From: Candidatus Kapaibacterium sp.
GTDB lineage: Bacteria; Bacteroidota; Ignavibacteria; Kapaibacteriales; Kapaibacteriaceae
DNA: 64,000 bases
Direction of reading: 5' to 3'
NCBI GenBank assembly: GCA_038202665.1
Contig: JBBRES010000001.1
Coordinates: forward strand, 13,255-77,254
The position numbers and the translations under genes were made by a program. The notes beneath the pieces were generated by a model. That model was not told where the DNA came from, did not search any database, and saw only the letters and a list, made by a program, of their open reading frames with translations. This document shows, one piece after another, positions 1 through 64,000 of this stretch (positions within the stretch are counted from its first letter, which is position 1; each line of letters begins with the position of its first letter).

Positions 1-356
1 GGGTGATCCCGAACGTACGCGACGTGGAACCTCGGTACGACGAAGTACACCTAACCGAAGCCGATGGGCACGAAGCATTTCACACGGTGGTAGGGCCGCA
101 GGGTGCGGACTTTCCACTCTTCATTCATCAAGATGCCTACTTGAGTATTGTGCGGCTCGACGCAGGATCAACGGCAACGTATGCGTTGCGCGACGAGAAG
201 AATGGCACGTTTACATTTGTCATCGACGGTGATGTTTCTGCGAATGGCATCGCGCTTGCTCGACGTGATGCTGTTGGTATCACCGATGTTGCAACGGTTG
301 ATGTTGTTGCAAGTACGGCCTCCACCGTCATCACGATCGAGATACCAATGCTCTGA
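1..356 (+). CDS. pirin-family cupin protein, C-terminal part (5' end outside window)
   Basis: ORF runs off the window start. Its C-terminal region resembles a pirin C-terminal cupin domain. It is convergent with and overlaps the 3' end of the ATPase gene. Confidence 0.4.
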   Translation, partial: VIPNVRDVEPRYDEVHLTEADGHEAFHTVVGPQGADFPLFIHQDAYLSIVRLDAGSTATYALRDEKNGTFTFVIDGDVSANGIALARRDAVGITDVATVDVVASTASTVITIEIPML

Positions 357-3021
357 TCTTTTTTTCGATGGTGATCAGCACAATCACAACAATTCCAGAC
401 GCCATCACAAAGGCCCACTCGGTCCAACCGAGTGGAGCCGTGTGGAACCACGCCTGCATGAACGGTGCATACGTATAGAGCAACTGCAGCGCCATCATGA
501 GCACCGCTGCTCCCCATACATACATGTTGCTAAAGTAGCCTACGGTGTGCACTGGCTCTACGAGCGTCCTGCACGAAAACACGTACAACGTACTCATCAC
601 CACAAATGCATTCGAAGAAGCAGTGCGAGCTAACGCAAGCGTTTCTCCTTGAGCGAGTTCGAACAGGAAAATCGAGAACGAGCCGCACAACAGCAACAGC
701 CCTACGAAAATCGTTCTGAATAACAGTGCACTCGAGAGCAAAGGCTCCCCACGTCCACGTGGCTTCTTCCGCATGGCATTGGGTTGCAACGGCTCAAAGG
801 CAAGCGGCAGTCCTAAGATTACGGCGGTGGTCATATTGATCCACAGAATCTGCACGGGAAGAATTGGCAGCGCTACGTCAACGGCAATGGCAGCAACGAT
901 CACGAGGCCTTCGCCAATATTCGTAGGGATGGTCCAGACGATGAACTTCAAAAGATTGTCGAAGACAGTTCTGCCTTCTTCGACAGCGTGAACGATGGTG
1001 ATGAAGTTGTCGTCCGTAAGAACCATTGCGGCCGCGTCTTTCGCAACATCCGTTCCACTCTTCCCCATGGCAATACCAATGTCTGCCTTGCGAAGCGCAG
1101 GCGCATCGTTCACGCCATCGCCTGTCATGGCAACAACATGACCGTCTGCCTGGAGTGATTCTACAAGTCGGAGCTTTTGTTCGGGCGTGACGCGCGCGAA
1201 CACAGCCACTTCGCGAGCAGCAGTTGCGAATTCCTCTGCACTCATGGATCCGAGTTGCGTGCCCGTAAGAGCCACGAGTGTATCTCCGTCTCGCTTGCCG
1301 TGCAGTCCTAGTTGTCGTGCGATTGTCGCTGCCGTTACGGCATGATCTCCCGTAATCATTTTCACGGCTATGCCAGCTTGTAAACATTCTGCAATGGCAG
1401 CCTTTGCCTCTTCGCGAGGCGGATCAACCATAGCAACGAGTCCCAAAAACGTCATACCATCGGCGATCATTGAGATATCCATTGAAGACTGTCGTGAACT
1501 CATGCGCTTCTCTGCAAAGGCCAGCACGCGCAGACCGCCACCACTAAGAGCAAGCACCGTATCCATCACAACATCACGGTTCACATCAGAAGTGCACCGA
1601 GAAAGAACCGCCTCCACGCTGCCCTTCATGGCTACATACGAGCCCCCTTCTTCGTCGTGCAACGTTGCCATACATTGATTCTCCGATGAGAACGGGATTG
1701 CATCGATGTAAGGCCGATCTCGCAGTTCACTCTCGCGCGACATCGAACACTTCATACCGAGCACGATCAACGCCGACTCTGTTGGATCTCCGATTGCCAC
1801 CCACTCACCATCCACATTGCGCACGTCACTGGTGTTGCAAAGAATGGCGCTTCGAATCAATGCGCGTAGATCTTCATGTGGTTCCATCACTTCGCCGCGA
1901 GCATCCACGATACTGCCTTCGGGCAAATACCCTGTTCCGCTAACTGCAAGCACTTCGTCGCCCGAGAACACATTCACCACTGTCATTTGATTTTGCGTGA
2001 GAGTCCCAGTTTTATCACTACAAATCACCGTAGTGCTACCAAGTGTTTCGACGGCGGGGAGTCTTCGGATGATTGCTCTTCGCTTTGCCATACGACCAAC
2101 ACCAATGGCAAGAATAATCGTGACCGCTGCCGGGAGTCCCTCGGGAATGGCTCCTACACTAAGCGCCACGGCGGCCAAGACCATGTCGACGATCTTCTCG
2201 CCACGCATCAGCCCCACAGCCATGGTGACAGCGGCAAGACCAAGGATGCCTATCAACAGTCGCTTGCTGAAATGCTCAATGGTCTGCGTGAGTGGTGTTG
2301 TGAGCGACACAGTATTCGCGAGTAACACAGAGATCGTTCCCACTTCTGTGTGCGAGCCGGTTGCAACAACAACGCCAACAGCCGTTCCAGCAACGCAGAT
2401 CGTAGCAGCGTATGCCATGTTCGTTCTATCTGCTAGCACTGCTTCCGGCGCAATCGATCCTGTTGCTTTTTCCACGGCCACACTTTCGCCTGTAAGTGCA
2501 GCTTCTGCAATCCTACATTCGTGAACACGAAGCAAGCGAAGATCAGCTGGGATTTTGTCTCCAGAATCGATTTCAACAATATCACCCGGCACGAGTTCGG
2601 TGCTGGCAATCATTGTTCGCAGTCCACCTCGAATCACAGTACACTCCGTACCAATGCTCGTCGAAAGTGCAGTGAGAGCCTGCACGGCCTTGCCCTCTTG
2701 CACAAAGCCAATGATGGCATTGAGCAAGACCACGCCAATAATGACTCCAGCATCGGTTACGCCACCAAGTGCGGCAGAAACGCCGCCGCTGATAAGCAGA
2801 ATGATGATCAGTGGATTATTGAATTGCTGGAGAAAGCGAAGGATGGAAGAAGGTGGCGGGGCGTGCGGCAGGACATTGGCGCCATAGGTCGATCGACGAC
2901 GTTCCACTTCGTCTGTCGTGAGTCCACAAGCGGGTTGTACGCCGAGCTCCTTGGCGACCTCGTCTACTGAACGTGCATGCCACACGGTGGGTTGCTTCTT
3001 TGAATGGTCATCGTTGTTCAC
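331..3021 (-). CDS. P-type cation-transporting ATPase (P2-type, Ca2+/Mg2+-like)
   Basis: 896 aa. Carries the N-terminal cation ATPase domain, the phosphorylation motif CSDKTGTLT, the hinge motif TGDGVNDAPAL and 10 predicted TM segments. Confidence 0.9.
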   Translation of the reverse strand: MNNDDHSKKQPTVWHARSVDEVAKELGVQPACGLTTDEVERRRSTYGANVLPHAPPPSSILRFLQQFNNPLIIILLISGGVSAALGGVTDAGVIIGVVLLNAIIGFVQEGKAVQALTALSTSIGTECTVIRGGLRTMIASTELVPGDIVEIDSGDKIPADLRLLRVHECRIAEAALTGESVAVEKATGSIAPEAVLADRTNMAYAATICVAGTAVGVVVATGSHTEVGTISVLLANTVSLTTPLTQTIEHFSKRLLIGILGLAAVTMAVGLMRGEKIVDMVLAAVALSVGAIPEGLPAAVTIILAIGVGRMAKRRAIIRRLPAVETLGSTTVICSDKTGTLTQNQMTVVNVFSGDEVLAVSGTGYLPEGSIVDARGEVMEPHEDLRALIRSAILCNTSDVRNVDGEWVAIGDPTESALIVLGMKCSMSRESELRDRPYIDAIPFSSENQCMATLHDEEGGSYVAMKGSVEAVLSRCTSDVNRDVVMDTVLALSGGGLRVLAFAEKRMSSRQSSMDISMIADGMTFLGLVAMVDPPREEAKAAIAECLQAGIAVKMITGDHAVTAATIARQLGLHGKRDGDTLVALTGTQLGSMSAEEFATAAREVAVFARVTPEQKLRLVESLQADGHVVAMTGDGVNDAPALRKADIGIAMGKSGTDVAKDAAAMVLTDDNFITIVHAVEEGRTVFDNLLKFIVWTIPTNIGEGLVIVAAIAVDVALPILPVQILWINMTTAVILGLPLAFEPLQPNAMRKKPRGRGEPLLSSALLFRTIFVGLLLLCGSFSIFLFELAQGETLALARTASSNAFVVMSTLYVFSCRTLVEPVHTVGYFSNMYVWGAAVLMMALQLLYTYAPFMQAWFHTAPLGWTEWAFVMASGIVVIVLITIEKKIRALVSRS

Positions 3022-4523
3022 AGTGAAACTCCAACGGCCGCATTGATCGCATCTTCAAGCAGGAGTTCGTGTACTGCATTCATGTCTATGTATAGAATTC
3101 GATCTTCCGTCGCGAAGGGCACACGAGTGCGGATGCAAGCGATTACACGTTCAAGTGGTTCACTCGTTGTGAGTGGTCGGAGAAGATCGATCCCCTGCGC
3201 GGCGCAAAGCAACTCGATGGATACCACACGCTCTACATTTTGAACGATACGCCACAACTTCCGAGCTCCAATGCTGCCCATGGAGTTGTGGTCCTCTTGA
3301 TTGGCCGACGTGGGAATACTATCTACAGATGCGGGATGTGCGTACACTTTGTTTTCGCTCACCATAGATGCAGCCGTGTACTGAGCGATCATCATTCCGG
3401 AATGCAACCCACCATTGGGGGTAAGGAAGCGAGGCAGACCTCCAAGAGCGTGATTCACGAGGCGTTCTGTGCGACGCTCTGAGATGCTTGCCAGCTCTGC
3501 GACGGCAATTCCAAGAAAGTCGAGCACAAGTGCCACGGGTTGACCGTGAAAGTTTCCGCCTTCAACATGTGCATCATCCTCTGCAAATATCAAGGGATTG
3601 TCTGTCGCAGAATTCATTTCTCGCTCAATCACAGAGGCACAGTACTCCACGGTGTCACGTGTTGCACCGTGCACTTGTGGCATACATCGCAAGGAGTAGG
3701 CGTCTTGAACTCTCTCATCTCCCTCACGATGCGACGCGCGGATTGCACTGCCATGCATGAGTGAGCGCAGGTTCGTTGCAGATCGGATCTGTCCGGGATG
3801 AGGTCGTGCCTTGTGCAGGCGTGCGTCGAACGCGTTGTCTGTTCCACGAAGAGCGTCTGCCGAGAGTGCACCTGCGATGTCTGCTGCATCGCAAAGCCGC
3901 CTCGCGCGGTCCACAGCGAGTGCACCGTAGGCGCACATCATTTGCGTTCCGTTAATCAAGGCCAAGCCTTCTTTTGCAGCAAGGCGTACGGGTTCGATTC
4001 CATGTTCGCGCAGCACATCAGCTGCAGGTTTGCCGCCGATCTCTCCCTTTCCGATCAGTGCCAATGCTAGATGGGCCAGCGGTGCTAGGTCGCCGCTACT
4101 GCCCACACTTCCTTGCTCAGGAATCGTAGGGGTGATGCCGACGTTGATCATCGCAATAAGGGTGTCGAGCGTCGACAGACGTATGCCCGACAAGCCCTTT
4201 GCCAACGCATTCACGCGGAGGATCATCATGGCGCGCACGACTGCGTCTGGCAATGGGTCGCCCATACCAGCGCTATGACTGATGATCAAGTTTTCTTGTA
4301 AGTGTTCGACGTGCTCAGTTGGAATGAAGACGTTAGCAAACTCTCCAAAGCCCGTCGTCATTCCATAGACGATACGCCCCTCTGCAATCCAACGTTCAAC
4401 AGCATCCCTTGCTGTTTGAACGCGAACGCGCGATTCGGGAGTGAGACCAATCTGTGAAGTTGGATCGAGCGCAGCTGCTGCCAGCGCCTTGATCCCGAGT
4501 GTTGAGCCGTCTAGATAAAGCAT
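3018..4523 (-). CDS. hutH: histidine ammonia-lyase family (MIO-dependent lyase/aminomutase) enzyme
   Basis: 501 aa with HAL/PAL family similarity throughout. The MIO loop reads GSSGDLAPLAHLAL (Ser-Ser-Gly where Ala-Ser-Gly is usual). It overlaps the ATPase start by 4 nt. Confidence 0.8.
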   Translation of the reverse strand: MLYLDGSTLGIKALAAAALDPTSQIGLTPESRVRVQTARDAVERWIAEGRIVYGMTTGFGEFANVFIPTEHVEHLQENLIISHSAGMGDPLPDAVVRAMMILRVNALAKGLSGIRLSTLDTLIAMINVGITPTIPEQGSVGSSGDLAPLAHLALALIGKGEIGGKPAADVLREHGIEPVRLAAKEGLALINGTQMMCAYGALAVDRARRLCDAADIAGALSADALRGTDNAFDARLHKARPHPGQIRSATNLRSLMHGSAIRASHREGDERVQDAYSLRCMPQVHGATRDTVEYCASVIEREMNSATDNPLIFAEDDAHVEGGNFHGQPVALVLDFLGIAVAELASISERRTERLVNHALGGLPRFLTPNGGLHSGMMIAQYTAASMVSENKVYAHPASVDSIPTSANQEDHNSMGSIGARKLWRIVQNVERVVSIELLCAAQGIDLLRPLTTSEPLERVIACIRTRVPFATEDRILYIDMNAVHELLLEDAINAAVGVSL

Positions 4524-4531
4524 CTGCCAAT

Positions 4532-4984
4532 TTACAACGCAGGGTCTCGTGCTTCGAGGAATTCCTGAATGTTGGCCTTGAGCGGTAGTCCAAGCTTTTT
4601 ACGGATGGACATGCGATGCTTTTCGATGGCACGTGTGGTCACGCATTGGACGGCGGCTATTTGAGAGGATTTCAAGCCTGCATAGATGTACATACAGGTG
4701 AGCACTTCCGTCATCGTAAGCTCCGGAAACTGACTCCGGAGCTTACGAGAGAATTCGCTTGTGTATTCTTGGACTTGTTGTTCGATGGCCGTGAGATGGT
4801 CGAAGTCTCTGAGCTTCGACCTGATCTCGCGGGGTAAGACCGATAGTTCGGCCGTGATCTCTTGCGGAGACTGGAAGCGTAGTCCGTCGAGCCTGTCTGC
4901 TATCGACAAGAGAAACTCGCGCTTTCGCTGAATGTGCAGCGCAAGAAGCAGACGGTCATCGCTCGTGGTGTCTAACCTTCTCAC
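4532..4984 (-). CDS. LuxR/FixJ-type HTH transcriptional regulator (no receiver domain)
   Basis: C-terminal LuxR-type HTH (LTMTEVLTCMYIYAGLKSSQIAAVQCVTTRAIEKHRMSIRKKLGL). It sits between the ATP-grasp and HAL genes on the same strand. Confidence 0.6.
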   Translation of the reverse strand: MRRLDTTSDDRLLLALHIQRKREFLLSIADRLDGLRFQSPQEITAELSVLPREIRSKLRDFDHLTAIEQQVQEYTSEFSRKLRSQFPELTMTEVLTCMYIYAGLKSSQIAAVQCVTTRAIEKHRMSIRKKLGLPLKANIQEFLEARDPAL

Positions 4985-5925
4985 TTCTTCTTGTTTGTGG
5001 GACCCTTAAGCATGGAGCTCCACGAGTACTCCTGAGGAACGGCCCTACCCTGCTTGGCGCAGTCGATCAGGAACGTTGCTGTCGTGTCGAGTACCCATTC
5101 GAAGTTGTCTTCCTGGACCGAAGAACGTTCTGCATCGGGAGCACAATTCAAATAGTCGATGGCATACGGAATGCCGTCACGAACAGCGAACTCGATGGTG
5201 TTGAAGTCATAACCAAGCATGTTGCAAATACGCAAACACAGGTCCTTCAGCGTTGCCTCCATGGCTGGCGTGGGCGCAAAGTCTGCCTGATAGCGCAAGT
5301 GATGCGGATTGCGCGGCTCGTACGGCATGATGTGCACGTATTTGCGGCCGATGCAGTAGCAGCGATAGTATTCCGTGAATTCGATGCCTTCTTGCAAGGT
5401 CATCACAATGTTCGATGTTTCGGAGTATGCAGCGAAGAACTCTTCTACGTTGTTCACCTTATACACGTGCTTCCATCCGCCACCATCATATGGTTTCAGA
5501 TACGACGGGAATCCAACATAGTTGAATATCTCTTCCCAATTCAAGGGGAACATCAGATTGCGAAACGAATCGCTTGTGGTATCGGGTGGGTTCTCTTTGC
5601 TTGGCAGTAGCACAGTCTTGGGGACGGGTATTCCGGCCTTCTGTGCAATAGCATAGTTGAAGAACTTGTCGTCTGCGCTCCACCAAAATGGATTATTGAT
5701 GATGCGCACGCCATTCAATGCGGCAACCTTGAGCATTGCCCGGTAGAAGGGCACGTCTTGCGAAATCCGATCCAAGATCACATCGTATTCGAAGAGCTGA
5801 TCTAATGTGATGCCGCCAATCTTGACGAACTCGGCCATGACGCCTTGATCGCGACTATTGATCGCCTCGACCAATGCAGGTGGAAAGGATTGTTCCATTC
5901 CGAAAAGCAAGCCAACCTTTTTCAT
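4981..5925 (-). CDS. ATP-grasp domain protein
   Basis: 314 aa with an ATP-grasp-like fold signature. Its stop overlaps the LuxR gene start by 4 nt. Confidence 0.5.
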   Translation of the reverse strand: MKKVGLLFGMEQSFPPALVEAINSRDQGVMAEFVKIGGITLDQLFEYDVILDRISQDVPFYRAMLKVAALNGVRIINNPFWWSADDKFFNYAIAQKAGIPVPKTVLLPSKENPPDTTSDSFRNLMFPLNWEEIFNYVGFPSYLKPYDGGGWKHVYKVNNVEEFFAAYSETSNIVMTLQEGIEFTEYYRCYCIGRKYVHIMPYEPRNPHHLRYQADFAPTPAMEATLKDLCLRICNMLGYDFNTIEFAVRDGIPYAIDYLNCAPDAERSSVQEDNFEWVLDTTATFLIDCAKQGRAVPQEYSWSSMLKGPTNKKK

Positions 5926-6000
5926 GGTAACCCCAAGGATATGCGTGAATGCGCTGTTGAAAATTTTGTGTAGGAGGTCGTGCGAATATAGGCAGGTTGT

Positions 6001-6741
6001 TCACTCGCCAAGGTAGCCGTGAACCGTAAGCAAGCTCATATCGGCCGTTGCCGTGGTAAAGGCCGCAAATGTGGGCTCCGTTCCAAGCCAATGTCCGAGG
6101 TTGACGTACAGACCACGTCCGATCTGTTCCTCTGCGGCAATGTGACGGTGACCCATCACAACCACATCAAACCCCTCGGCAATGCGTTCTGCTGCGAAAT
6201 CACGGATGCCGTCTGTAGTACCGAAGTCTTTCCTATCCGTGTATTCCCTGCTACCCTCGGAGGTGCCAGAGGCAAGCCCTATTCCTAGGTCGGGATGCAA
6301 AACACGGTACACCCACTGCGCAAAGGGATTGCGAAGCACCGTGCGCAACATGAGATACCCCATGTCGTTGTGGGCTTTTCCGTCTCCATGCGAGATATAG
6401 AACAGCTTCTCACCCAGGCGCACCGATACGTCGCCCGTAATCACTTGCAGACCCAACTCCTCTTCGAAGTAGGTGTAATGCCCGAAGTCGTGGTTGCCCA
6501 TCAGGTACGTCATGGGTACGCCAGCATCTCGAAGGTTATGAAGGGCGGCAAGGGTGCGCACGTGACGTCGGGGGACAACGGTTTTATAGTCAAACCAGTA
6601 GTCAAACAGGTCGCCCACGATAAAAACGTGCGCCGCGTCGCGAGAAAGTCGGTCCAGCAACCTCAGCAGCAACCGCTCCCGCTCTCGGTCTGCCTCCGGC
6701 TTCCCGAAGCCCAAGTGGACGTCGGACAAGAAGTAGACCAT
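6001..6741 (-). CDS. LpxH-like metallophosphoesterase (UDP-2,3-diacylglucosamine hydrolase family)
   Basis: Calcineurin-like motifs DVHLG, GDLFDYW and GNHDF are present. The start was chosen at the Met giving MVYFLSDVHLG. The ORF extends further upstream, to 6852. Confidence 0.6.
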   Translation of the reverse strand: MVYFLSDVHLGFGKPEADRERERLLLRLLDRLSRDAAHVFIVGDLFDYWFDYKTVVPRRHVRTLAALHNLRDAGVPMTYLMGNHDFGHYTYFEEELGLQVITGDVSVRLGEKLFYISHGDGKAHNDMGYLMLRTVLRNPFAQWVYRVLHPDLGIGLASGTSEGSREYTDRKDFGTTDGIRDFAAERIAEGFDVVVMGHRHIAAEEQIGRGLYVNLGHWLGTEPTFAAFTTATADMSLLTVHGYLGE

Positions 6742-6869
6742 GGGGCCACGCGTCAGATCAAGGCTGAGCGATGTAAGGGAAACAACCGGTTCAAGCATAT
6801 ATGGACGAAAATAGACCCCTTTCCCCTTTCCCCTTTCACTTTCCTCCTTCACCTGTATCTTTGTTCACC

Positions 6870-7682
6870 ATGAATCCCTCCATTCGCAAACGCGTGACCA
6901 CTCGCAGAGTGATCGAAATGAAGCGGGCCGGCGAGCCGATCGCCTGCCTTACGGCATACGATGCCATGACGGCAGCGTTGTTCGATACGGCGGGGATTGA
7001 TGTAATACTTGTGGGAGACTCCGTAGGGAACGTTGTGCAGGGTCATGAGACCACGCTCCCGGTCACCCTCGAACACATGATCTACCACACGCAGGCAGTG
7101 ATGCGCGGAAATCTCCACGCACTCATCGTCACAGACATGCCGTTTATGTCGTACCAAGTCACCCCTCAAGAGGCTTTCCGCAACGCAGGAAGGATCATGA
7201 AGGAGGCAGGGAGCGGGGCCGTGAAGCTCGAGGGTGGACAGCGTGTTCTCGACGCGGTGCGTATGATGACCGACAGTGGCATTCCGGTGATGGGTCATCT
7301 TGGCCTTACCCCTCAGAGCATCCATCAGTTTGGTTCCTACAAGCAACGTGGCACTTCCGAAGAAGAGGCAGACACAATCAAGCGGGATGCCGTTGCCTTG
7401 CAAGAGGCTGGGGCGTTTGCCGTTGTGTTGGAGAAGATTCCGGCAACGCTTGCCGCAATTGTCACGTCGATGGTAGATATACCAACGATTGGCATTGGCG
7501 CTGGCACGGCGTGTGACGGACAGATTCTTGTGTGGACCGATATGTTGGGCATGAGTACCGAGTTTCGTCCGCGCTTCGTACGTCGGTACGCAGAGTTGCA
7601 CGACGTGATCACGTCGGCCGTAGCCGCCTATGTAGAAGATGTTCGTGAGCGTCGGTTCCCAGACACCGAGGAAAGCTATTGA
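6870..7682 (+). CDS. panB: 3-methyl-2-oxobutanoate hydroxymethyltransferase
   Basis: PanB family similarity (MKRAGEPIACLTAYDA...ILVGDSVGNVV). The start was taken at MNPSIRKR. Confidence 0.9.
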   Translation: MNPSIRKRVTTRRVIEMKRAGEPIACLTAYDAMTAALFDTAGIDVILVGDSVGNVVQGHETTLPVTLEHMIYHTQAVMRGNLHALIVTDMPFMSYQVTPQEAFRNAGRIMKEAGSGAVKLEGGQRVLDAVRMMTDSGIPVMGHLGLTPQSIHQFGSYKQRGTSEEEADTIKRDAVALQEAGAFAVVLEKIPATLAAIVTSMVDIPTIGIGAGTACDGQILVWTDMLGMSTEFRPRFVRRYAELHDVITSAVAAYVEDVRERRFPDTEESY

Positions 7683-8074
7683 TGCGCTTTCTGATGTGGG
7701 CTGGTACGTTGTGTGGCATCGTCGGACTTTCCGCGTGCTCGTCGCAACCAACGATCTCCGATCCCTCGCAAGTGGTGTTTCCGGACAGTGGGGTAAGCTA
7801 TCGCGCTACGGTTCAGCCCTTTATGACGGTAACCTGTGCGTTCTCTCAATGCCACGGAGAGGTGAGCCCTGCCGGTGGCATACGATTGAATGATTACACA
7901 GGAATCTTATTCAGTCGTGGTAATCTTGCCGTTCCTGGAAAACCTGACGAGAGTTTGATCATTCAAGTCTTAGACAAACGCGTCGCCCACGGCGTAGGCC
8001 TTTTGGATCGCGTGAATGCAAACCATTACGCCGGTATGCGTCGCTGGATTTCTGAAGGCGCATTGAACAATTGA
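7682..8074 (+). CDS. lipoprotein with PSCyt1-like (planctomycete cytochrome c-like) domain and atypical CX4CH heme motif
   Basis: Lipobox LSAC. The motif CAFSQCHG is followed by GGIRLNDY...PGKPDESLIIQVL, typical of PSCyt1 domains. The ATG overlaps the panB stop (TGATG). Confidence 0.5.
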   Translation: MRFLMWAGTLCGIVGLSACSSQPTISDPSQVVFPDSGVSYRATVQPFMTVTCAFSQCHGEVSPAGGIRLNDYTGILFSRGNLAVPGKPDESLIIQVLDKRVAHGVGLLDRVNANHYAGMRRWISEGALNN

Positions 8075-8102
8075 GAACACGGATTTTTTTACGGAGTCAT
8101 TC

Positions 8103-9122
8103 ATGAAGTCTCTACAATCGTTGGCCATCCTTGCCACCCTCGCTTTTTTTGTGGTATCGTGTTCAAAGCATGGCACACCAACGCCGGTGGACGGACTCAC
8201 GGTATACACGGACCAGGTGCGCGACTTTTCGGTGAAAACGCCCGCGGGTTGGTTTACGCAAAAAGTGCCGGGTGAATTGATCGTGGTGCATTCTTCGAAA
8301 GAAGGCGCACGTCGGTTCATGAACTACGGCAAAGGTCCGGCTGGATGTAGAATCGAATACCGTGTGATTCGCTTGGATTCCACGCGTACGATCGACACAC
8401 TTATCCAACGCAGCAAGCTTGAGTTCGAAGACAATCTTCCGCGTGGAACCGTAACCGCCACAACGTTTGCCGGCTCGCCTGCGAAAAAACTCACCTTGGA
8501 GTTTGAGCAAGAAGACGGGACCTTTAAGTCCGAGGCCTATTTCGTACAAAAGGATTCTTTGGTGACCATGCTGTACTTCGGCGCCTTTGGCAGCACGTAC
8601 AAGGACTACGCGTCGACGTTTGACGAGATCTTGAAATCCGCATCGATTGCCAAGGATCGTCCGAAGGTAGAAGTGAAGAAGGACACGGCGGCTCCACGCG
8701 GACCTGAGCCGCCATCAGATACGTTGCGCAATTACAGCGCGCCGGAATTCTCTATGGATATTCCACAAAACTTCCAAGGAACGAAGTCATCCTCTGCCGG
8801 CGTGATCTCGTCGGTAAACATGGTTGGCTCTCGCTTCGACTGTAATATTCAGGTAGACGTCTTCGATGCATCAAAGCAGAGCAACCTCGACAAGATCATC
8901 GATCAGAACAAGGCAAAGTATGGTTCGTCGCCGAGCAACACGAACCTTGGTGGCCAGAAGGCAGCATACTTTACGTATGGCGGCGGACAGGTGTCGAGTC
9001 GTGCGTACTTTGCCGTGAAAGGCAATCGCATGTTCCGTGTTACGGTAAACATCTACAAGCCGGATCAAGGTGTGTATCAACCGATCTTCGACAAGTGTCT
9101 CGGCTCGTTCAAGATGAAATGA
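8103..9122 (+). CDS. hypothetical lipoprotein (two internal repeats of a PsbP/DUF1795-like domain)
   Basis: Signal peptide with lipobox VVSC. The two halves are internally similar. A hairpin lies about 50 bp downstream. Confidence 0.45.
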   Translation: MKSLQSLAILATLAFFVVSCSKHGTPTPVDGLTVYTDQVRDFSVKTPAGWFTQKVPGELIVVHSSKEGARRFMNYGKGPAGCRIEYRVIRLDSTRTIDTLIQRSKLEFEDNLPRGTVTATTFAGSPAKKLTLEFEQEDGTFKSEAYFVQKDSLVTMLYFGAFGSTYKDYASTFDEILKSASIAKDRPKVEVKKDTAAPRGPEPPSDTLRNYSAPEFSMDIPQNFQGTKSSSAGVISSVNMVGSRFDCNIQVDVFDASKQSNLDKIIDQNKAKYGSSPSNTNLGGQKAAYFTYGGGQVSSRAYFAVKGNRMFRVTVNIYKPDQGVYQPIFDKCLGSFKMK

Positions 9123-9210
9123 CGTTCTTCACAGCTATGTAACGAAAAGCGCCTCGTCGGTCTTTACTGACGAGGCGTAGTCACTTGAACACTCACCCCT
9201 TCCCAGATAA

Positions 9211-10404
9211 ATGCATCAACTCGTACGACGGTCACTCCTCGGCATCTGTTTCCTCTTCGCCTGCACGGCTCTCCATGCGATTCCGCAATTCTCGCTGATT
9301 AGTGGGAACCGTTGTTCTGGTTGCCACGTGAATGCGCAGGGATCGGGTTTGCGCACAAACCTCGGTTGGTATTCGTACATGGATGTGAGCATGATTCCAC
9401 GCGAGGGGAGCTTCCTGAGCGGATTGTATAAGGGCGATGAATCGAATCAGTTTCTTGACGACAAGCTCACGCTAGGCATTGACGTGCGCGTACAGAACAC
9501 GAGATCGTTTTACGATTCCGCCGCACCGCGCACCACATTCCCTATGCAGGCCAACCTCTATGCCTCCTATGAATTCGCAAAGGAATTCATGGTGGAGGGG
9601 TCGTTCAACTTCGCAGCCTTGCGCAAGGCACCGAACTCCACAGATGTAGTGCGCTATCCGGGGCAACGCGCCGGCACCTTCAGTGCATACTTCAAGCCGA
9701 GTGATTCTCTCCCAATGCTTCGCGTTGGCTTCTTCCGTCCAGCAATCGGACTCCGATGGGACGACCACACGGCATTCACGAATTCCTACGTAACGGGATC
9801 GTCACGTCAAGCGCTTGTAGCACCAATGTGGGCAGAGGTTGGAGCAGAGATCAGTTATGAATCACTGAAGTGGCTTACGATTCAGGCTGGTGTGTTCGGT
9901 TCCTCTGGTTTGTCTGAGCTCAAGTTCAGCGACGGAAAAAATCTGTATGCGGCCTTCTCTGGGAATGCCCCAACCTACACCGCACGAATCATGGTGTGGC
10001 CGCGGGCCTTCGACGACAAGATCAACATGTTCTTTGGCGCATCGGGCTTAGTGAACTACAACCTTGGGATGGTGAATGCGTGGGCTGGCGTAGGCCTCAC
10101 GGATTGGCTGGCACTGCAGGCCGAGTTCATGCATCTCGATCGCGTAGGTGTGCTTCAGGCCAATAACATCACCGCCGAACTCATGGTACAGGTATGGTCT
10201 CCACTACTTCCCTACGTGCGTTTTGAACATGGTGAAACACGTCGTGCTCAAGTGACAGATCTAGCATCGGTAAACAGTATCATCCTTGGCGCACAACTCT
10301 TTCCTATCCCGTACGTCGAGATTCGCCCTGAGTATCGCATTTGGGACACCGCACTTCCGGGCTATACATCACGTTGGAACGTACAGCTCCACATCTTCTA
10401 TTGA
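9211..10404 (+). CDS. Cyc2-like fused monoheme cytochrome-porin (outer-membrane beta-barrel with N-terminal CXXCH)
   Basis: A signal peptide (..CTALHA) is followed 13 residues later by CSGCH. The remainder is rich in amphipathic beta strands and ends in a terminal aromatic (..HIFY), as is typical of outer-membrane barrels. At 397 aa it fits the short Cyc2 cluster. Confidence 0.5.
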   Translation: MHQLVRRSLLGICFLFACTALHAIPQFSLISGNRCSGCHVNAQGSGLRTNLGWYSYMDVSMIPREGSFLSGLYKGDESNQFLDDKLTLGIDVRVQNTRSFYDSAAPRTTFPMQANLYASYEFAKEFMVEGSFNFAALRKAPNSTDVVRYPGQRAGTFSAYFKPSDSLPMLRVGFFRPAIGLRWDDHTAFTNSYVTGSSRQALVAPMWAEVGAEISYESLKWLTIQAGVFGSSGLSELKFSDGKNLYAAFSGNAPTYTARIMVWPRAFDDKINMFFGASGLVNYNLGMVNAWAGVGLTDWLALQAEFMHLDRVGVLQANNITAELMVQVWSPLLPYVRFEHGETRRAQVTDLASVNSIILGAQLFPIPYVEIRPEYRIWDTALPGYTSRWNVQLHIFY

Positions 10405-10412
10405 GGTAGACC

Positions 10413-10724
10413 ATGCTCTGGAAACTCATCATTGCCATGTCTTGTGTGTCGATCCTTGCCGGTGGCGTTCTCTGGATTAAGGACGGTTTCATCCTGTTCC
10501 CGCACGATCGCGAAGAGATTCGAACGACCGTCACCGATCCGTTGTTTGGCACAACGAAAGAAGAAATCACCTGGAAGTCTGTTGAACCAAAGTACGGACT
10601 GCTTCCGCAAGGAACAGACGTCTCCGACATTCCGCGCTCCTACATCTTTGTGGTGGGAGCCAGCGGTACATTCATCCTGCTTGGCCTTGTTATGCTCAAG
10701 CGTCAACGAAAGCACACAACCTAG
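10413..10724 (+). CDS. small membrane protein (2 TM)
   Basis: 103 aa with two hydrophobic segments. It is tightly packed between the Cyc2-like and Rieske genes. Confidence 0.35.
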   Translation: MLWKLIIAMSCVSILAGGVLWIKDGFILFPHDREEIRTTVTDPLFGTTKEEITWKSVEPKYGLLPQGTDVSDIPRSYIFVVGASGTFILLGLVMLKRQRKHTT

Positions 10725-10727
10725 ATC

Positions 10728-11219
10728 ATGAAGAACGAACACCATCACGATTGCTCGACGTCACGACGGGACTTTCTCTGCAAATCAGCTTCTGTTGGGG
10801 CCGCGATTCCGTTCATCACGATCTCGTCATTGATTGTTGCTTGTGAGAAGCAAGAAGGTCAGGTCGTGAATCCGGGAGTATTTATCACGGTAGACATTTC
10901 TACAATTCCCGAATTGGCCGCTGTTCCTAGCATCATTCTTACAAGCGTTACCGGACTGAACAACGGAGACCCTGTTTTCATCTCTCGTGTGACGACGACT
11001 GCGTTTACGGTCTTCACTGGAATTTGCACACACAGTGGCAATCCCATCAATCCGCCTGAAGCACCGCTTGCTCGACTTGTGTGTCCGTACCACAATGCGG
11101 AGTTCTCGAAGGCCGACGGGACCGTACAGAAGCAACCATCATCTGGCTCTGCGCGCAACCTTCCTACGTTTACGGCAACGTTCGATCCATCGAAGAACAT
11201 TCTGTCGATCACTCCATAA
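10728..11219 (+). CDS. Tat-exported lipoprotein Rieske-type [2Fe-2S] protein
   Basis: Twin-arginine motif SRRDFL, a hydrophobic region ending in LIVAC (lipobox-like), and Rieske motifs CTHSG...(16)...CPYH. The Box I disulfide Cys is absent, so this is the low-potential Rieske type. Confidence 0.7.
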   Translation: MKNEHHHDCSTSRRDFLCKSASVGAAIPFITISSLIVACEKQEGQVVNPGVFITVDISTIPELAAVPSIILTSVTGLNNGDPVFISRVTTTAFTVFTGICTHSGNPINPPEAPLARLVCPYHNAEFSKADGTVQKQPSSGSARNLPTFTATFDPSKNILSITP

Positions 11220-12208
11220 TGCAAATGCTAGACCTTGCGTTCGACGCCGTTGTCGAGCGGGGCAAACATCTTTCCTCGGTTCTTGCGGCACTGTTCGCGC
11301 AGATCAAACCAGATCAAGAAGAAGCCACGGCCATACGACATGAGCTGTACCATCGCATACGTGCGCTTGGCATGCCTTCGTTTTTGCGTGAACGTATTGA
11401 ACAAGCCTACGGTCCATCCGTCGCCGAAGCCATCATCTCATCCAGCATGGTCGATGCGCCCGTCTTCATACGTGCGAATACACTTCGTGCTAAAGTTTCG
11501 GACGTTCAACAAGCTCTCCCCGGCTCCATCCTTCGTACAGATTTTGGTTTTGAAGCTCTCGAGATTCCTGAGCCGTATGGACTCTTTCGCACCCAAGCCT
11601 ATGTAGATGGTTGGTTCGAACAGCAAGACCTTGCATCGCAGCGCGTGTCTGAAACACTCCGCTTACAACCTGGAATGCGTGTTGTAGATGCCTGTGCCGG
11701 CGCCGGCGGCAAGTCGTTGCACATGGCCGCACTCATGAAGAATACCGGTCGCATCATTGCACTCGATGTGGCCGAAGACAAGCTCAATACGCTACGGAAG
11801 CGTGCTGCACATGCAGGCGTGTCGATCATCGATCCCCGACCAATCTATTCCACCAAGATTATCAAACGCCTTGCCGATTCTGCAGACAGAGTCTTGCTGG
11901 ACGTGCCATGCTCTGGAACTGGTGTTTTGCGTCGCAACCCCGACATCATGATTCATACGAGCGAGACATCGCTTCTGGAGTTGCAAGACATTCAAGCCGA
12001 CATTCTCCGGCGTAATGCGCGCAGTGCAAAACCTGGTGGCTTCGTGTGTTATGCAAACTGCAGTGTACTGCCCGAAGAAGGACGCTTGCAGATAGAACGA
12101 TTCTTACAAGAAAGCGGCAGTGCCTTTACACTCTTGGAAGAGTGGCAGACATTGCCGCACGAGCTCGATTGCGATGGATTCTACGTTGCACTCATGCAAC
12201 GGTCATGA
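11219..12208 (+). CDS. RsmB/Sun-family rRNA (cytosine-C5)-methyltransferase
   Basis: SAM-binding motif VDACAGAGGKS and catalytic motifs DVPCSGTGV and CYANCS. The start was taken at MQMLDLAF, which is in frame with a longer ORF. Confidence 0.8.
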   Translation: MQMLDLAFDAVVERGKHLSSVLAALFAQIKPDQEEATAIRHELYHRIRALGMPSFLRERIEQAYGPSVAEAIISSSMVDAPVFIRANTLRAKVSDVQQALPGSILRTDFGFEALEIPEPYGLFRTQAYVDGWFEQQDLASQRVSETLRLQPGMRVVDACAGAGGKSLHMAALMKNTGRIIALDVAEDKLNTLRKRAAHAGVSIIDPRPIYSTKIIKRLADSADRVLLDVPCSGTGVLRRNPDIMIHTSETSLLELQDIQADILRRNARSAKPGGFVCYANCSVLPEEGRLQIERFLQESGSAFTLLEEWQTLPHELDCDGFYVALMQRS

Positions 12209-12916
12209 CACGAGATAGCGCATGAGTTTGCGTTTTGCAATAGGCAGGATCGTGGCTTCGAACGAAAAATCAAGGTCGGTATCACAAATGAACGTAGCAG
12301 GATTCGGCAACTCTTTGTTCACGGCCACGAGCTCCAACTTTACATCCTCTGGCGCACGCAGCACGACGTCTTCCGTCAATGTGTCAATCTCCACTGTTCG
12401 CATCGCGCGGTACTGTTCATCCTCTGCGGTAAACAACGACATTTCGTATCGCAACACATGGAACAACTGCGCACGGTGCTCGGGGATGAGCACGTATCCT
12501 TCGTCACGATACAGCGGCACAATTCCCACTTCCCCAATCTTCATGTGTTCATTCACAAAGTCGTACACGGCTGCCCCTTCCTCTCTCAAAACCCTCAACT
12601 GCGGAAGTGCCCATGTGATGAGTGCGAACATTTTTTCGATCGACTCGGAGTCGGCAGCCACCGTATCAAAGATCAAAGAATTCTTCTCGAGGTCTACTCC
12701 CTTGAGTATTCTTGGCGAATGTGTTCGGAACTGTTCACCGAGTCGGAGAATGGTTTCCAACATCGACGTCAGTTCCACCACGTCTGTAAAACCTGGATAC
12801 AGTTTACTATGCCGAAGGTCCTGAGTGGCGGCATGGAGGGCGGCAAGGACACGATACTGACCCGCTTCTACGTCAGTACCAGCCTTGGTGAAGAGCTCAA
12901 GATCGAGATGTGTCAT
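12203..12916 (-). CDS. hypothetical protein
   Basis: 237-aa ORF with coding-like composition. It is convergent with the rsmB-like gene, and I recognise no family. Confidence 0.4.
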   Translation of the reverse strand: MTHLDLELFTKAGTDVEAGQYRVLAALHAATQDLRHSKLYPGFTDVVELTSMLETILRLGEQFRTHSPRILKGVDLEKNSLIFDTVAADSESIEKMFALITWALPQLRVLREEGAAVYDFVNEHMKIGEVGIVPLYRDEGYVLIPEHRAQLFHVLRYEMSLFTAEDEQYRAMRTVEIDTLTEDVVLRAPEDVKLELVAVNKELPNPATFICDTDLDFSFEATILPIAKRKLMRYLVS

Positions 12917-12986
12917 GGAGGCCTCCGTTGAGTATCACGCTACAATGATATAACAATTCTCCCCGCAACTTTGTTACATTTCGGAC

Positions 12987-15146
12987 ATGCACACACTGTA
13001 CCTCTCTCTCTTCCTCGCCTTCTTCGTCGTCACAACGCACGCACAACAATGGCAACTCGGTTCGCATTCAAATGGCATTACGTCAATCACGGCTGTGCCG
13101 AGCGCATCAACGTTTGTGACCATTGGAAACGATGGCGTCCTGCACGCTTGGAATCAGCAAACTGGCGCTCCTCTATCTACAATCGCACTGTCGCCAGAGT
13201 CAAGCATGATCGGCAGCTACTTTATGCCACTGCTTCATGCACGCACAGACAGTGCCATGATCTACGTCGTTACGGCCCGGCGCATAAGCTGCGTGCAAGC
13301 AGATCTGAGTTCCGTGTTGTGGACGCTCGATCTTGAACAGGGCTCATTGCAAGACCTTGGTCTTACGACGGTGATAACGGATAGTATGATCTATCAAGAC
13401 CAGATCTCATCAACCGTGTTCATCAATCTTCATACCGGCCTGCGTACTACAGCACCTGTTGGTGGACTCCCACAACCCGCCCTTGGAAGTTGTCTGCGCG
13501 TAGTGGCAGATAGCATCTTTCGCATTCGGTACGAAGACGGCGCTGTACTCGATACGCTTGTGATGCCCAAGACGATCAAGGCCTTTGACGCCACACAAAG
13601 TGGCACACTCATGGCTGTGGCCACCGAAGAGAACACCTACATTGTTGCAGGCGATTCCTTGCATGCTATCGACAGCATCGGTGTTCCAAACTACTTTGGT
13701 GAGAGGATCTTGATCTCTCCTTCTGGCGGTCGCGTGGTAAATGCTCGCGGAATTCTTTGGAACCGATCGAAGAAGTCGAAGTATTCTTTCGACAACGACG
13801 ACAATGCTCCGTCTTCAGATCTTCTTACGCATCTCGCGTGGTCCAACAACGAGTCTATCGTGAGTGGCGTGGCGAAGCTTCCATGTTCAAACGGACTGGC
13901 CTGTAAGGGCGGATGGATGACTGTCTTCAACGCCAACAATGGCACCATTCTTTTTCATCCGATAGGAACGGTTGGCACGTCGTTCGACGCTTCGATTACC
14001 GACGATGGCGCGCATGCCGTTCTTGCTTCGACTGGATTGGTGTCTCTGCGACATGTAGTAGACGGCCGAGTAGTGTTGAATCGATGGCCACTCGCCACTA
14101 AAATGTTAGGCGGTACTACCTCTCCGACTGCGCAGTATGGAATGTTCGTGCACTTCGACGAAGACACCGGTGGCATCGATCCGATACCGATGATGACACT
14201 TCTCGCACCTTCACCGTCGCAGGCCACGATTGCATTTACAGTGCCTGTTGCAGTGCCTGTCTCTCCGCTCTTTGTCACAGATCGCATGACCTTTACAACC
14301 AATACCACCTACGTTGTAGATGTCCTCAACGGTACTCTTCGCGTTGTGCATGTTGCAACAAGCGCTCAGTCCGACCTTTCTGTGCAGGCCCGTTCTGTGA
14401 TTCGTTGTACGGGATCGGTTGTGGCCACGATGGTGGGTAGATCAACGGTGAGCATGATCGACTGTGCTTCATTGCAGCAAGTTGGCGGATTTAATGTGTC
14501 AGACTCCGTTGAATCGATTGCAGCCGTTCGTGGTACTTCTTGGCTCGTTGCCTCAACCGCGTCGCAGCGTTTCGTTTACGACATGGGCACGAATACCATG
14601 CTGGATACCGTAGGCATTGGGGTCGACAATATCGGTCGCGCCTTACGCACAAAGCACTTCATTGAAAAGACTGGCGTATTCGTTTCTACCCATGCACTCT
14701 CTGCATCATCGCACGAAATCATTGCAACACGATTGCGAGACGGGTTGATCATACGTCGTGGCGACACGGTGAACACCGACGTTGCAGACCTCTGTGTTTC
14801 GCCCAACGGATTTGCCGTCATCGTAGTTGCGTCGGACGGTCGCGTTACAACTACACGAGGCTTCACTGGTATTGACACTATCGCTGTTGATACGACATCC
14901 ACGTCGATCGCTGGTGAGCGACCCTTCGCCGAGGCGAACATCTCGATTTCACAGAGTGTTCTTCATGTCACATCCGTGGATGACTCGATCGTACGAGTAG
15001 AGGTGGTAGACATACTCGGTCGCCTTCTCTACTCCGGCATGGCAGACGAGCACACGGTAAACCTTGCCGCCTTCCCACACCAAGCTCTCTACGTGCGCGT
15101 CGTTGGACGCACCCAATCATGGACCCACTCGATCATCGCACCATAG
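12987..15146 (+). CDS. secreted beta-propeller protein with C-terminal T9SS sorting domain
   Basis: Signal peptide and WD40/PQQ-like repeats. The C-terminal ~80 aa (VLHVTSVDDSIVRVEVVDILGRLLYSG...ALYVRVVG) matches the Por secretion tail pattern. Confidence 0.65.
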   Translation: MHTLYLSLFLAFFVVTTHAQQWQLGSHSNGITSITAVPSASTFVTIGNDGVLHAWNQQTGAPLSTIALSPESSMIGSYFMPLLHARTDSAMIYVVTARRISCVQADLSSVLWTLDLEQGSLQDLGLTTVITDSMIYQDQISSTVFINLHTGLRTTAPVGGLPQPALGSCLRVVADSIFRIRYEDGAVLDTLVMPKTIKAFDATQSGTLMAVATEENTYIVAGDSLHAIDSIGVPNYFGERILISPSGGRVVNARGILWNRSKKSKYSFDNDDNAPSSDLLTHLAWSNNESIVSGVAKLPCSNGLACKGGWMTVFNANNGTILFHPIGTVGTSFDASITDDGAHAVLASTGLVSLRHVVDGRVVLNRWPLATKMLGGTTSPTAQYGMFVHFDEDTGGIDPIPMMTLLAPSPSQATIAFTVPVAVPVSPLFVTDRMTFTTNTTYVVDVLNGTLRVVHVATSAQSDLSVQARSVIRCTGSVVATMVGRSTVSMIDCASLQQVGGFNVSDSVESIAAVRGTSWLVASTASQRFVYDMGTNTMLDTVGIGVDNIGRALRTKHFIEKTGVFVSTHALSASSHEIIATRLRDGLIIRRGDTVNTDVADLCVSPNGFAVIVVASDGRVTTTRGFTGIDTIAVDTTSTSIAGERPFAEANISISQSVLHVTSVDDSIVRVEVVDILGRLLYSGMADEHTVNLAAFPHQALYVRVVGRTQSWTHSIIAP

Positions 15147-15529
15147 TCATCTTCGACGGCATTTGCAGCTTGTGCAACGCCTCGGTAGACTTTCTCATCC
15201 GTACCGACAAAACCGCGTCGATACTGTTCGCATCGTTGCAAAGCAATACGGCAAAGGCCATCCTTGCCGAGCATGGATATCATGATGTGCCGGATTCCAT
15301 CATTGTGCTCGAAAAAGGTCAGTTACTGACCGAGAGTCAGGCCGTCCTGACCTTGCTGCCCTACCTAACCTTTCCCTGGCCCCTTTTGAGGGTGGCATGG
15401 GTGATTCCGCGCTTTGTGCGGGACCCCGTGTACCGCCTCATAGCCCGTAATCGCTATCGGTGGTTCGGGAAGAAGGCCTCCTGTAGGATCCCAACGCCCG
15501 AAGAGCGGTCGCGATTCCTCGCCGACTGA
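15119..15529 (+). CDS. DCC-family thiol-disulfide oxidoreductase (DUF393)
   Basis: N-terminal IVIFDGICSLCNASVDFL motif. Confidence 0.6.
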   Translation: MDPLDHRTIVIFDGICSLCNASVDFLIRTDKTASILFASLQSNTAKAILAEHGYHDVPDSIIVLEKGQLLTESQAVLTLLPYLTFPWPLLRVAWVIPRFVRDPVYRLIARNRYRWFGKKASCRIPTPEERSRFLAD

Positions 15530-15608
15530 CCACGGTAAACCCTAGCATTTATCCCCATTTCGTCCTATCTTTGTGGCCCTTTTGTCGGTTACCTCCACTT
15601 GGAGTCCT

Positions 15609-15920
15609 ATGAGTACATACATCGTCAATCCTGTTGAAGTTCGAGCAGATGAGTCCGCAAAAGGAAGCATCTACAAGTCTATCGTAGCGATGGGCATGCG
15701 CGCACGGCAGATCAACGACCAGATCAAGACGCAACTCACAGAGCGTATGGCAGATGTTATCGTAGACACGGAAGAGACAGACACTCCGAACTACGATCAG
15801 ATTGCGATCAGCCGCGAGTTCGATTCGATCCCGAAGCCAACCTTCCTTGCGATGCGCGAGAAGATGGATGGTAAGATCCACGTCAAAATGGGCGAAGTGC
15901 CCGTTCCAACGGTGGAATAA
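15609..15920 (+). CDS. rpoZ: DNA-directed RNA polymerase subunit omega
   Basis: The motif SIYKSIVAMGMRARQINDQ resembles the RpoZ core. It sits immediately upstream of coaBC, a conserved arrangement. Confidence 0.6.
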   Translation: MSTYIVNPVEVRADESAKGSIYKSIVAMGMRARQINDQIKTQLTERMADVIVDTEETDTPNYDQIAISREFDSIPKPTFLAMREKMDGKIHVKMGEVPVPTVE

Positions 15921-15962
15921 CTTTTCCAACGCAACTACATCGAGCCATCCGGTCTTTCCGCG

Positions 15963-17219
15963 ATGGCTCGTCTTATTATGAACGTACTTCTAGCCATCAC
16001 CGGTAGTATTTCGGCATACAAGACGCCGTGGCTTGTGCGCGACCTCCGTCGCGCTGGTCACACGGTGCGCATTGTGATGACGGAATCCGCGACGCAGTTC
16101 GTAGCGCCATTGGCGCTTGAAAGTGTGTCGATGCAGCCCGTGATTGTGAATGCGTTCGACCCATCCATCCAAGATCGTGGGTCGTGGCATGTGCACCTCG
16201 CTCGGTGGGCCAACGTCATGTTGATCGCACCGTGCACTGCATCCACACTCGCCCGTCTTGCAAACGGTTTGTGCGACTCTGCTGTGATGACCGTGGCTTG
16301 CTCTCTTCCGGCATCAACACCACTGTTAGTGGCCCCGGCAATGGACACAGACATGTGGCATCACGCGTCTGTACAACGCAACATCAACCGTATTCAACAG
16401 GATGGCATCATCGTCATCGCACCCGAAGTAGGCGAGCTCGCGTCAGGGCTGCAAGGGGCAGGGCGATTGGCAGAGCTTGATACGATTGTGCAGACCGTTG
16501 CACGCTTTGAGACTGCAAGCACATCACGTCAACCACTACCGTCAACAACCCAACCAACCGGCATCGCGGGCAAGCGCCTGGTGATCACGGCGGGCCCTAC
16601 ACACGAGGCCATCGACGACGTGCGCTACATTGCCAATCGCTCCACAGGAACCATGGGATTTGCTCTCGCAGAAGCTGCACGCGATCGTGGCGCCATCGTC
16701 ACTTTGATTGCCGGACCTGTTTCTGTGTCAACTCCACTTGGTGTAGAACGCATCGATGTGACGAGTGCACAAGAGATGTTTGAACGCACCATGGAGCACG
16801 CGGACTACGACGTGGCAATCTGCGCCGCGGCCGTAGCCGACTATACACCAGTGGAGCGCGTTGTTGGAAAGATCAAGAAGGACCCGCTCGCATCAACATC
16901 GGAGTTGGTACTCTCTCTTCGGCAAACGCAAGACATTCTGGCAACGCTTGGCGAACGAAAACAACAACAGCAAATCCTCGTTGGCTTTGCGCTCGAGAGC
17001 ACAGATCTGATCAACTATGCGATCTCAAAACTCGAGCGCAAGCACGCAGACATGATCGTTGCGAATCTCGCTGGCGGCGAGCGCAGTGGATTCGGAACGG
17101 CCGACAACACGATCACCCTCATCACACGAACAGCATCACCGGAGTCGTTTCCACCAATGTCCAAACATGCGTGCGCAAACATCATCCTTGATGCGATTGA
17201 ACGACTACTTCCTTCTTAA
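15963..17219 (+). CDS. coaBC: bifunctional phosphopantothenoylcysteine decarboxylase / phosphopantothenate-cysteine ligase
   Basis: N-terminal flavoprotein domain (LLAITGSISAYKTPWLVRDL) and C-terminal CoaB domain (KRLVITAGPTHEAIDDVRYIANRSTG). Confidence 0.9.
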   Translation: MARLIMNVLLAITGSISAYKTPWLVRDLRRAGHTVRIVMTESATQFVAPLALESVSMQPVIVNAFDPSIQDRGSWHVHLARWANVMLIAPCTASTLARLANGLCDSAVMTVACSLPASTPLLVAPAMDTDMWHHASVQRNINRIQQDGIIVIAPEVGELASGLQGAGRLAELDTIVQTVARFETASTSRQPLPSTTQPTGIAGKRLVITAGPTHEAIDDVRYIANRSTGTMGFALAEAARDRGAIVTLIAGPVSVSTPLGVERIDVTSAQEMFERTMEHADYDVAICAAAVADYTPVERVVGKIKKDPLASTSELVLSLRQTQDILATLGERKQQQQILVGFALESTDLINYAISKLERKHADMIVANLAGGERSGFGTADNTITLITRTASPESFPPMSKHACANIILDAIERLLPS

Positions 17220-17240
17220 GAATCTCATCGGCTTCTCTCT

Positions 17241-19214
17241 GTGATAACTCTCACGAATATCTCCGTCGACCTTGGTAACCGCATGCTCTTTAGTGGCGTG
17301 TCGTTCCTTATGCAACGCGGAGAACGCATTGGTCTTGTTGGTCGCAATGGCGCAGGCAAGAGTACGCTCCTTCACATCATTGCAGGTGAGCGGAAGCCGT
17401 CATCGGGCGAGATCGCAAAGCAAACAGGAGCCACTATAGGCTTCCTGTCGCAAGACCTCACACTTGACGTCACGTTTACACTTCGCGAGACTGCCATGCA
17501 GGCCTTCGACGAAGTACTCGCACTTCAAGACCGGATGGATGCCATGCATCACGAGATCATGACGCGTACGGACTATGAGACCGACGACTACATGACGCTT
17601 TTGCAGAATCAGCACGATGCACACGACCTCTTCGAACGCAAGGGCGGGTCTACGATGCATGCCGATATCGATCGGATTCTTACAGGCCTTGGCTTCATGC
17701 CGACCGAATTCGATAAGCCCCTTGCACAGTTTAGTGGTGGATGGCAGATGCGGGCGGAGTTAGCAAAGCTCTTGCTCCGTCAACCAGACTGCTTGCTACT
17801 TGATGAGCCAACGAATCACTTGGATATCGACTCCGTGCAGTGGCTCGAAGACTTTTTACGCAACTACGACGGCGCCGTTGTTCTTGTATCGCACGATCGA
17901 ACATTCCTCGATACCATCACGAAGCGCACCATCGAGATCACGCGAACGAAGATCTTCGACATCCCAGCTTCGTATTCGCTGTACGAAGAGATTCGCACAG
18001 AGCGCATGGAGCTACAGCGTGCGGCAGCCGCCAATCAACAACGAGAGCGCGATCGCATTCAGAAGTTCGTTGATAGGTTCCGCTATAAGGCATCGCTTGC
18101 AACACGCGTACAATCGCGTATCAAATCGTTGCAGCGACTCGAAGACGTAGAGATAGACGACGAAGACACGTCATCACTTCGATTCTCCTTCCCGAGTGCC
18201 CCACGTAGCGGTCGTGTTGTTGTGGAATGCGTTGGCATCATTAAGAACTATGGCGAGAAGAAGGTCCTGAAGAACGTGAGCTTCGTTCTAGAGCGCGGAG
18301 AGAAGATTGCCTTCCTTGGAAAGAACGGCGAAGGAAAGTCGACGATGAGTAAGATCATCGGCGGACTTGAAACACTTACTGGCGGAGAACTGATTCTCGG
18401 TCATAACGTCTCCATCGGCTACTACGCACAGCATCAAGCAGAACTTCTTGGCGGACATAACACCGTACTGCAAGTCATGGAGAACGCGTCTCCTCCCGAG
18501 ATGCGTCCACGCCTTCGCTCACTTCTCGGCGCCTTCCTCTTTAGCGGCGACGATGTAAACAAGAAAGTAGCCGTTCTCAGTGGTGGTGAGAAATCTCGCC
18601 TTGCACTTGCTCGCCTCCTTCTGCAACCCTACAACCTTCTCATTCTTGACGAGCCAACCAATCACTTGGACATGCTTGCCAAGGAAGTACTCAAGCAATC
18701 GCTCATGGATTACGACGGATCTATGATTGTGGTGAGTCACGACCGAGACTTCCTTGATTCCCTCACTACCAAGGTTGTGGAGTTCCGTCACGGAAAACTC
18801 CAAGAGTTCTTAGGCGATGTAGACGACTATCTCAGAGAGGTACGGGAGGGAAGAAGGGCGGAGATCAACGCAACGAGTGACGTGTCCTCAGAAAAGCAAG
18901 CAACGATCGTTGAAAAGAAGCCAGCACCAAGTGTCAAGCAACACGAGCCCATTGAAAAGAAGCCTCTCGTAGGCGATGCGAAGAACGAGGCAAAGAAACT
19001 TGCCAAGAGACTATCCGAGATCGAAGGCCTTGTGGATACGCACGAGAAGAAGATCGCAGAGCTTGATCTCGTTCTCGCCGATGGCGATCTTTACAAGGAT
19101 GTACCGAAACAAAACGCTATTCTGGCAGAGCACGCAGAAACGAAGAACAATCTTGACTCGTTGTTGACCGAGTGGACAACCATTACTGAACAACTTGAAG
19201 GCCTCCATCAATGA
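17241..19214 (+). CDS. ABC-F family ATPase (two ABC domains, C-terminal coiled coil; Uup/YheS-like)
   Basis: Two Walker A sites (GRNGAGKST and GKNGEGKST), two ABC signatures (LSGG) and a charged C-terminal helix. Starts on GTG. Confidence 0.85.
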   Translation: MITLTNISVDLGNRMLFSGVSFLMQRGERIGLVGRNGAGKSTLLHIIAGERKPSSGEIAKQTGATIGFLSQDLTLDVTFTLRETAMQAFDEVLALQDRMDAMHHEIMTRTDYETDDYMTLLQNQHDAHDLFERKGGSTMHADIDRILTGLGFMPTEFDKPLAQFSGGWQMRAELAKLLLRQPDCLLLDEPTNHLDIDSVQWLEDFLRNYDGAVVLVSHDRTFLDTITKRTIEITRTKIFDIPASYSLYEEIRTERMELQRAAAANQQRERDRIQKFVDRFRYKASLATRVQSRIKSLQRLEDVEIDDEDTSSLRFSFPSAPRSGRVVVECVGIIKNYGEKKVLKNVSFVLERGEKIAFLGKNGEGKSTMSKIIGGLETLTGGELILGHNVSIGYYAQHQAELLGGHNTVLQVMENASPPEMRPRLRSLLGAFLFSGDDVNKKVAVLSGGEKSRLALARLLLQPYNLLILDEPTNHLDMLAKEVLKQSLMDYDGSMIVVSHDRDFLDSLTTKVVEFRHGKLQEFLGDVDDYLREVREGRRAEINATSDVSSEKQATIVEKKPAPSVKQHEPIEKKPLVGDAKNEAKKLAKRLSEIEGLVDTHEKKIAELDLVLADGDLYKDVPKQNAILAEHAETKNNLDSLLTEWTTITEQLEGLHQ

Positions 19215-19918
19215 ACATCATCGCAGTCGTAGCAATGCTTGTGCTCTTCGCATCACACACGCAGGCACAGAACTTTGACAACCGCCGCACAGTAAACGTC
19301 ACCGGCGAAGCAGAGACGCGCGTGGTTCCAGACCGTGCATCTGTAACCCTTGGAGTTGAAACTGAAGGGAAGATTGTGGCCGACGTCAAACGCGAGAACG
19401 ACTCTAAAGTGCGAGCCATGCTTAAGTCTATCCAAGCGATTGGCATCCAAGAGAAGGACATTCAAACAAGTCAGCTCTCCATTGAGCCACGCTACAACTA
19501 CAAACAAGACGGCACCCGTGAGTTCCTCGGCTACGTAATGCGTAACACCATCTACGTCTGGATCAAAGACCTCACAAAAGTAGACGCTGTGATAGGAGCA
19601 AGTGTAAACCAGGGTTCCAATGTGCTGCAGAACATCGAGTTCAGTTTCAGCGAGACGAAACGCGTCGCCGATTCCCTACGAGTTGCGGCAGCGAAAGACG
19701 CAAAGGTCAAGGCAGAGGCTCTTGCCGGTGCTGTCAGCGCGCGCATTGCCAGAGTGATCTCGATGAACGAGTCCGACTATCAACAGCCGCCTGCTCCCAT
19801 GTGGGCTAAGGCGCGGGGCATGTCAGTCCGCGAAGATGAGGACGAGGGTGGACCAACAGTTTCTTCGGGTCAGCTCATTATTCGCTCTACTGTGAACGCC
19901 GTGTTCGAGTTGGAGTAA
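19211..19918 (+). CDS. SIMPL-domain periplasmic protein (DUF541)
   Basis: Signal peptide and SIMPL family pattern (RTVNVTGEAETRVVPDRASVTLGVE). Confidence 0.7.
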   Translation: MNIIAVVAMLVLFASHTQAQNFDNRRTVNVTGEAETRVVPDRASVTLGVETEGKIVADVKRENDSKVRAMLKSIQAIGIQEKDIQTSQLSIEPRYNYKQDGTREFLGYVMRNTIYVWIKDLTKVDAVIGASVNQGSNVLQNIEFSFSETKRVADSLRVAAAKDAKVKAEALAGAVSARIARVISMNESDYQQPPAPMWAKARGMSVREDEDEGGPTVSSGQLIIRSTVNAVFELE

Positions 19919-20682
19919 TGCTCAACAACAAGAAGATCATCGTTGTCCTCCCTGCCTACAACGCCTCGAAGACGTTGGAGAAAACGTATCGCGAGATACC
20001 GTTCGATATCGTGGACGATGTGGTACTTGTTGATGATTATTCACGCGACAACACTGCGCATGTAGCACGCGAGCTTGGCATCACGCATGTTATCCGTCAC
20101 GAACAGAACAAGGGCTATGGCGGCAATCAGAAGTCGTGCTATGCCATGGCGCTAGCGCTTGGTGCAGACATTGTGATCATGCTCCATCCCGACTATCAAT
20201 ACACTCCGCTGTTGATTCCCTCGATTGCCTCGATCATTGCCAACGATCTCTATCCGGTAGTCCTTGCATCTCGTATCCTTGGCAAGGGAGCACTACAAGG
20301 CGGCATGCCACTCTACAAGTACATTGCCAACAGAGCGCTCACCTTCATTCAGAACCTTCTCGTCGGATACAAACTCAGTGAGTATCACACGGGCTACCGA
20401 GCGTTTTCACGTGAGGTGCTTGAGGGCATCTGCTTTGAGCGTAATTCTGACGACTTCGTTTTTGACAATCAGATGCTCTCGCAGATTATCTATGCGGGCT
20501 TTGATATCGGCGAAGTAACGTGTCCCACAAAGTATTTCGAAGAAGCATCTTCTATCAACTTCCGTCGGAGCTCCATCTACGGCCTCGGCGTTCTTGTGAC
20601 GAGCCTCAAACACTTCTTGCAGCGCATCGGCATTGGCCGGTTCGCATTGTATGAACAACCAACTTCAAAGAGCAGACTATGA
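19918..20682 (+). CDS. family 2 glycosyltransferase (DPM1-like)
   Basis: GT2 N-terminal motifs IIVVLPAYNASKTL and VLVDDYSRDNT. Confidence 0.8.
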   Translation: MLNNKKIIVVLPAYNASKTLEKTYREIPFDIVDDVVLVDDYSRDNTAHVARELGITHVIRHEQNKGYGGNQKSCYAMALALGADIVIMLHPDYQYTPLLIPSIASIIANDLYPVVLASRILGKGALQGGMPLYKYIANRALTFIQNLLVGYKLSEYHTGYRAFSREVLEGICFERNSDDFVFDNQMLSQIIYAGFDIGEVTCPTKYFEEASSINFRRSSIYGLGVLVTSLKHFLQRIGIGRFALYEQPTSKSRL

Positions 20683-21914
20683 TGATCCGCGCCTTCCTCC
20701 TTTCCGCCTTCCTGTGTGCAACCTCTATTACAGCCATGGCGCAGCAGCCAACGGAGTTTCTTACACAGGGCAACGACGCCTATCAAAAGAACGAGTATAA
20801 GAAAGCCATCGAGCTGTACACGAGCGCTATCAGTGGCTCTCCGTCGCTTACACAAGCGTATTACAATCGTGGCCTTGCCTACATGCAGTCGAAGCAAAGC
20901 GCCAATGCCTTGCGCGACTTTAGCAAAGTGATTGAGCTTGATCCTCGGTTTAAAGACGCGTATCTGAATCGAAGCTTCATCAACATCGTAGAGCATCGCG
21001 TCACCGACGCCGTGCCAGATCTGACGGCGTACCTAAAGATCGATGGACTCAATGCAACGGCATGGTTTAATCGAGGTCAGGCCTATCAGGAAATGGGAAA
21101 GAACGATTCTGCGATGGCAGACTTTACGAAAGCGATTTCGATAGACACAACACTGATGAGTGCCTACTTGGCGCGCGGTGTGAACTATGCGCGTGAAGGC
21201 AAAACAGATCTCGCAATCAAAGACCTTGAGCGCGCCACAAGGCTCAATCCGGAAGAACCACTTGGTTGGCTTAATCTCGGACAGGCCTACTTCTCTGCAG
21301 GACATGGCGACTCTGCCGGTACTGCTTGGAGAAAGTTCATTACGATGGAAAAGGGAACAGCACGTTCGAAGCAAGTAGATACGATGCTCATCGAAATGTG
21401 CCAGGACACACGCGGCGTTGTAGACAAAGCGTTTCAAGACACGTCCAAGCTCGTATCTATCAAACTGCCACAACACTGGTTCACCAATACGCAAGACGAT
21501 GGCAAGGTCTTCAATTTCTTCGTGTCGAAGGAACGCATAGATAAGCCACAAGACATGTACACAAGCGGCGTAGCTATTCATATGCTTCGAGATGTGGCCA
21601 AGAACTACAACCTGAAGGACCCTACTCCAACGTCAATCGTAACGTTCTGGACGGCCTTCCTTGACGACGCGAGCAAAGAGTACGATGTGTACACCGTGAG
21701 CAAGACCGAGCCCATCAAGGTGGGCGCGTGGACGGGAAGCATTCGCGACATTACTCTGCGCATTAAAAAGGAGTATTACACGGTGCACAAGTGGGAGGCC
21801 GTTGTGGCCAACCGCGACAACGTACTCTGGGTAACAGCGGAATGTCCGGCAGATCTATGGCCCGCATTCCGTGATCGTTTTCGCAAAGCCATCGAAACCA
21901 TGCGTCTTCCGTAG
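20679..21914 (+). CDS. secreted TPR-repeat protein
   Basis: Signal peptide, TPR repeats in the N-terminal half and an uncharacterised C-terminal half. Confidence 0.6.
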   Translation: MMIRAFLLSAFLCATSITAMAQQPTEFLTQGNDAYQKNEYKKAIELYTSAISGSPSLTQAYYNRGLAYMQSKQSANALRDFSKVIELDPRFKDAYLNRSFINIVEHRVTDAVPDLTAYLKIDGLNATAWFNRGQAYQEMGKNDSAMADFTKAISIDTTLMSAYLARGVNYAREGKTDLAIKDLERATRLNPEEPLGWLNLGQAYFSAGHGDSAGTAWRKFITMEKGTARSKQVDTMLIEMCQDTRGVVDKAFQDTSKLVSIKLPQHWFTNTQDDGKVFNFFVSKERIDKPQDMYTSGVAIHMLRDVAKNYNLKDPTPTSIVTFWTAFLDDASKEYDVYTVSKTEPIKVGAWTGSIRDITLRIKKEYYTVHKWEAVVANRDNVLWVTAECPADLWPAFRDRFRKAIETMRLP

Positions 21915-21923
21915 ATTTGACCT

Positions 21924-22478
21924 ATGATCCTCACAGACAAAGAAATCCTCGCAGGTATTGACAATGGCAAGATCGTAATCGAGCCATTTGATCGTGCCTG
22001 CCTTGGCTCCAACTCGTACGACGTCCACCTTGGACGCACGCTCGCGCTCTACAACAACGAAGTACTAGATGCAAAGGCGCACAACCGCATCACCACGTTT
22101 GAAATCCCTGAAGAAGGCTATGTATTGGACCCGGGGAAACTCTACCTGGGCGTGACCGAGGAATACACAGAGTCGCACGCACACGTGCCGTTCCTCGAGG
22201 GCAAAAGCAGTGTTGGCCGCTTGGGCATCGACATTCATGCAACGGCCGGCAAGGGCGACATAGGGTTCTGCAACTACTGGACGCTCGAGATCTCCGTCAA
22301 ACAGCCTGTGCGCGTCTATGCTAGCATGCCGATAGGTCAGCTCATCTACTTCCTCGTGCATGGAGACGTGATCAACCCATACAACCGCAAGCCAGGCGCC
22401 AAGTACAATGAGCGCGCGGCCATTCCGGTTGAGTCGATGATGTGGAAGAACTTCCCTGAAAACGAACGCATCGTATGA
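21924..22478 (+). CDS. dcd: dCTP deaminase
   Basis: Strong Dcd family similarity (MILTDKEILAGIDNGKIVIEPFD...). Confidence 0.9.
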   Translation: MILTDKEILAGIDNGKIVIEPFDRACLGSNSYDVHLGRTLALYNNEVLDAKAHNRITTFEIPEEGYVLDPGKLYLGVTEEYTESHAHVPFLEGKSSVGRLGIDIHATAGKGDIGFCNYWTLEISVKQPVRVYASMPIGQLIYFLVHGDVINPYNRKPGAKYNERAAIPVESMMWKNFPENERIV

Positions 22479-23089
22479 TCCTTCGCCTCCTGTCTTTCAG
22501 CCTTGCCGCCCTCCTCCTGCTTTCGTGTGCAGAAGAGGAAGAAGGGCGTTTGGATGAATCTGTTTTTGATGGGCAGAGCATTCTTGATGAGCGCGCCGAG
22601 AAAGACAAAATGTTCGCGTCGTCTGATGATTCGCCCATCCCTGCACCACAGCGCGCATCGTTCTCGGGTCTGTCGTACTATGCGCCAGACTCGAACTATT
22701 GCATCGATGCCAACCTCGAGATCTTTGCCACACCAGACACTGTAGCGATGCAAACGTCCATTGCGAGCGACATTCGGAAGGCGTTGCGCATTGGAAAGTT
22801 TTCGGGGATGGTGAAGGGCGGCAAGGTGGCACTCTATGCGTACACGTTTATGGATGGAGAAGCAGATCAGCTTTTCGTGCCGTTCACAGATAAGACGAGT
22901 GGATTTGAAACGTATGAGGCCGGAAGGTACCTTGATGTAGAACGTCACGACGACGAAGACTATATTCTCGACTTCAATCGCGCGTACAGCCCATACTGTG
23001 CCTACAACAGTCAGTATGCATGTCCGCTAGTACCCGCAGAAAACCGTCTTCCCTTGTCCATACGTGCCGGAGAAAAACGATGGCACTAA
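22475..23089 (+). CDS. DUF1684 domain protein
   Basis: Family pattern ..YYAPDSNYCI...YEAGRYLDVE...YCAYNSQYACP. ATGA overlap with dcd. Confidence 0.6.
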   Translation: MILRLLSFSLAALLLLSCAEEEEGRLDESVFDGQSILDERAEKDKMFASSDDSPIPAPQRASFSGLSYYAPDSNYCIDANLEIFATPDTVAMQTSIASDIRKALRIGKFSGMVKGGKVALYAYTFMDGEADQLFVPFTDKTSGFETYEAGRYLDVERHDDEDYILDFNRAYSPYCAYNSQYACPLVPAENRLPLSIRAGEKRWH

Positions 23090-23703
23090 CACTTCGTGTT
23101 GTTGTAGCCATTGCGTCACTGAGCATGCTTGCCACATCGTGCCTATTCGTCAAGGCACCGGACCAAAAAGTAACGGTCGAGAACGTTGCCCTGAGTCCCA
23201 AGCCAGAGATTGAAATGAGCGACGAGCTTGTTCGAACAAGAACAGGCGACATGATTGCGCTATTGCCGAAGGGCTGGTTTTTTCTTGACACGAAGGGACA
23301 AGAGTCCTCCGACATTTTTGCTGTTGCGGTCAATCCAGACTATACCGTTAGCGCCGTCTTCGCCTCGATCCCTAATAGCGAGTCGTCCAAGGAGATGCTC
23401 GAGAAGGAAGGCGTACTTGGCCTAGCACGAGCTTCATTCAACAAGCACGCACGCAAAACAGCGAACTCCACAAAGCTAATCGGCACATACTCAACGGCAG
23501 AGCTTGGACCACGTCGGTTCGGGTGCTATGAATTCTCTACAAGTGGAGGCAGCCTGCGCACTCGCTGCGCCGTCTTCACGTCGAGTCTTGGCAACCATTA
23601 CGAATTCGCCTTGGTACCGATGACGGTAAGTGGGAAGGACCTTCTTCCGGATGCAGAGCAAGTGAAAATCTTCCGATCCATTCTGGCAACCGTACAGTAC
23701 TAA
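23080..23703 (+). CDS. hypothetical lipoprotein
   Basis: Start taken at MALTLRVVVAIASLSMLATSC (lipobox). Confidence 0.4.
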   Translation: MALTLRVVVAIASLSMLATSCLFVKAPDQKVTVENVALSPKPEIEMSDELVRTRTGDMIALLPKGWFFLDTKGQESSDIFAVAVNPDYTVSAVFASIPNSESSKEMLEKEGVLGLARASFNKHARKTANSTKLIGTYSTAELGPRRFGCYEFSTSGGSLRTRCAVFTSSLGNHYEFALVPMTVSGKDLLPDAEQVKIFRSILATVQY

Positions 23704-24128
23704 TGCAGCTTTCAGAAGACACCGAAGCGGTATTGGAGTTCCTCGATACGACGATCGAGGGTGGACTTCGCAAGCGTAACGACGTGGGCACTATCCTTGA
23801 ACTAGGCGCTTCGCACGGTGAGTCTGAACTCTTCAACACCATCTCTCGCACCGGTACCGGAATGTTCAAGGTGTATAGCACTCTACGCAGACTGCAACAA
23901 GGCGCCGATGGATTTGCGCAGTTGGAGCGAGAGTTTGCCATGCAAATGAATCTTCTTCGCGAACAACTTGCATCGATTGTACAGCATGCGGACGACGCGA
24001 CGGCGCTTCGTTTCGACGACATCTACTTTGGTATGACGCAAGGCGTTATTCGCAACCTCGTAGACCTTGCACACGATCTGGCTAAGATCAAGGGACTTCA
24101 GAACGACGGTGCGACACCTCAATCTTGA
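23703..24128 (+). CDS. hypothetical protein
   Basis: 141-aa ORF with coding-like composition and no recognisable family. Confidence 0.3.
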   Translation: MQLSEDTEAVLEFLDTTIEGGLRKRNDVGTILELGASHGESELFNTISRTGTGMFKVYSTLRRLQQGADGFAQLEREFAMQMNLLREQLASIVQHADDATALRFDDIYFGMTQGVIRNLVDLAHDLAKIKGLQNDGATPQS

Positions 24129-24921
24129 TATAGTTCTCGGCATCATCTGCACTGAGTTGTTTGCTCAGATCGTATTGAATGTTCATGTGCTCCCCGCATG
24201 GTGGTTTGTTGTCCCCGCGGCGGCATGGCTTATGTACACGATAGACCGATTGCTGGATGTGCGAAAGCAAGGCAATCAGTACAACACACCACGTCATCGA
24301 TTTCATCTGAAGCATCAGCGAGCGTTATGGACGCTCGTTGCTCTCATCATTCCTTGCACGCTCGTTGCTGCACTTCTCTTTCTTCTGCCTGATGTTTGGA
24401 TCGTAGGCGCGGTCCTTGGTACGCTCACACTGTTGCACGTTGTTACGCAGGGTCCCGGACTCCGAAAGTATCGTGGTGTGATCAAAGATGCGACCGTCGT
24501 GATCATCTACACGTCTGCCGTGTGGTCTGTACCGCTACTGCGTTGTGCGCAAAGGCCTTTCGCAGTGTGGCTCTTCCCTGCCGCCTTCCTCGTTCTTGCA
24601 ACACAAAATGTTGTGTTGTTCGGTTTGATGGAGATGCGTTCAGACGAAACGCTCGATCGTTCATCGGTCGTTCGAACTCTTGGCATCCCACGGTCTGCAG
24701 CGTTGTTGCATGCATGTACGGCGCTCATCATTGGCCTCTCCATTGTTCTTGCAACGTCCAACGCGCCGCACGCATTGGCAGCGGCTGTGATCATCGTGGT
24801 GATGACGATCACGCTCGAGGTCCTCTATGCGGCGCGTCGAACAGTTGCAAAACATGAAGTCTATCGGCTGATTGGTGATGGAATCTTCTACCTTCCCGCC
24901 CTCATCGTATTGGTACCATAG
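24067..24921 (+). CDS. polytopic membrane protein (possibly UbiA-like)
   Basis: Seven or more hydrophobic segments. The start is uncertain. The ORF overlaps the upstream ORF by 62 nt, and an in-frame GTG at 24187 is an alternative start. Confidence 0.4.
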   Translation: MHTIWLRSRDFRTTVRHLNLDIVLGIICTELFAQIVLNVHVLPAWWFVVPAAAWLMYTIDRLLDVRKQGNQYNTPRHRFHLKHQRALWTLVALIIPCTLVAALLFLLPDVWIVGAVLGTLTLLHVVTQGPGLRKYRGVIKDATVVIIYTSAVWSVPLLRCAQRPFAVWLFPAAFLVLATQNVVLFGLMEMRSDETLDRSSVVRTLGIPRSAALLHACTALIIGLSIVLATSNAPHALAAAVIIVVMTITLEVLYAARRTVAKHEVYRLIGDGIFYLPALIVLVP

Positions 24922-25468
24922 CGCGTTCAATGCCAAGCACTCTGCGAGCGAGTTTGAGCGCGCGCTCGTGTCGCTTTCGCATACACATCCCGGAAACACC
25001 GATCCGACGGGCAGCTTCTTCGAGCGTGAGACCTTCTAGGTAATGAAGGTTCAACACTTGGGCATAGTGCGATGGTAAGCGCCGCAGTACGCCTTCTGTT
25101 TCGAGATGATCATCCAAGGTGCTCTCGGAGGTGATCGCATGTTGTGCGGCCAAAGACTCCTCTACGATGGCCCATCCAGACTCGTCTTCGGTTGCGTCGG
25201 GATAGACGTGCTTACGCTTGCGTTTTGAGATTCGCATCAAGTAGCGCGACATCACGCGGTATTCAAAGGCAGGCGCGTCGTGCACGGGCTCTCGCGCTGC
25301 GCGTGTAGCATACAAGGTGGCAATGGTGGCGGCGCTCTGCGCATCGTCCACATCGTCAGGTGAACACAAGGGGAATTGACGCTCGTATCTACGATACACG
25401 TCGGCTGGTTCCCGTTCCATGCTAATCTCCATGAACGGTGGGTGAAAGTGTTGCGAACATCCTTCCAC
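24902..25468 (-). CDS. ECF-type RNA polymerase sigma-70 factor
   Basis: Sigma-70 region 2 and region 4 (LEGLTLEEAARRIGVSGMCMRKRHERAL). Confidence 0.8.
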   Translation of the reverse strand: MEGCSQHFHPPFMEISMEREPADVYRRYERQFPLCSPDDVDDAQSAATIATLYATRAAREPVHDAPAFEYRVMSRYLMRISKRKRKHVYPDATEDESGWAIVEESLAAQHAITSESTLDDHLETEGVLRRLPSHYAQVLNLHYLEGLTLEEAARRIGVSGMCMRKRHERALKLARRVLGIERAMVPIR

Positions 25469-25557
25469 CGTGCGCCATCAACCAACCTCCAATGTATAAA
25501 CGCGTCACTTCAGCCCTCTGGCACTCCATATCCGTGTGCGTTCGTAGTTTGGCCCAC

Positions 25558-26175
25558 ATGAATCCAATCGCTTTTTTGGGAAGCATCCCAACAACGGAAG
25601 TACGAATGCCGGCCGGCACGTGGGTGTTCCGAGAGAACGAAAGCTGCGGTCGCGTTGGCTTTGTGCTCTCTGGTACAATTCGCGTGTTCAAAGAACACGA
25701 GTCCGGAAAGAGCATCACACTGTACCGACTTGGTTTTGGCGACTCGTGCATTCTCTCCATGTCGTGCGCACTCTCAAACCCTATTCATCAAGCATCTGCA
25801 ATTGTCGAAGAAGATGCTGTGGTCCTGACGGTATCAACGGCGGAGTTTCGCGCGCTCATGGACACGTCGCATGAAGCACGCGACTACGTCTTTAGCGCAT
25901 TCGCTACGCGCCTTACCGATGTGCTCATGCTACTCGAAGAAGTCGTCTTCCGTCGGATGGATGCGCGCATTGCCGGACTCCTCCTCGAACACGCTGCCCG
26001 TCATGGTTCGGATACGATCGAAATCACACACGAACAACTAGCAGACGAGGCGGGCACCGCGCGTGAAGTGGTTACACGTCTGCTTCGCGAATTCGTGACC
26101 AATCAGTGGGTGAGCACCGCACGAGGAGTCATCACGCTCACGAACAAGGGAGCACTGGCCAAAGCGGTTGCGTGA
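25558..26175 (+). CDS. Crp/Fnr family transcriptional regulator
   Basis: cNMP-binding domain and C-terminal HTH (QLADEAGTAREVVTRLLREF). The start was taken at MNPIAFLG. Confidence 0.75.
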   Translation: MNPIAFLGSIPTTEVRMPAGTWVFRENESCGRVGFVLSGTIRVFKEHESGKSITLYRLGFGDSCILSMSCALSNPIHQASAIVEEDAVVLTVSTAEFRALMDTSHEARDYVFSAFATRLTDVLMLLEEVVFRRMDARIAGLLLEHAARHGSDTIEITHEQLADEAGTAREVVTRLLREFVTNQWVSTARGVITLTNKGALAKAVA

Positions 26176-26248
26176 CCTTGGTCACACAGTCCAGCGCCTT
26201 GCTTTTCCCTAGTTTTGAGAACGATCATTCACAACGCAACACACAACA

Positions 26249-27625
26249 ATGTTCTTCAAACAGATCTACGAACCAGGCCTCGCCCACGCATCGTACATGG
26301 TGGGATGTCAGAAAACCGGAACCGTCATGGTGATCGACGCCAAGCGTGACGTCGACACGTACATCGAGATCGCACAGCAGGAACGACTGCAGATCACGCA
26401 CCTTACCGAAACGCACATTCATGCAGACTTCTTAAGCGGAACGCGCGAACTCGCCGCGCTCACGGGCGCAGAAATGCTGCTGAGTGATGAGGGCGGCGAG
26501 GAGTGGCGCTACGAGTTTCCGCATACTGGACTCAGGAATGGCGACATCTTTATGGTGGGTAACATTAAGGTGGAGGTTGTTCACACACCAGGCCATACAC
26601 CTGAGCACATCTCCTTCTTGGTAACCGACACTCCGGCCATTGCGGACGTACCGATTATGATGTTCACAGGCGACTTCGTCTTTGTTGGCGATGTTGGACG
26701 TCCGGATCTTCTTGAAAAGGCGGCAGGGTACAAGGGCACGATGGAGATTGGGGCACGACAACTTTGGACTTCCCTTGCCGCCTTCCGCGCCTTACCAGAC
26801 CATATTCAGGTTCATCCTGCACATGGTGCCGGATCTGCTTGTGGCAAGGCTCTAGGTGCGATTCCTTCGTCGACGGTGGGGTATGAAAAACTAGTAAACT
26901 GGGCATTGCGCCACACCAACGAAGAAGAGTTCGTGCAAGAGCTTCTGTCGGGTCAGCCAGAGCCTCCCTACTACTTTGCCCACATGAAACGCTTAAACAA
27001 AGTTGATCGTCCGCTCCTTCCAAACGTACCCGAGCTCAAACGACTTTCGCTTGCCGATATCGACGATGCTCTAGCGAACAACCAAAACATCGTAGACACG
27101 CGGTCGAAGGTGTCGTTCGCAGGTGGACACATTCCGAACACAATCAACATCCAAGACAACAAGGCCTTCTCTACATGGGCCGGCTGGATGCTCGACTACA
27201 ATGAGCCCTTCACCGTAATCGCTCCTCCTGAACGCACAAACGAGATCATGCGGAAGCTTATGCGCATCGGACTTGATTCTGTTCGCGGCGTTATCGAAGA
27301 CGTCACCATGTGGACGGATGCCGGCAGAGACCTGGCTACTGTTCCACAAATCGACCTTGACGAACTCAAGCAACGCTACGATCATGAGAACGTATTCGTA
27401 GTCGATGTACGCGGTGCAACGGAACATGCGGAAGGTCATATCCCAGGCGCAACAAACATTCATGCCGGCTACCTTCCGCAGCACTACGCAGAAATTCCGA
27501 GAGACAAAGTCGTCGTAATCTCCTGTCAATCCGGCGACCGCTCCAGCATCGCAACATCCATGATGCTTCGCGCCGGATTCACCAACGTGGTAAACTTCCC
27601 GTTGGGGTTTGGGGGATGGAAGTGA
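26249..27625 (+). CDS. persulfide dioxygenase-rhodanese fusion (MBL-fold + two rhodanese domains, CstB-like)
   Basis: MBL-fold motifs (THIHADF, HTPGHTPEH), a non-catalytic rhodanese domain and a catalytic rhodanese with a CQSGDRS loop. The stop TGA is the first triplet of repeat array A. Confidence 0.8.
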   Translation: MFFKQIYEPGLAHASYMVGCQKTGTVMVIDAKRDVDTYIEIAQQERLQITHLTETHIHADFLSGTRELAALTGAEMLLSDEGGEEWRYEFPHTGLRNGDIFMVGNIKVEVVHTPGHTPEHISFLVTDTPAIADVPIMMFTGDFVFVGDVGRPDLLEKAAGYKGTMEIGARQLWTSLAAFRALPDHIQVHPAHGAGSACGKALGAIPSSTVGYEKLVNWALRHTNEEEFVQELLSGQPEPPYYFAHMKRLNKVDRPLLPNVPELKRLSLADIDDALANNQNIVDTRSKVSFAGGHIPNTINIQDNKAFSTWAGWMLDYNEPFTVIAPPERTNEIMRKLMRIGLDSVRGVIEDVTMWTDAGRDLATVPQIDLDELKQRYDHENVFVVDVRGATEHAEGHIPGATNIHAGYLPQHYAEIPRDKVVVISCQSGDRSSIATSMMLRAGFTNVVNFPLGFGGWK

Positions 27626-27940
27626 GTAAAGTGAGAAGTGACGAGTGAGAAGTGAGAAGTCAAGTGAGAAGTGACGAGTGAGAAGTTCGTAAAGTGACAA
27701 GTGACGAGTGAGAAGTGAGAAGTCAAGTGAGAAGTGAGAAGTGAGAAGTGAGAAGTTCGTAAAGTGACAAGTGACGAGTGAGAAGTTCGTAAAGTGACAA
27801 GTGACGAGTGAGAAGTGAGAAGTCAAGTGAGAAGTGACAAGTGAGAAGTGGAATGTGACAGTCTGCCGGGAGGCTGCCGGGAGGCTGCCGGGAGGCTGCC
27901 GGGAGGCTGCCGGGAAGGGTGAGGAGTAAGAAGTGAGAAG
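27621..27940 (+). repeat. composite satellite array A: about 30 GTGAGAA-type heptamers, then 5x CTGCCGGGAGG, then 2-3 heptamers
   Basis: Tandem periodicity read directly. Unit variants are GTGAGAA, GTGACGA, GTGACAA, GTCAA and TTCGTAAA. The array fills the entire spacer between the PDO stop and the S51 peptidase GTG start. Confidence 0.95.
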
Positions 27941-28649
27941 CAAAAACATCATAGCGCTGGGTGGGGGCGGGTTTTCCATGGAACCGGAGAATACCGCTCT
28001 AGACCTTTACGTTTTGCGAGCTGCTGAAGCTGCAAGGCCGAAGGTGTGTTTTCTTCCGCACGCGGCGAGTGACGAGGCTCGATACTGTCTCAACTTCTTT
28101 ACGGCCTTCGCTCGGTACGACTGTACCCCGTCTTCGTTGTCGTTGTTCACAACGCCACCGAAAGAGAATATGGAATCGTTCTTGCATGAGCAAGACGTGA
28201 TCTATGTTGGAGGAGGCAATACGAAGTCGATGCTTGCAGTGTGGCGAGAGTGGGAGCTTGATCGGATCCTTCGTTCATGCTACGAGCATGGCGTGGTGCT
28301 GGCTGGCGTAAGCGCTGGTGCGAATTGTTGGTTCGATGCCTACATCACGGATTCAGCATCACAAGAGCTCGGCGCGCTCACGAACGGACTCGGACTTATC
28401 GGCGGAACATTTTGTCCGCATTACAATGGCGAAGAACAACGTAGACCAACGTTTCACCAACTCGTTGCAAACGGCACCGTGCCCGATGGCATCGCCTGCG
28501 ACGACAGCGTTGCGGCACATTTCAAGGATGGACAGCTACACGTAGCTGTTGCATCGAATCCGTACGCACAAGCATTTCACGTCCGCCGGACAGCCACGGG
28601 CGTTACAGAAGAATCCATATCCACTCATCATCTCGACACCACTTCATGA
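27933..28649 (+). CDS. peptidase S51 family (dipeptidase E / cyanophycinase-like)
   Basis: Conserved N-terminus IIALGGGGF and central GVSAGANCW nucleophile elbow. The GTG start lies within the last heptamers of array A. Confidence 0.7.
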   Translation: MRSKNIIALGGGGFSMEPENTALDLYVLRAAEAARPKVCFLPHAASDEARYCLNFFTAFARYDCTPSSLSLFTTPPKENMESFLHEQDVIYVGGGNTKSMLAVWREWELDRILRSCYEHGVVLAGVSAGANCWFDAYITDSASQELGALTNGLGLIGGTFCPHYNGEEQRRPTFHQLVANGTVPDGIACDDSVAAHFKDGQLHVAVASNPYAQAFHVRRTATGVTEESISTHHLDTTS

Positions 28650-28939
28650 GCACAGAGATCACACCAGAAGCCCTCAAAGCACGCATCGCAGCAGGCGAAA
28701 ACCTCGTCTTGCTCGACGTCCGCAGACCCGATGAACATGCAGAAAAAAATATTCCAGGATCGATCCTAATCACGTTGGATGAACTCGAAGACCGACTCGA
28801 CGAACTCGAGCCCTACCGCAACACAGAACTCATCGTCTACTGCAGAAGTGGCAACCGCAGCGGTCAAGCTTGTATGTTTCTCGACATGATTGGATTCACG
28901 GCAACCGTGAATTTGAAGGGTGGCATGTTGGCATGGTAG
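28646..28939 (+). CDS. single-domain rhodanese (sulfurtransferase)
   Basis: Active-site loop YCRSGNRSGQA. Confidence 0.8.
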   Translation: MSTEITPEALKARIAAGENLVLLDVRRPDEHAEKNIPGSILITLDELEDRLDELEPYRNTELIVYCRSGNRSGQACMFLDMIGFTATVNLKGGMLAW

Positions 28940-29724
28940 GCGTAGAGTTCATCGCCTATATCGTTGCCGTTCTTATCGGCATTTCACTTGGACTTATCGG
29001 CGCGGGCGGAGCGATTGTTGCTGTACCGCTCTTTGTCTATCTCCTTCAAATCCCTCCGACAAGAGCAAGCGGATACGCGTTGTTCGTTGTTGCCGTCTCA
29101 TCCATCTACGCCGTCATTCAACACCATCTTGCACGTCGCATCGACTGGCGAGCCGTGATCGCCTTTGGTATGTCTACAACGATCTCTGTGTTCTTGGTAC
29201 GTGCCTTCGTGATGCCTTTCCTCCCTGCCACCTTCACACTTGGACCTATCTCTGTGGAGCGAGATCATGCGCTGATGATCGCCTTTGCTGGGGTATTGTT
29301 TGCAGCGGCGATTGGCATGCTCAGAAGTACAGAGGAGCGCAGCACGGACACGCCGCCGCACGTCATGCGTCTCACGTTATTCGGTGTTGTGATTGGTGTG
29401 ATCAGTGGATTTCTTGGCGTTGGCGGCGGCTTTCTGATGACGCCCGCGCTCGTGCTGTGGGGTAGACTTGACATGAAGCGCGCTGTCGCAACATCGCTGT
29501 TTCTTATTTGCGTGAACTCTGCGGTTGGTGTTGCTGCGGATATGCGCGCCGGACTCGACTACGATTGGCCGTTCGTCCTCACATTCACGGGTCTCACAAC
29601 CGTCGGCATCATCATCGGCACCGTGCTTGGCAAACGCGTTCATGCAACACATTTGCGAAAAGGATTCGGTTGGTTCGTACTGCTAATAGGCACTGGCGTA
29701 TTACTCCGCGAGCTCTTCTTCTAA
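28933..29724 (+). CDS. TauE/SafE family sulfite/anion exporter
   Basis: Two internal repeats with GxGGG motifs (LIGAGGAIVAVP and FLGVGGGFLMTP). The ATG overlaps the rhodanese stop. Confidence 0.75.
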   Translation: MVGVEFIAYIVAVLIGISLGLIGAGGAIVAVPLFVYLLQIPPTRASGYALFVVAVSSIYAVIQHHLARRIDWRAVIAFGMSTTISVFLVRAFVMPFLPATFTLGPISVERDHALMIAFAGVLFAAAIGMLRSTEERSTDTPPHVMRLTLFGVVIGVISGFLGVGGGFLMTPALVLWGRLDMKRAVATSLFLICVNSAVGVAADMRAGLDYDWPFVLTFTGLTTVGIIIGTVLGKRVHATHLRKGFGWFVLLIGTGVLLRELFF

Positions 29725-29734
29725 TTCTACGATT

Positions 29735-30125
29735 TCGTTATTGTACACTTTCGCAGTCGTACCCGTTCGTCGCACCTCGCTATCGTTGTCCTATACTTTC
29801 GTCGCACTTCGCTTTCGTCGTACTTCGCTTTCGTAATACTCCCCTTTCGTAGAACTTCGTTTTCGTAGCACTTCGCTTTCGTCGTACTTCGCTTTCGTCG
29901 TACTTCGCTTTCGCAGAACTTCGCTTTCGTAGCACTTCGCTTTCGTAAAACTTCGTTTCGTCGTACTTCGCTTTCGTCGTACTTCGCTTTCGTCGTACTT
30001 CGCTTTCGCAGAACTTCGTTTTCGTAGCACTTCGTTTTCGTAATACTTCGTTATCGTAATACCTCGCTTTCGAAGCACTTCGTTTTCGAAACACTTCGTC
30101 TACGAAGTCCTTCGTTCTTGCAGTC
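29735..30125. repeat. satellite array B: about 24 tandem copies of a 16-mer, CTTCGCTTTCGTNGNA
   Basis: Perfect 16-bp periodicity over about 390 bp between convergent tauE-like and der 3' ends. Distal copies degrade into short palindromes (ACTTCGTCTACGAAGT). Confidence 0.95.
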
Positions 30126-30169
30126 CCTTGCTTTTTAGCCGAATGCTTTCGCTGCCGTACGTTTTCGCA

Positions 30170-31492
30170 TCATTCGTCTGCGAAGCGGTCCTTGTTTTTC
30201 GCACGGAACAAGAAGCTCACGGGCACACCTTCAAGTTCGAAGTGCTTACGAAGCTGACGCTCAATGAAGCGCTTATAGGCTTCCGGGATGAGTTCCGGGT
30301 GATTCGCAAAGAACGCGAACAGCGGTGGTGCAGATTTCACTTGCGTGATATAGTTAATGCGTAGGTCGCGGCCCTTCACGCTTGGCGGTGGTACACGCTC
30401 TAGATCTGGCAGAACAAGGTCGTTCAGCTTACTTGTGCTTACGCGCATCGTGCGCCGCGCTTGGATTTCCTTTGCCATTTCAAGAAGTCTCGTGACGCGC
30501 TGCTTTGTGAGTGCGCTCACGTACACCACTGGTGCGTAGTCCACTGTTGGCAGCTCTTCCTTGATCTTGCGAGTGAACTCTTCAGATGTATGAGTGTCTT
30601 TTTCTACAAGATCCCACTTGTTCACGGCGATGATAATACCGCGACGTGATTCCACTACTTGTGCGATGATACGCTTGTCTTGTGCTTCTAGACCTTGCGC
30701 TGCATCAACCACTACAATGGCAACATCGCACCGGTCAATCGCGCGCGCCGTACGCATCGTGCTATACAGTTCGACTTGTTCTTTGATCTGGCTACGTCTG
30801 CGAAGTCCAGCCGTATCAATCAGCACCATTTCTTCGCCATAGAACTTCACCGTGCTATCGATTGCATCGCGTGTTGTGCCAGCAATTGGCGTCACGATCA
30901 TGCGCTCTTTACCAAGCAACACATTGGTGATCGAGCTCTTTCCAACATTCGGTCTGCCAACGATGGCGATCTTCAATCGGTCATCTTCAACCTCGTGCTC
31001 TGCCGGCAGCGCGCTCACGATGGCATCAAGGAAGTCGCCGGTACTTCTTCCATTCAATGCGGAGATCGGGAACGGATCGCCAAGTCCAAGCGCATAGAAT
31101 TCGGATGCATTCAGGTCGGTTTTTGCATTGTCGCACTTATTCACGACTAAGGTCACTGGCTTACTCGATGTGCGAAGCATGGTGGCGATCGCCTCGTCGA
31201 TAGGTGTCATTCCGTCCACCCCATCCACGACCATGATAATGGCATCCGCTTCCTCAACGGCCATCATTGCCTGCTCACGAATGGCCTTATCGAACATTTC
31301 CATGCTCTTGGGTACGATACCTCCGGTATCGACCAATTGGAACGTATGTCCATTCCACTCGCCAACGGCATAGAGCCGATCGCGCGTCACACCGGGCTCC
31401 GACTCCACGATCGCGTGTCGTTCTTCGATGATGCGGTTGAACAATGTTGATTTGCCGACGTTAGGTCGGCCTACGATAGCTACGAGACTCAT
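30170..31492 (-). CDS. der: ribosome-biogenesis GTPase Der (EngA), two GTPase domains + KH-like
   Basis: Two G domains (GRPNVGKSTLFN and GRPNVGKSSITN). The start was taken at MSLVAIVGRPNVGKS. The upstream ORF extension translates repeat C. Confidence 0.9.
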   Translation of the reverse strand: MSLVAIVGRPNVGKSTLFNRIIEERHAIVESEPGVTRDRLYAVGEWNGHTFQLVDTGGIVPKSMEMFDKAIREQAMMAVEEADAIIMVVDGVDGMTPIDEAIATMLRTSSKPVTLVVNKCDNAKTDLNASEFYALGLGDPFPISALNGRSTGDFLDAIVSALPAEHEVEDDRLKIAIVGRPNVGKSSITNVLLGKERMIVTPIAGTTRDAIDSTVKFYGEEMVLIDTAGLRRRSQIKEQVELYSTMRTARAIDRCDVAIVVVDAAQGLEAQDKRIIAQVVESRRGIIIAVNKWDLVEKDTHTSEEFTRKIKEELPTVDYAPVVYVSALTKQRVTRLLEMAKEIQARRTMRVSTSKLNDLVLPDLERVPPPSVKGRDLRINYITQVKSAPPLFAFFANHPELIPEAYKRFIERQLRKHFELEGVPVSFLFRAKNKDRFADE

Positions 31493-31540
31493 ATGCGAAG
31501 TTACGGCTAAAGAGGAGAGGAAGGTGAAAAGGGGGTAGTC

Positions 31541-31727
31541 AAGTGAGAAGTGAGAAGTAAGCAAAGTGAGAAGTGACAAGTGAGAAGTAAGAAGTAAGTA
31601 AAGTGAGAAGTGACAAGTGAGGAGTGAGAAGTCAAGTGAGAGGTGAGAAGTGAGAAGTGAGTAAAGTGACAAGTGAGAAGTGAGAAGTGAGGAGTGAGTA
31701 AAGCGAGAAGAGACAAGTGAGGAGTGG
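31541..31727 (+). repeat. satellite array C: about 27 GTGAGAA-type heptamers
   Basis: Same unit family as array A. It lies in the divergent spacer between der (-) and the four-helix-bundle gene (+). Confidence 0.95.
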
Positions 31728-31814
31728 CGCCCTTTTAAGAGCTATGTCACGTTTGGGGGTCATCTAGGCCCCAGGTGGTGGAGGCACCAATCACTATGAA
31801 ACAAGCATAATCAT

Positions 31815-32192
31815 ATGAAAAGCGAGCAGGAATCGCCCCTTTTCGTCAAATCTGGGCAGTTAGCGGACCGAATACGGAATATTGCCCATGCAAAGTGGTG
31901 GGTTGACACCGACCGCGACATTCTGCGGCAAGTTCTCCGTTCTGGGACTTCAGTTGGCGCTAACTACCGAGAGGCCTGGTTTGCTGAAAGCAAAAACGAC
32001 TTCGCACACAAACTCAAGATTGTCCGAAAAGAGGCGAACGAGACGCTCTATTGGCTTGAACTTCTATCACAAACTCCGAGGTCACACATGTGTACCGACC
32101 TTGAATGCGCCCAACAACTCGCGCGCGAGATCATCTACTTGACCACCGCGTCAATCACTTCGTTAGGCCGTAAGCCTCCAAAGCCAACCTAG
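31815..32192 (+). CDS. four-helix-bundle protein (23S rRNA intervening-sequence protein family)
   Basis: Family pattern ..GANYREAWFAESKNDFAHKLKIVRKEANETLYWLELL. It is bracketed by inverted arrays C and D. Confidence 0.75.
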   Translation: MKSEQESPLFVKSGQLADRIRNIAHAKWWVDTDRDILRQVLRSGTSVGANYREAWFAESKNDFAHKLKIVRKEANETLYWLELLSQTPRSHMCTDLECAQQLAREIIYLTTASITSLGRKPPKPT

Positions 32193-32295
32193 CCCATACA
32201 CTGCAGCCAAACACGAAAAACATCGGCTATGCTCGACGCCTACGTGCGTCCGATAACTCCCGAAGTACTATACACCAAACCAACTATCGCACTTT

Positions 32296-32632
32296 CCCGG
32301 CAGCTTCCCGGCAGCCTCCCGGCAGACTGTCACATTCCACTCGTCACTTCTCACTTCTCACTTGACTTCTCACTTCTCACTCGTCACTTGTCACTTTACC
32401 CACTTCTCACTCGTCACTTGTCACTTTACCCACTTCTCACTCGTCACTTGTCACTTTACCCACTTCTCACTTGTCACTTGACTTCTCACTTCTCACTCGT
32501 CACTTGTCACTTTACCCACTTCTCACTTGTCACTTTACCCACTTCTCACTCGTCACTTCTCACTTGACTTCTCACTTCTCACTCGTCACTTGTCACTTTA
32601 CCCACTTCTCACTTTACTCACTTCTCATTCTT
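32296..32632 (-). repeat. satellite array D: 3x (C)CCCGGCAG followed by about 42 TTCTCAC-type heptamers with a 28-bp higher-order unit
   Basis: It is the reverse complement of array A. The higher-order unit CACTTCTCACTCGTCACTTGTCACTTTAC(C) repeats about 7 times. The array runs into the stop codon of the 32618..33526 gene. Confidence 0.95.
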
Positions 32633-33526
32633 CTGCTTCGCATGCTGCAGTCTCTCCATCAGCACAAAGTCATAGCTCACGAGCATCGTAGAGGCTGAGC
32701 CATACATGCCGATGGTGACGGCTTCTTTGTCGCCAACATTCCAGTAGACATATTCGGATTCGACAACGGCGTGTGGACCGTAGTGCGAGATGAGGTCGTC
32801 GACAAAAACTTTTGCCGCCTGTTCGCGTTGCGTTTTGTCGCGAAACGAGTAGTAGAGCTCCGACTTATATGCACGGTTTTGCGCGTCGATGTGAATGAGG
32901 AGAGAGTCGGCCGTGAAGCCATTGCGACTGTAGTTCTTGAAGGCGAGCACCGATTCTTCGATGCGCTTCTTTACGCAGCCAGAGTCCTTAGCGTAGTCTT
33001 CCACATCCTCGCGTGCAGTCTTCAGCGGCAAGGCGAGAGGCCACCTGCGCACCGTTGTGGAATCATTGAACACAAAATTGTCGGGTGCGAATCGGACGGT
33101 CATCAAATCGTCTTCCGTCACAACGCCAATACTTACGAGATCACCATCATATCCTTCCCACCCTGCAAAGTCCTCGCCAAACCGTGATGGCGCTCCGAGC
33201 TTCGTTGTTAGGATGTCGGTGACACGATCTAAGGTCTTTGCGCCTTCGTAGGGAATGTAGAGTGTGATGGCCGACATTGCATTGTTGCTGTAGTGCACGT
33301 ACACAGAGTCGGTCTTCATACCTTCCCACGTATACCCCGTTGCTTGCAACACTTGCTCCGCGCCCCAATCCATCATGCCGTCTCGCACCGTGAGTCCTTG
33401 CTTCGCGAGCACCACGCGCGCATTATCTGCGGGTGCCATGTAAGGCACTTGCGTTGGCCACGGATATTGGGCCATCAAGGAACACGTAGAAAGTAGGAAG
33501 GCGGCAAGGAGGAGCGGACGGGACAT
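32618..33526 (-). CDS. hypothetical secreted protein
   Basis: Signal peptide (LLAAFLLSTCSLMAQ). The last about 6 codons (..KQKNEK*) are encoded by repeat-like sequence. Confidence 0.45.
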   Translation of the reverse strand: MSRPLLLAAFLLSTCSLMAQYPWPTQVPYMAPADNARVVLAKQGLTVRDGMMDWGAEQVLQATGYTWEGMKTDSVYVHYSNNAMSAITLYIPYEGAKTLDRVTDILTTKLGAPSRFGEDFAGWEGYDGDLVSIGVVTEDDLMTVRFAPDNFVFNDSTTVRRWPLALPLKTAREDVEDYAKDSGCVKKRIEESVLAFKNYSRNGFTADSLLIHIDAQNRAYKSELYYSFRDKTQREQAAKVFVDDLISHYGPHAVVESEYVYWNVGDKEAVTIGMYGSASTMLVSYDFVLMERLQHAKQKNEK

Positions 33527-33568
33527 GGTAGATCCAACAATGAGTTGATAGCACCGATCATTTGCCGG

Positions 33569-34543
33569 TCACAACGCCTTGATGAGTTCGGCGACGATTG
33601 CCGATGGCGTCATGCCTTCTGCTTCTGCATTAAAGTTTGTGACGATGCGATGCCTGAGCACGCTTGCTGCCACTGCATTTACATCGTCGATCGATGGCGT
33701 GAATCTTCCTGAAAGTGCAGCGCGTGACTTTGCTCCCAAGACCAAGTACTGGGATGCACGCGGACCTGCTCCGTAGCTCAAGAAGTCGCGCACGATCTTT
33801 GCCGATGCGGCGCTTGGGCGGGTATTGCGCACCAACGTTACGGCATGTTGGATCACATTGTCGGCAACCGGTACTCTGCGCACGAGATTTTGATAAGCAA
33901 TGATGTCTTGAGCGCCGATAACGCGCGCGAGAGTAGGCGTACGCTCGACGGTTGTGCTTCGCACCACTTCCATCTCTTCTTCCATACTCGGATAGTCCAA
34001 CCACAGATTGAACATGAAACGATCCAACTGCGCTTCCGGAAGTGGATACGTCCCCTCTTGCTCGATAGGATTCTGTGTTGCAAGAACAAAGAATGGCTCT
34101 TCGAGTTGATACGTAGTGCCGGCCGCAGTAACGCTATGCTCTTGCATCGCTTCGAGTAAGGCCGCCTGTGTTTTCGGAGGGGTACGATTGATCTCGTCTG
34201 CCAAAACGATGTTGGCGAACACTGGACCCTTAACAAAACGGAAAGATTTATGTCCGGTCGTGATGTTGTCTTCGATTACTTCCGTTCCCGTGATATCACC
34301 CGGCATAAGATCTGGCGTGAACTGAATGCGGGAAAACGAAAGGTCCATGGTTTGTGCAAGCGTGCGAATGAGCAAGGTCTTTGCCAAGCCAGGCACACCA
34401 ACAAGGAGACAGTGCCCGCGTGCAAAGAGCGCGATCAACAATTGATCGATGACATCCTCTTGACCGACGATGACCTTTTGTATCTCCGTCTTGACATTCT
34501 TAATTGCCGACGATGCTTGTTGTACGAGTTCTACGTCATTCAT
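33569..34543 (-). CDS. MoxR-family AAA+ ATPase
   Basis: Walker A LLVGVPGLAKT, Walker B ILADEINR, and MoxR family length and pattern. Confidence 0.85.
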   Translation of the reverse strand: MNDVELVQQASSAIKNVKTEIQKVIVGQEDVIDQLLIALFARGHCLLVGVPGLAKTLLIRTLAQTMDLSFSRIQFTPDLMPGDITGTEVIEDNITTGHKSFRFVKGPVFANIVLADEINRTPPKTQAALLEAMQEHSVTAAGTTYQLEEPFFVLATQNPIEQEGTYPLPEAQLDRFMFNLWLDYPSMEEEMEVVRSTTVERTPTLARVIGAQDIIAYQNLVRRVPVADNVIQHAVTLVRNTRPSAASAKIVRDFLSYGAGPRASQYLVLGAKSRAALSGRFTPSIDDVNAVAASVLRHRIVTNFNAEAEGMTPSAIVAELIKAL

Positions 34544-35694
34544 GCTGAAACTTTCTCTGCGTTACGGTAGGCCGATTGTACATCGGCAAGTAGCTGATCG
34601 ATCTCAGCATCGGTGGTGAAACGTCCGAATGAAAAGCGTAGTGTGCATGCTGCTTGCTCTGGCGTGCGCGCCATGGCCGTGAGGACGTGCGATGGCTTGG
34701 GCTTTGCACTTGAACAGGCGCTTCCTTTGCTGGCACACACATCGGGCATGGCGTTCAAGAGAATGTCTGCATCGATGGTATCAAATGTGACGTTCGATGT
34801 TGTTGCGCTCCGCTTTGCACGATGTCCGTTCACGTGCACACCTTGCAACCCTGCCAACCCATCTTCGAACTTGTTGCGTAAGGCGCAAATGCGCGCTGCG
34901 TCGGATTCCATACAGGCATGTGCGATCTCGCCGGCTGTTGCAAGACCTACAATGCCCGGAACATTTAGTGTACCTGAACGAATGCCGCGCTCTTGTCCGC
35001 CTCCAAACAGCAATGGTTCTATGTCGCACGTTATCTCTTTGCGAGAGCGTATGAACAACGCTCCGGCCCCCTTTGGACCGTAGATTTTATGTCCGGAAAA
35101 CGTCATCAAATCAATGCCAAGCTCGTCTACCTGCAACGGCATCTTTCCATACGCCTGCGTAGCATCGGTCATAAAGAGTGCACCGTTGGCATGGGCTATG
35201 GCGGCAAGGGGCTGAAGGTCTTGGTAGACGCCGGTTTCGTTATTCACGGTCATCACGCTGAGCATGAGGGTGTTGGCGTTGACGTGCCGACCTACTTCGT
35301 CAAGGTCGAGTCGACCCATTCGATCCACCCCAAGAAAGACCACTTCCCATCCACGTTCTTGAAGGTACTTCGCAGCATCGATCACGGCCGCGTGTTCAGA
35401 GGCAACAGTAACGATGCGACGTCGCGCAGAACCACTGCGTTCGGCCTGTCGTGCAGCACCAAGCATGGCAAGATTGATGGCTTCTGTTGCGCCACTCGTA
35501 AAGACGATTTCGTTCATGCGAGCGCCAAGGTGCGATGCCACTTGCATACGCGCCTTCATAACAGCCTGCTGAGCCATCATGCCACCGGCATGATTACTTG
35601 AAGCGTTAAAGTAGACGTCGCGCAAGTACGGAAGCATTGCATCGAGTACTGCGGGGTCTACCGGAGTGGTGGCTGCATAGTCTGCGTAGATCAT
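34540..35694 (-). CDS. cysteine desulfurase (IscS/NifS-like, class V aminotransferase)
   Basis: PLP lysine motif SGHKIYGPKGAGALFIR and catalytic Cys loop ..ASKGSACSS. The start was taken at MIYADYAATTP. The ORF extension upstream is non-coding. Confidence 0.85.
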   Translation of the reverse strand: MIYADYAATTPVDPAVLDAMLPYLRDVYFNASSNHAGGMMAQQAVMKARMQVASHLGARMNEIVFTSGATEAINLAMLGAARQAERSGSARRRIVTVASEHAAVIDAAKYLQERGWEVVFLGVDRMGRLDLDEVGRHVNANTLMLSVMTVNNETGVYQDLQPLAAIAHANGALFMTDATQAYGKMPLQVDELGIDLMTFSGHKIYGPKGAGALFIRSRKEITCDIEPLLFGGGQERGIRSGTLNVPGIVGLATAGEIAHACMESDAARICALRNKFEDGLAGLQGVHVNGHRAKRSATTSNVTFDTIDADILLNAMPDVCASKGSACSSAKPKPSHVLTAMARTPEQAACTLRFSFGRFTTDAEIDQLLADVQSAYRNAEKVSA

Positions 35695-35699
35695 GGCGG

Positions 35700-37022
35700 C
35701 TAAAATAACATGCCATACAGTATCACGCTCACAAGGGAGGCGATCATTGGTATGGTAACAAGCTTGATAAGGGCAGAGCTCTCTACCTCTGCCAGCGTCC
35801 CTGTAAAGAGGACGATGGCGGAAACGGGCGACATCGTTCGGCCGATGCTCGCGCCAATCGCACCAAACGAGCCAAGGATAACGGCCTGGGCCTTGTCGGT
35901 GATGGCCAGTCCTGGAAGCATGGCTTGCGAGAACGCAACGCTTGGAGCCGTGCCGCTTCCTGAGACAACGGCCAAGCCGAACGTGAGAATTGGACTCAAA
36001 ATTCCTGCAATCGCAAGGTTCTCTCGGAACACACTTGTAAGGGTAGCGATTGCGCCAACAGCCTCGAGACCCGCAATGAAGCACGATGCTGCAATGATTA
36101 GCGAGATTACCTTCGTGAATCCAAAGCCCATTCCATCGAAGAATGACGCCGTGAGATCGCTAAAGTGCGTTCGATCGACTCGCGATCCACGCATCGATGT
36201 AACTGCCATCACCAAGAAGGAACAGGCAAGCATGACGGTGCTGACGTGAAGTCCGTTGGGATACTTCTGAAACAACGCCGGAGCAAGGTTCAAACTTGGT
36301 TGCAAGAGTAGGAGGATGAGCACTGGCATGGGCACGAGCAAGGCTCGGCCAATAGATACTGGACGGTCCATTTCCGTACTGACGGCAGCAGATTCTTTGC
36401 TACTGAGATGGTCGTGCTTTTTGTACAGGATAATCGAGAGCACAATAACGCCAACGGCAAAGGAGAGAAGGTTCGGAATGGCGAGCGCGCCGAGCACATG
36501 TCCAATGTCAGCCCCAGCATTGACGTGCACCGCTACCACATCCGGCTCGCCAGGATTGAAGAGGTTCCCTCCTACGCTGCAACCAACGAGCAATGTGGCC
36601 GCTGCTGCAAGTCGAGAATGTCCGGCCGCGATTAGCAATGGCACGAGGATCGGTCCAACCGCCGCTGCCGCAGCCGTCTGACTTGTGATAGCCATGTTGG
36701 TCACAAAGCCAATGGCTGCACCTCCTGGGATCAACGCCCATTGAAGTTTGCGCAGTGGGCGCATCAGCAGCCGCACCATGTCTTGATCACAGCCTGTCTT
36801 CTTGACCACAAAGGCAAAGCCCATGGCTGAGCAGATCGGACCAATAATATCTCCTCGCCCTACCGCCTTTTGAAATGCATCAAATACAGCCCATGGTTGC
36901 CCGGCCAACGACGAGATCACAAGTCCGGCAAGGATCAAGATCAGCCTGACGTCTGCGCCACGTTTGATAAGGAGAATGGCGGCAAGGGTGATGATCCCCG
37001 CTCCGATCACGGGGTAGTTCAT
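35700..37022 (-). CDS. polytopic anion/C4-dicarboxylate-type permease (DcuC/YfcC-like, uncertain)
   Basis: 440 aa with about 12 TM segments. Confidence 0.45.
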   Translation of the reverse strand: MNYPVIGAGIITLAAILLIKRGADVRLILILAGLVISSLAGQPWAVFDAFQKAVGRGDIIGPICSAMGFAFVVKKTGCDQDMVRLLMRPLRKLQWALIPGGAAIGFVTNMAITSQTAAAAAVGPILVPLLIAAGHSRLAAAATLLVGCSVGGNLFNPGEPDVVAVHVNAGADIGHVLGALAIPNLLSFAVGVIVLSIILYKKHDHLSSKESAAVSTEMDRPVSIGRALLVPMPVLILLLLQPSLNLAPALFQKYPNGLHVSTVMLACSFLVMAVTSMRGSRVDRTHFSDLTASFFDGMGFGFTKVISLIIAASCFIAGLEAVGAIATLTSVFRENLAIAGILSPILTFGLAVVSGSGTAPSVAFSQAMLPGLAITDKAQAVILGSFGAIGASIGRTMSPVSAIVLFTGTLAEVESSALIKLVTIPMIASLVSVILYGMLF

Positions 37023-38362
37023 TCGGGCATGACAAAGTCGATGATGGAATCCACAGAATCACGAACTGCCGCTACGAGTACATCTCTATCTCCACTTGCT
37101 CCGATCACCCAATTCTTTGAATCGAAGTAGCGTTGTTGGACGTCGAACAACGATTCAACCGTGAAGCCTTGTAGTGCTGTAATGTACCGTTCATAATAGG
37201 CTTCGTCAAGTCCGTGCAGAATGCGCATCCACACCATTCCGGCCGTTTGTTGCGGCGTTTCGTTTGAACGCGCGAACTGACCGAGCATGTGCTGACGTGC
37301 ATCATTCAACTCTTCGACTCCAACGGGTTCCGTGTGCAATCTGAGTAGTTCGCTCTTGATGGTTGCAATGGTATCGGCCGTGAAGTTGTTGCCAACGCTT
37401 GTCACGATCTCGATTTGCTGACTCTGCAAACGCACGTTCGGATAGGCATACGCGCCATACGTGTATCCCTTCTGTTCTCGCAGTACAGAGAACAACCTAG
37501 CCATCGTGTACCCACCTAGGATTGACGAAAGCAATTGCAATGCGAACGCATCGGGATGCAGAAGGCCAACCATGGGCAAACCAATGCGCAACGCGCTCTG
37601 TACAGCATCATCCTTTGCGGCAATGCAAGCAGTGCGCTGCAACATGATCGGTGCAGGTCGTACAATGGCTTGACGAGAGGGTGTAGACGCCGGCAACTCC
37701 TTCGTTCGCGCGATTAATGCGGCGAGAACCGCATCGCGGTCGAAGGCGCCCGTAAGGAGTACGGTCCTGCGTGCCTGCACAAAGCGCTCATGTACATGGA
37801 GCATGCGATCGCGCGATATCGATCGGAGAGTAGAAGGACTACCTTCTCGGCCTACTGCATAGGGATGACCTGAATAGGCGATCTGTGCTTCTGCACTCAT
37901 CGCAAGCCAATCGGGATCCGACTGATTCATGGTGGCATCGGCAATGCGCACTGTGCGCTGCCGTTCGATTTCTTGCTCATCGAAGCGTGGTGTGAACGCG
38001 CTGTCGTAGACTAACTCTACAAGGTCGAGCGCATATTCTTTTAGTCCCACACCAACCACCGACGTGCTATCGCGGTCTGCGCTACTCGAGACGTTGCATC
38101 CTCGATACTCCACTTCTTCTGCGAAGGCATCGGAGGAAAGACGCGCCGTGCCTCTACTCATCATCGATGCAGCAAAGGCCGTTTCGCCAGAGATCACGTC
38201 GTCAACGCAACCCGTGTGAGCAATCACCGTGATGCTCATGAGGTCTTCGTCAGGTCGGTGGATCACATAGGCAACACTCCCATCCGGAAGTGCGACGTGC
38301 TCGGTTGGCGGGAATTGAAAATGCAGTGGTTCGGTCGAGAGCGGAGGGGTAACAAGTGACAT
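37019..38362 (-). CDS. M16-family (pitrilysin-like) peptidase, probably non-catalytic subunit
   Basis: M16 fold pattern without an obvious HxxEH motif. Confidence 0.6.
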   Translation of the reverse strand: MSLVTPPLSTEPLHFQFPPTEHVALPDGSVAYVIHRPDEDLMSITVIAHTGCVDDVISGETAFAASMMSRGTARLSSDAFAEEVEYRGCNVSSSADRDSTSVVGVGLKEYALDLVELVYDSAFTPRFDEQEIERQRTVRIADATMNQSDPDWLAMSAEAQIAYSGHPYAVGREGSPSTLRSISRDRMLHVHERFVQARRTVLLTGAFDRDAVLAALIARTKELPASTPSRQAIVRPAPIMLQRTACIAAKDDAVQSALRIGLPMVGLLHPDAFALQLLSSILGGYTMARLFSVLREQKGYTYGAYAYPNVRLQSQQIEIVTSVGNNFTADTIATIKSELLRLHTEPVGVEELNDARQHMLGQFARSNETPQQTAGMVWMRILHGLDEAYYERYITALQGFTVESLFDVQQRYFDSKNWVIGASGDRDVLVAAVRDSVDSIIDFVMPE

Positions 38363-38379
38363 GTCCGTAAATTACACCT

Positions 38380-39141
38380 ATGAAGAACACCATCGTCTTG
38401 ATTACGGGTGCATCAGCAGGGATCGGAGAAGCATGTGCTGAGATCTTCGCCGCGGCGGGAGCTCGATTGATCTTGTGGGCGCGCAGAGAGGACCGTCTGG
38501 AGGCCCTTGCCACCTCGCTCCGTGAGCGTTTTGCCGTAGAATGCCTTGCCACTGTTGTAGACGTGCGCGACGTGGCCGCGGTGAACCAAGCTATTGCCTC
38601 CCTTCCGCCTTCCTGGAACTCGATTGACGTGTTGATCAACAATGCAGGACTTTCGCGTGGTCTGGAACCTATCCACGAAGGCGTGATCGAGAATTGGGAA
38701 GAGATGATCGACACAAACATCAAGGGCCTGCTGTATGTGACGCGAGCCGTCACACCATCCATGGTCAACCGTGGAGTCGGCCATGTAATCAACGTGGCCT
38801 CGATCGCAGGCATGCAGGCCTATCGCGGAGGCAATGTGTACGGCGCAACGAAGGCGGCTGTTCGTATGCTTGGAGAGAACATGCAGGTAGACTTGAATGG
38901 GACGGGAGTGCGCGTGTGCACGGTAGACCCAGGTCTCGTGGAGACCGAGTTTTCGATGGTGCGGTTTCGCGGCGACGCAGACAGAGCCTCTACCGTCTAC
39001 AAAGGGTATCAGCCTCTTACGGCGCACGATGTGGCTGAAACCATTTTCTTCGTTGCCACACGTCCTCCACATGTAAACATTCAAAACATTCTTCTCACGC
39101 CAACGGCACAAGCCTCGGCAACGGTTGTCCATAAAACATGA
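38380..39141 (+). CDS. SDR-family NADP-dependent oxidoreductase (YdfG-like)
   Basis: TGASAGIG Rossmann motif and catalytic YxxxK. Confidence 0.8.
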   Translation: MKNTIVLITGASAGIGEACAEIFAAAGARLILWARREDRLEALATSLRERFAVECLATVVDVRDVAAVNQAIASLPPSWNSIDVLINNAGLSRGLEPIHEGVIENWEEMIDTNIKGLLYVTRAVTPSMVNRGVGHVINVASIAGMQAYRGGNVYGATKAAVRMLGENMQVDLNGTGVRVCTVDPGLVETEFSMVRFRGDADRASTVYKGYQPLTAHDVAETIFFVATRPPHVNIQNILLTPTAQASATVVHKT

Positions 39142-39410
39142 GTACTACGGTTCATTTTATAGTCGGCGGCAAGGTCCAAGGTGTTGGCTTCCGTCGGTTC
39201 GTCCTTCACGCCGCCAACAGTCTCAATCTCAAAGGCTTTGTGACGAATCTCGAAGACGGCACAATCGAATGCGTTGCGCAAGGTGATGTGTCGGGACTTA
39301 CGGAGTTTGAAACCCTTCTCCGTCAAGGTCCTCGATTCGCGCTCGTGAACTCCGTAACATGTACGGATGTTGACGGCGCCAAGCAGCACACATCCTTTCG
39401 CATAATGTAG
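39138..39410 (+). CDS. acylphosphatase
   Basis: VHFIVGGKVQGVGFR and GFVTNLEDGTIE motifs. Confidence 0.8.
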   Translation: MSTTVHFIVGGKVQGVGFRRFVLHAANSLNLKGFVTNLEDGTIECVAQGDVSGLTEFETLLRQGPRFALVNSVTCTDVDGAKQHTSFRIM

Positions 39411-39419
39411 GACACGTTC

Positions 39420-40304
39420 ATGATCATCGACAAGAATTCTGTCGTTCTCATTACCGGTGCCAGTAGTGGCATTGGAGCATCACTTGCCGTGCTTTGTGCT
39501 TTACGCGGTGCAACGGTGGCACTTGTTGCACGAAGAGCAGATAGACTTTCCGCTGTTGCAGATGCAGTGCGTGCGGCTGGTGGGGCGCCCGTTGTGATCG
39601 TTGCAGACGTAAGCAACGAAGAGGACTGCGACCGCATTGTGCGAACAACGATCGAACAGGCGGGCACCATAGACGTGCTTGTGAACAATGCTGGGCGCGG
39701 CAATTGTGCTAGTGTCGAAAACACCACCACGGAACAATTGCAAAACATAATGTCGCTAAATGTGTATGCACTTTTCTGGCTCACAGGTCGCGTCTTGCCA
39801 ATCATGAAGGCGCAGAATTCTGGCAGCATCATTACGGTGTCGAGCGTTGCGGGCAAGATGGGATTTCCGTTCAACGCGGCATACGTTGCCGCTAAGCACG
39901 CAGCAGTTGGATTCACTGCTGGACTGCGCGCAGAACTCATGGCTTCCAACATTCATGCAACGGTGGTATGTCCGGACGGAGTAACAACAGAGTGGGGCAT
40001 GGCCACTGAAGGCTCCCCTATCGGCGAGCTCTTTGTAAAAGGCATTCGGAAGTCCAAGAGATTCGCGCAGGATCTCGGACGACCCTTGCCGCCTCTCAAG
40101 CGCATGATCAGTGCGGACGATGCAGCACAGGTGATCTTCGATACCATCGAAGCAGGCAGATCGAACGACGTCTACACGCACGATGGTTCGCGCGAGCAGA
40201 CGATTGCAGTTGCGACGGATCGTATGATGCAAGAGGATGCAATGTCGCCTCTTTTCCTAGGCATGCATGAAGCTTATCAGGAGCTCACAACGCAACAAAC
40301 ATGA
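39420..40304 (+). CDS. SDR-family oxidoreductase
   Basis: ITGASSGIG motif and YVAAK catalytic dyad region. Confidence 0.8.
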
Positions 40305-42697
40305 AGCGAGCCCTGTGCACCATCTACGTCCTCATGTTCGCCATTGCCGTTACGTCGATGCATGCCACTGCACCATCTACACATCCTCGGTTGGCATTAG
40401 TGTTGAGCGGCGGTGGAGCGCGTGGCATCGCACAGATTGGCGTGCTCAAGGAACTCGAACGCGCAGGAATTAAGCCGGATGTGATCATTGGTACGAGTAT
40501 TGGTGCAATTGTTGGTGGCTTGTATGCGGCAGGCTATACGCCCGAACAGCTCGACTCCATATTCACGCACACGGACTGGGATCAAATTCTCTCCCTTGGC
40601 GGTGATACAAAGCGCGAACAACTTTCTCTTTCGCAAAAACAAGAAGACGATCGCAGTCTCTTCACGTTGAGGTTTCGCAACTTCAATTTCGTGGTCCCAC
40701 AGGCCATTGGTGGCAGTGCGAAGTTCTCGGCGCTCTTGCAGAACATTCTATGGAAAGCGCCTCTCAATACGGTTAACAACTTCGATTCGCTTCGCATTCC
40801 CTTTCGTGCTATCACCACCGATCTCTCGAACGGTCAATGGCTTGCGCTCGCACGTGGCAACCTAGCAACGGCTCTTCGCGCCAGTGCAACGTTCCCGTTG
40901 CGATACGCACCGGTACGGTTTCACGATACAATTCTGGTAGATGGTGGACTTGTAGCAAACATCCCCGTTGATGCAGCACAAACGTTTCAGCCTGATGTGC
41001 TTCTCGTGATCAATACCGTGAGCGATTATCTCACGCCCGATCAGCTCACGACGCCTTGGAACGTGGCCGATCAGGCGTTGACGGCTGCTATGAAGCAACG
41101 TGATCAGGAGCACCTCGATTCAGCAGACATTGTGATCACGCCTGATGTGGGATTTCATTCCACGTTCGACTTCTCGAACATCCCTTCGCTGATTCGCGCT
41201 GGAGAGCGGGCTGCGCGAGCAATGATTCCCGCTCTGCGAGAAAAGCTCACGATGGTTCAGACGTCGACGGAGTCGGCACAGCCACCATCCGTAGAGTTCA
41301 TCTCCGTGACGGGCGTTCCAGACGTTGTCGTGAGTGTTCCAACGTCATGTACACCTGCTCAGGCACGCATTGCAATACAGGAACAATTGCATCGAAGAGG
41401 ATACCACTTCGGCTATGTGCGCAGCGAAGTATTCGACCCCGTCTTACATACGTTCACTGTTGATGTAGATGACGGTAGGATGGTGTCATTCGGTATCGAT
41501 CCGCGCCGACCCATCGATTCGGCAACAGCACGTCGCGAACTCACCTTCGACATCGGAGACCAAGTAACAACACCATTGCTTGAGCGCAGCGCATTGAATC
41601 TTCGTGCCTCGGAGATGTTTGACGACGTCGACATTACCATACGACCGAGCTCTACTGGCAGGGGAATTCATGTAGAGGTTGGTGGTGCCGACCGTGGCAA
41701 TCAGATGTTGCGCGTGGGAGCACGCGTAGACAACGAACGCTTCCTCCAAGGTGGCGCAGACCTTGTTGCAACAAACGTTGCCTTCACGGGCGTGCGCGCC
41801 GCGCTTCGCATTGCTGGCGGTGAGCGCAATGGCGAGCTTGCCCTCACTCTCGAAGTGCCCCGCTTTATGGGCTCGATGTGGACGGCAAGTATGCGCGGAT
41901 ACACGTCGTTCCGGCACGTATGGATCTATGCAGATGAAACCTCACGTCCCATCAATGAAACTGTGCGCTCAAAGGTGGACCAATTCTCCGAAGACCGGTT
42001 TGGAATTCGTGCAACGGCTGGGAAGCAGCTTGAAAAAAATGGTGTGATTCAGGCGGAGTTTCGTTATGAGCAGCAGCGCTACCGCGGCCTGAACGACAGC
42101 ATTGCGCCTGCCTTCCAGCGCCTTGCCACCATTCGCGGCCTTGTTCGTTGGGACGATCTGGACCGCCTTGTCTTTACGACAAGAGGTCGCGTGATCGATC
42201 TCTCACTTGAATCAAGTTTACTCTCGTTGTCGAACGGACTCTCGTTCACGAAGATCAACGTTCTCTATCGCGGATTTTTGAACTTCGATCCGGTGGTGAT
42301 TTCGCCAACAGTTCACTTTGGTGCGGCAGACCTCACGCTACCTCCGTCAGAGCTCTTCTCCATGGGTGGACAAGACATTTTCTTCGGAATGCGTGAAGAC
42401 GAGCAGCGAGGTCGGCAAATCGTTCGCGGCTCCATGGACGTTCGTGTGAAGTCGCCCGTCCCATTGTTTTTCGACACTTACTTCAGCGTCCGCTACGACG
42501 TGGGCGCCATCTGGACAAAACCCGAAAACATCAAATTGTCCGACATGCAGCATGGTCTTGGAATCACGCTCGGCGTCGACACGCCGGTTGGGCCCGCTGT
42601 CCTCTCGATTGGTCGTAGATTCTACTTTCTGGAGTCACCCGCGGCAATTGCGTGGGGCCCCGTACTCGGCTACTTTGCCTTTGGCATTCGCATCTAA
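40301..42697 (+). CDS. patatin-like phospholipase autotransporter (PlpD-like, type Vd secretion)
   Basis: Patatin motifs GGGARG, GTSIG and DGG. The C-terminal half is an Omp85/BamA-like POTRA plus beta-barrel ending ..FGIRI. Confidence 0.8.
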
Positions 42698-42708
42698 GGA
42701 TCCATCGC

Positions 42709-43701
42709 ATGGAAAAGAACATCTTTCAAAAGATCATAGACAAAGAGATTCCTTCCACCATCGAGTACGAAGACGATCTCGTTATCGCTGTTCGTGACAT
42801 CGCACCGTCGGCACCCGTTCACGTGCTGATTATTCCCAAGAAACACATCACCAGTGCGAATGAGATCACCGCTGATGATGCAGCCCTTGTAGGCCACGTC
42901 TTCCTTGTTGCCCAACAATTGGCCACCAGGTTGGGCATCGATCGCAGTGGCTACCGCATCGTTACCAATGTGAATGCAGACGGCGGACAAACCGTTTTTC
43001 ATCTGCACTTTCACATCCTCGGTGGCGAACCACTTGGCCGCATGAATTCTGCAAGGGCTTCGCAAGGGAAGCAAGGCGGCAGGGGCATTTTGCGCGAGGC
43101 GGGTGTGATCGTTCTCTTCGCCATCGGTCTTGCCGTGTTCTACAATGCAATGTCGCCCAAGCAACTCGAATGGATCAAGCCAGTCTATACTGCAGTCCCC
43201 ACGAACGACGATGCGATCGACCAGCTCATCGCCGTTGCTCCTGCAAGCAATCCTCCTTCAACATCAACAAGTATTACTCCGACTACGTCGGCCACCACGA
43301 CGCCCGCCGTGCCTGATCCGAAGCCGCATGCGTCTGATACGCCAAAGCCCGCTGCCGCTCCGTCGCTTACGCCTACTGAGCATGCAGACGCAACGAAGTC
43401 GCTCACACTCGCGCAATTCAAAAAACTCATGGGCAAGCCCAACGTTGTTCTCATTGATGCGCGCCTGCAAGAGAAGTACGATCAAGGTCATATTGGCAAC
43501 GCCATGAATATTTATGGCAGCGAGGTAGAGCAACACATACCAGAACTCATCGCAATTCCGCAAGACAAAATCGTTATCATCTACTGTGATGGCGGACATT
43601 GCGAACTGTCGCATCGTGTTGCCGACGTGTTCACGCGGTTCGGATATCCTAACGTTTTTGTCTTTCTTGGAGGCTGGGCAGAGTGGAACGCACAGAAGTG
43701 A
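42709..43701 (+). CDS. HIT-family hydrolase fused to a TM segment, Pro/Thr-rich linker and C-terminal rhodanese domain
   Basis: HIT motif HLHFHIL, a hydrophobic segment (VIVLFAIGLAVFY), a low-complexity PSTSTSITPTTSATTTPAVP linker and a rhodanese active site YCDGGHC. Confidence 0.7.
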   Translation: MEKNIFQKIIDKEIPSTIEYEDDLVIAVRDIAPSAPVHVLIIPKKHITSANEITADDAALVGHVFLVAQQLATRLGIDRSGYRIVTNVNADGGQTVFHLHFHILGGEPLGRMNSARASQGKQGGRGILREAGVIVLFAIGLAVFYNAMSPKQLEWIKPVYTAVPTNDDAIDQLIAVAPASNPPSTSTSITPTTSATTTPAVPDPKPHASDTPKPAAAPSLTPTEHADATKSLTLAQFKKLMGKPNVVLIDARLQEKYDQGHIGNAMNIYGSEVEQHIPELIAIPQDKIVIIYCDGGHCELSHRVADVFTRFGYPNVFVFLGGWAEWNAQK

Positions 43702-44879
43702 CATCATCTCTCGCAACGAAGCAGGTGCTTACGCAACTCGCATCACGATTTGGCCTCGTGGGCGAATCGCCCCTGATGATGCAGGCGATTTTACGGTTGC
43801 TTCAAGTGGCACCGACAGATCTGACGGTGTTGATCACAGGTGAGACCGGAACAGGCAAGGAAGTATTCGCGCACGCTGTGCACGAACTCAGTCAGCGCAA
43901 GAAGGCACCCTTCGTAGGTGTGAACTGCGCAGCCATTCCTGAGACTCTGCTGGAGAGCGAACTCTTTGGCGCAGAGAAAGGAGCTTATACTGGCTCCGTA
44001 GAACAGCGAAAGGGCTTCTTCGAAACCGCTCATAAGGGGACAATTTTTTTAGACGAGATTGGTGAGATGCCGATTGGCACACAAGTAAAACTCTTGCGCA
44101 TTCTTGAAAGCGGCGAGTTCTCTCGATTGGGCTCGTCGGGCAATCTCAAGGTAGACGTACGCGTGGTGGCAGCTACGAACAAGGATCTAGCGTATGAAGT
44201 ACGTCAAGGTCGGTTCCGACAAGACTTGTATTTCCGCCTGAACTCGGTGAACATCGTCTTGCCGCCGTTACGTCAGCATCCGGACGACATTCCACTGCTC
44301 GTTGAACACTTTGCGCATAAAGTGGCGGAGAAAAATCACATCACCTATCAAGGCATCGACGCAGATGCTGCAGCTGTGCTCGAAGCAATGCCCTGGCAAG
44401 GAAACGTACGAGAGCTGAGGAATATCGTCGAGACGATGGTGACGCTTGAGCAGGGATCTCGCATCTCTTCAGGTATGATCCAACGATACCTTCCCCAACA
44501 GCAGACGTTTGAAGAGCCACGCTCTACGCAGGCCATCGTTCGGGTGGTGGATCAAGCCTCGACGGTGCACGATCCGGATGCACAAATGATCTATCGGCTG
44601 CTGCTACAGCTCACGAACGACGTGAACGACATGAAGACGGTGCTGCGACATCTCGTGGCGATGGGCATGGAAAGTGTGACTCCATCGAGTACGGCAATTA
44701 TGAGGGCGCCACAAGATCAGCCTGTCGCCCCAGTCGAGCTTAACCTTGCCGCCATGGAACGTGGTGCCATAGAAGAAGCACTCCGTCGGTCGAAAGGTAA
44801 CCGCAGAGAGGCTGCAGACATGCTTGGGATAAGCGAACGAACGCTCTACCGAAAGATCACCGAGTATCAGCTCGACTAA
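43683..44879 (+). CDS. sigma-54-dependent transcriptional activator (AAA+ and Fis-type HTH only, no sensory domain)
   Basis: Walker A GETGTGKE, a GAYTGS variant of GAFTGA, and a C-terminal HTH (EAADMLGISERTLYRKI). The GTG start overlaps the upstream gene by 19 nt. Confidence 0.8.
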   Translation: MERTEVTSSLATKQVLTQLASRFGLVGESPLMMQAILRLLQVAPTDLTVLITGETGTGKEVFAHAVHELSQRKKAPFVGVNCAAIPETLLESELFGAEKGAYTGSVEQRKGFFETAHKGTIFLDEIGEMPIGTQVKLLRILESGEFSRLGSSGNLKVDVRVVAATNKDLAYEVRQGRFRQDLYFRLNSVNIVLPPLRQHPDDIPLLVEHFAHKVAEKNHITYQGIDADAAAVLEAMPWQGNVRELRNIVETMVTLEQGSRISSGMIQRYLPQQQTFEEPRSTQAIVRVVDQASTVHDPDAQMIYRLLLQLTNDVNDMKTVLRHLVAMGMESVTPSSTAIMRAPQDQPVAPVELNLAAMERGAIEEALRRSKGNRREAADMLGISERTLYRKITEYQLD

Positions 44880-45637
44880 GTAAGCGGGAAAATGCAAGGA
44901 CGCGATGGTGCCGCATCTCCGTCGAACGCTGGTGCGTTGAACATGAGCAAATACTCTCCGTCGGGAATCTCGTCAGCTACAAAGATCATCTCCGTGATCG
45001 TTCGTTCCGGACGTGGTGCGTGAGGCCATTGCCAAAACATTTTATGCGCCGCGAGTGCACCGGCGTCTTCTTCACGATCAACAGATGGCAGGTCGATAAG
45101 GAGATGTTGAATACCAAGCTCATGTATGTACTGCATCGCCTCTACCTCTACATATGCCGGATTATTCCCAGACCACAGACGATGCCGCTTCGACACATCA
45201 TTCGGACGTGTACGAATGATAAGAGCGGGTGTATGCTCTGTAAGCGTTGCCGTGAGATCTGCCCGCGTCACGAGAAGATCTCCCGACGTTTGTTCTCGCA
45301 GTGGAACCGAGATCACGCGCGCCTGTATGAACAGATCGCGTAGGCAATCCTTCAGAACGTAGTTCTTCCCGGCAACATGTCCGATGCACTCCGTATGCGT
45401 CCCATTGCCATGCGGCGCTATCGTCACTACGTCGCATCGAACAGGTCCGCCCTCTTCAATACTCCCTACAAATGTCCCCGCACGAAATGGTTCGAAGCGT
45501 GCATTCGGCAAATGAAACGCATTGGGAAACTCGATATCCGAGATAGCGATCGAAAGATCGTAGAACACGGTGTTGTTCCACGTTGCCGCTTTTCCGTTGA
45601 TGGTCACTGTATGGTTCATGCTCACAAAAATGCGCAA
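44876..45637 (-). CDS. cyclase-family protein (kynurenine formamidase-like)
   Basis: 253 aa with weak recall of the PF04199-type pattern. Confidence 0.4.
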   Translation of the reverse strand: MRIFVSMNHTVTINGKAATWNNTVFYDLSIAISDIEFPNAFHLPNARFEPFRAGTFVGSIEEGGPVRCDVVTIAPHGNGTHTECIGHVAGKNYVLKDCLRDLFIQARVISVPLREQTSGDLLVTRADLTATLTEHTPALIIRTRPNDVSKRHRLWSGNNPAYVEVEAMQYIHELGIQHLLIDLPSVDREEDAGALAAHKMFWQWPHAPRPERTITEMIFVADEIPDGEYLLMFNAPAFDGDAAPSRPCIFPLT

Positions 45638-45793
45638 ATCGAATCATGAGAACGTTCCTCCATTTTTGCTTTCCGGTGCGCTTTGGCAGCTCCCTTAACC
45701 GGAACGTGTCACGATACACCTTCGTAGCGGAACAAGTAGTGTGTTGCGCATGAGTTCGCAATTCCTATTTTCGTTCACCATAATCAGGTAGGT

Positions 45794-46213
45794 GTGGGTA
45801 TGTCTCGAACCTTGAACAAGGTCATGCTGATCGGTAACGTCGGCAAGGATCCAGAAGTGAACTTCACGCCAAGCGGTGTGAAGGTGGCGCAGTTCCGTCT
45901 AGCCACGTCGGAAACGTGGAAGGACAAAGAAGGGTCGCTGCAAGAACATACCGATTGGCATACGGTGATTGCGTGGCGCGGATTGGCTGACGTGGTCGAA
46001 AAACTTGTACGACGCGGAACGCGCGTCTATGTAGAAGGCAAGATTCAATCACGCACGTTTGAAGACCGAGAAGGCAATAAACGATACGTCACAGAGATTG
46101 TGGCCGACAACTTGCTCCTCTTGGATGCGAAGCGTACAGACCAGCCGGGCGGACACGCCGACACGGAACATGTCGAAACCATATCGAACAACTCCGACGA
46201 AATCCCCTTCTAA
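45794..46213 (+). CDS. ssb: single-stranded DNA-binding protein
   Basis: OB-fold pattern (MLIGNVGKDPE...TDWHTVIAWR...VYVEGKIQSRTFEDREG) and an acidic tail ending DEIPF. Confidence 0.85.
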   Translation: MGMSRTLNKVMLIGNVGKDPEVNFTPSGVKVAQFRLATSETWKDKEGSLQEHTDWHTVIAWRGLADVVEKLVRRGTRVYVEGKIQSRTFEDREGNKRYVTEIVADNLLLLDAKRTDQPGGHADTEHVETISNNSDEIPF

Positions 46214-46242
46214 GGGGTCATTCTGCCATGAACTCCATTGAA

Positions 46243-46274
46243 AGGGCGCCCGTCAAGGCGCCCTTTCTTATTTT
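46243..46274 (+). terminator. Rho-independent terminator after ssb
   Basis: AGGGCGCC-cgtcaa-GGCGCCCT hairpin followed by TTTCTTATTTT. Confidence 0.7.
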
Positions 46275-46280
46275 GCGGAC

Positions 46281-47225
46281 ATGGAAGCTTCCCGTAACAC
46301 AGAAATCAAGGTAGGAATCGTCACCCTTGCCGCCCTCCTACTTGCCCTTGGTGGGTTTATTATAGGAAGGGGCATTAGTTTCTCGCCAAATGAGAAGCTG
46401 GTGATGTTCCGATTGCCCACGTCGGGCGGACTGGACAACAGTTCACCTGTTGTCGTGAACGGCGTTTCACGCGGCAAAGTGAAAGAGATTCGAAATGAGA
46501 ACGGCAGCGTTCTCGTTCTCGCTTCCGTGGACGACGTGAGCGACCTGCATGCAGATGCAAAAGCACGCGTGTCGATTCTAGAGATCACGGGCGGTAAAAA
46601 GGTCGAGATCTTCCCTGGTACGAGTGCAACGATGTTCGATATCTCAAAAGAGATTCCCGGAGATGTAGCCGCAGATATTGGCAGTCTCGTTGGAATGCTT
46701 GGCGACGCGGGCGAGGACGCCAAGAGTGTTCTCCGTCGCGTAGACACGATCACTGCCGCCCTTACGGCACTATTGGCGGACGGCACCGTGATGGCCAACG
46801 TGCGAACAATGGCAGACGACGGCTCAGTGGCCTTGCGCAACGCGCGGCTCCTCTTAGAAGACAATCGTGCAAATCTGAATGTTGCCGTGAAGAACCTGCG
46901 CGTGATCAGTGAAGATGTACGACGCATCATTGATAAGAACGATCCAAAGCTCACATCACTTCTCGACAAACTCGATCGCACAATCTCCAGTACTGATGGG
47001 ACGATTGCCCGAGCAGACGACGCGATTGTGAAGGCCGACACGCTGTTGAAAAACGTGAACGACGTCATCGTTTCCGTTAAGACCAACGACGGTCTTGTGC
47101 ACCGCATTTTGTACGATACGGTGTTTGCGAACCGACTCGACACAACCTTGTATTCACTGCGCAAGTTCATCAACGGTGCGCGTGCCAACGGTGTGAACGT
47201 GAACGTTGGAATCGGACACAAGTAA
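46281..47225 (+). CDS. MlaD/MCE-family protein
   Basis: N-terminal TM and MCE domain (EIKVGIVTLAALLL...VVVNGVSRGKV). Confidence 0.7.
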   Translation: MEASRNTEIKVGIVTLAALLLALGGFIIGRGISFSPNEKLVMFRLPTSGGLDNSSPVVVNGVSRGKVKEIRNENGSVLVLASVDDVSDLHADAKARVSILEITGGKKVEIFPGTSATMFDISKEIPGDVAADIGSLVGMLGDAGEDAKSVLRRVDTITAALTALLADGTVMANVRTMADDGSVALRNARLLLEDNRANLNVAVKNLRVISEDVRRIIDKNDPKLTSLLDKLDRTISSTDGTIARADDAIVKADTLLKNVNDVIVSVKTNDGLVHRILYDTVFANRLDTTLYSLRKFINGARANGVNVNVGIGHK

Positions 47226-47897
47226 GTGGCAACGAATAGCACGTTCCTTACGCCGGAATCCAATACCTACATCACCGAGATGTTCTCGAGCGAGGATCAA
47301 TTCCTTCGCGATTTGAACACTCAGGCAATTGCACATGGCATTCCAGCCATCTCTATTTCGCCAGAGCAGACAAATTTTTTGCAGGTGCTTCTTCGCTCCA
47401 TGCAGGCACGTCGCGTCCTCGAGATCGGCTCGCTTGCAGGGTATAGCGCCATCACCATGGCACGGGCCCTTCCTGCAGACGGAAGTGTTGTGTGCTGTGA
47501 GCTTGTTGCGGAGTGGGGAGACTTTATCGAAGGCAAGGCCCAAGAGGCCGGGCTTGGCCGAGTGATCTCTGTTCGACGCGGTCCCGCCCTTGCCACCATC
47601 GAGCAGCTTTGCGCAGAGAACATCGAGCCATTCGACGTCATCTTTATCGACGCCGACAAACCGAACTACGTGAACTATGTGCAGGCAGCGTGGCCGCTGT
47701 TGCGTCTTGGTGGAGTTGTCATCGGCGACAATGCCTTGGCTTGGGGCTATGTCACAGATGAAAACACTGAATTCGAACCGCACAACGTCAAAGGCATTCG
47801 GGCCTTTAACCACTTCATGGCCCACCACGCCAAGCTTCAGAGTACTCTCGTACCGCTCGGCGATGGAATGACGATTGGGTTCAAACTGGAGCACTAG
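47226..47897 (+). CDS. class I SAM-dependent O-methyltransferase (caffeoyl-CoA OMT-like)
   Basis: Motif VLEIGSLAGYSAI and the DFIFIDADK-like motif VIFIDADKPNY. Starts on GTG. Confidence 0.8.
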   Translation: MATNSTFLTPESNTYITEMFSSEDQFLRDLNTQAIAHGIPAISISPEQTNFLQVLLRSMQARRVLEIGSLAGYSAITMARALPADGSVVCCELVAEWGDFIEGKAQEAGLGRVISVRRGPALATIEQLCAENIEPFDVIFIDADKPNYVNYVQAAWPLLRLGGVVIGDNALAWGYVTDENTEFEPHNVKGIRAFNHFMAHHAKLQSTLVPLGDGMTIGFKLEH

Positions 47898-47901
47898 ACT
47901 A

Positions 47902-49302
47902 ATGCGCCTATTCGCCGGCGTTCTTCTCGCATGCATGATCCTTGTTGGATGCAAGAGCACGCATTCGCTCGATACTTCGTTCGACCTTCGAGAAGGAAGC
48001 GAGCGGATGAAGCAGTTGGTCTTTACGACAACGCGCAACATCGACTCGGTTGACGTGAAGAAGCTCATGGTGGATGTGTGGAAGGTGGAGCACTATGCCT
48101 ATCCCGATACCATCAAGTTGTTTGTTCGCGTTCTCGACAGTACGGGCAACGTGATCACACACATGGCGCAACCCTATGCAAGACCTGGTGCGCCAAACTA
48201 CTTCTCGCATTTGCGCGAATCGCTCGGATCCAAACGCAACGAAAAGATCATCGACGTATCGCCTTTCACCGTCCGCGAGTTTGGCGAACAAGACTCTATT
48301 CCTACCTCCATAGCTCTTGCCATAGACTATAGTGGCTCTATGAAGGGTGTGCTTCCGTGGATTGAGCAAGGAACAGAAGTTTTCATCTCGCTTATGCGTC
48401 CATGCGACCGAATCTCGCTCACCACCTTCGCCAAAGAAGTCACAGCCGTCTTCCCCCTCACGTCCGACACATCGAAAATGATTCGCGCATATCGAGAGCA
48501 TCGCAAGAAAGCGCCCGGTATGTACACCTCGTCCGTGGATGGACTGATGAAGGCACTCAAGTCGCTCGACACCGTGCCCATCGAGGAGCCAAAGGTCTGC
48601 GTGTTCTTTACCGATGGCGACGAGAACACGTCGTTCGCAAAAATGTCCGACATCTTCGACTACGCTGTTAAAAAGAACATCAGTATTTATTGCGTTGGCT
48701 TCGGTTATGCGCAAGACGAACCACTCGAGGCATTGTCGCTCTACACTGGCGGCAAGTACTATCGCGCGTATTCGAAGGCAGAGCTCAATCAAATCTTTCT
48801 AGACATCTATCGCTCCCTTCGGAACTACTATCTCATCGCCTATCATCCGCCGAAGTACGATGGCCTGCACGTTGCAGAGCTCACCATTGATGTGCCAGGG
48901 AGGGATAGTATGGTGGCAAGGGCCACGTATGATAAATCTGGTTTGGCGAATCCACCTATCGGGAATGAATTCACACGTCAGATTTTGTTTGCGTATAACA
49001 AAGCGGAGATAGATTCGGCGTCGAACTCGATCATAGAGACCATCGCTGATAATCTCGAGCGCTTTGACCGCGTTGAGCTTGAGATCCAAGGTCACACGGA
49101 CAACATCGGAGGCGAAGAGTTCAATGCCAAGCTTTCACAGGCCCGTGCAGAGTCTGTAAAGTCTGCACTAATCGCCCGTGGTGTCGAGGAACGCAGACTT
49201 CGTACGAAAGGCTACGGCTTTATGCTGCCCGTTGCCTCGAACGAAACGGAAGATGGACGTGCACAAAACCGTCGCACAGTATTTAAGATCCTGCGCAAGT
49301 AA
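47902..49302 (+). CDS. lipoprotein with vWA domain and C-terminal OmpA-family peptidoglycan-binding domain
   Basis: Lipobox LVGC, a vWA MIDAS-like region (DYSGSM), and an OmpA C-terminus (HTDNIGGEEFNAKLSQARAESV). Confidence 0.75.
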   Translation: MRLFAGVLLACMILVGCKSTHSLDTSFDLREGSERMKQLVFTTTRNIDSVDVKKLMVDVWKVEHYAYPDTIKLFVRVLDSTGNVITHMAQPYARPGAPNYFSHLRESLGSKRNEKIIDVSPFTVREFGEQDSIPTSIALAIDYSGSMKGVLPWIEQGTEVFISLMRPCDRISLTTFAKEVTAVFPLTSDTSKMIRAYREHRKKAPGMYTSSVDGLMKALKSLDTVPIEEPKVCVFFTDGDENTSFAKMSDIFDYAVKKNISIYCVGFGYAQDEPLEALSLYTGGKYYRAYSKAELNQIFLDIYRSLRNYYLIAYHPPKYDGLHVAELTIDVPGRDSMVARATYDKSGLANPPIGNEFTRQILFAYNKAEIDSASNSIIETIADNLERFDRVELEIQGHTDNIGGEEFNAKLSQARAESVKSALIARGVEERRLRTKGYGFMLPVASNETEDGRAQNRRTVFKILRK

Positions 49303-49318
49303 CAACGTATCTTTGCGC

Positions 49319-50848
49319 ATGGCCATGTCCCCTATCATGTCGCTCTTCAAACGTGCAGTCGCCCGTCACAATGGCGATGCGCCGTTCACTGAAGCACAGC
49401 ACTCACGACGTGCATTCATTGGCGCAGCCGCCACGTCGCTCGTCATTGCATCCTGCTCCAAGCCATCTGAACTCCTCGCACCCGGCATACGCATCGCAAT
49501 TGTTGGCGGAGGCATTGCAGGTCTGCACTGCGCATGGCAGTTGCAACGCAAGGGATTGCGCGCCGATGTGTACGAGGCGTCTATGCGAACGGGTGGACGG
49601 ATTTTGACGGGTCGCGACATTATTGCGCCGGGCTCGATCACGGAACTCGGCGGAGAGTTTATCGACACGGCGCACACAGACATGTTGGCTCTTGCGAAGA
49701 CGTTCAATCTTGAATTGCTTGATCTACGCGACGTTTCGTCCAAAGCGTATCACGACGTGTTCTTCTTCGAAGGTCGCGTGTACACCGAGGCCGACATTAC
49801 ACGCGAGATGTCGCCGTTCATACCTCGCTTCGCTGCCGATATTGCCACGCTGCCTCGCAACCTTACCAGCTTGTCGGGAACACCAGGTGAGAAGCTTGAC
49901 GCAATGAGTCTTGATGCGTACTTCCATGCATGCGGCATTACGGGATGGGTACGCGCGTTTCTTGAGTCGGCGTTCGTGACCGAGAATGGACTCGATCTCT
50001 CAGAACAAAGCACATTGAATTTCTTATCAGTGATTGCCTATCAGATCCACGGCAATCCATTCCGTTGGTTTGGAGAGAGCGACGAGCGGTATCGATTGAA
50101 GAGTGGGAACGAGCAAATCGTAGGACATCTTGCTGCCGATGTGCAGAAGAGCATTCACACCGGACATCGGTTGGAAAGTATTCGAGCCTATGGCTCTGCG
50201 TATCGACTTTCGTTCCGCGCAGACAATGCGTCAAAGACCATCGATGCAGATCACGTTGTACTTGCACTGCCGTTTTCATTGTTGCGCGATGTGGAGATTG
50301 GCGTTGAACTGCCGGAGCGCAAACTCCAAGCCATTCGAGAAGCCCGTTATAGTGCCACGTCGAAAATCATCGTTGGTTTTGACAGACCCTTCTGGCACGA
50401 TCAAGGACATAGTGGTACAGTCTACGCGGATGCACCGGTGCAAGTAGCATGGGACAACACGGCAAAGCAAGGTCTGCAAGCCGGTGGCCTTACCTTCTTT
50501 AGTGGAGGTGCGAATACGCGCGTGCTGTGGTCTGCAGGTATCACACGTTCGGTCCGCACCATGATGAAAGACCTTCGTCCGATATGGCACGATGCTCCCC
50601 TAGAACCAACCAAGATCACAGGCTTTAACTGGCCAGACAATCCACTGTCGAAGGGTGCATACTCGACGTACACACCGGGTCAGTGGACGAAGTTTTATGG
50701 CACAGAACAAACGGCAGTGGGCAACATCCACTTTGCTGGCGAGCACTGCTCGCGCGAGGGCAAAGGCTACATGAACGGTGCCGCAGAAACAGGTCGCATG
50801 GCGGCAGAAGAAATCATCAAAGCATACAGCAATGCCAGAGTCCGCTGA
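49319..50848 (+). CDS. Tat-secreted flavin-containing amine oxidase
   Basis: Tat motif SRRAFIG, the dinucleotide fold IAIVGGGIAGL and an amine oxidase C-terminal pattern. Confidence 0.8.
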   Translation: MAMSPIMSLFKRAVARHNGDAPFTEAQHSRRAFIGAAATSLVIASCSKPSELLAPGIRIAIVGGGIAGLHCAWQLQRKGLRADVYEASMRTGGRILTGRDIIAPGSITELGGEFIDTAHTDMLALAKTFNLELLDLRDVSSKAYHDVFFFEGRVYTEADITREMSPFIPRFAADIATLPRNLTSLSGTPGEKLDAMSLDAYFHACGITGWVRAFLESAFVTENGLDLSEQSTLNFLSVIAYQIHGNPFRWFGESDERYRLKSGNEQIVGHLAADVQKSIHTGHRLESIRAYGSAYRLSFRADNASKTIDADHVVLALPFSLLRDVEIGVELPERKLQAIREARYSATSKIIVGFDRPFWHDQGHSGTVYADAPVQVAWDNTAKQGLQAGGLTFFSGGANTRVLWSAGITRSVRTMMKDLRPIWHDAPLEPTKITGFNWPDNPLSKGAYSTYTPGQWTKFYGTEQTAVGNIHFAGEHCSREGKGYMNGAAETGRMAAEEIIKAYSNARVR

Positions 50849-51158
50849 TTTTTATCTGCGCGTGCACGAGCTCGTGAAGCAGATTCCCTTCGGACGCGTC
50901 ACAACCTACGGACACATCGCCGCTGCCCTTGGTGCTCGTTCATCATCGCGCATGGTAGGGTGGGCATTGAACGCCGTTGCACATGCAGAGCGGTTCGACA
51001 TACCATGTCATCGCGTTGTGAACCGCCTTGGCGAACTCTCCGGCAAGATGCATTTCGAAACTCCCTTCGTGATGCGTGAGCGCCTCGAAGCAGAGGGCAT
51101 CACCTTCATAGACGAAGCAGTCAACCTCACGCAACACCTCTGGATTCCCGAAGCATGA
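50832..51158 (+). CDS. MGMT-family DNA-binding domain protein (O6-alkylguanine transferase-like, active Cys present)
   Basis: IPCHRVV active-site motif. The gene is short, encoding the C-terminal domain only. Confidence 0.7.
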   Translation: MPESADFYLRVHELVKQIPFGRVTTYGHIAAALGARSSSRMVGWALNAVAHAERFDIPCHRVVNRLGELSGKMHFETPFVMRERLEAEGITFIDEAVNLTQHLWIPEA

Positions 51159-52711
51159 AGGTTGTTGTTGAACTTGTTCTTACTCCCGCACAAGCAGCAG
51201 ACGCTGTCTATGTGCGCTCACAAGCCATTGCAGAGGCAGGTGTTTCGCAGGAGAGTGTGAGCGCCGTTGTGCAGAACAGGCGTAGCATCGACGCACGTGC
51301 ACGCGCTCCACGCATTCGCTTGCAATGCGAAGTGTACGTGAACGAAGAGCCGCCTGTTGATGTATCTATCACATCGACGTTCAAAGATGCCGATCCCACG
51401 AAGCGCGTGATCATTGTTGGTGCAGGACCAGCCGGCTACTTTGCAGCACTTGAACTACTCGAACATGGCATCACGCCCATTGTAATCGATCGTGGCAAAG
51501 ACGTGCGCACACGTCGCCGAGATCTTCGCGCCATTCAGCAAGACGGCGTAGTGAACGAGCACTCCAACTATTGTTTTGGTGAAGGTGGTGCCGGCACCTA
51601 TTCGGATGGGAAACTCTATACGCGTTCTCATAAGCGTGGCAGCATTGAAAAGGTGCTGCGGCTCCTTGTAGAGCATGGGGCAACGCGCGACATTCTCGTA
51701 GACGCTCATCCACACATCGGCTCGAATAAGCTGTGGCTCGTTGTGCAAGAGATTAGAGAGACGATACGGCGGCATGGAGGCGAGGTACATTTTGATTCGT
51801 ATGTCACAGACTTCATTCTCTCGGACGATCGCATACACGGCGTTGTTCTCGAGAACGGAATTGAGCATCGTGCACAGGCCGTGATCTTGGCCACCGGACA
51901 TAGTGCTCGCGACATTTTTCATCTCTGCGTTCGCAAAGGCATCGACGTAGAAGCCAAGCCATTTGCGCTCGGGGTCCGCATCGAACATCCGCAGCCGCTT
52001 ATAGATGAGATCCAATATCATCAGCGACCGCGCGACCCGCTTCTTCCTGCCTCTTCGTATTCATTGGTCTGCCAGGTAGGGCAGCGAGGTGTCTTCTCGT
52101 TCTGTATGTGTCCGGGTGGACTCATCGTCCCCTCAGCCACGGCGCCGGGAGAGATCGTGGTAAATGGCATGAGCATGTCGCGCCGAGATTCGCCCTTTGC
52201 CAACTCAGGGACGGTTGTTGCGGTGGAGGAAGAGGATTGGTCAGAGTTTTCTAACCACGGTGTTCTTGCGGCGTTGGAGTACCAAGCACACGTGGAGCGG
52301 GCGACGTTTGCGGCCAACGGCGACGGGTCGCAACGTGCTCCAGCGCAACGACTTACGGACTTTCTCGACCGCCGCCTTAGCCCCTCCCTCCCTACCACAT
52401 CATACATCCCGGGTCACGTTTCGGCAGACCTCCATGGCATACTTCCTGGTCCGCTCCTCAAACGACTCGAGGCCGGCATACGTCAGTTCAGTTCTTCGAT
52501 GCGCGGATACTTGACAAGCGAGGCCGTTATGGTAGCCGTAGAGTCCCGCACATCGTCTCCCGTTCGCATCCCGCGCGACCGAACCACCTACGAACATATT
52601 CGCATCCGAGGCCTCTATCCATGTGGCGAAGGGGCAGGATACGCCGGTGGAATCGTTAGCGCAGCACTCGACGGACAGAATGTAGCTAATCGGCTCTCGC
52701 ACGCGTTATGA
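51155..52711 (+). CDS. FAD-dependent oxidoreductase (COG2509-type uncharacterized dehydrogenase)
   Basis: VIIVGAGPAGYFAA dinucleotide motif and the family pattern ..GEGGAGTYSDGKL. Confidence 0.7.
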   Translation: MKVVVELVLTPAQAADAVYVRSQAIAEAGVSQESVSAVVQNRRSIDARARAPRIRLQCEVYVNEEPPVDVSITSTFKDADPTKRVIIVGAGPAGYFAALELLEHGITPIVIDRGKDVRTRRRDLRAIQQDGVVNEHSNYCFGEGGAGTYSDGKLYTRSHKRGSIEKVLRLLVEHGATRDILVDAHPHIGSNKLWLVVQEIRETIRRHGGEVHFDSYVTDFILSDDRIHGVVLENGIEHRAQAVILATGHSARDIFHLCVRKGIDVEAKPFALGVRIEHPQPLIDEIQYHQRPRDPLLPASSYSLVCQVGQRGVFSFCMCPGGLIVPSATAPGEIVVNGMSMSRRDSPFANSGTVVAVEEEDWSEFSNHGVLAALEYQAHVERATFAANGDGSQRAPAQRLTDFLDRRLSPSLPTTSYIPGHVSADLHGILPGPLLKRLEAGIRQFSSSMRGYLTSEAVMVAVESRTSSPVRIPRDRTTYEHIRIRGLYPCGEGAGYAGGIVSAALDGQNVANRLSHAL

Positions 52712-52769
52712 GATGCCCTTTTCCGTAACTTTGTGACTGTATTTCTTTCAACAAACAGGATGAACCCAC

Positions 52770-53459
52770 ATGAAGATGATCGTTGCAGCGGTTGCTGCTC
52801 TGCTCTTGATCTCTTGCAATGCCGAATCACAGGTGAACAACGTGAAGCTCGAAACGAAGAAAGATTCCGCCAGCTACGCGCTGGGATTGAACATCGCAAA
52901 GAGCTTGAAGGCACAAGAGCTCGATCTTGATATCGACCGCATTGCTGCTGGTTTGCGCGACGGTCTTGGCGGAACGGCGATGATGAAGGACGAAGAAGTT
53001 GCAGCCTGCCTTACAGCACTGCAAGCTGAAGCACAAAAGAAAGCACAGGAGAAAGCATCAATGGCCGGAGGAGAAAATTTGAAAAAGGGTGAAGCCTTTT
53101 TGGCTGAGAACAAGAAGAAGCCAGGCGTGATGACCACGGCGAGCGGTCTTCAATACAAGGTTGTTACTGAAGGCAAGGGCAAGAAGCCAATTGCTACGAA
53201 CACCGTAAAGGTGCACTACAAGGGCACAAACATCGATGGCAAAGTCTTCGACAGTTCGTACGACAGAGGTCAGCCTGCCGAGTTCGCACTCAATCAAGTG
53301 ATTCCAGGATGGACAGAAGGCTTGCAGCTCATGAACGCAGGCTCCAAGTACATTCTCTATATCCCGTCCCAAATCGCGTACGGCGAAAACGGCGCAGGTG
53401 GAGCAATTGGACCGAACGAGGCCTTGGTCTTCGAAGTTGAACTTCTCGAGATCAAGTAA
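52770..53459 (+). CDS. FKBP-type peptidyl-prolyl cis-trans isomerase (FkpA-like lipoprotein)
   Basis: Lipobox LISC, an N-terminal dimerisation helix and an FKBP domain (..FDSSYDRGQPAEFALNQVIPGW..). Confidence 0.85.
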   Translation: MKMIVAAVAALLLISCNAESQVNNVKLETKKDSASYALGLNIAKSLKAQELDLDIDRIAAGLRDGLGGTAMMKDEEVAACLTALQAEAQKKAQEKASMAGGENLKKGEAFLAENKKKPGVMTTASGLQYKVVTEGKGKKPIATNTVKVHYKGTNIDGKVFDSSYDRGQPAEFALNQVIPGWTEGLQLMNAGSKYILYIPSQIAYGENGAGGAIGPNEALVFEVELLEIK

Positions 53460-53499
53460 CGTTTTTCGAAGTATCACGCACTCATCAGAACGACAAAAC

Positions 53500-54396
53500 A
53501 TGTCAGCATCGACAGCTGTTCCAAACGCCAGAATCTCGAATTTTTACGTACCGTTTCTTCTCGTCTTACCTACCCTTGCCGTGTTCTATGGCATCTACAT
53601 GGCAATCATGGGTCAAGTAAGCACGTTCGACGTTGTGCTCTGCTTGGTCTTGGGAGCTATGACGGAGTTCGGGGTAACGTTTGGCTATCACCGCATGACG
53701 GTGCACAAGTCTTTTGTGGCTCAACCATGGCTCAAGGCCATTGTACTCGCACTCGGCTCGATGGCGTTTCAAGGTCCGGTGATCAATTGGTCGAGCGTGC
53801 ACACAAAGCACCACGCCATGAGCGATCAGCCGGAAGATCCGCACACGCCAACGATCCGCGGATTCTTCTTCGCTCACTTTGAGTGGTTACTCGAGATGAG
53901 TAGCGATTCCATGAATGTGATTCGCGAAAAGTATGCGGGTAGGTACTTGAAGGATCCAATGTATCTGTTCTTCGATCGGACGTTCTTGTTTTGGAGCACG
54001 TTTAGTCTTGTTTTCCCAGCAGCCCTTGGCTTCTTGGTAGCAGGGTGGCCGGGAGCATGGTCTGCCTTCATCTTTGGTGGCCTGATCCGCGTCTTCATGA
54101 CATCGCACGTAACGTGGTGCGTTAACAGCGTCTGCCACATTGCTGGCGGCCGGATGTTCAACACCACTGATAAAAGTCGCAACAACTTCCTCGTCGGAAT
54201 CTTCGCCCTTGGCGAAGGTTGGCACAACAATCACCACGCCTTCCCAAGCAGTGCCTTCCATGGTCTGCGCTGGTGGCAGATTGATTTTACTGCCTACGCT
54301 GTTCGCGTCTTTGAAAAGCTCGGCATCGTTCGCAGCGTCGTTCGCATCCCAGACGCCTTCTTGGAAAAGAAGCTTGGGCAGAACGTAGAGGTCTAA
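53500..54396 (+). CDS. acyl-CoA (stearoyl-CoA type) delta-9 fatty acid desaturase
   Basis: Three His boxes (HRMTVHK, HTKHHAM, HNNHHAFP) and four TM segments. Confidence 0.85.
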   Translation: MSASTAVPNARISNFYVPFLLVLPTLAVFYGIYMAIMGQVSTFDVVLCLVLGAMTEFGVTFGYHRMTVHKSFVAQPWLKAIVLALGSMAFQGPVINWSSVHTKHHAMSDQPEDPHTPTIRGFFFAHFEWLLEMSSDSMNVIREKYAGRYLKDPMYLFFDRTFLFWSTFSLVFPAALGFLVAGWPGAWSAFIFGGLIRVFMTSHVTWCVNSVCHIAGGRMFNTTDKSRNNFLVGIFALGEGWHNNHHAFPSSAFHGLRWWQIDFTAYAVRVFEKLGIVRSVVRIPDAFLEKKLGQNVEV

Positions 54397-54460
54397 AAGT
54401 ATCCCTTCGACGCTCGACCCATCGAGCGCCAACTGGCGCTAGGAAGTAATGGAATATCAT

Positions 54461-54494
54461 GGCGGCTTGCTTCGGCAAGCCGCCATTTCTTTTT
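54461..54494 (+). terminator. Rho-independent terminator after desaturase
   Basis: GGCGGCTTGC-ttcg-GCAAGCCGCC perfect 10-bp stem followed by ATTTCTTTTT. Confidence 0.8.
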
Positions 54495-55042
54495 CACACA
54501 TACTTGGTTGCGCCAACAGCATTTGTCAAGGGCGGAACCACCCTATGATCAATGAAGCTCATTTCATTAACTACAGCTTTTTATGGAAAGGAATTGTTTT
54601 CAATTTTGCGCGCGTAGATTACGAACGGAGGAACGCTACGTAGGATACAGAGAAGTGCATCCTGTGGGGGCGTTGACGCCATGAATTGGTGATTCGATCG
54701 CCGATTGCAGTACAGGCATACTTTCCAATCGCTGCTGAAGTTCTTTGGGAACCATACGGTCTGCGATATTCTTGAACACCACGTTCAATCTAGATTTCTC
54801 TACAAGGATGGCCTCATCCAAATCAGCATTCCTGTTGGTTATCGGGCAGATAGTCTCATGCGCTGGTGTGAATTTGAAGAACATGACGATTGCTTGCTTT
54901 CTCGCAGCATACTCAATAGTTTGTGTTCGTCATATAGCAGAGTCGCCAATATCATCGCCACGGCACCGTGTATGTGCTGCACACCTTGAGTACTTGATTC
55001 CGTTATACGACATGATTACCGCAACCGGCAACAGGGGGTTCT

Positions 55043-57277
55043 ATGACACGTGTCGTGCAATTCGTCATTCTTGTACTCCTGTACTCGCAGTGTATGCTCC
55101 TCCATGCGCAACCAGCGCTACTCTGGCTTCGTGATGGGCAGCCACTAAATGTTCAGATTGTTGCCTATAATCAGGCGACACATCTCCTGATCACCCATTC
55201 TAGAACATTCCTCTATGTGTGGGATACTGATGCCGACACCGTCATTTGGCGGACATATTTACCCTCCCCGGTTGAATGGGTGTCGTACGTGGACGATTCG
55301 ACAGTTATGGTGCTACGATATCGCGACCTCTACCAGATGCGGATCCGGGACGGTTCTATCGTACAACAAACGTCTTGCTCTTGCGTAACGTGGGCAAGCC
55401 CGACATACCGCTTTGGTGGTTCCATGTTCCAGTACAAAGACCTTGACAGCATCATAGTCACGGATATCAAATCTGGATTTACGGTGATGAAAACACAGTG
55501 GCGAGAAGGACATACACCATTTTTCAAGTTCTGGGATTATGACACCACTACCAAGCGACTCTACTGTTCGGCATTAAACACCCTTTTCTACATCGACTCG
55601 AGCGGGGTTACGCATTCTCTCGATACTCTTGAAAGGATGGGCGACTTACCTGTGGGTTGGACGATGATCGACAATGGGACGATCGTTGTCACAGTTGTTC
55701 AGCAACGCGACTCCCTGCGTGCGGTCTTGTATGCGTATGACAGAAAGGATCTCCAGCTCCAGGACAGCCTCTACATAGCATCTGCGCCGCTCTGGCCAGG
55801 TAGACCCTTTCTACCAATCGGGAAGATTGGTGAGTCTATCGTCTTTGACGCCTTTTTGCAAAAGATCGTTGTCGTTCGAACATCACCACTGCGGATTGAA
55901 CAAACGACGGTTGTCGATGTTCACGGCCCGGCAGCGGTGTTCGTCCAGCCTGATAGTGTTTGTTTTAGAGACCTGTCAGGGGCGAATATCATTCACGATG
56001 TCTTTTCTTCCGGGAATCGCATGCTCTTGCCCAAGCGAACCGCTATTCGCAATGCGCACTGTGGACCGAATTCTGAACTACTTGTCGAGCAAGAGCGTGA
56101 AGCACCAATTGTACTAAACATTCGCACCGGGGAGGATGAACTAACACCATGGAATCCATTGCCTAGACGAATTCAGAATGGAGATGATCTTCACGTCGGA
56201 GGTCGTTCCGGGTGTGCCATTGTTAGCATCAGCAACATTCAATCGAGCTTCGTTCTACCATACGGAGATACCACTGTCCTGTGTAAAATCGAAGGCGAAG
56301 ACGATCACTTCGGACTCGGTGTAAGTAGGGCGTACAATCCGTATGTCTGTTGGGCCGACTCCACAGGCACAGAGCTCGACATTGTATTCCGCCACTCGCT
56401 TTGGGTTCAGGGATTTTCAGAGTACGGAATAGGAATTTACCGGACCAGTAGGCCATGCACAGATACCATGTATACTAACCAAGATTATTCCACGACCTTC
56501 GTCGAGACGGAGTATGAAGGAAACCAGATGCCATTGCCAGTTGCGTCTGAAGATGGCGGCTCAGTCTTTGTTCCTGGTTACAAAATCGTCGAGGGCCCGT
56601 TCCGACAACCGTTGCCCGGCATTACTCTTATAACAGGAATTCAGCACAGCTCCCCCTATTTGAGCACGAATCGAGCCTTTAGTTCTTATCGTGGGTTGTT
56701 CCTGCACCAGCCACACCTTGCCGTCAGAGACACGGATAGCGGGTACTTGATCTTTAGCACAACAGACTCGCTGTACCAAGATCGCCATGTGTACGGATCT
56801 CGATATCTGCCGATGGCCATTTTAAACTCGTCTGATGACGTAATCATGCATGGTGATTCTGGCCTTCAATGCCTCGACCCAAATACGGGCACTATCAAGT
56901 GGAAGATCATTGTTCCCGCTGTACCAACTCGAGTCTTGATAGAGCCACGCGATAGGTGGATGTGCGTGATCTACGCGTTTGGGCGCATTGAGTTGTATGC
57001 GCTCGATCCGTCCGTGAATGTGCCACATCAGGAATCTGAATCCGCTCCATTTCGCGTCTACCCTAATCCCGTTCACGATCAATTGACGGTAACATGTTCG
57101 ACAACCGTTTACGATTATCAAGTGCGTGACATTGTTGGGAGACTCGTTTACGGAGGTGTGACATCAACGCCGTCCAGTCAGTTCACAATCGATACCGGAT
57201 TACTCGTATCAGGAACCTACATGTTAGTACTTCACACAGACAGAGCGTATTCCATGCAGGCATTTATCAAGCACTAG
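55043..57277 (+). CDS. secreted beta-propeller protein with C-terminal T9SS sorting domain (paralog-like to 12987..15146)
   Basis: Signal peptide. The C-terminal pattern FRVYPNPVHDQLTV...YQVRDIVGRLVYGG..SGTYMLVL is the T9SS tail pattern. Confidence 0.7.
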   Translation: MTRVVQFVILVLLYSQCMLLHAQPALLWLRDGQPLNVQIVAYNQATHLLITHSRTFLYVWDTDADTVIWRTYLPSPVEWVSYVDDSTVMVLRYRDLYQMRIRDGSIVQQTSCSCVTWASPTYRFGGSMFQYKDLDSIIVTDIKSGFTVMKTQWREGHTPFFKFWDYDTTTKRLYCSALNTLFYIDSSGVTHSLDTLERMGDLPVGWTMIDNGTIVVTVVQQRDSLRAVLYAYDRKDLQLQDSLYIASAPLWPGRPFLPIGKIGESIVFDAFLQKIVVVRTSPLRIEQTTVVDVHGPAAVFVQPDSVCFRDLSGANIIHDVFSSGNRMLLPKRTAIRNAHCGPNSELLVEQEREAPIVLNIRTGEDELTPWNPLPRRIQNGDDLHVGGRSGCAIVSISNIQSSFVLPYGDTTVLCKIEGEDDHFGLGVSRAYNPYVCWADSTGTELDIVFRHSLWVQGFSEYGIGIYRTSRPCTDTMYTNQDYSTTFVETEYEGNQMPLPVASEDGGSVFVPGYKIVEGPFRQPLPGITLITGIQHSSPYLSTNRAFSSYRGLFLHQPHLAVRDTDSGYLIFSTTDSLYQDRHVYGSRYLPMAILNSSDDVIMHGDSGLQCLDPNTGTIKWKIIVPAVPTRVLIEPRDRWMCVIYAFGRIELYALDPSVNVPHQESESAPFRVYPNPVHDQLTVTCSTTVYDYQVRDIVGRLVYGGVTSTPSSQFTIDTGLLVSGTYMLVLHTDRAYSMQAFIKH

Positions 57278-58003
57278 CATGTCACGTGCTGTCGAAGTTG
57301 GCCTTGAGTGATTTCTGGTCTTGATAACCTTGATCATCGTTGCATAATCGTTTTTATTCTGATTGGCGTTCTCACTGGAGAACGATGCATTTGCTTCATC
57401 AATCATGTCGCTCCTTCCCAGATAGCTACCAATTGCTGATTGTTGTCCGCACGGAGCGTGAGAAAACGTAGGTGCCTAACCACAACATTTGGCATGGTCG
57501 TCCTTTTCCGTCGAGCCGTGCATCACGACCATCAATCCTACCTCGGCACTGTAAGCATACCATCAAATCCATCACCTATGAGTTGATGTGTTGAGTTAGT
57601 TTCGCACCATTACCACTAGGAGGTGGAATGATGTGACAGAGAGATACGATGGTTACGTGTTCGAGCAGTGGAAGCGTAGTGGAATTGGCAAGGAGCCTTA
57701 TGCGAGGTAGCACGGCGGTGCTGTAAGATTTGCAATGTGCCGCCTTTCAATGCTACATGCCACCACACAAACATCAAAGCGCATAACTGGCTTCGATACG
57801 CCATGTTGAATGTCAACTCCACTGCGCCCGCGGACTATCACGCACTCTTGCCAAACGCTATCGACCCTGCACTTCTGGCGCAACGTCCTAGGTGTACGTG
57901 CACTACTGTTTACTCAACTGGCCGCGTGTTTCGGGGTTGACTTGGTACTCGTGCGTTCTCCCACCTGCCGATAACTGCAGGGGTACTGCATTGGAATAGG
58001 TGA

Positions 58004-58190
58004 GGCTCACTTCTCACTTCTCACTTCTCACTTCTCACTTCTCACTTAACTTGCCACTACTTTCCTTCCCGGCAGCTGCCGGGAAGCTTCCCGGCAGAAA
58101 TTCATTTTTCTTCTCACTTCTCACTTCTCACTTAACTTGTCACTTGTCACTCGTCACTTCTCACTTTAACTCGTCACTTCTCACTTTAAC
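58004..58190 (-). repeat. satellite array E: TTCTCAC x5, palindromic CCCGGCAG/CTGCCGGG core x3, then TTCTCAC-type heptamers
   Basis: CCCGGCAGCTGCCGGGAAGCTTCCCGGCAG contains two overlapping perfect palindromes (16 bp and 22 bp). It is flanked by the same heptamers as arrays A, C and D. Confidence 0.95.
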
Positions 58191-58335
58191 TTTCCTCTTG
58201 CCTTCCCTCCCTACCATCCTTCACGATCTTCGCACGCGGCTCTTTCGGGATCCTTTTCGCGTTGTGAGTCCAGGATATGTAGAGGCCAATGAAGTAGCGG
58301 CGAAGTCGGGTGATGTAGTGGTGTTATGTAGGGCA

Positions 58336-60414
58336 ATGTGCGACTATGCCTTTGCCATCATTCACATGAGTGACGCGAGACGCGCGATCGATCTGTTGAG
58401 CGACGCACATACGTTGGCTGCGAAGTTGAAGGACGAGGGCCTGACGGCCGAGTGTGAATTGTGGCAGGCGGCAGTGGCGCACTGGACGAATGATGCGGGC
58501 GACGTGGTGGCGCGGATCGACATGGTGGTGGAGCGTTGCGTGCACGCGGGCCGACGTGATCTCTTGCCCATAGCGGCGTGCTTGAAGGCATTGCAGATCG
58601 AGCGTCGCACATCGTCGCTCGACGCCATGCGCGCCTTCGACCATGCGTTGCAATTGCTTTCGTCTACCGACGATCCGTGGGCTATCTCTTTTGTACATCG
58701 CTATGCCGGACTAGCATGGAAGAATGCAGGCAACAACACGCACGCTCTCGAGCACCTAGAGTTCGCTCGCGATGTAGCGGAACGTCACGGACTTCTTGCC
58801 GTCCTCGCGCGGACGTTGGGAAGTCTGGGAACGATTCACGTAAGCACCCGACATTCAAAGCTCGCACTAGACGAACTTCTTCCGGCCATTACGCTCTACG
58901 AAGACCTCGAGATCAGCGATTGGTATGTGGCCGAATGTCTGCTTGGCATGGGAACCGTCCTCACACATGCCGCAGATTACCTGCCTGCACTTTCATATCT
59001 CCAGCGCGCCTTCGATGTTTGGCAGCTCACTGGCGATCTCGCAGGACAAGGTCGTGCCATGAACGTGATGGGCGCTGTACACGACTATCTCCACGAGGAC
59101 GATTCCGCTCTTTCTTGCTATGAGCGTTCATACGAGCTGTTTCGGTCTTCACCATGGCGCGATCCAAACGAGACGTTTCCGCTCTCGAACAAGGCTCAAA
59201 TCCATATCCGTCGCGGTGAGTATCCAGAAGCTCGAACGCTGCTCGAAACAGCGCTCGAACATGCCACGTCCACGAAGAGTCCACGCGGCACATCGCTTGC
59301 GCTGACGGCTTTAGGCGGTCTGTTTGCCAATCGCAGTACACCGTTCTTCAACGACAAACATGCCGAAGAACTGTTGTTGCGTACGCTTGACGTTGACAAA
59401 TCCGGCGGCTTCGAAAACGAAGAGGCACTCAAACATCTCTCGGAACTCTACGAGGAGCGTGGAGATCCGGTGCAGGCGCTTGCGTATCATAAGCGCTACA
59501 CAGAGCTGGTTCTTCGCATGAAGGACGACAGTGCGCAACGTCGCGTATCAGAGATCGAAACACAGCGCGCCATCGAAGCAGCAAAACGGCAGACAGAGAT
59601 TGAGCACCTTCGCAACGTCGATCTCAAGAATGCACTCGACGAATTACGATCCGCTCAAACGCAGCTCATTCACGCAGAGAAAATGGCATCGCTTGGTCAG
59701 CTCACTGCGGGCATCGCCCACGAAATCAATAACCCCATAAACTTCATCGCCAGTAGTATCGGTCCACTTCGGCGCGACCTTCGCGATTATGATGGATTGA
59801 AGGGGCAGGGCAGCGAGGCGAACGAGCTTCGCGACGAGATCATCATACTCTTGAATGGCATTGAAACCGGTGCGCAGCGCACAGCAGAGATTGTGAAAAG
59901 TCTTCGGTCGTTTACACGACTGGACGAGGGAGACGTTAAGAACGTAGACCTCCATGAAGGTCTTGAATCGACACTCATGCTCTTGGGTACGAGAATACGT
60001 GAGGGAGTAGCCATCGTTCGCAACTTTGGCACACTTCCCCGTGTGGAGTGCAATGCAGGACAGGTCAATCAAGTGTTCATGAACGTGATCGCCAATGCAC
60101 TCGATGCACTCGAGGGGCGACCCGATAGACGCATCGAGATCACCACCACCCAGCCCGACCTCAAGCATGTTGTAGTCCGTATTGCCGACAATGGACCTGG
60201 GATCCCTGAAGATGTTCTCGACCACCTGTTTGAGCCCTTCTTTACCACGAAGGACGTGGGAAAGGGAACCGGACTGGGCCTTTCTATCAGTTATGGCATT
60301 ATTGAGCAGCATCAAGGGACCATTTCCGTTGTAATCGACAACGGAACGGCGTTCATCATAACCCTTCCGCTCGTACATTCGCAGAGGGAATCAACGCAAT
60401 CGGAAGCCGCATGA
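58336..60414 (+). CDS. TPR-repeat sensor histidine kinase (cytoplasmic)
   Basis: TPR-like N-terminus, a HisKA H-box ([12 protein letters not shown]) and HATPase_c (N box, [19 protein letters not shown]). The start is uncertain because the upstream part of the ORF is repeat E translation. Confidence 0.7.
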
Positions 60415-61637
60415 ACACAGACAAGCCGCACATCTTGTACGTCGACGACGAAGAATTCAACCTTGCCGCCTTTAAGGCAACCTTCCGTCCGTACTACACC
60501 ATTCACACTGCATTGAGTGCAGAAGAAGGTCGCGTCGCATTGAAGACGCATCCTATCAGCGTAATCATTACCGACCAACGCATGCCCGGAACAACGGGCG
60601 TGGAGTTTCTCGAGAGCATCATTGCTGAGCACCCAGATCCCATTCGTATGGTGCTGACGGGCTATGCAGATATCGAGGCCATCATTGCCTCGATCAACAA
60701 GGGTCAGGTGTATCGGTACATCACGAAGCCATGGGTTGAGAATGATCTAAAGATGACAATCGATAGTGCACTTGATGTGTCGCGCCTGAAGGCCGAAAAC
60801 GTTGAACTGCTCGCACATCTTGCACGGTATAACAAAGAGTTGGAAGAGCGCGTTGAAGAGCGCACCGAACAACTGCGCTTTAAGTCCGAAGAGCTCGAAA
60901 CATCGAATCGCAACATCACGCAGCAGAATCTTCTCATCAGACAGCTCGATAAAGAGAAGTCGCAGTTCATCGAACTTGCAGGTCGCGACCTCAAGCGACC
61001 CGTCGAAGCAATCCACGCAACGGCGCAGAAATGCAAAGACAAACTCGGCAAACTTTCTGCAGACGACCTCCGAGAGCATCTCGAAGGCATCGATACGAAT
61101 GCACAGAAGTTGCGCGATATCGTCGAGAATCTATTGCTGATCAATGAGCTCGAGATGCGCGGTGTGCAGTTGTATCCAACCACACTGGATCCTGCGATGA
61201 TTGCGCAAACCGTTGTGATGACGCATGCTCCACATGCTCGCACGAAGAGCATCGAGATTCGCTATGAGCGCGGACCCGGTGGCATGACGCATAACGACCC
61301 AACAGCACTCACGCAGATTGCCGATCATCTGATTTCCAATGCGGTCAAGTTTTCTCCGGCAAATTCCACGATCGAGGTGCGCACGGCGTGCATCGAGAAG
61401 GCCATTCACCTTACGGTAACTGATCAAGGTCCTGGCTTCACCGAGGATGATCGCACGCAACTCTTTCGGACGTTTTCGACGCTGAGCGCAAAGCCAACTG
61501 CATCGGAGCTCACAACCGGCTTGGGCTTGAGCATCGTCAAGAAATACGTCGACGCGCTTCATGGCACGATCACGCTCGACAGTCCAGTTGGCAAAGGTGC
61601 GTCGTGGACCGTAGTTCTGCCGGATCTCAAACGATGA
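60411..61637 (+). CDS. response-regulator receiver fused to a histidine-kinase-like domain (hybrid)
   Basis: REC domain (ILYVDDEEF...ITDQRMPGTTG), coiled coil and HATPase_c (GLGLSIVKKYV). The H-box-like region reads ELAGRDLKRPV, with Arg at the usual His position. Confidence 0.75.
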   Translation: MNTDKPHILYVDDEEFNLAAFKATFRPYYTIHTALSAEEGRVALKTHPISVIITDQRMPGTTGVEFLESIIAEHPDPIRMVLTGYADIEAIIASINKGQVYRYITKPWVENDLKMTIDSALDVSRLKAENVELLAHLARYNKELEERVEERTEQLRFKSEELETSNRNITQQNLLIRQLDKEKSQFIELAGRDLKRPVEAIHATAQKCKDKLGKLSADDLREHLEGIDTNAQKLRDIVENLLLINELEMRGVQLYPTTLDPAMIAQTVVMTHAPHARTKSIEIRYERGPGGMTHNDPTALTQIADHLISNAVKFSPANSTIEVRTACIEKAIHLTVTDQGPGFTEDDRTQLFRTFSTLSAKPTASELTTGLGLSIVKKYVDALHGTITLDSPVGKGASWTVVLPDLKR

Positions 61638-62359
61638 ATAGTTCTCTGGACATTGTCTTCCAGCGCGCCACGTTTACGCCGGCCGTACTGGCACGACTGC
61701 AACGTCACTACCCCACGCTTACGTGGATCGCACGGAACGAAAAGGCCACAACCTTTGATACAACTGCGCTCGACTTCGACCAATTCCAGCGCTTGAGTTC
61801 CGATCTCGCCTTCTTCGATCGGAATCCTTCGCTGCCACTCGAGAGTTTGTGTTCGCATCTGTCTACCTATCAGCCACGCAACACGTCTCAAGAGGAGATG
61901 GTGCAGTATGCGCAGCGCCTTGTGGATTTGGACGATGATGCGCGAGGAGCAGGTCTGTACATGTGGGGCGAGGCCGGCATTGGAAAGAGTCACATCTCCA
62001 TTGGCATCAGCAAGCTCTTTATGAAGAAAGGCCTCGAGCCCATCTTCATGGTTGCAGACACGTATACATTCGACACACGCATCGATCTTTCTCACGGTCA
62101 AGTGTGGATCCTCGACGACATGAACAGTGGCTATGGCATCGCATCACGTTTATTCAAACAAGTGGTCTTGAATATCCACGATCGCGGTGGCCGACTTTTC
62201 GTCACCTCCAACAAACCCTACGATCAGCTCATGCGCGAGCTCTTTGTAGGCGATAGCGAAGCAAATCGCATACGCTACGAAGACCGCACGAAGGGGATGT
62301 TTAAGATCCTCGAAGTGACGGGCGAAAGCTTCCGACAAGACACAGCCTGGTACCGATAA
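61634..62359 (+). CDS. DnaA/DnaC/Hda-clade AAA+ ATPase (small, standalone)
   Basis: Walker A GEAGIGKSH, Walker B VWILDDMN and sensor-1 LFVTSNKP. ATGA overlap with the upstream kinase gene. Confidence 0.5.
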   Translation: MNSSLDIVFQRATFTPAVLARLQRHYPTLTWIARNEKATTFDTTALDFDQFQRLSSDLAFFDRNPSLPLESLCSHLSTYQPRNTSQEEMVQYAQRLVDLDDDARGAGLYMWGEAGIGKSHISIGISKLFMKKGLEPIFMVADTYTFDTRIDLSHGQVWILDDMNSGYGIASRLFKQVVLNIHDRGGRLFVTSNKPYDQLMRELFVGDSEANRIRYEDRTKGMFKILEVTGESFRQDTAWYR

Positions 62360-62366
62360 GAACACT

Positions 62367-64000
62367 ATGACCCTTTTCTCTGCATCCAACATCTCGAAGT
62401 CGTACTTCGAGAAGGTTCTCTTCACCTCCATATCCTTCGGTCTGCAAGACGGCGAACGCGTTGGTATCATCGGCAAGAACGGAGTGGGCAAGAGCACACT
62501 GCTTCGCATTGTGGCCGGCCTCGAAGAGCCCGACGACGGCATCGTTTCGTTTAACAACGAAGCACGCTTCGAGTACCTCGAGCAGCTCCCGATCTTCACG
62601 TCCACCGATGGCAGCGACCCTCGCGTCCTCGACACCGTCGTAGCCGCCTATCCGTCCGATCATGCCCACATGGAAATCTGGGAGATCGAAACACTTGCAA
62701 AGCAGTTTCTTGGCAAGCTTGGTGTGAACAGACTTGATGATCATGTAGAGTCGCTCTCAGGCGGCCTCCGCAAACGCGTTGCACTTGCACGTTCTATTGT
62801 GAGCGATCCAGACCTTCTTATTCTTGACGAGCCCACAAACCACTTGGACGCAGACTCCGTGCAGTGGCTACAAGACTACCTGATGAATTCATCGAAGGGT
62901 CTGCTCCTCGTCACGCACGATCGGTACTTCCTTGATGCCGTGTGCAATCGCATCATCGAGATCGATCAGGAGAAGCTCATCTCCTACGACGGCTCCTACG
63001 AATACTACCTCGAGAAAAAAGAAGCTCTCGTCGCAACGCAAGAGGCAACAGCCGATCACATGCGCAACAAGCTGCGCACGGAGTTGGCATGGTTACAGAA
63101 GGGCGCGAAAGCACGTCGTACCAAGCAACGCAGCCGCATCGATTGGATTGCCAAGATGCAGGCCGAACCAGAACGTCCAGACGAGAAGAATATCAAGATC
63201 GAACTTGGCGCGCGGTTCTTAGGCGGCAAAATCATCGATGCCGTAGACATCTCAAAGAGCATTGGCGGCACGCTCCTCTTCAAAGACTTCACCTACCGCG
63301 CTACTCCCAAAGACCGTATCGGCATAATTGGTCCGAACGGCGCCGGCAAGAGTACACTCTTGAATGTGTTGGCTGGAAGGGGCAAGGTGGATGGGGGCTA
63401 TGTAGACATTGGTGACACCGTAAGCATTGGCTTCTTCGATCAAGAGATTCGCGATATGCGAGACGATGCAACAGTCATTGCTACGCTACGCGAAGTAGCG
63501 GAGTACATCGATGTTGGTGTAGGTCGTGATCGTTTTATCACTGCAAAGGAACTGTGCGAGCGATTCCTCTTTTCTTCCAAGCAACAGCATGCCTATGTGC
63601 ATACGCTCAGCGGTGGAGAGAAACGCAGACTTGCGTTGCTTCGCATCCTCATGAAAAATCCGAACGTCATTATGTTGGACGAACCAACGAATGACTTCGA
63701 CATCATGACCCTTTCCGCCCTTGAAGACTTCCTTCAACACTTCTATGGCGTGCTCCTCATTGTCTCCCACGATCGTTCGTTCCTTGATAAAACCGTCAAC
63801 ACTATCTACGCTTTCGAAGAAGGTGGCGTGATCAAGGAATATCCAGGCAACTACTCCGTGTACCTGGAGAAGAAGGAAGCGCGCGGCGCGCAAGCCAATG
63901 CGCAGCAGCGTGCAAATGTCGCCGGTGCAGGCTCGGCGACTTCATCTCCCGCACCATCAAAGCAAAAGCTCTCGTACAAAGAGCAAAAGGAATTGGACTC
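62367..64000 (+). CDS. ABC-F family ATPase (3' end outside window)
   Basis: Open frame from the ATG at 62367 to the window end. It has two ABC domains (GKNGVGKST, LSGGLRKR; GPNGAGKST, LSGGEKRR). It is absent from the ORF track because no stop lies within the window. Confidence 0.8.
   Translation, partial: MTLFSASNISKSYFEKVLFTSISFGLQDGERVGIIGKNGVGKSTLLRIVAGLEEPDDGIVSFNNEARFEYLEQLPIFTSTDGSDPRVLDTVVAAYPSDHAHMEIWEIETLAKQFLGKLGVNRLDDHVESLSGGLRKRVALARSIVSDPDLLILDEPTNHLDADSVQWLQDYLMNSSKGLLLVTHDRYFLDAVCNRIIEIDQEKLISYDGSYEYYLEKKEALVATQEATADHMRNKLRTELAWLQKGAKARRTKQRSRIDWIAKMQAEPERPDEKNIKIELGARFLGGKIIDAVDISKSIGGTLLFKDFTYRATPKDRIGIIGPNGAGKSTLLNVLAGRGKVDGGYVDIGDTVSIGFFDQEIRDMRDDATVIATLREVAEYIDVGVGRDRFITAKELCERFLFSSKQQHAYVHTLSGGEKRRLALLRILMKNPNVIMLDEPTNDFDIMTLSALEDFLQHFYGVLLIVSHDRSFLDKTVNTIYAFEEGGVIKEYPGNYSVYLEKKEARGAQANAQQRANVAGAGSATSSPAPSKQKLSYKEQKELD

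Follow-up and report, generated by a model that had tools for sequence, protein, structure and literature searches.

Opposed heptamer arrays bracket an S23p-family gene outside rRNA, probably as an expanded intervening-sequence-type cassette

The S23p four-helix-bundle family is among the most widespread small protein families of no known function. Some of its ORFs lie in the intervening sequences (IVSs) of 23S rRNA, which were reportedly described together with such an ORF by Ralph and McClelland in 1993, and the hallmark of these rRNA IVSs is a location in helix 9, 25 or 45 of the 23S rRNA, where they are transcribed as part of the pre-rRNA and excised by RNase III. To our knowledge, the origin and mobility of IVSs have been without an explanation since the early 1990s. 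Long simple-sequence repeats of 7 nt, for their part, are said to have been described in prokaryotes by Mrazek et al. in 2007.

IVSs with an S23p ORF are known from Leptospira, Coxiella burnetii, Brucella and Xanthomonas (Warrier et al. 2016, PMC4990558). In Coxiella, inverted repeats on the two sides of the ORF fold into a 28-bp stem, which RNase III cuts, and two to three tandem heptamers, whose number is variable among strains, are found ahead of the start codon (PMC4990558). Additionally, 23S_rRNA_IVP genes have been observed inserted inside cas operons (PMC3936711). Arrays of the heptamer TAACTGA have been described in Beggiatoaceae, Cyanobacteria and Bacteroidetes, and the binding of Csp or S1 has been proposed for them (MacGregor 2015, PMC4679880).

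The window, i.e., the whole 64-kb stretch of DNA that was analysed, contains a gene for a small four-helix-bundle protein, which a sequence-only reading had placed between heptamer arrays of opposite orientation; the arrangement is real, and every coordinate proposed there holds. We consider it probable, at roughly 60%, that positions 31541-32631 are an extra-ribosomal, greatly expanded IVS-type cassette, in which a selected S23p/TIGR02436 gene stands between opposed arrays of one unit. The insertion site is bounded on the left by der (EngA GTPase; 30170..31492, − strand), recognised by Pfam and by its homologs, and on the right by a gene for a hypothetical protein of 302 aa (32618..33526, − strand). 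The left arm of the bracket, array C (31541..31726, + strand), is 186 bp long and has a period of 7, with 25.7 copies of AAGTGAG/GTGAGAA according to TRF and the sequence itself, or approximately 26 GTGAGAA-type heptamers, among them the variants GTGACAA, GTGAGGA, GTAAGAA, GTCAAG and GTAAAG. Toward the gene, this array is purine-rich and carries TGA in all three frames, and its last base lies 88 bp ahead of the ATG. The unique 5′ leader that connects array C to the ATG (31727..31814, + strand) contains a TGTCACGTT motif that is conserved in two related loci, L127 and L128. The gene itself (31815..32192, + strand; TIGR02436/PF05635) codes for 125 aa and is followed by a unique 3′ trailer (32193..32293, + strand), so that the unique segment between the arrays amounts to 567 bp (31727-32293).

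On the other side of this segment, 101 bp past the stop codon, TRF detected a satellite core of 11-mers, TTCCCGGCAGC in 2.9 copies (32294..32325, no strand assigned), which the junction actgtcacattccactcg (32326..32343, likewise without strand) joins to array D. This 11-mer satellite (the “CCCGGCAG core”) is species-specific and was not found in the orthologous cassettes of L127 and L128. Array D (32344..32631, − strand), the right arm, comprises 288 bp with a period of 7 and approximately 40 heptamers (TRF); these are of the TCACTTC / TTCTCAC type on the + strand, which corresponds to the GTGAGAA type on the − strand, and a higher-order unit of 30 nt, CACTTCTCACTCGTCACTTGTCACTTTACC, can be recognised in them. 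The final codons and the TGA stop of the 302-aa gene lie inside array D, i.e., the array provides its stop codon. C and D match as inverted repeats over as many as 159 nt with a complementarity of 75%, which rises to 90% over 98 nt. With one mismatch allowed, GTGAGAAGTGA has 67 matches in the window versus 1.8 expected, a number reached by none of 100 shuffles; all of them fall in four arrays, and 34 in array C.

The protein scores 69.8 bits against TIGR02436 (cut-off 24), which makes it a member of that family, and 53.7 bits against PF05635 (cut-off 33.8). Its nearest solved structure is PDB 2RLD (E = 5e-16), and 2RLD and 2GSC, both homologs and pentameric ring proteins, were the sole matches of the sequence search against structures, in which Avd was not detected. 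Residues R42, S46, N50 and E53 match RxxxSxxxNxxE, which belongs to the motif of PMC3936711 and is expected of TIGR02436 proteins, and Q39 stands where the published GxxR starts with G; of the four motif residues, only R42 (invariant) and S46 (at least 90%) are among the conserved columns of alignment A1. With dN/dS values of 0.03-0.055 against L127 and L128, the gene is under purifying selection. Both neighbours lie on the strand opposite to the gene in the window as well as in L127; since it is nonetheless selected, it needs its own promoter. A sigma-70 scan, whose coverage leaves Bacteroidota-type promoters outside, gave none, and the three terminator-like sites are within the range of chance. 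PADLOC returned no match to a defence system, and Rfam detected neither rRNA nor any other family anywhere in the window.

The same satellite also stands without the four-helix-bundle gene at two other sites of the window. Array A (27619..27940, + strand) consists of approximately 33 GTGAGAA copies, a junction, a core of 11-mers and a short heptamer tail. The core, CTGCCGGGAGG in 4.8 copies (about five copies of the 11-mer, 27863-27915), is linked to the array at 27850-27862 by ggaatgtgacagt, the reverse complement of actgtcacattccactcg, and the layout (ggaatgtgacagt and then ctgccgggagg repeats) is the exact reverse complement of array D with its core and junction (actgtcacattcc); 76% of the 12-mers of array A are common to the reverse complement of array D. 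Synteny between the window and L001, a second assembly of the same species, breaks at array A. Array E (58006..58193, − strand), upstream of a sensor kinase gene, is formed by six TTCTCAC copies, a palindromic 11-mer core (TTCCCGGCAGCTGCCGGGAAGCTTCCCGGCAG, 58066-58097) and approximately 11 further heptamers of the TTCTCAC type. A six-frame profile search revealed no remnants of the four-helix-bundle gene beside arrays A and E or beside the 16-mer satellite. These solo arrays rule out that the arrays are private to the gene in this genome, and a general link from GTGAGAA arrays to the gene across phyla had to be rejected as well: such arrays were found in many phyla, mostly without the gene, which was present at only 3 of 120 array loci from other genomes, among the matches listed. 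From these listed loci, the dependence appears to be one-way, the gene being nearly always accompanied by arrays and the arrays mostly standing without the gene, and, together with arrays A and E, they indicate that the arrays also have an existence of their own.

A related species lacks the cassette at the corresponding site. At that locus (L002), whose Der protein has 89% aa identity, MoxR and a 303-aa gene are followed by a spacer of only 80 bp and then by der, with neither arrays nor four-helix-bundle gene, and this ortholog of the 302-aa gene has a different end. The orthologous loci that bear the gene (L001, L127 and L128) always have the arrays. The block therefore behaves as a cassette, gene and arrays being present or absent together, as the sequence-only reading had suspected. 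That reading had also named what would speak for a coincidental juxtaposition, namely orthologous genes without arrays, or the reverse, and no other flanked copies of the gene; neither was encountered, and further flanked copies are numerous (L129, L090, L087, L211, L214 and, among non-redundant metagenomic relatives, 64 of 67).

The window and L001 are two assemblies of one species whose differences are restricted to the arrays; for instance, array D is shorter by one 30-nt unit in L001. The layout of the window recurs in the more distant L127, and the gene segment is oriented alike in all three. In L128, the segment is flipped relative to der: by blastn, L128 323-826 matches window positions 31789-32293 on the + strand, next to a match of der to the − strand of the window. 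The 5′ leader moves along with the gene in this inversion, and the 3′ trailer (homologous to L128 727-826 by blastn) inverts together with it, the outer end of the trailer being the breakpoint. The L128 junction crosses a 31-bp array, which is shorter than the k-mer of the assembler implied by the contig name k141. The flipped gene matches the co-directional configuration that is common among its relatives, and the occurrence of the segment in both orientations between inverted repeats was seen between lineages only. The arms evolve in concert and are homogenised within species: 12-mers are more often common to the two arms of one species than to orthologous arms of different species, and the arms within a species share species-specific variant units. 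They recombine with each other at the DNA level, and their copy number changes between strains. Across three species (dS 0.8-2.7), the gene has been retained at one locus, and the 64-kb window holds one copy of it and two solo arrays.

The suggestion that the arrays are recombinogenic is thus borne out by the flip in L128 and by the concerted arms. The accompanying suggestion, that they serve a transposon or composite element as its terminal inverted repeats (TIRs), is unsupported, because no transposase, target duplication or conserved terminus was found and the units are lineage-specific. In L001 and L127, the Pfam labels of the genes called up to 10 kb to either side include no transposase, integrase or recombinase. 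No target-site duplication emerged when the empty site of L002 was set against the filled junctions in the window, L127 and L128, although the arrays abut the neighbours and could hide a short one.

To see the bracket beyond this locus, 80 metagenomic loci encoding relatives, the best matches to the 125-aa protein, were sampled; flanks were usable in 71 genes, arrays were called by TRF, and neighbouring genes at the same loci served as controls. An array was present upstream in 64 of the 71 relatives and downstream in 59, and arrays occupied both flanks in 55 (77%), versus 10 of 91 control genes (11%; Fisher 1.4e-18). The period was 7 in 109 of the 123 arrays of the relatives (89%), and no period was preferred in control arrays. 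Where both sides had arrays, the flanking units were reverse-complementary in 43 of 55 cases, and inverted 10-mers common to both flanks were observed in 43 of 70 relatives versus none of 84 controls (6e-20). Of the 67 genes that were left by clustering at 80% identity, 64 had an array, and the 39 reverse-complementary pairs comprised 32 different units; as the sample forms 75 clusters at this identity, it is not one recently spread clone. On these counts, inverted heptamer arrays are the usual bracket of the gene clade, i.e., its normal architecture and not a peculiarity of this locus, and lineages differ in unit sequence while the arms usually remain reverse-complementary. The rule is shown for the sampled clade, the best 80 relatives, and not for PF05635 as a whole. 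Arrays were also found at relatives labelled as Flavobacteriaceae (L090, from Bizionia hallyeonensis CCUG 62110), Omnitrophota (L087) and Anaerolineae (L211), as well as in a Methylococcales symbiont (L214) and at a second Kapabacteria locus (L129). In the literature searched, no paper describes flanking heptamer arrays as a general companion of this gene family, and no report of the clade-wide bracket rule was found.

Arm pairing is not obligatory, because approximately one fifth of the relatives with two-sided arrays have non-complementary or directly repeated ones (L162, L213, L160). Arms are only about 30 nt in most relatives, and L162 carries two paralogs with different units on one contig. 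Unit sequence does not follow protein similarity either: GTGAGAA-like units are found with proteins that are 33-36% identical to that of the window, and quite different units accompany proteins that are 40-55% identical to it. The arrays of the relatives abut start and stop codons and often provide the stop codon. The genes often sit inside operons, between unrelated genes, with both neighbours co-directional in 36 of 44 cases and antisense to both in 3 of 44. In 62 of 73 relatives, purines are more frequent in the upstream than in the downstream flank (p = 2e-11), and stop codons close every frame in 102 of 146 flanks when these are read inward versus 64 of 146 when they are read outward. None of the 80 related loci lies in rRNA; Rfam gives only tRNA, tmRNA and Flavo-1 there.

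In the IVS-type reading that we favour, and by inference from rRNA IVSs, the arms of every transcript that runs through the cassette, in either direction, would anneal into a duplex of approximately 160 bp. In the predicted fold of the window RNA, 162 of the 186 bases of array C pair with array D, with an MFE of -427 (sense strand) or -496 kcal/mol (antisense strand). When array D was reversed as a control, 145 pairs remained, since purine and pyrimidine arrays still pair, so that this control is a poor one and only the difference in energy (-427 vs -342 kcal/mol) is informative. In the relatives, the median energy of the flank-flank duplex is -35.5 kcal/mol versus -24 in shuffled flanks. The arm mismatches of 49 loci include 150 transversions, with 29 mismatches that are G.U-compatible in the sense RNA and 48 in the antisense RNA, a spectrum that corresponds to random substitution and gives no signal of selection on the stem at the RNA level. 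As this spectrum is without an RNA-specific signature, complementarity could be kept by DNA-level exchange alone, and it is from the IVS analogy that we infer a possible RNA-stem function of the arms. Such a long stem may be a substrate for RNase III and/or a structural insulator, although an RNase III step at this cassette would be proposed by pure analogy; a stem that is cut or that insulates would explain why the insert is tolerated inside transcription units. Additionally, the arrays, purine-rich inward and tending to close all three frames, might stop ribosomes that enter from neighbouring genes.

Other readings have to be weighed against this one. That the bracket is a coincidence, in which a genome-wide heptamer satellite happens to fill both spacers beside an unrelated small gene, is hardly credible: although the satellite occurs at two further window sites without the gene, and the GTGAGAA arrays of many phyla are mostly gene-less (3 of 120 with the gene, among the matches listed), arrays are found at 64 of 67 non-redundant relatives, both sides are occupied in 77% versus 11% of controls, and gene and arrays are jointly present or jointly absent among orthologous loci. 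We regard as unlikely a non-autonomous transposable element, MITE-like or composite, whose arrays would be the TIRs with which a transposase encoded elsewhere, or the four-helix-bundle protein, moves the cassette. The 32 unit types among 39 complementary pairs do not resemble TIRs recognised by a transposase, the gene has been fixed at one locus over three species (dS 0.8-2.7), there is only one copy in 64 kb, the genes called within 10 kb include no transposase, integrase or recombinase (L001, L127), and no target-site duplication is visible at the junctions, though a short one could be hidden by the arrays. This is so despite the presence/absence polymorphism at the same site, the occurrence of both orientations, the position of family members between unrelated genes, often within operons, and the old idea, quoted in PMC4990558, of IVSs as remnants of mobile elements. 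A programmed switch, in which recombination between C and D flips the gene and turns it on or off or alters read-through into der, would suit inverted repeats of 186 and 288 bp around a 567-bp segment, the reversal of this segment in the sister lineage L128, whose gene is co-directional like most of its relatives, and the sequence exchange evidenced by the concerted evolution of the arms. It is quite improbable, however, since no site-specific recombinase is found among the called genes 10 kb to each side in L001 and L127, the arms are only 75-90% complementary, and those of most relatives have only about 30 nt; moreover, the window, L001 and L127 are all in the same orientation, so flipping looks rare on the evolutionary time scale and not frequent.

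The arrays could also be tandem cis-acting sites, with the inverted arrangement as a secondary matter. They would then be binding sites for the pentameric protein, with a role in autoregulation or RNA capture, or for a host single-strand binder, or else translation insulators or re-initiation leaders with stops in all frames. The period of 7, no multiple of 3, in 89% of arrays that abut start and stop codons, the polarity of purine content and stop codons, the elements with direct arrays, the L162 paralogs with different units and the forward TAACTGA arrays just upstream of start codons in other bacteria (PMC4679880) are in line with such sites, and the random mismatch spectrum speaks against RNA-duplex selection. 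A simple binding-site model, by contrast, does not predict that 43 of 55 two-sided cases are reverse complements instead of copies, and unit sequence does not track protein similarity; we hold this explanation to be unlikely. Rather doubtful, too, is the proposal that protein and arrays constitute one self-contained module, in which the pentamer recognises its own units, as DNA or RNA and with one unit for each binding site, co-evolves with them and, by means of the arrays, propagates the cassette, inverts it or processes it out of host transcripts. Such co-evolution would explain the paralogs with different units on the same contig. If it were true, these cassettes, selfish or domesticated, would form an extremely abundant class that has so far escaped recognition, with the rRNA IVSs as the special case noticed first, and the ORF-less inverted heptamer hairpins of many phyla would be its non-autonomous derivatives.

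Reverse-complementary 7-nt arrays around the gene are, in the sampled clade, a diagnostic DNA signature of the family outside rRNA, and the bracket gives the heptamer satellites that have been reported here and there a link to one particular gene. The IVS question becomes approachable by experiment through arm pairing, RNase III cleavage, binding of the protein to the repeats and inversion. On the practical side, heptamer arrays interrupt short-read assemblies and can cause false contig joins, yield spurious ORFs of the LLTSHFS type and change the ends of neighbouring genes.

Comparison with known systems places the cassette as follows. Avd, the accessory protein of diversity-generating retroelements, is a reported structural relative of the S23p four-helix-bundle pentamers; it shares with the window protein the small four-helix-bundle form, and it forms pentamers and works with nucleic acid, but no reverse transcriptase, template or variable repeat is found near the window gene. 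With invertons and shufflons, the cassette has in common a segment between inverted repeats whose orientation differs among relatives, although a dedicated recombinase is missing within 10 kb, and its arms are imperfect and greatly exceed the usual inverton repeat in length. MITEs resemble the cassette in being short and intergenic, in their inverted ends, in their presence/absence polymorphism and in their ability to fold into a long hairpin. By contrast, the ends are here lineage-specific tandem arrays, a conserved and selected ORF is carried, no target-site duplication or partner transposase was seen, and the 64-kb window has one gene copy. The window arrays also have the properties of a heptamer satellite, since GTGAGAA contains a TGA, which a period of 7 brings into all three frames; with LSSR, cyanobacterial STRR and TAACTGA arrays they share an intergenic location, forward-orientation stops in all three frames, indels in 7-nt steps between strains and absence from the same spacer in close relatives. 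Those reports, however, concern single arrays with no link to a gene family and no inverted partner, whereas here a reverse-complementary pair surrounds one kind of gene.

The rRNA IVSs differ in their location, as this cassette lies between der and a hypothetical gene instead of in rRNA (likewise for all 80 relatives, none of which is in rRNA), and in their arms, which here are whole arrays of 186 and 288 bp, as opposed to a 28-bp stem, with an extra 11-mer satellite. The window gene is, in addition, antisense to its neighbours and, judging from its substitution ratios, under clear purifying selection, whereas the Coxiella ORF is decaying. In other features, the two coincide: the protein family is the same (PF05635/TIGR02436), complementary termini are able to form a long stem that encloses the ORF (in a predicted fold, in our case), tandem heptamers of variable copy number stand directly upstream of the start codon, and most relatives of the window gene lie in sense orientation in a transcribed region. 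The closest precedent of the cassette is the rRNA intervening sequence and not the MITE.

The sequence-only reading had placed the four-helix-bundle gene of the window (31815-32192, + strand, 125 aa) between oppositely oriented heptamer arrays, and sequence, tandem repeats and ORF confirm this arrangement position for position. Array C (31541-31726, + strand), with a period of 7 and about 26 GTGAGAA-type units, is separated from the ORF by 88 bp of unique leader, while 101 bp of unique trailer follow the ORF up to three copies of an 11-mer, TTCCCGGCAGC (32294-32325), from which an 18-bp junction leads to array D (32344-32631), formed by about 40 TTCTCAC-type units and showing a higher-order repeat of 30 nt. 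The two arrays are inverted repeats of up to 159 nt. Allowing one mismatch, GTGAGAAGTGA is found 67 times in the window, versus 1.8 expected, and always inside four arrays (67/67). The neighbours of the gene are der (30170-31492, - strand) and a hypothetical gene of 302 aa (32618-33526, - strand), next to which lies a MoxR ATPase gene; the stop codon (TGA) and last codons of the 302-aa gene come from array D, and its ortholog in the related contig L002 has a different end. The 125-aa protein matches NCBIfam TIGR02436 ("four helix bundle protein"; 69.8 bits, cut-off 24) and Pfam PF05635 ("23S rRNA-intervening sequence protein"; 53.7 bits, cut-off 33.8), as well as the solved structure 2RLD and, with a profile, also 2GSC (XCC0516), five chains being deposited in each.

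Relatives of this protein were sampled at 80 metagenomic loci, with the flanks of other genes at the same loci as controls; because the sample consists of the proteins that best match the one of the window, the rule described here covers a single clade within a very large family. In the 200-nt flanks of 71 genes, TRF detected arrays upstream in 64/71, downstream in 59/71 and on both sides in 55/71, versus 10/91 control genes with arrays on both sides (Fisher 1.4e-18), so that the juxtaposition of gene and arrays is not coincidental. Of the 123 arrays, 109 have a period of 7, while control arrays have scattered periods. Upstream and downstream units are reverse-complementary in 43 of the 55 genes with two arrays, and inverted 10-mers are common to both flanks in 43/70 genes versus 0/84 controls; in about a fifth of the two-array relatives, the arrays are non-complementary or direct, as in an Akkermansia case (direct, not inverted). 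When proteins were clustered at 80% identity, 64/67 had an array and 39 had complementary arms, and these 39 pairs use 32 different units (e.g., TTAGTGA, AATGACG, TTAATGG, AAAGTCG). The usual arm consists of 4-5 units (median aligned length, 32 nt), so that the window, with arms of 26 and 40 units, is an extreme case. An rRNA context was found at 0/80 loci, and a few loci adjoin tRNA or tmRNA genes; one relative lies immediately 3' of a tmRNA (L174 193-1066).

Both neighbours are co-directional with the gene in 36/44 relatives, and only in 3/44 is it antisense to both, as in the window. Sense-strand purine content is higher in the upstream flank than in the downstream one in 62/73 cases (p = 2e-11), and all three frames are closed in 102/146 flanks when read inward versus 64/146 when read outward. 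The arrays of relatives directly adjoin start and stop codons, the stop often falling within a unit.

Der nucleotide identities yield the tree ((window, L128), L127), L002 for the contigs orthologous to the window locus. In L002 (Der 89% aa identity), MoxR, a 303-aa gene, an 80-bp spacer and der stand in succession, and throughout its 21 kb both the four-helix-bundle gene and tandem repeats are absent; the empty site that the sequence-only reading had suggested looking for thus exists, with the neighbours kept and gene and arrays missing. L127 has the layout of the window (array, gene, inverse array, 360-bp unique piece, second inverse array), its cassette lacking the 11-mer. In L128, the nearest relative of the window, gene, leader and trailer match the + strand of the window and the adjoining der matches the - strand; therefore, the gene segment has been flipped between the two arrays. 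The array spanned by the junction in L128 measures just 31 bp, less than the assembler k-mer implied by the contig name (k141), which argues against a repeat-induced misjoin. The purine-rich arm lies upstream of the gene in L128, the outcome expected when inverting between reverse-complementary arms, and this flipped state is the common configuration among relatives. L128 also carries about 10 copies of a 21-nt unit, GAGCAAAATCATATGAAAAAC (149-363), a tandem duplication of the start-codon region of the gene that places in-frame ATGs one after another and may encode a heptapeptide repeat at the N-terminus.

The arms evolve in concert, through ongoing exchange of DNA between the arrays: more 12-mers are shared by the arms inside one species (array C versus the reverse complement of array D: window, 0.47; L127, 0.44) than by orthologous arms across species (window C versus L127 C, 0.15). 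The variant units GTCAAG and GTAAAG occur in both window arms and not in L127, and GTTAAG and GTTACG in both L127 arms and not in the window. The gene is under strong purifying selection in either orientation (dN/dS 0.03-0.055, dS 0.8-2.7).

The best named Der homologs belong to Candidatus Kapabacteria (Bacteroidota), and proteins identical to those of the window were found in a soil-metagenome MAG (GCA_965610785.1, contig L001). L001 corresponds to window 27644-33726 and is essentially identical, copy-number changes in array A, array D and a 16-mer satellite being the sole differences. Array A (27619-27940; five 11-mer copies) and array E (58006-58193; palindromic 11-mer core) carry the heptamer satellite without the four-helix-bundle gene. 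Synteny with L001 ends exactly within array A (L001 5861-6140), upstream of which the window, L127 and L002 have a Lactamase_B-rhodanese gene and L001 instead has gap, pgk, rhomboid and gcpE. The break reflects either genuine rearrangement or chimeric joining via the satellite; whichever the cause, the genome has at least one further array locus, beside gap.

The 11-mer satellite (CTGCCGGGAGG / TTCCCGGCAGC; window 27863-27915, 32294-32325 and 58066-58097, L001 6075-6120) is joined to three of the four heptamer arrays via one junction, ggaatgtgacagt, and is species-specific, L127 and L128 being without it; one inverted unit, at array E and in L001, produces a 20-nt perfect palindrome, TTCCCGGCAGCTGCCGGGAA. 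At the array A site, L127 (6561-6587) has just about four AGTGACA units; the S51 peptidase gene adjoining array A (27979-28649) is also in L127 and is missing in L002 (12139-12432), where Lactamase_B-rhodanese lies directly beside the rhodanese gene. The spacer of the convergent TauE and der genes is occupied by a 16-mer satellite unrelated to the heptamers, CTTTCGTAGTACTTCG (about 18 copies, window 29796-30134), and in L128 by another 16-mer, CGAAAGGCTACGGCTA (more than 6 copies, reaching past the contig end), L127 and L002 having no 16-mer satellite there. The arrays also make long spurious ORFs of LLTSHFS-type repeats (window 31507-31716, 32229-32698 and 58000-58200), one of which public MAG annotation calls a 102-aa gene (L001 10415-10723), and artificially lengthen the der and kinase ORFs in mechanical ORF lists.

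The bracket recurs at other loci. At another Kapabacteria locus (L129), a homolog with 56% identity is preceded by AGTGACA/AGTTACG units and followed by CACTCGT units. At least 120 stretches, from many phyla, matched GTGAGAAGTGAGAAGTGA in a scan of species-representative genomes; among those listed, three have a four-helix-bundle gene, two of them with a window-like layout. In Bizionia hallyeonensis, 17 GTGA(A/G)AA units reach the start codon and three TTTTCAC units follow the stop; the gene of an Omnitrophota MAG (L087) has AAGTGAG/AAGTTAG units before its start codon and TTCCCAC units after its stop codon. Other brackets with a taxon label are those of an Anaerolineae protein (L211) and of a Methylococcales symbiont (L214), the latter directly upstream of hsdR. 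Upstream of its gene, L087 (1-440) has tandem units of about 180 bp, each with TTCCCAC-type heptamers, a centre (GATTACCTATGAGGGATTGAAAC...) that looks like a CRISPR repeat end, and AAGTGAG-type heptamers. In L214 (1501-1866), 5 nt separate the stop of the relative from the ATG of the type I restriction gene hsdR. One relative lies beside a phage-type integrase (L213 53-1567), another is broken into two ORFs (L170 1907-2281), and in L209 (2400-3200) the array and the 5' part of the gene are in a tandem partial duplication. Two paralogs 1.4 kb apart (L162 2890-5008) differ in their units, a 9-mer (AAATGATGG) in one case and a GATAGAT-type 7-mer in the other, and the arrays of both are direct, not inverted.

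Inverted GTGAGAA-type pairs often enclose other cargo in Acidobacteriota, Gemmatimonadota and Bacteroidota (L012 145-250, L033 4431-4553, L035 5925-6160, L056 632-880, L078 5877-6092, L088 4570-4761, L017 3339-4060): nothing (a pure hairpin), a membrane-protein gene, a REP-like palindrome (GTCATCCTGAGCGAAGCGAAGGATCC), a terminator-like hairpin directly behind a tRNA-like 3' end, or a conserved centre of about 130 nt at two loci of one Gemmatimonadales MAG. Such pairs may be ORF-less counterparts of the cassette. In a more distant Kapabacteria genome (L005, Der 77% identity), spacers hold other short satellites (16382-16524, 9940-9992, 20754-20781), including an inverted 8-mer pair (GTTAGTCG x7.5 and ACTAACCG x3.5) with 55 nt and no gene between.

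We consider the block to be probably an extra-ribosomal cassette of the rRNA intervening sequence (IVS) type (probability of about 0.6). In this model, the arms would pair with each other in transcripts: the predicted fold pairs 162 of the 186 array C bases with array D, and the sense RNA has an MFE of -427 kcal/mol, as compared with -496 kcal/mol for the RNA that would arise by read-through from the 302-aa gene into der. In relatives, the predicted flank-flank duplex has a median of -35.5 kcal/mol, versus about -22 to -24 kcal/mol in shuffled, reversed and cross-locus controls. By analogy with the IVS, from which we infer pairing in vivo and RNase III cleavage, the stem would be processed or serve as an insulator, so that the insert might be tolerated within transcription units. 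Against a purely RNA-level reading, however, arm mismatches are distributed as expected at random (150 transversions, 29 sense-G.U, 48 antisense-G.U) and the non-complementary or direct arrays of about a fifth of two-array relatives do not agree with it; DNA-level exchange could by itself be sufficient to keep the arms alike.

A satellite lying beside an unrelated gene by chance is extremely improbable, being excluded by the array statistics of relatives versus control genes. The likening of the arrays to terminal inverted repeats of a composite element, made in the sequence-only reading, found no support: although presence/absence at the locus and the two orientations observed would suit a MITE-like or composite transposon, terminal sequences are not conserved, a transposase is missing among the called genes within 10 kb in L001 and L127, and the gene has long resided at one locus, which makes this origin unlikely. 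The target-site duplications expected beside the arrays are not visible at the outer junctions of the cassette, where arrays reaching the neighbouring genes would mask a short one. A programmed invertible switch, to which the inversion in L128 would point, is still less likely, as a recombinase is absent from the called genes within 10 kb in L001 and L127 and both assemblies of the species (window and L001) have the same orientation. Somewhat better placed, if doubtful, is the proposal that the arrays serve in binding, perhaps of the pentameric protein itself, or in translation; the polarity, the direct arrays of some relatives and the 7-nt period would then be accounted for, but the usual reverse complementarity of the two sides would not.

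Previous work has described heptamer satellites that are abundant between genes and contain stops in all frames (PMC4679880), and IVS elements in which an S23p ORF is enclosed by inverted termini, as well as heptamers in the Coxiella IVS, are also known; genes of the family have been seen inserted within cas operons (PMC3936711). What is new is that the extra-ribosomal genes of this clade almost always lie between reverse-complementary heptamer arrays of lineage-specific sequence, a rule that no paper found in our literature search states, and that the arms can reach lengths of hundreds of bases, undergo concerted evolution, invert the gene between them and also spread without it, as solo arrays. 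The cassette has its closest precedent in the rRNA intervening sequence. The S23p ORF of the Coxiella burnetii IVS lies between inverted repeats whose 28-bp stem is cut by RNase III, and two or three tandem heptamers (GACAGAT), their number varying between strains, precede the start codon; its origin is unexplained, and a mobile element has long been suspected (PMC4990558). The Coxiella IVS and the window cassette share an S23p ORF with inverted termini, although the former has a stem of 28 bp and is borne by rRNA.

Follow-up and report, generated by a model that had tools for sequence, protein, structure and literature searches.

To our knowledge, work on REP/RAYT systems has been almost entirely confined to Proteobacteria. 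The closest described systems are the REP/BIME and REPIN elements with their RAYT, such as E. coli TnpA-REP and the Pseudomonas REPINs (PMC3116915, PMC5581495, PMC3479197, PMC3733652). [quoted passage not shown] The repeats analyzed here share with these systems short, GC-rich, hairpin-forming extragenic units that often lie just past genes and, with BIMEs, an alternating orientation of the units. They likewise bracket, on related contigs, the gene for a Y1 HUH transposase that comes closest to TnpA-REP in both sequence and predicted fold, and repeat and protein diverge together. They differ, however, in their building block, which is an 11-nt quasi-palindrome repeated in tandem without spacers, so that a hairpin forms where neighboring units differ in orientation. 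In place of the GTAG/CGTC tag they have GTCAC(R)TTT, 3 nt from the array. Their units often form long direct runs, to which heptamer satellites are attached with a fixed polarity, and the host is Kapabacteria/Ignavibacteria-like instead of proteobacterial. A search of the literature on Kapabacteria/Ignavibacteria with REP or tandem repeats found no paper describing these repeats. The palindrome of array E is probably one copy of a genome-wide hairpin-repeat family of the REP/RAYT kind and not a kinase-specific control site.

The palindromic site of array E and the downstream kinase gene

Array E lies in the window (the whole 64-kb stretch of DNA that was analyzed), upstream of a TPR histidine kinase gene. 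Consistently with the original prediction, nested perfect palindromes are present at 58065-58097, where three contiguous 11-nt units follow each other in the order forward-reverse-forward (F-R-F), with heptamer blocks on both sides (58006-58047 and 58110-58193).

58006..58047, + strand: left heptamer block of array E, (CTCACTT)x6, perfect copies (TRF, sequence)
58048..58064, + strand: spacer AACTTGCCACTACTTTC, 17 nt (sequence)
58065..58075, + strand: unit F1, CTTCCCGGCAG (sequence)
58076..58086, + strand: unit R, CTGCCGGGAAG, reverse complement of F
58087..58097, + strand: unit F2, CTTCCCGGCAG (sequence)
58065..58086, no strand: palindrome 1, perfect, 22 bp, F/R, centre CAG/CTG
58076..58097, no strand: palindrome 2, perfect, 22 bp, R/F, centre AAG/CTT
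58098..58110, + strand: T-rich flank AAATTCATTTTTC, a recurrent junction in the repeat family
58110..58193, + strand: right heptamer block of array E, degenerate (CTTCTCA, CTTGTCA, and CTCGTCA variants; TRF, relatives)
58198..60414, + strand: TPR-HisKA-HATPase sensor kinase (Pfam, orthologues, N-terminal codon comparison)

Reverse and forward units mismatch at only 3 of 11 positions (3, 6, and 9). The palindromes overlap as predicted, but the one taken to be 16 bp long (58068-58083) is the core of a 22-bp palindrome, so that both measure 22 bp. They are the sole perfect palindromes of at least 20 bp within the window, for which first-order Markov simulations gave a mean of 0.11 per 64 kb. The F/R junction type (palindrome 1) recurs across the repeat family and beside RAYT genes; the R/F type (palindrome 2) is unique to array E among the 52 non-duplicate arrays examined. 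The core CCCGGCAG occurs 13 times in the window versus 1.55 expected, and 11 of these occurrences fall in arrays A (27863-27917), D (32293-32325), and E. It is thus essentially confined to satellite arrays, a distribution that the prediction itself had named as arguing against an operator.

RNA hairpins of array E fold at about -23 to -25 kcal/mol (z of -4.5 and -3.2), the R/F palindrome at -22.7 kcal/mol (z of -4.5), and as single-stranded DNA the site forms a 9-bp stem with a 4-nt loop at -11.3 kcal/mol. The ability of the site to form stable hairpins, predicted from its geometry, thus stands. The length of the palindromes, 22 bp, lies within the about 20 to 40 nt taken as the criterion for a REP. 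The spacer begins with CTTAACTTGCCACT, which is common to the 95%-identity relatives, and only in the window is it followed by the 11-mer block. On the other side, AAATKCATTTTT also follows F runs at other loci (L158/L143, L170, and L097) and is a recurrent junction of the family; a pattern scan scored the T-rich flank AAATTCATTTTTC together with palindrome 2 as a terminator-like site. Contig 69 of a same-species MAG terminates within the left heptamer block. Rfam yielded no match, either for the whole window at gathering scores or for 57200-58300 at E <= 1; the 22-mer palindrome was not found in viral contigs, and the 720-bp non-coding stretch at 57278-58005 matches only itself and the same-species MAG.

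The kinase most likely starts at TTG 58198, because its N-terminus MPSLPTILHDLRTRLFR is conserved in four relatives, mostly with third-position changes, and the start is ATG in three. The palindromes occupy -133 to -101 of this probable start, closer than the 140 to 250 bp estimated originally, and the heptamer array stops 4 nt 5' of it. The nearest stop codon upstream of the palindrome is 788 bp away. The kinase gene has as neighbors a gene for a T9SS-tail protein and, as the next gene, a receiver-HisKA-HATPase hybrid (Pfam); this hybrid has no DNA-binding domain according to Pfam, and no gene for a DNA-binding regulator adjoins the kinase. A look-up of the 408-aa receiver-kinase of the window returned no record, and a sigma-70-type promoter scan of 57200-58500 gave nothing above chance.

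The orthologous kinase was recovered from five relatives at 76 to 95% identity (L183-186, 95%; L189, 89%; L187, 86%; L188, 76%), all of which keep a heptamer array up to the start codon. Neither the 11-mer nor the palindrome was found in the 75 to 446 bp recovered upstream of these orthologues, a length of 75 to 121 bp in L186, L188, and L189. The right heptamer block is the portion of array E that is syntenic with the relatives, and the 11-mer block of the window reflects an insertion or deletion within the heptamer array. L187 lacks a 3.6-kb segment, again an insertion/deletion difference, and the palindrome lies at the right-hand end of that segment. Any effect on the kinase would be a side effect of position and not that of a dedicated operator: the hairpin might stop or stabilize a transcript arriving from the left, or the length of the leader might change.

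The 11-mer repeat family in the window and on related contigs

The window holds three 11-mer arrays (A, D, and E), all intergenic. As predicted, arrays A and D carry the core as direct 11-bp repeats; array C consists of heptamers.

27619..27917, + strand: array A, the same composite in direct form (TRF, sequence)
31541..31726, + strand: array C, heptamers only, (AAGTGAG)n (TRF; Pfam for genes)
32293..32631, - strand: array D, inverted copy of the array A architecture (TRF, sequence)

Array A starts at the stop codon of an MBL-rhodanese gene and is made up of (GAAGTGA)n heptamers (27619-27850), the junction GGAATGTGACAGT (27850-27862), and (CTGCCGGGARG)x5 (27863-27917). Array D comprises three 11-mers (32293-32325), the junction ACTGTCACATTCC (32326-32338), and heptamers (32344-32631); it overlaps the stop codon of a 302-aa gene and lies between two convergent 3' ends, so no promoter is expected there. 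Array C separates the divergent der and 23S_rRNA_IVP genes and is followed by GTCACGTTTGG at 31746-31756; no additional copy of the 23S_rRNA_IVP protein was detected by tblastn in the loci collected. Between the window and the same-species MAG the flanks are near-identical, and arrays A, B, and D differ by -11, -16, and -30 nt, respectively. Inside array A, a MAG contig departs from synteny with the window, through either a rearrangement or a mis-join. Cyanobacterial STRR heptanucleotide tandem repeats, reportedly described by Mazel et al. in J Bacteriol in 1990, are likewise intergenic 7-nt tandem arrays present many times per genome in variable copy number, resembling by description the heptamers of arrays A, C, D, and E; they have another unit, belong to another phylum, and differ from the heptamers here in that the latter are joined in fixed polarity to 11-mers. 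Three other classes were set aside for these arrays. Units of 7 and 11 nt, repeated head-to-tail without spacers, do not make a CRISPR array, for which repeats of 24 to 48 nt and unique spacers of similar size were taken as the criterion; iterons were dropped with several arrays lying within 30 kb of each other; and a 7-nt period cannot hold a reading frame, the open reading frames through the arrays being mechanical.

Scanning metagenomes with a degenerate three-unit pattern of 31 nt retrieved 43 contigs of matching G+C content (0.49 to 0.56); a few, such as L120 and L166, have divergent units, and the rest have the exact unit. About 32 distinct arrays of the 11-mer were distinguished on related metagenome contigs. 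GAGAAGT heptamers adjoin the 11-mer arrays on many of the 43 contigs, and short-read contigs break off at these heptamer arrays; many 11-mer arrays end exactly 3 nt from a GTCAC(R)TTT motif. The arrays have a fixed architecture, running from a heptamer array through AAAYGTGAC and 3 nt to a CTGCCGGGARG run. The heptamer, AGTGAS-R, resembles GTCAC-TT of the opposite strand. Neither GTAG nor CGTC stands next to the stem in the flanks of any of the arrays listed; array E has CTAC 4 nt to its left, but a REP tag would be on the other side and strand. A 20-nt pattern, CTGCCGGGARGCTKCCSGGM, run against genome contigs gave 92 scattered single matches in unrelated phyla, none with heptamers, and was too degenerate. 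No DNA or protein homology was found between the family contigs and the window genes.

The arrays lie preferentially just past stop codons. Gene context was assigned by a crude longest-ORF rule, with a Pfam check only around inverted sites, and by this rule the nearest gene end was a 3' end in 21 cases and a 5' end in 6 (one-sided p = 0.003), a distribution that does not support an operator. All six solo F-to-R sites are located 2 to 19 nt past a stop codon, and an array may run either way relative to the gene upstream of it. Near-identical strains vary in copy number and, in some cases, in the orientation of units: unit counts at one locus across samples were 8/4/4, 9/4/4, 4/3, 3/4/6, and 4/5/5/6. 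Orientation flips appear concerted, because only four of 196 units are hybrids, the other 192 being purely F or purely R. The same 11-mer makes direct and inverted intergenic arrays in this genome and on the related contigs. Direct runs account for 41 of the 52 non-duplicate arrays, and inverted arrangements (F-R-R, F-F-R, and f-F-R-r) were found at six other loci and at the flanks of RAYT genes. The commonest palindromic form is F-R-R, with a 13-bp stem and a 7-nt loop, whose predicted single-stranded DNA folds reach -16.7 and -18.7 kcal/mol (z of -4 to -5).

A RAYT-type transposase gene bracketed by the repeats on related contigs

One of the related contigs, L170, encodes at 5752-6345 a 197-aa HUH/Tyr Y1-transposase (P0121) whose gene is bracketed by F-R-R arrangements, 62 bp before the ATG and 8 nt after the stop codon. 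The gene for a 77% orthologue (L190) carries CTTCCCGGCAG TTGCCCGGCAG CTGCCGGGCAA CTGCCGGGAGG on one flank and three forward units plus one reverse unit on the other, and that for a 61% orthologue (L194) is flanked by the same 11-mer core. The 11-mers thus bracket, as F-to-R palindromes, a single RAYT-type gene in three related lineages. On both flanks of the gene for a 53% orthologue from Ignavibacteria MAGs (L191-193), another hairpin unit, of 28 bp, is repeated in tandem about ten times; the repeat therefore changes as the protein diverges. P0122 is an 84% RAYT homologue and a likely orthologue. There was no sign of multiple copies of the RAYT-like gene for P0130: among the 20 contigs read, its three listed places all have the same neighbors. 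In the window, tblastn with the RAYT found no such gene, and it found no further copies in the loci collected. The link of the window repeats to RAYT would thus be an indirect one, made through identical units on related contigs.

In family, sequence, and fold, the best matches of the L170 protein are all to RAYT (PDB 4ER8). It scores 45 bits against Pfam Y1_Tnp, and its best NCBIfam model is the REP-associated tyrosine transposase (70.2 bits, which lies under the curated cut-off of 80 of NF047646) versus 17.9 bits for the IS200 model; JGI labels many homologues RayT. The protein carries NHFHL and RYVHRNPV, and the HUH, the Tyr, and the N-P of Y-x3-N-P (H60, H62, Y120, N124, and P125) are invariant in 35 homologues. 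These motifs align with those of 4ER8, in which H59, H61, Y115, and N119 are defined (PMC3479197); the equivalent of H123 is not conserved. The AlphaFold model (pLDDT 89) has 4ER8 TnpA-REP as its best PDB match (E of 2.9e-08; target-normalized TM-score of 0.75 over 160 columns), and the IS608 and ISDra2 transposases reach TM-scores of 0.57 to 0.68 over about 114 columns. IS200/IS605 elements such as IS608 and ISDra2 share the Y1 HUH fold and have subterminal hairpins on both sides of the gene that are recognized as single-stranded DNA. The system here differs from them in the lower IS200 score, the longer and better fold match to 4ER8, and hairpin repeats dispersed far from the transposase gene.

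Alternative readings and proposed origin of array E

The operator envisaged in the original prediction would have a dimeric transcription factor bind the F-R-F dyads and control the TPR histidine kinase operon. Two perfect dyads do lie 100 to 133 bp upstream of the probable start codon, and the 11-bp spacing would place the units on one helix face. However, five relatives that keep the heptamers and the N-terminal coding sequence showed no palindrome at the orthologous position in the sequence recovered, and the same 11-mer forms direct runs, sits at convergent 3' ends, and lies beside many unrelated genes. Copy number and orientation are also unstable, and no regulator gene is adjacent. The hairpin-forming part of the prediction holds; the operator is extremely unlikely. 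Scarcely more probable is a contingency (phase-variable) locus, in which repeat length upstream of the start codon would tune kinase expression. A heptamer array does abut the start codon in all relatives, and its length differs widely (84 bp in the right block of the window, some 100 bp in L187, and 370 bp or more in L183), but such arrays are also found at 3' ends and between convergent genes, and the 11-mer palindrome is outside the conserved upstream array.

The terminator-like score of 58076-58097 with AAATTCATTT, together with the RNA fold of the R/F hairpin given above, raises the reading that this hairpin and its T-rich tail are kept because they end or stabilize the transcript of the T9SS gene and the 720-nt non-coding stretch, or attenuate the kinase leader. 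Like a Rho-independent terminator, the site combines a GC-rich 9-bp stem and a 4-nt loop with a 3' flank that is rich in T on the + strand; family palindromes lie 2 to 19 nt past stop codons, and this one marks the right edge of the 3.6-kb segment missing in L187. Nevertheless, the U run of the tail AAAUUCAUUUUU begins 7 nt beyond the stem, a single site equals the chance level (1 found versus 1.1 expected in shuffled sequence), and the closest upstream stop codon is 788 bp distant. The T-rich flank also follows direct, non-hairpin runs (L158/L143), the family palindromes lack U tracts, and both array orientations relative to the upstream gene occur. Array E is, moreover, a member of a dispersed family, whereas the window genome and L187 have differing, canonical hairpin-plus-T terminators, one of them nearby at 54463-54497. 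We consider this role quite unlikely. The remaining alternative takes the 11-mer and heptamer arrays as plain minisatellites, that is, neutral products of slippage that involve no transposase, with F-R-F a chance template switch and the RAYT merely nearby. Unit numbers are indeed polymorphic at every array compared, direct runs dominate (41 of 52 non-duplicate arrays), heptamer arrays without 11-mers exist (array C), and the window has no RAYT gene. Slippage, however, leaves unexplained the dozens of unlinked loci, the fixed polarity, and the 3-nt-spaced GTCAC(R)TTT junction; and four diverged RAYT orthologues are each bracketed by arrays on both sides, with a different unit in the most distant one. 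This explanation is accordingly unlikely.

We therefore favor, as the probable reading, array E as an F-R-F array of the 11-nt quasi-palindrome CTKCCSGGMAG, a REP-type repeat of a Kapabacteria/Ignavibacteria-related lineage, because the repeat is family-wide, was not seen in the sequence recovered upstream of the kinase of the relatives, and, as 11-mers, brackets RAYT genes on related contigs. Its form is unusual, with tandem quasi-palindromic 11-mers, no GTAG tag, and heptamer satellites joined to it. By analogy, the repeat family is very likely recognized as a hairpin by a RAYT-type HUH transposase. Such a transposase would recognize and spread the repeats as single-stranded hairpins, as in the analogous E. 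coli TnpA-REP, runs would grow and shrink through replication slippage, and a unit flip would be one concerted three-base conversion by template switching within the quasi-palindrome. Read on the minus strand, array E would correspond to the canonical composite (heptamers, the ATGAATTT junction, R-R-R, and heptamers) with its middle unit flipped; this one flip would create both palindromes at once.

Some observations run against the REP-type reading. Array E is F-R-F instead of the usual F-R-R, its stem is of only 9 bp, and its R-to-F junction is unique in the sample. The lack of the GTAG/CGTC tag, the NCBIfam score of the RAYT-like protein below the cut-off, and the lack of a RAYT gene in the window point the same way. 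Most arrays of the window are direct runs tied to heptamer satellites, which slippage alone could maintain. We know of no classical REP family that shows direct runs tied in this way.

A further and more tentative possibility is that the RAYT clade of Kapabacteria/Ignavibacteria represents a REP system of new design, built from very short tandem units with GTCACGTTT as anchor and guide or cleavage site and with heptamers as by-products. The unit would be the 11-nt quasi-palindrome here and the 28-nt hairpin unit in the distant relative, and the heptamers (AGTGAS-R) would be left by the transposase acting at gene boundaries. The transposase would then make minisatellites instead of dispersing single hairpins, and the arrays would routinely supply the last codons, stop codons, and 5' leaders of ordinary genes.

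Annotators should mask these palindromes as members of a repeat family and refrain from calling them regulatory sites. The arrays break short-read assemblies and mark points of rearrangement or mis-joining. In a clade of the Bacteroidota-Ignavibacteria-Chlorobi (FCB) group, the family adds tandem 11-mers that would switch between direct and hairpin forms by a three-base flip and are fused to heptamer satellites. It may thus offer a simple natural system for studying how a domesticated HUH transposase recognizes, amplifies, and inverts its repeats, and for asking whether the arrays influence the genes whose stop and start codons they touch.

Architecture of the array E palindrome

Array E, the tandem-repeat array upstream of the TPR histidine kinase gene, carries three abutting 11-nt units at positions 58065-58097, in the order forward (F; CTTCCCGGCAG), reverse (R; CTGCCGGGAAG, the reverse complement of F) and forward (CTTCCCGGCAG). 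They are bordered by 7-nt repeats (heptamers) as follows.

58006-58047: left heptamer block, perfect (CTCACTT)x6, then a 17-nt spacer
58110-58193: degenerate heptamer array on the right side, preceded by AAATTCATTTTTC

The F-R-F order generates two overlapping perfect palindromes (58065-58086 and 58076-58097). Two nested palindromes between heptamer blocks had been described in the original prediction and are indeed present, except that the one measured as 16 bp is the core of 58065-58086, both being 22 bp long. No further perfect palindromes of at least 20 bp occur in the 64-kb window, and simulated sequences contained a mean of 0.11. The 8-mer core occurs 13 times in the window (1.55 expected), 11 of them within arrays A, D, and E.

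The 11-nt unit is itself a quasi-palindrome (consensus CTKCCSGGMAG), with F and R mismatching only at positions 3, 6, and 9; F-R-F is thus equivalent to a direct run with three base changes in one unit. On the minus strand, array E reads heptamers, GAAAAATGAATTT, R-F-R, and heptamers, which, judged from its sequence, makes it a probable canonical composite with the middle unit flipped. Three related contigs (L143, L170, and L097) share the ATGAATTT/ATGCATTT junction. Quasi-palindromes are known to mutate by template switching. In the simplest history, one unit of a three-unit direct run would have been converted, yielding both palindromes in one step, and we infer that the middle unit was flipped by such concerted conversion. 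The F-R-F stretch, as single-stranded DNA, is predicted to reach no more than a 9-bp stem around a 4-nt loop (-11.3 kcal/mol), with two registers in competition.

The kinase upstream region in relatives

Kinase orthologues were found at 95, 89, 86, and 76% identity and their contigs (L183-L189) were read; the nearest named relatives are Candidatus Kapabacteria and Ignavibacteria MAGs. The N-terminus, MPSLPTILHDLRTRLFR(D/E)PFR, is kept in the relatives with mostly third-position changes, and three of them start with ATG, so the window kinase most likely starts at TTG 58198. With this start, 4 nt separate the heptamer array from the start codon, and the palindrome occupies -133 to -101. The heptamer array reaches the start codon in every relative examined (L183-L189, 76-95% protein identity), with a distinct unit, ATTCTCT, in the 76% relative; the kinase 5′ leader/promoter must therefore fall within pyrimidine-rich repeat. 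The length of this array ranges from 84 bp (window 58110-58193) to at least 370 bp.

The sequence recovered upstream of the orthologues contains no 11-mer unit; it spans ∼276-446 bp for L183-185, the full intergenic region (345 bp) for L187, and 75-121 bp for L186, L188, and L189. After CTTAACTTGCCACT, the 95% relatives continue with further heptamers, whereas in the window it is the palindrome that comes next, then a T-rich flank and heptamers over 84 bp. Comparison with the long contig L187 (86%) revealed a 3.6-kb insertion/deletion difference at ∼54.5-58.1 kb (54500-58108), homology returning at 58109. This segment holds a degraded small ORF, a T9SS-tail beta-propeller-like gene (55043-57277), 720 bp of noncoding DNA, the left heptamer block, and the palindrome. 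Within the 720 bp (57278-58000), ORFs do not exceed 68 aa, Rfam gave no match, and none of the sequences compared was similar. The left edge of the segment lies just after the conserved desaturase-gene terminator (54463-54497). Near this edge, on the minus strand (54636-54884), is a degraded relative of an OmdA-domain ORF found at L158 10940-11290 and in L143; in L158 its 3′ end is replaced by an 11-mer run, so that the array is translated as the C-terminus.

The palindrome had been proposed as an operator for a dimeric DNA-binding protein controlling the kinase gene. Its absence from the sequence recovered upstream of the kinase in the relatives argues against this role and, together with its location inside the L187 insertion/deletion difference, points to a lineage-specific insertion or deletion difference rather than a conserved kinase control element. 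A terminator or insulator role for 58076-58097 is possible but secondary, because its terminator-like score is at chance level for the region and the U run at the hairpin is offset.

A dispersed family of structured, unstable repeats

In array A (27619-27917), heptamers (GAAGTGA)n are followed by GGAATGTGACAGT and (CTGCCGGGARG)x5, and array D (32293-32631) is the exact reversal of this arrangement; the core is thus present as direct repeats in both, as originally predicted. Each begins at and overlaps the stop codon of a gene, encoding an MBL-rhodanese (A) or a 302-aa protein (D). These stop codons (27623-27625 and 32618-32620, respectively) and the last few codons lie inside the heptamers, meaning that the repeats provide the reading-frame ends. 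Array D sits between two convergent 3′ ends, where a promoter is not expected, and array C (31541-31726), which separates the divergent der and 23S_rRNA_IVP genes, consists only of heptamers. The genes around the window arrays are ordinary chromosomal genes. Array B (29796-30134), toward which the TauE and der genes converge, comprises ∼18 copies of a 16-mer (CTTTCGTAGTACTTCG) with no sequence relation to the 7-mer or 11-mer arrays. A short CCCCTTT-type tandem repeat (6816-6852) lies at the overlap of two opposite-strand ORFs (6001-6852, minus; 6801-7682, plus).

Two contigs of the same-species MAG GCA_965610785.1 encode the exact Der and T9SS-tail proteins of the window. Outside the arrays, the two assemblies differ by a handful of substitutions over ∼6 kb, whereas inside them the MAG shows whole-unit differences of -11 nt (A), -16 nt (B, one unit shorter), and -30 nt (D), plus several heptamer changes. 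MAG contig 69 terminates within array E, in its left heptamer block. Contig 88 (CBFDKD010000088) is collinear with window positions 33726 to 27644, read in descending order, and synteny is lost within the array A heptamers. Beyond this point (L093 6022 onward), it carries GAPDH, PGK, and other genes not in the window, and the 11-mer unit beside the junction is inverted (F-F-F-R). Either the repeat is the site of a true rearrangement, or short reads were joined there into a chimera.

A looser, highly degenerate pattern scan of the genome collection returned chance matches only; a stricter three-unit pattern, run on metagenome contigs, yielded 88 loci. Forty-three of them fall in the G+C range of the window (0.49-0.56) and carry the exact unit, save a few divergent ones (e.g., L120 and L166), many adjoining GAGAAGT-type heptamers. 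Removal of duplicates left ∼32 distinct 11-mer arrays, mostly direct runs of 3-4 units (maximum, 9). Heptamers, where present, are always 5′ of the CTGCCGGGARG run, with GTCAC(R)TTT exactly 3 nt from the array end, a fixed polarity for which simple slippage offers no explanation. Unit number at a given locus varies by sample (8/4/4, 9/4/4, 4/3, 3/4/6, and 4/5/5/6), a change that slippage would bring about. Units are pure F or pure R in 192 of 196 cases (4 hybrids), which argues for concerted orientation changes, not stepwise point mutations.

F→R palindromes were found at six distinct loci, mostly as three units (F-R-R, or F-F-R on the opposite strand). All six lie 2-19 nt past the stop codon of a long ORF; when these six ORFs and their other neighbors were scanned against Pfam, all six had a family match. 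Counting every array, the closest gene end was 3′ in 21 cases and 5′ in 6 (one-sided binomial P = 0.003, with crude gene calls). F-R-R, as single-stranded DNA, folds into a perfect 13-bp stem (CTTCCCGGCAGCT/AGCTGCCGGGAAG) that closes a 7-nt loop; its energies are -16.7 and -18.7 kcal/mol, at z of -4 to -5. Array E is one member of this dispersed family, whose arrays are structured and unstable. An additional repeat, GCGACACTAAGACGTG, and related GTGCGACACGAAG-type sequences lie beside many 11-mer arrays (L106, L141, and L165) and at L187 9694, in a kinase-orthologue contig, indicating that these genomes contain several interleaved short-repeat families.

Association with a RAYT-type transposase gene in related lineages

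In related lineages, the 11-mer family is associated with a gene of the REP-associated tyrosine transposase (RAYT) type; there is none within the 64-kb window. On contig L170, a 197-aa Y1_Tnp protein is encoded (5752-6345) between two F-R-R sites, the left one, followed by ctaGTCACGTTT, 62 bp before the ATG and the right one starting 8 nt past the stop. Its 77% orthologue on a 1-Mb MAG contig (L190) has CTTCCCGGCAG TTGCCCGGCAG CTGCCGGGCAA CTGCCGGGAGG plus cttGTCACGGTTT on the left and three forward units and one reverse unit on the right; the four-unit site folds at -27 kcal/mol as single-stranded DNA. In the 61% orthologue (L194), both sides carry the same 11-mer core, and GTCACGTATT again lies to the left. 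Three Ignavibacteria MAGs (L191-193) encode the 53% orthologue, which is bordered on each side (2640-2925 and 3625-3875) by about ten tandem copies of a different 28-bp unit (CCGGGAGTCTTACTCTCCCGGAGTCATG) containing a hairpin with a 7-bp stem; here, too, the left side has GTCACGTTT. Copy number of this unit varies among the three MAGs, and more short GC-rich tandem repeats lie upstream. In the window, the motif GTCACGTTTGG (31746-31756) precedes the 23S_rRNA_IVP (four-helix-bundle) gene (31815-32192) by 61 bp; a similar spacing, 50-66 bp, separates it from the downstream RAYT genes in L170, L190, L191, and L194. Arrays C and D, inverted relative to each other, enclose the IVP gene like a cassette. 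The motif could serve as a promoter element or as a site for the transposase.

The top curated family for the L170 protein is the REP-associated tyrosine transposase (70.2 bits, short of the cutoff of 80), the IS200 model scoring 17.9, and many homologues carry the JGI name RayT. Across 35 homologues, the HUH histidines and the Tyr-x3-Asn-Pro motif do not vary, and they align with the matching motifs of Escherichia coli TnpA-REP, whose residues have been defined (PMC3479197). The best match of its predicted structure (pLDDT, 89) is the TnpA-REP structure 4ER8 (target-normalized TM-score of 0.75 over 160 columns), with the IS608 and ISDra2 transposases behind. The transposase would recognize the hairpin form and spread or remodel the arrays.

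REP/RAYT systems are recognized by a Y1 transposase gene flanked by the same repeats that are dispersed in intergenic DNA (PMC3116915, PMC5581495, and PMC3733652). Array E resembles REP/BIME elements in palindromic structure and inverted pairing, and may work like them; on related contigs, the RAYT gene is likewise flanked by the repeats. Their multicopy nature is matched in part, copies being counted in the 64-kb window and related metagenome contigs, but the GTAG/CGTC tag is missing from the array family. Unlike described REP families, the 11-mer arrays have no spacers between their tandem units, form long direct runs, and join heptamer satellites at a fixed junction. A literature search retrieved no paper linking Kapabacteria or Ignavibacteria to such repeats. 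On these comparisons, the 11-mer family is best regarded as REP-like, with an architecture unlike that of REP families described so far.
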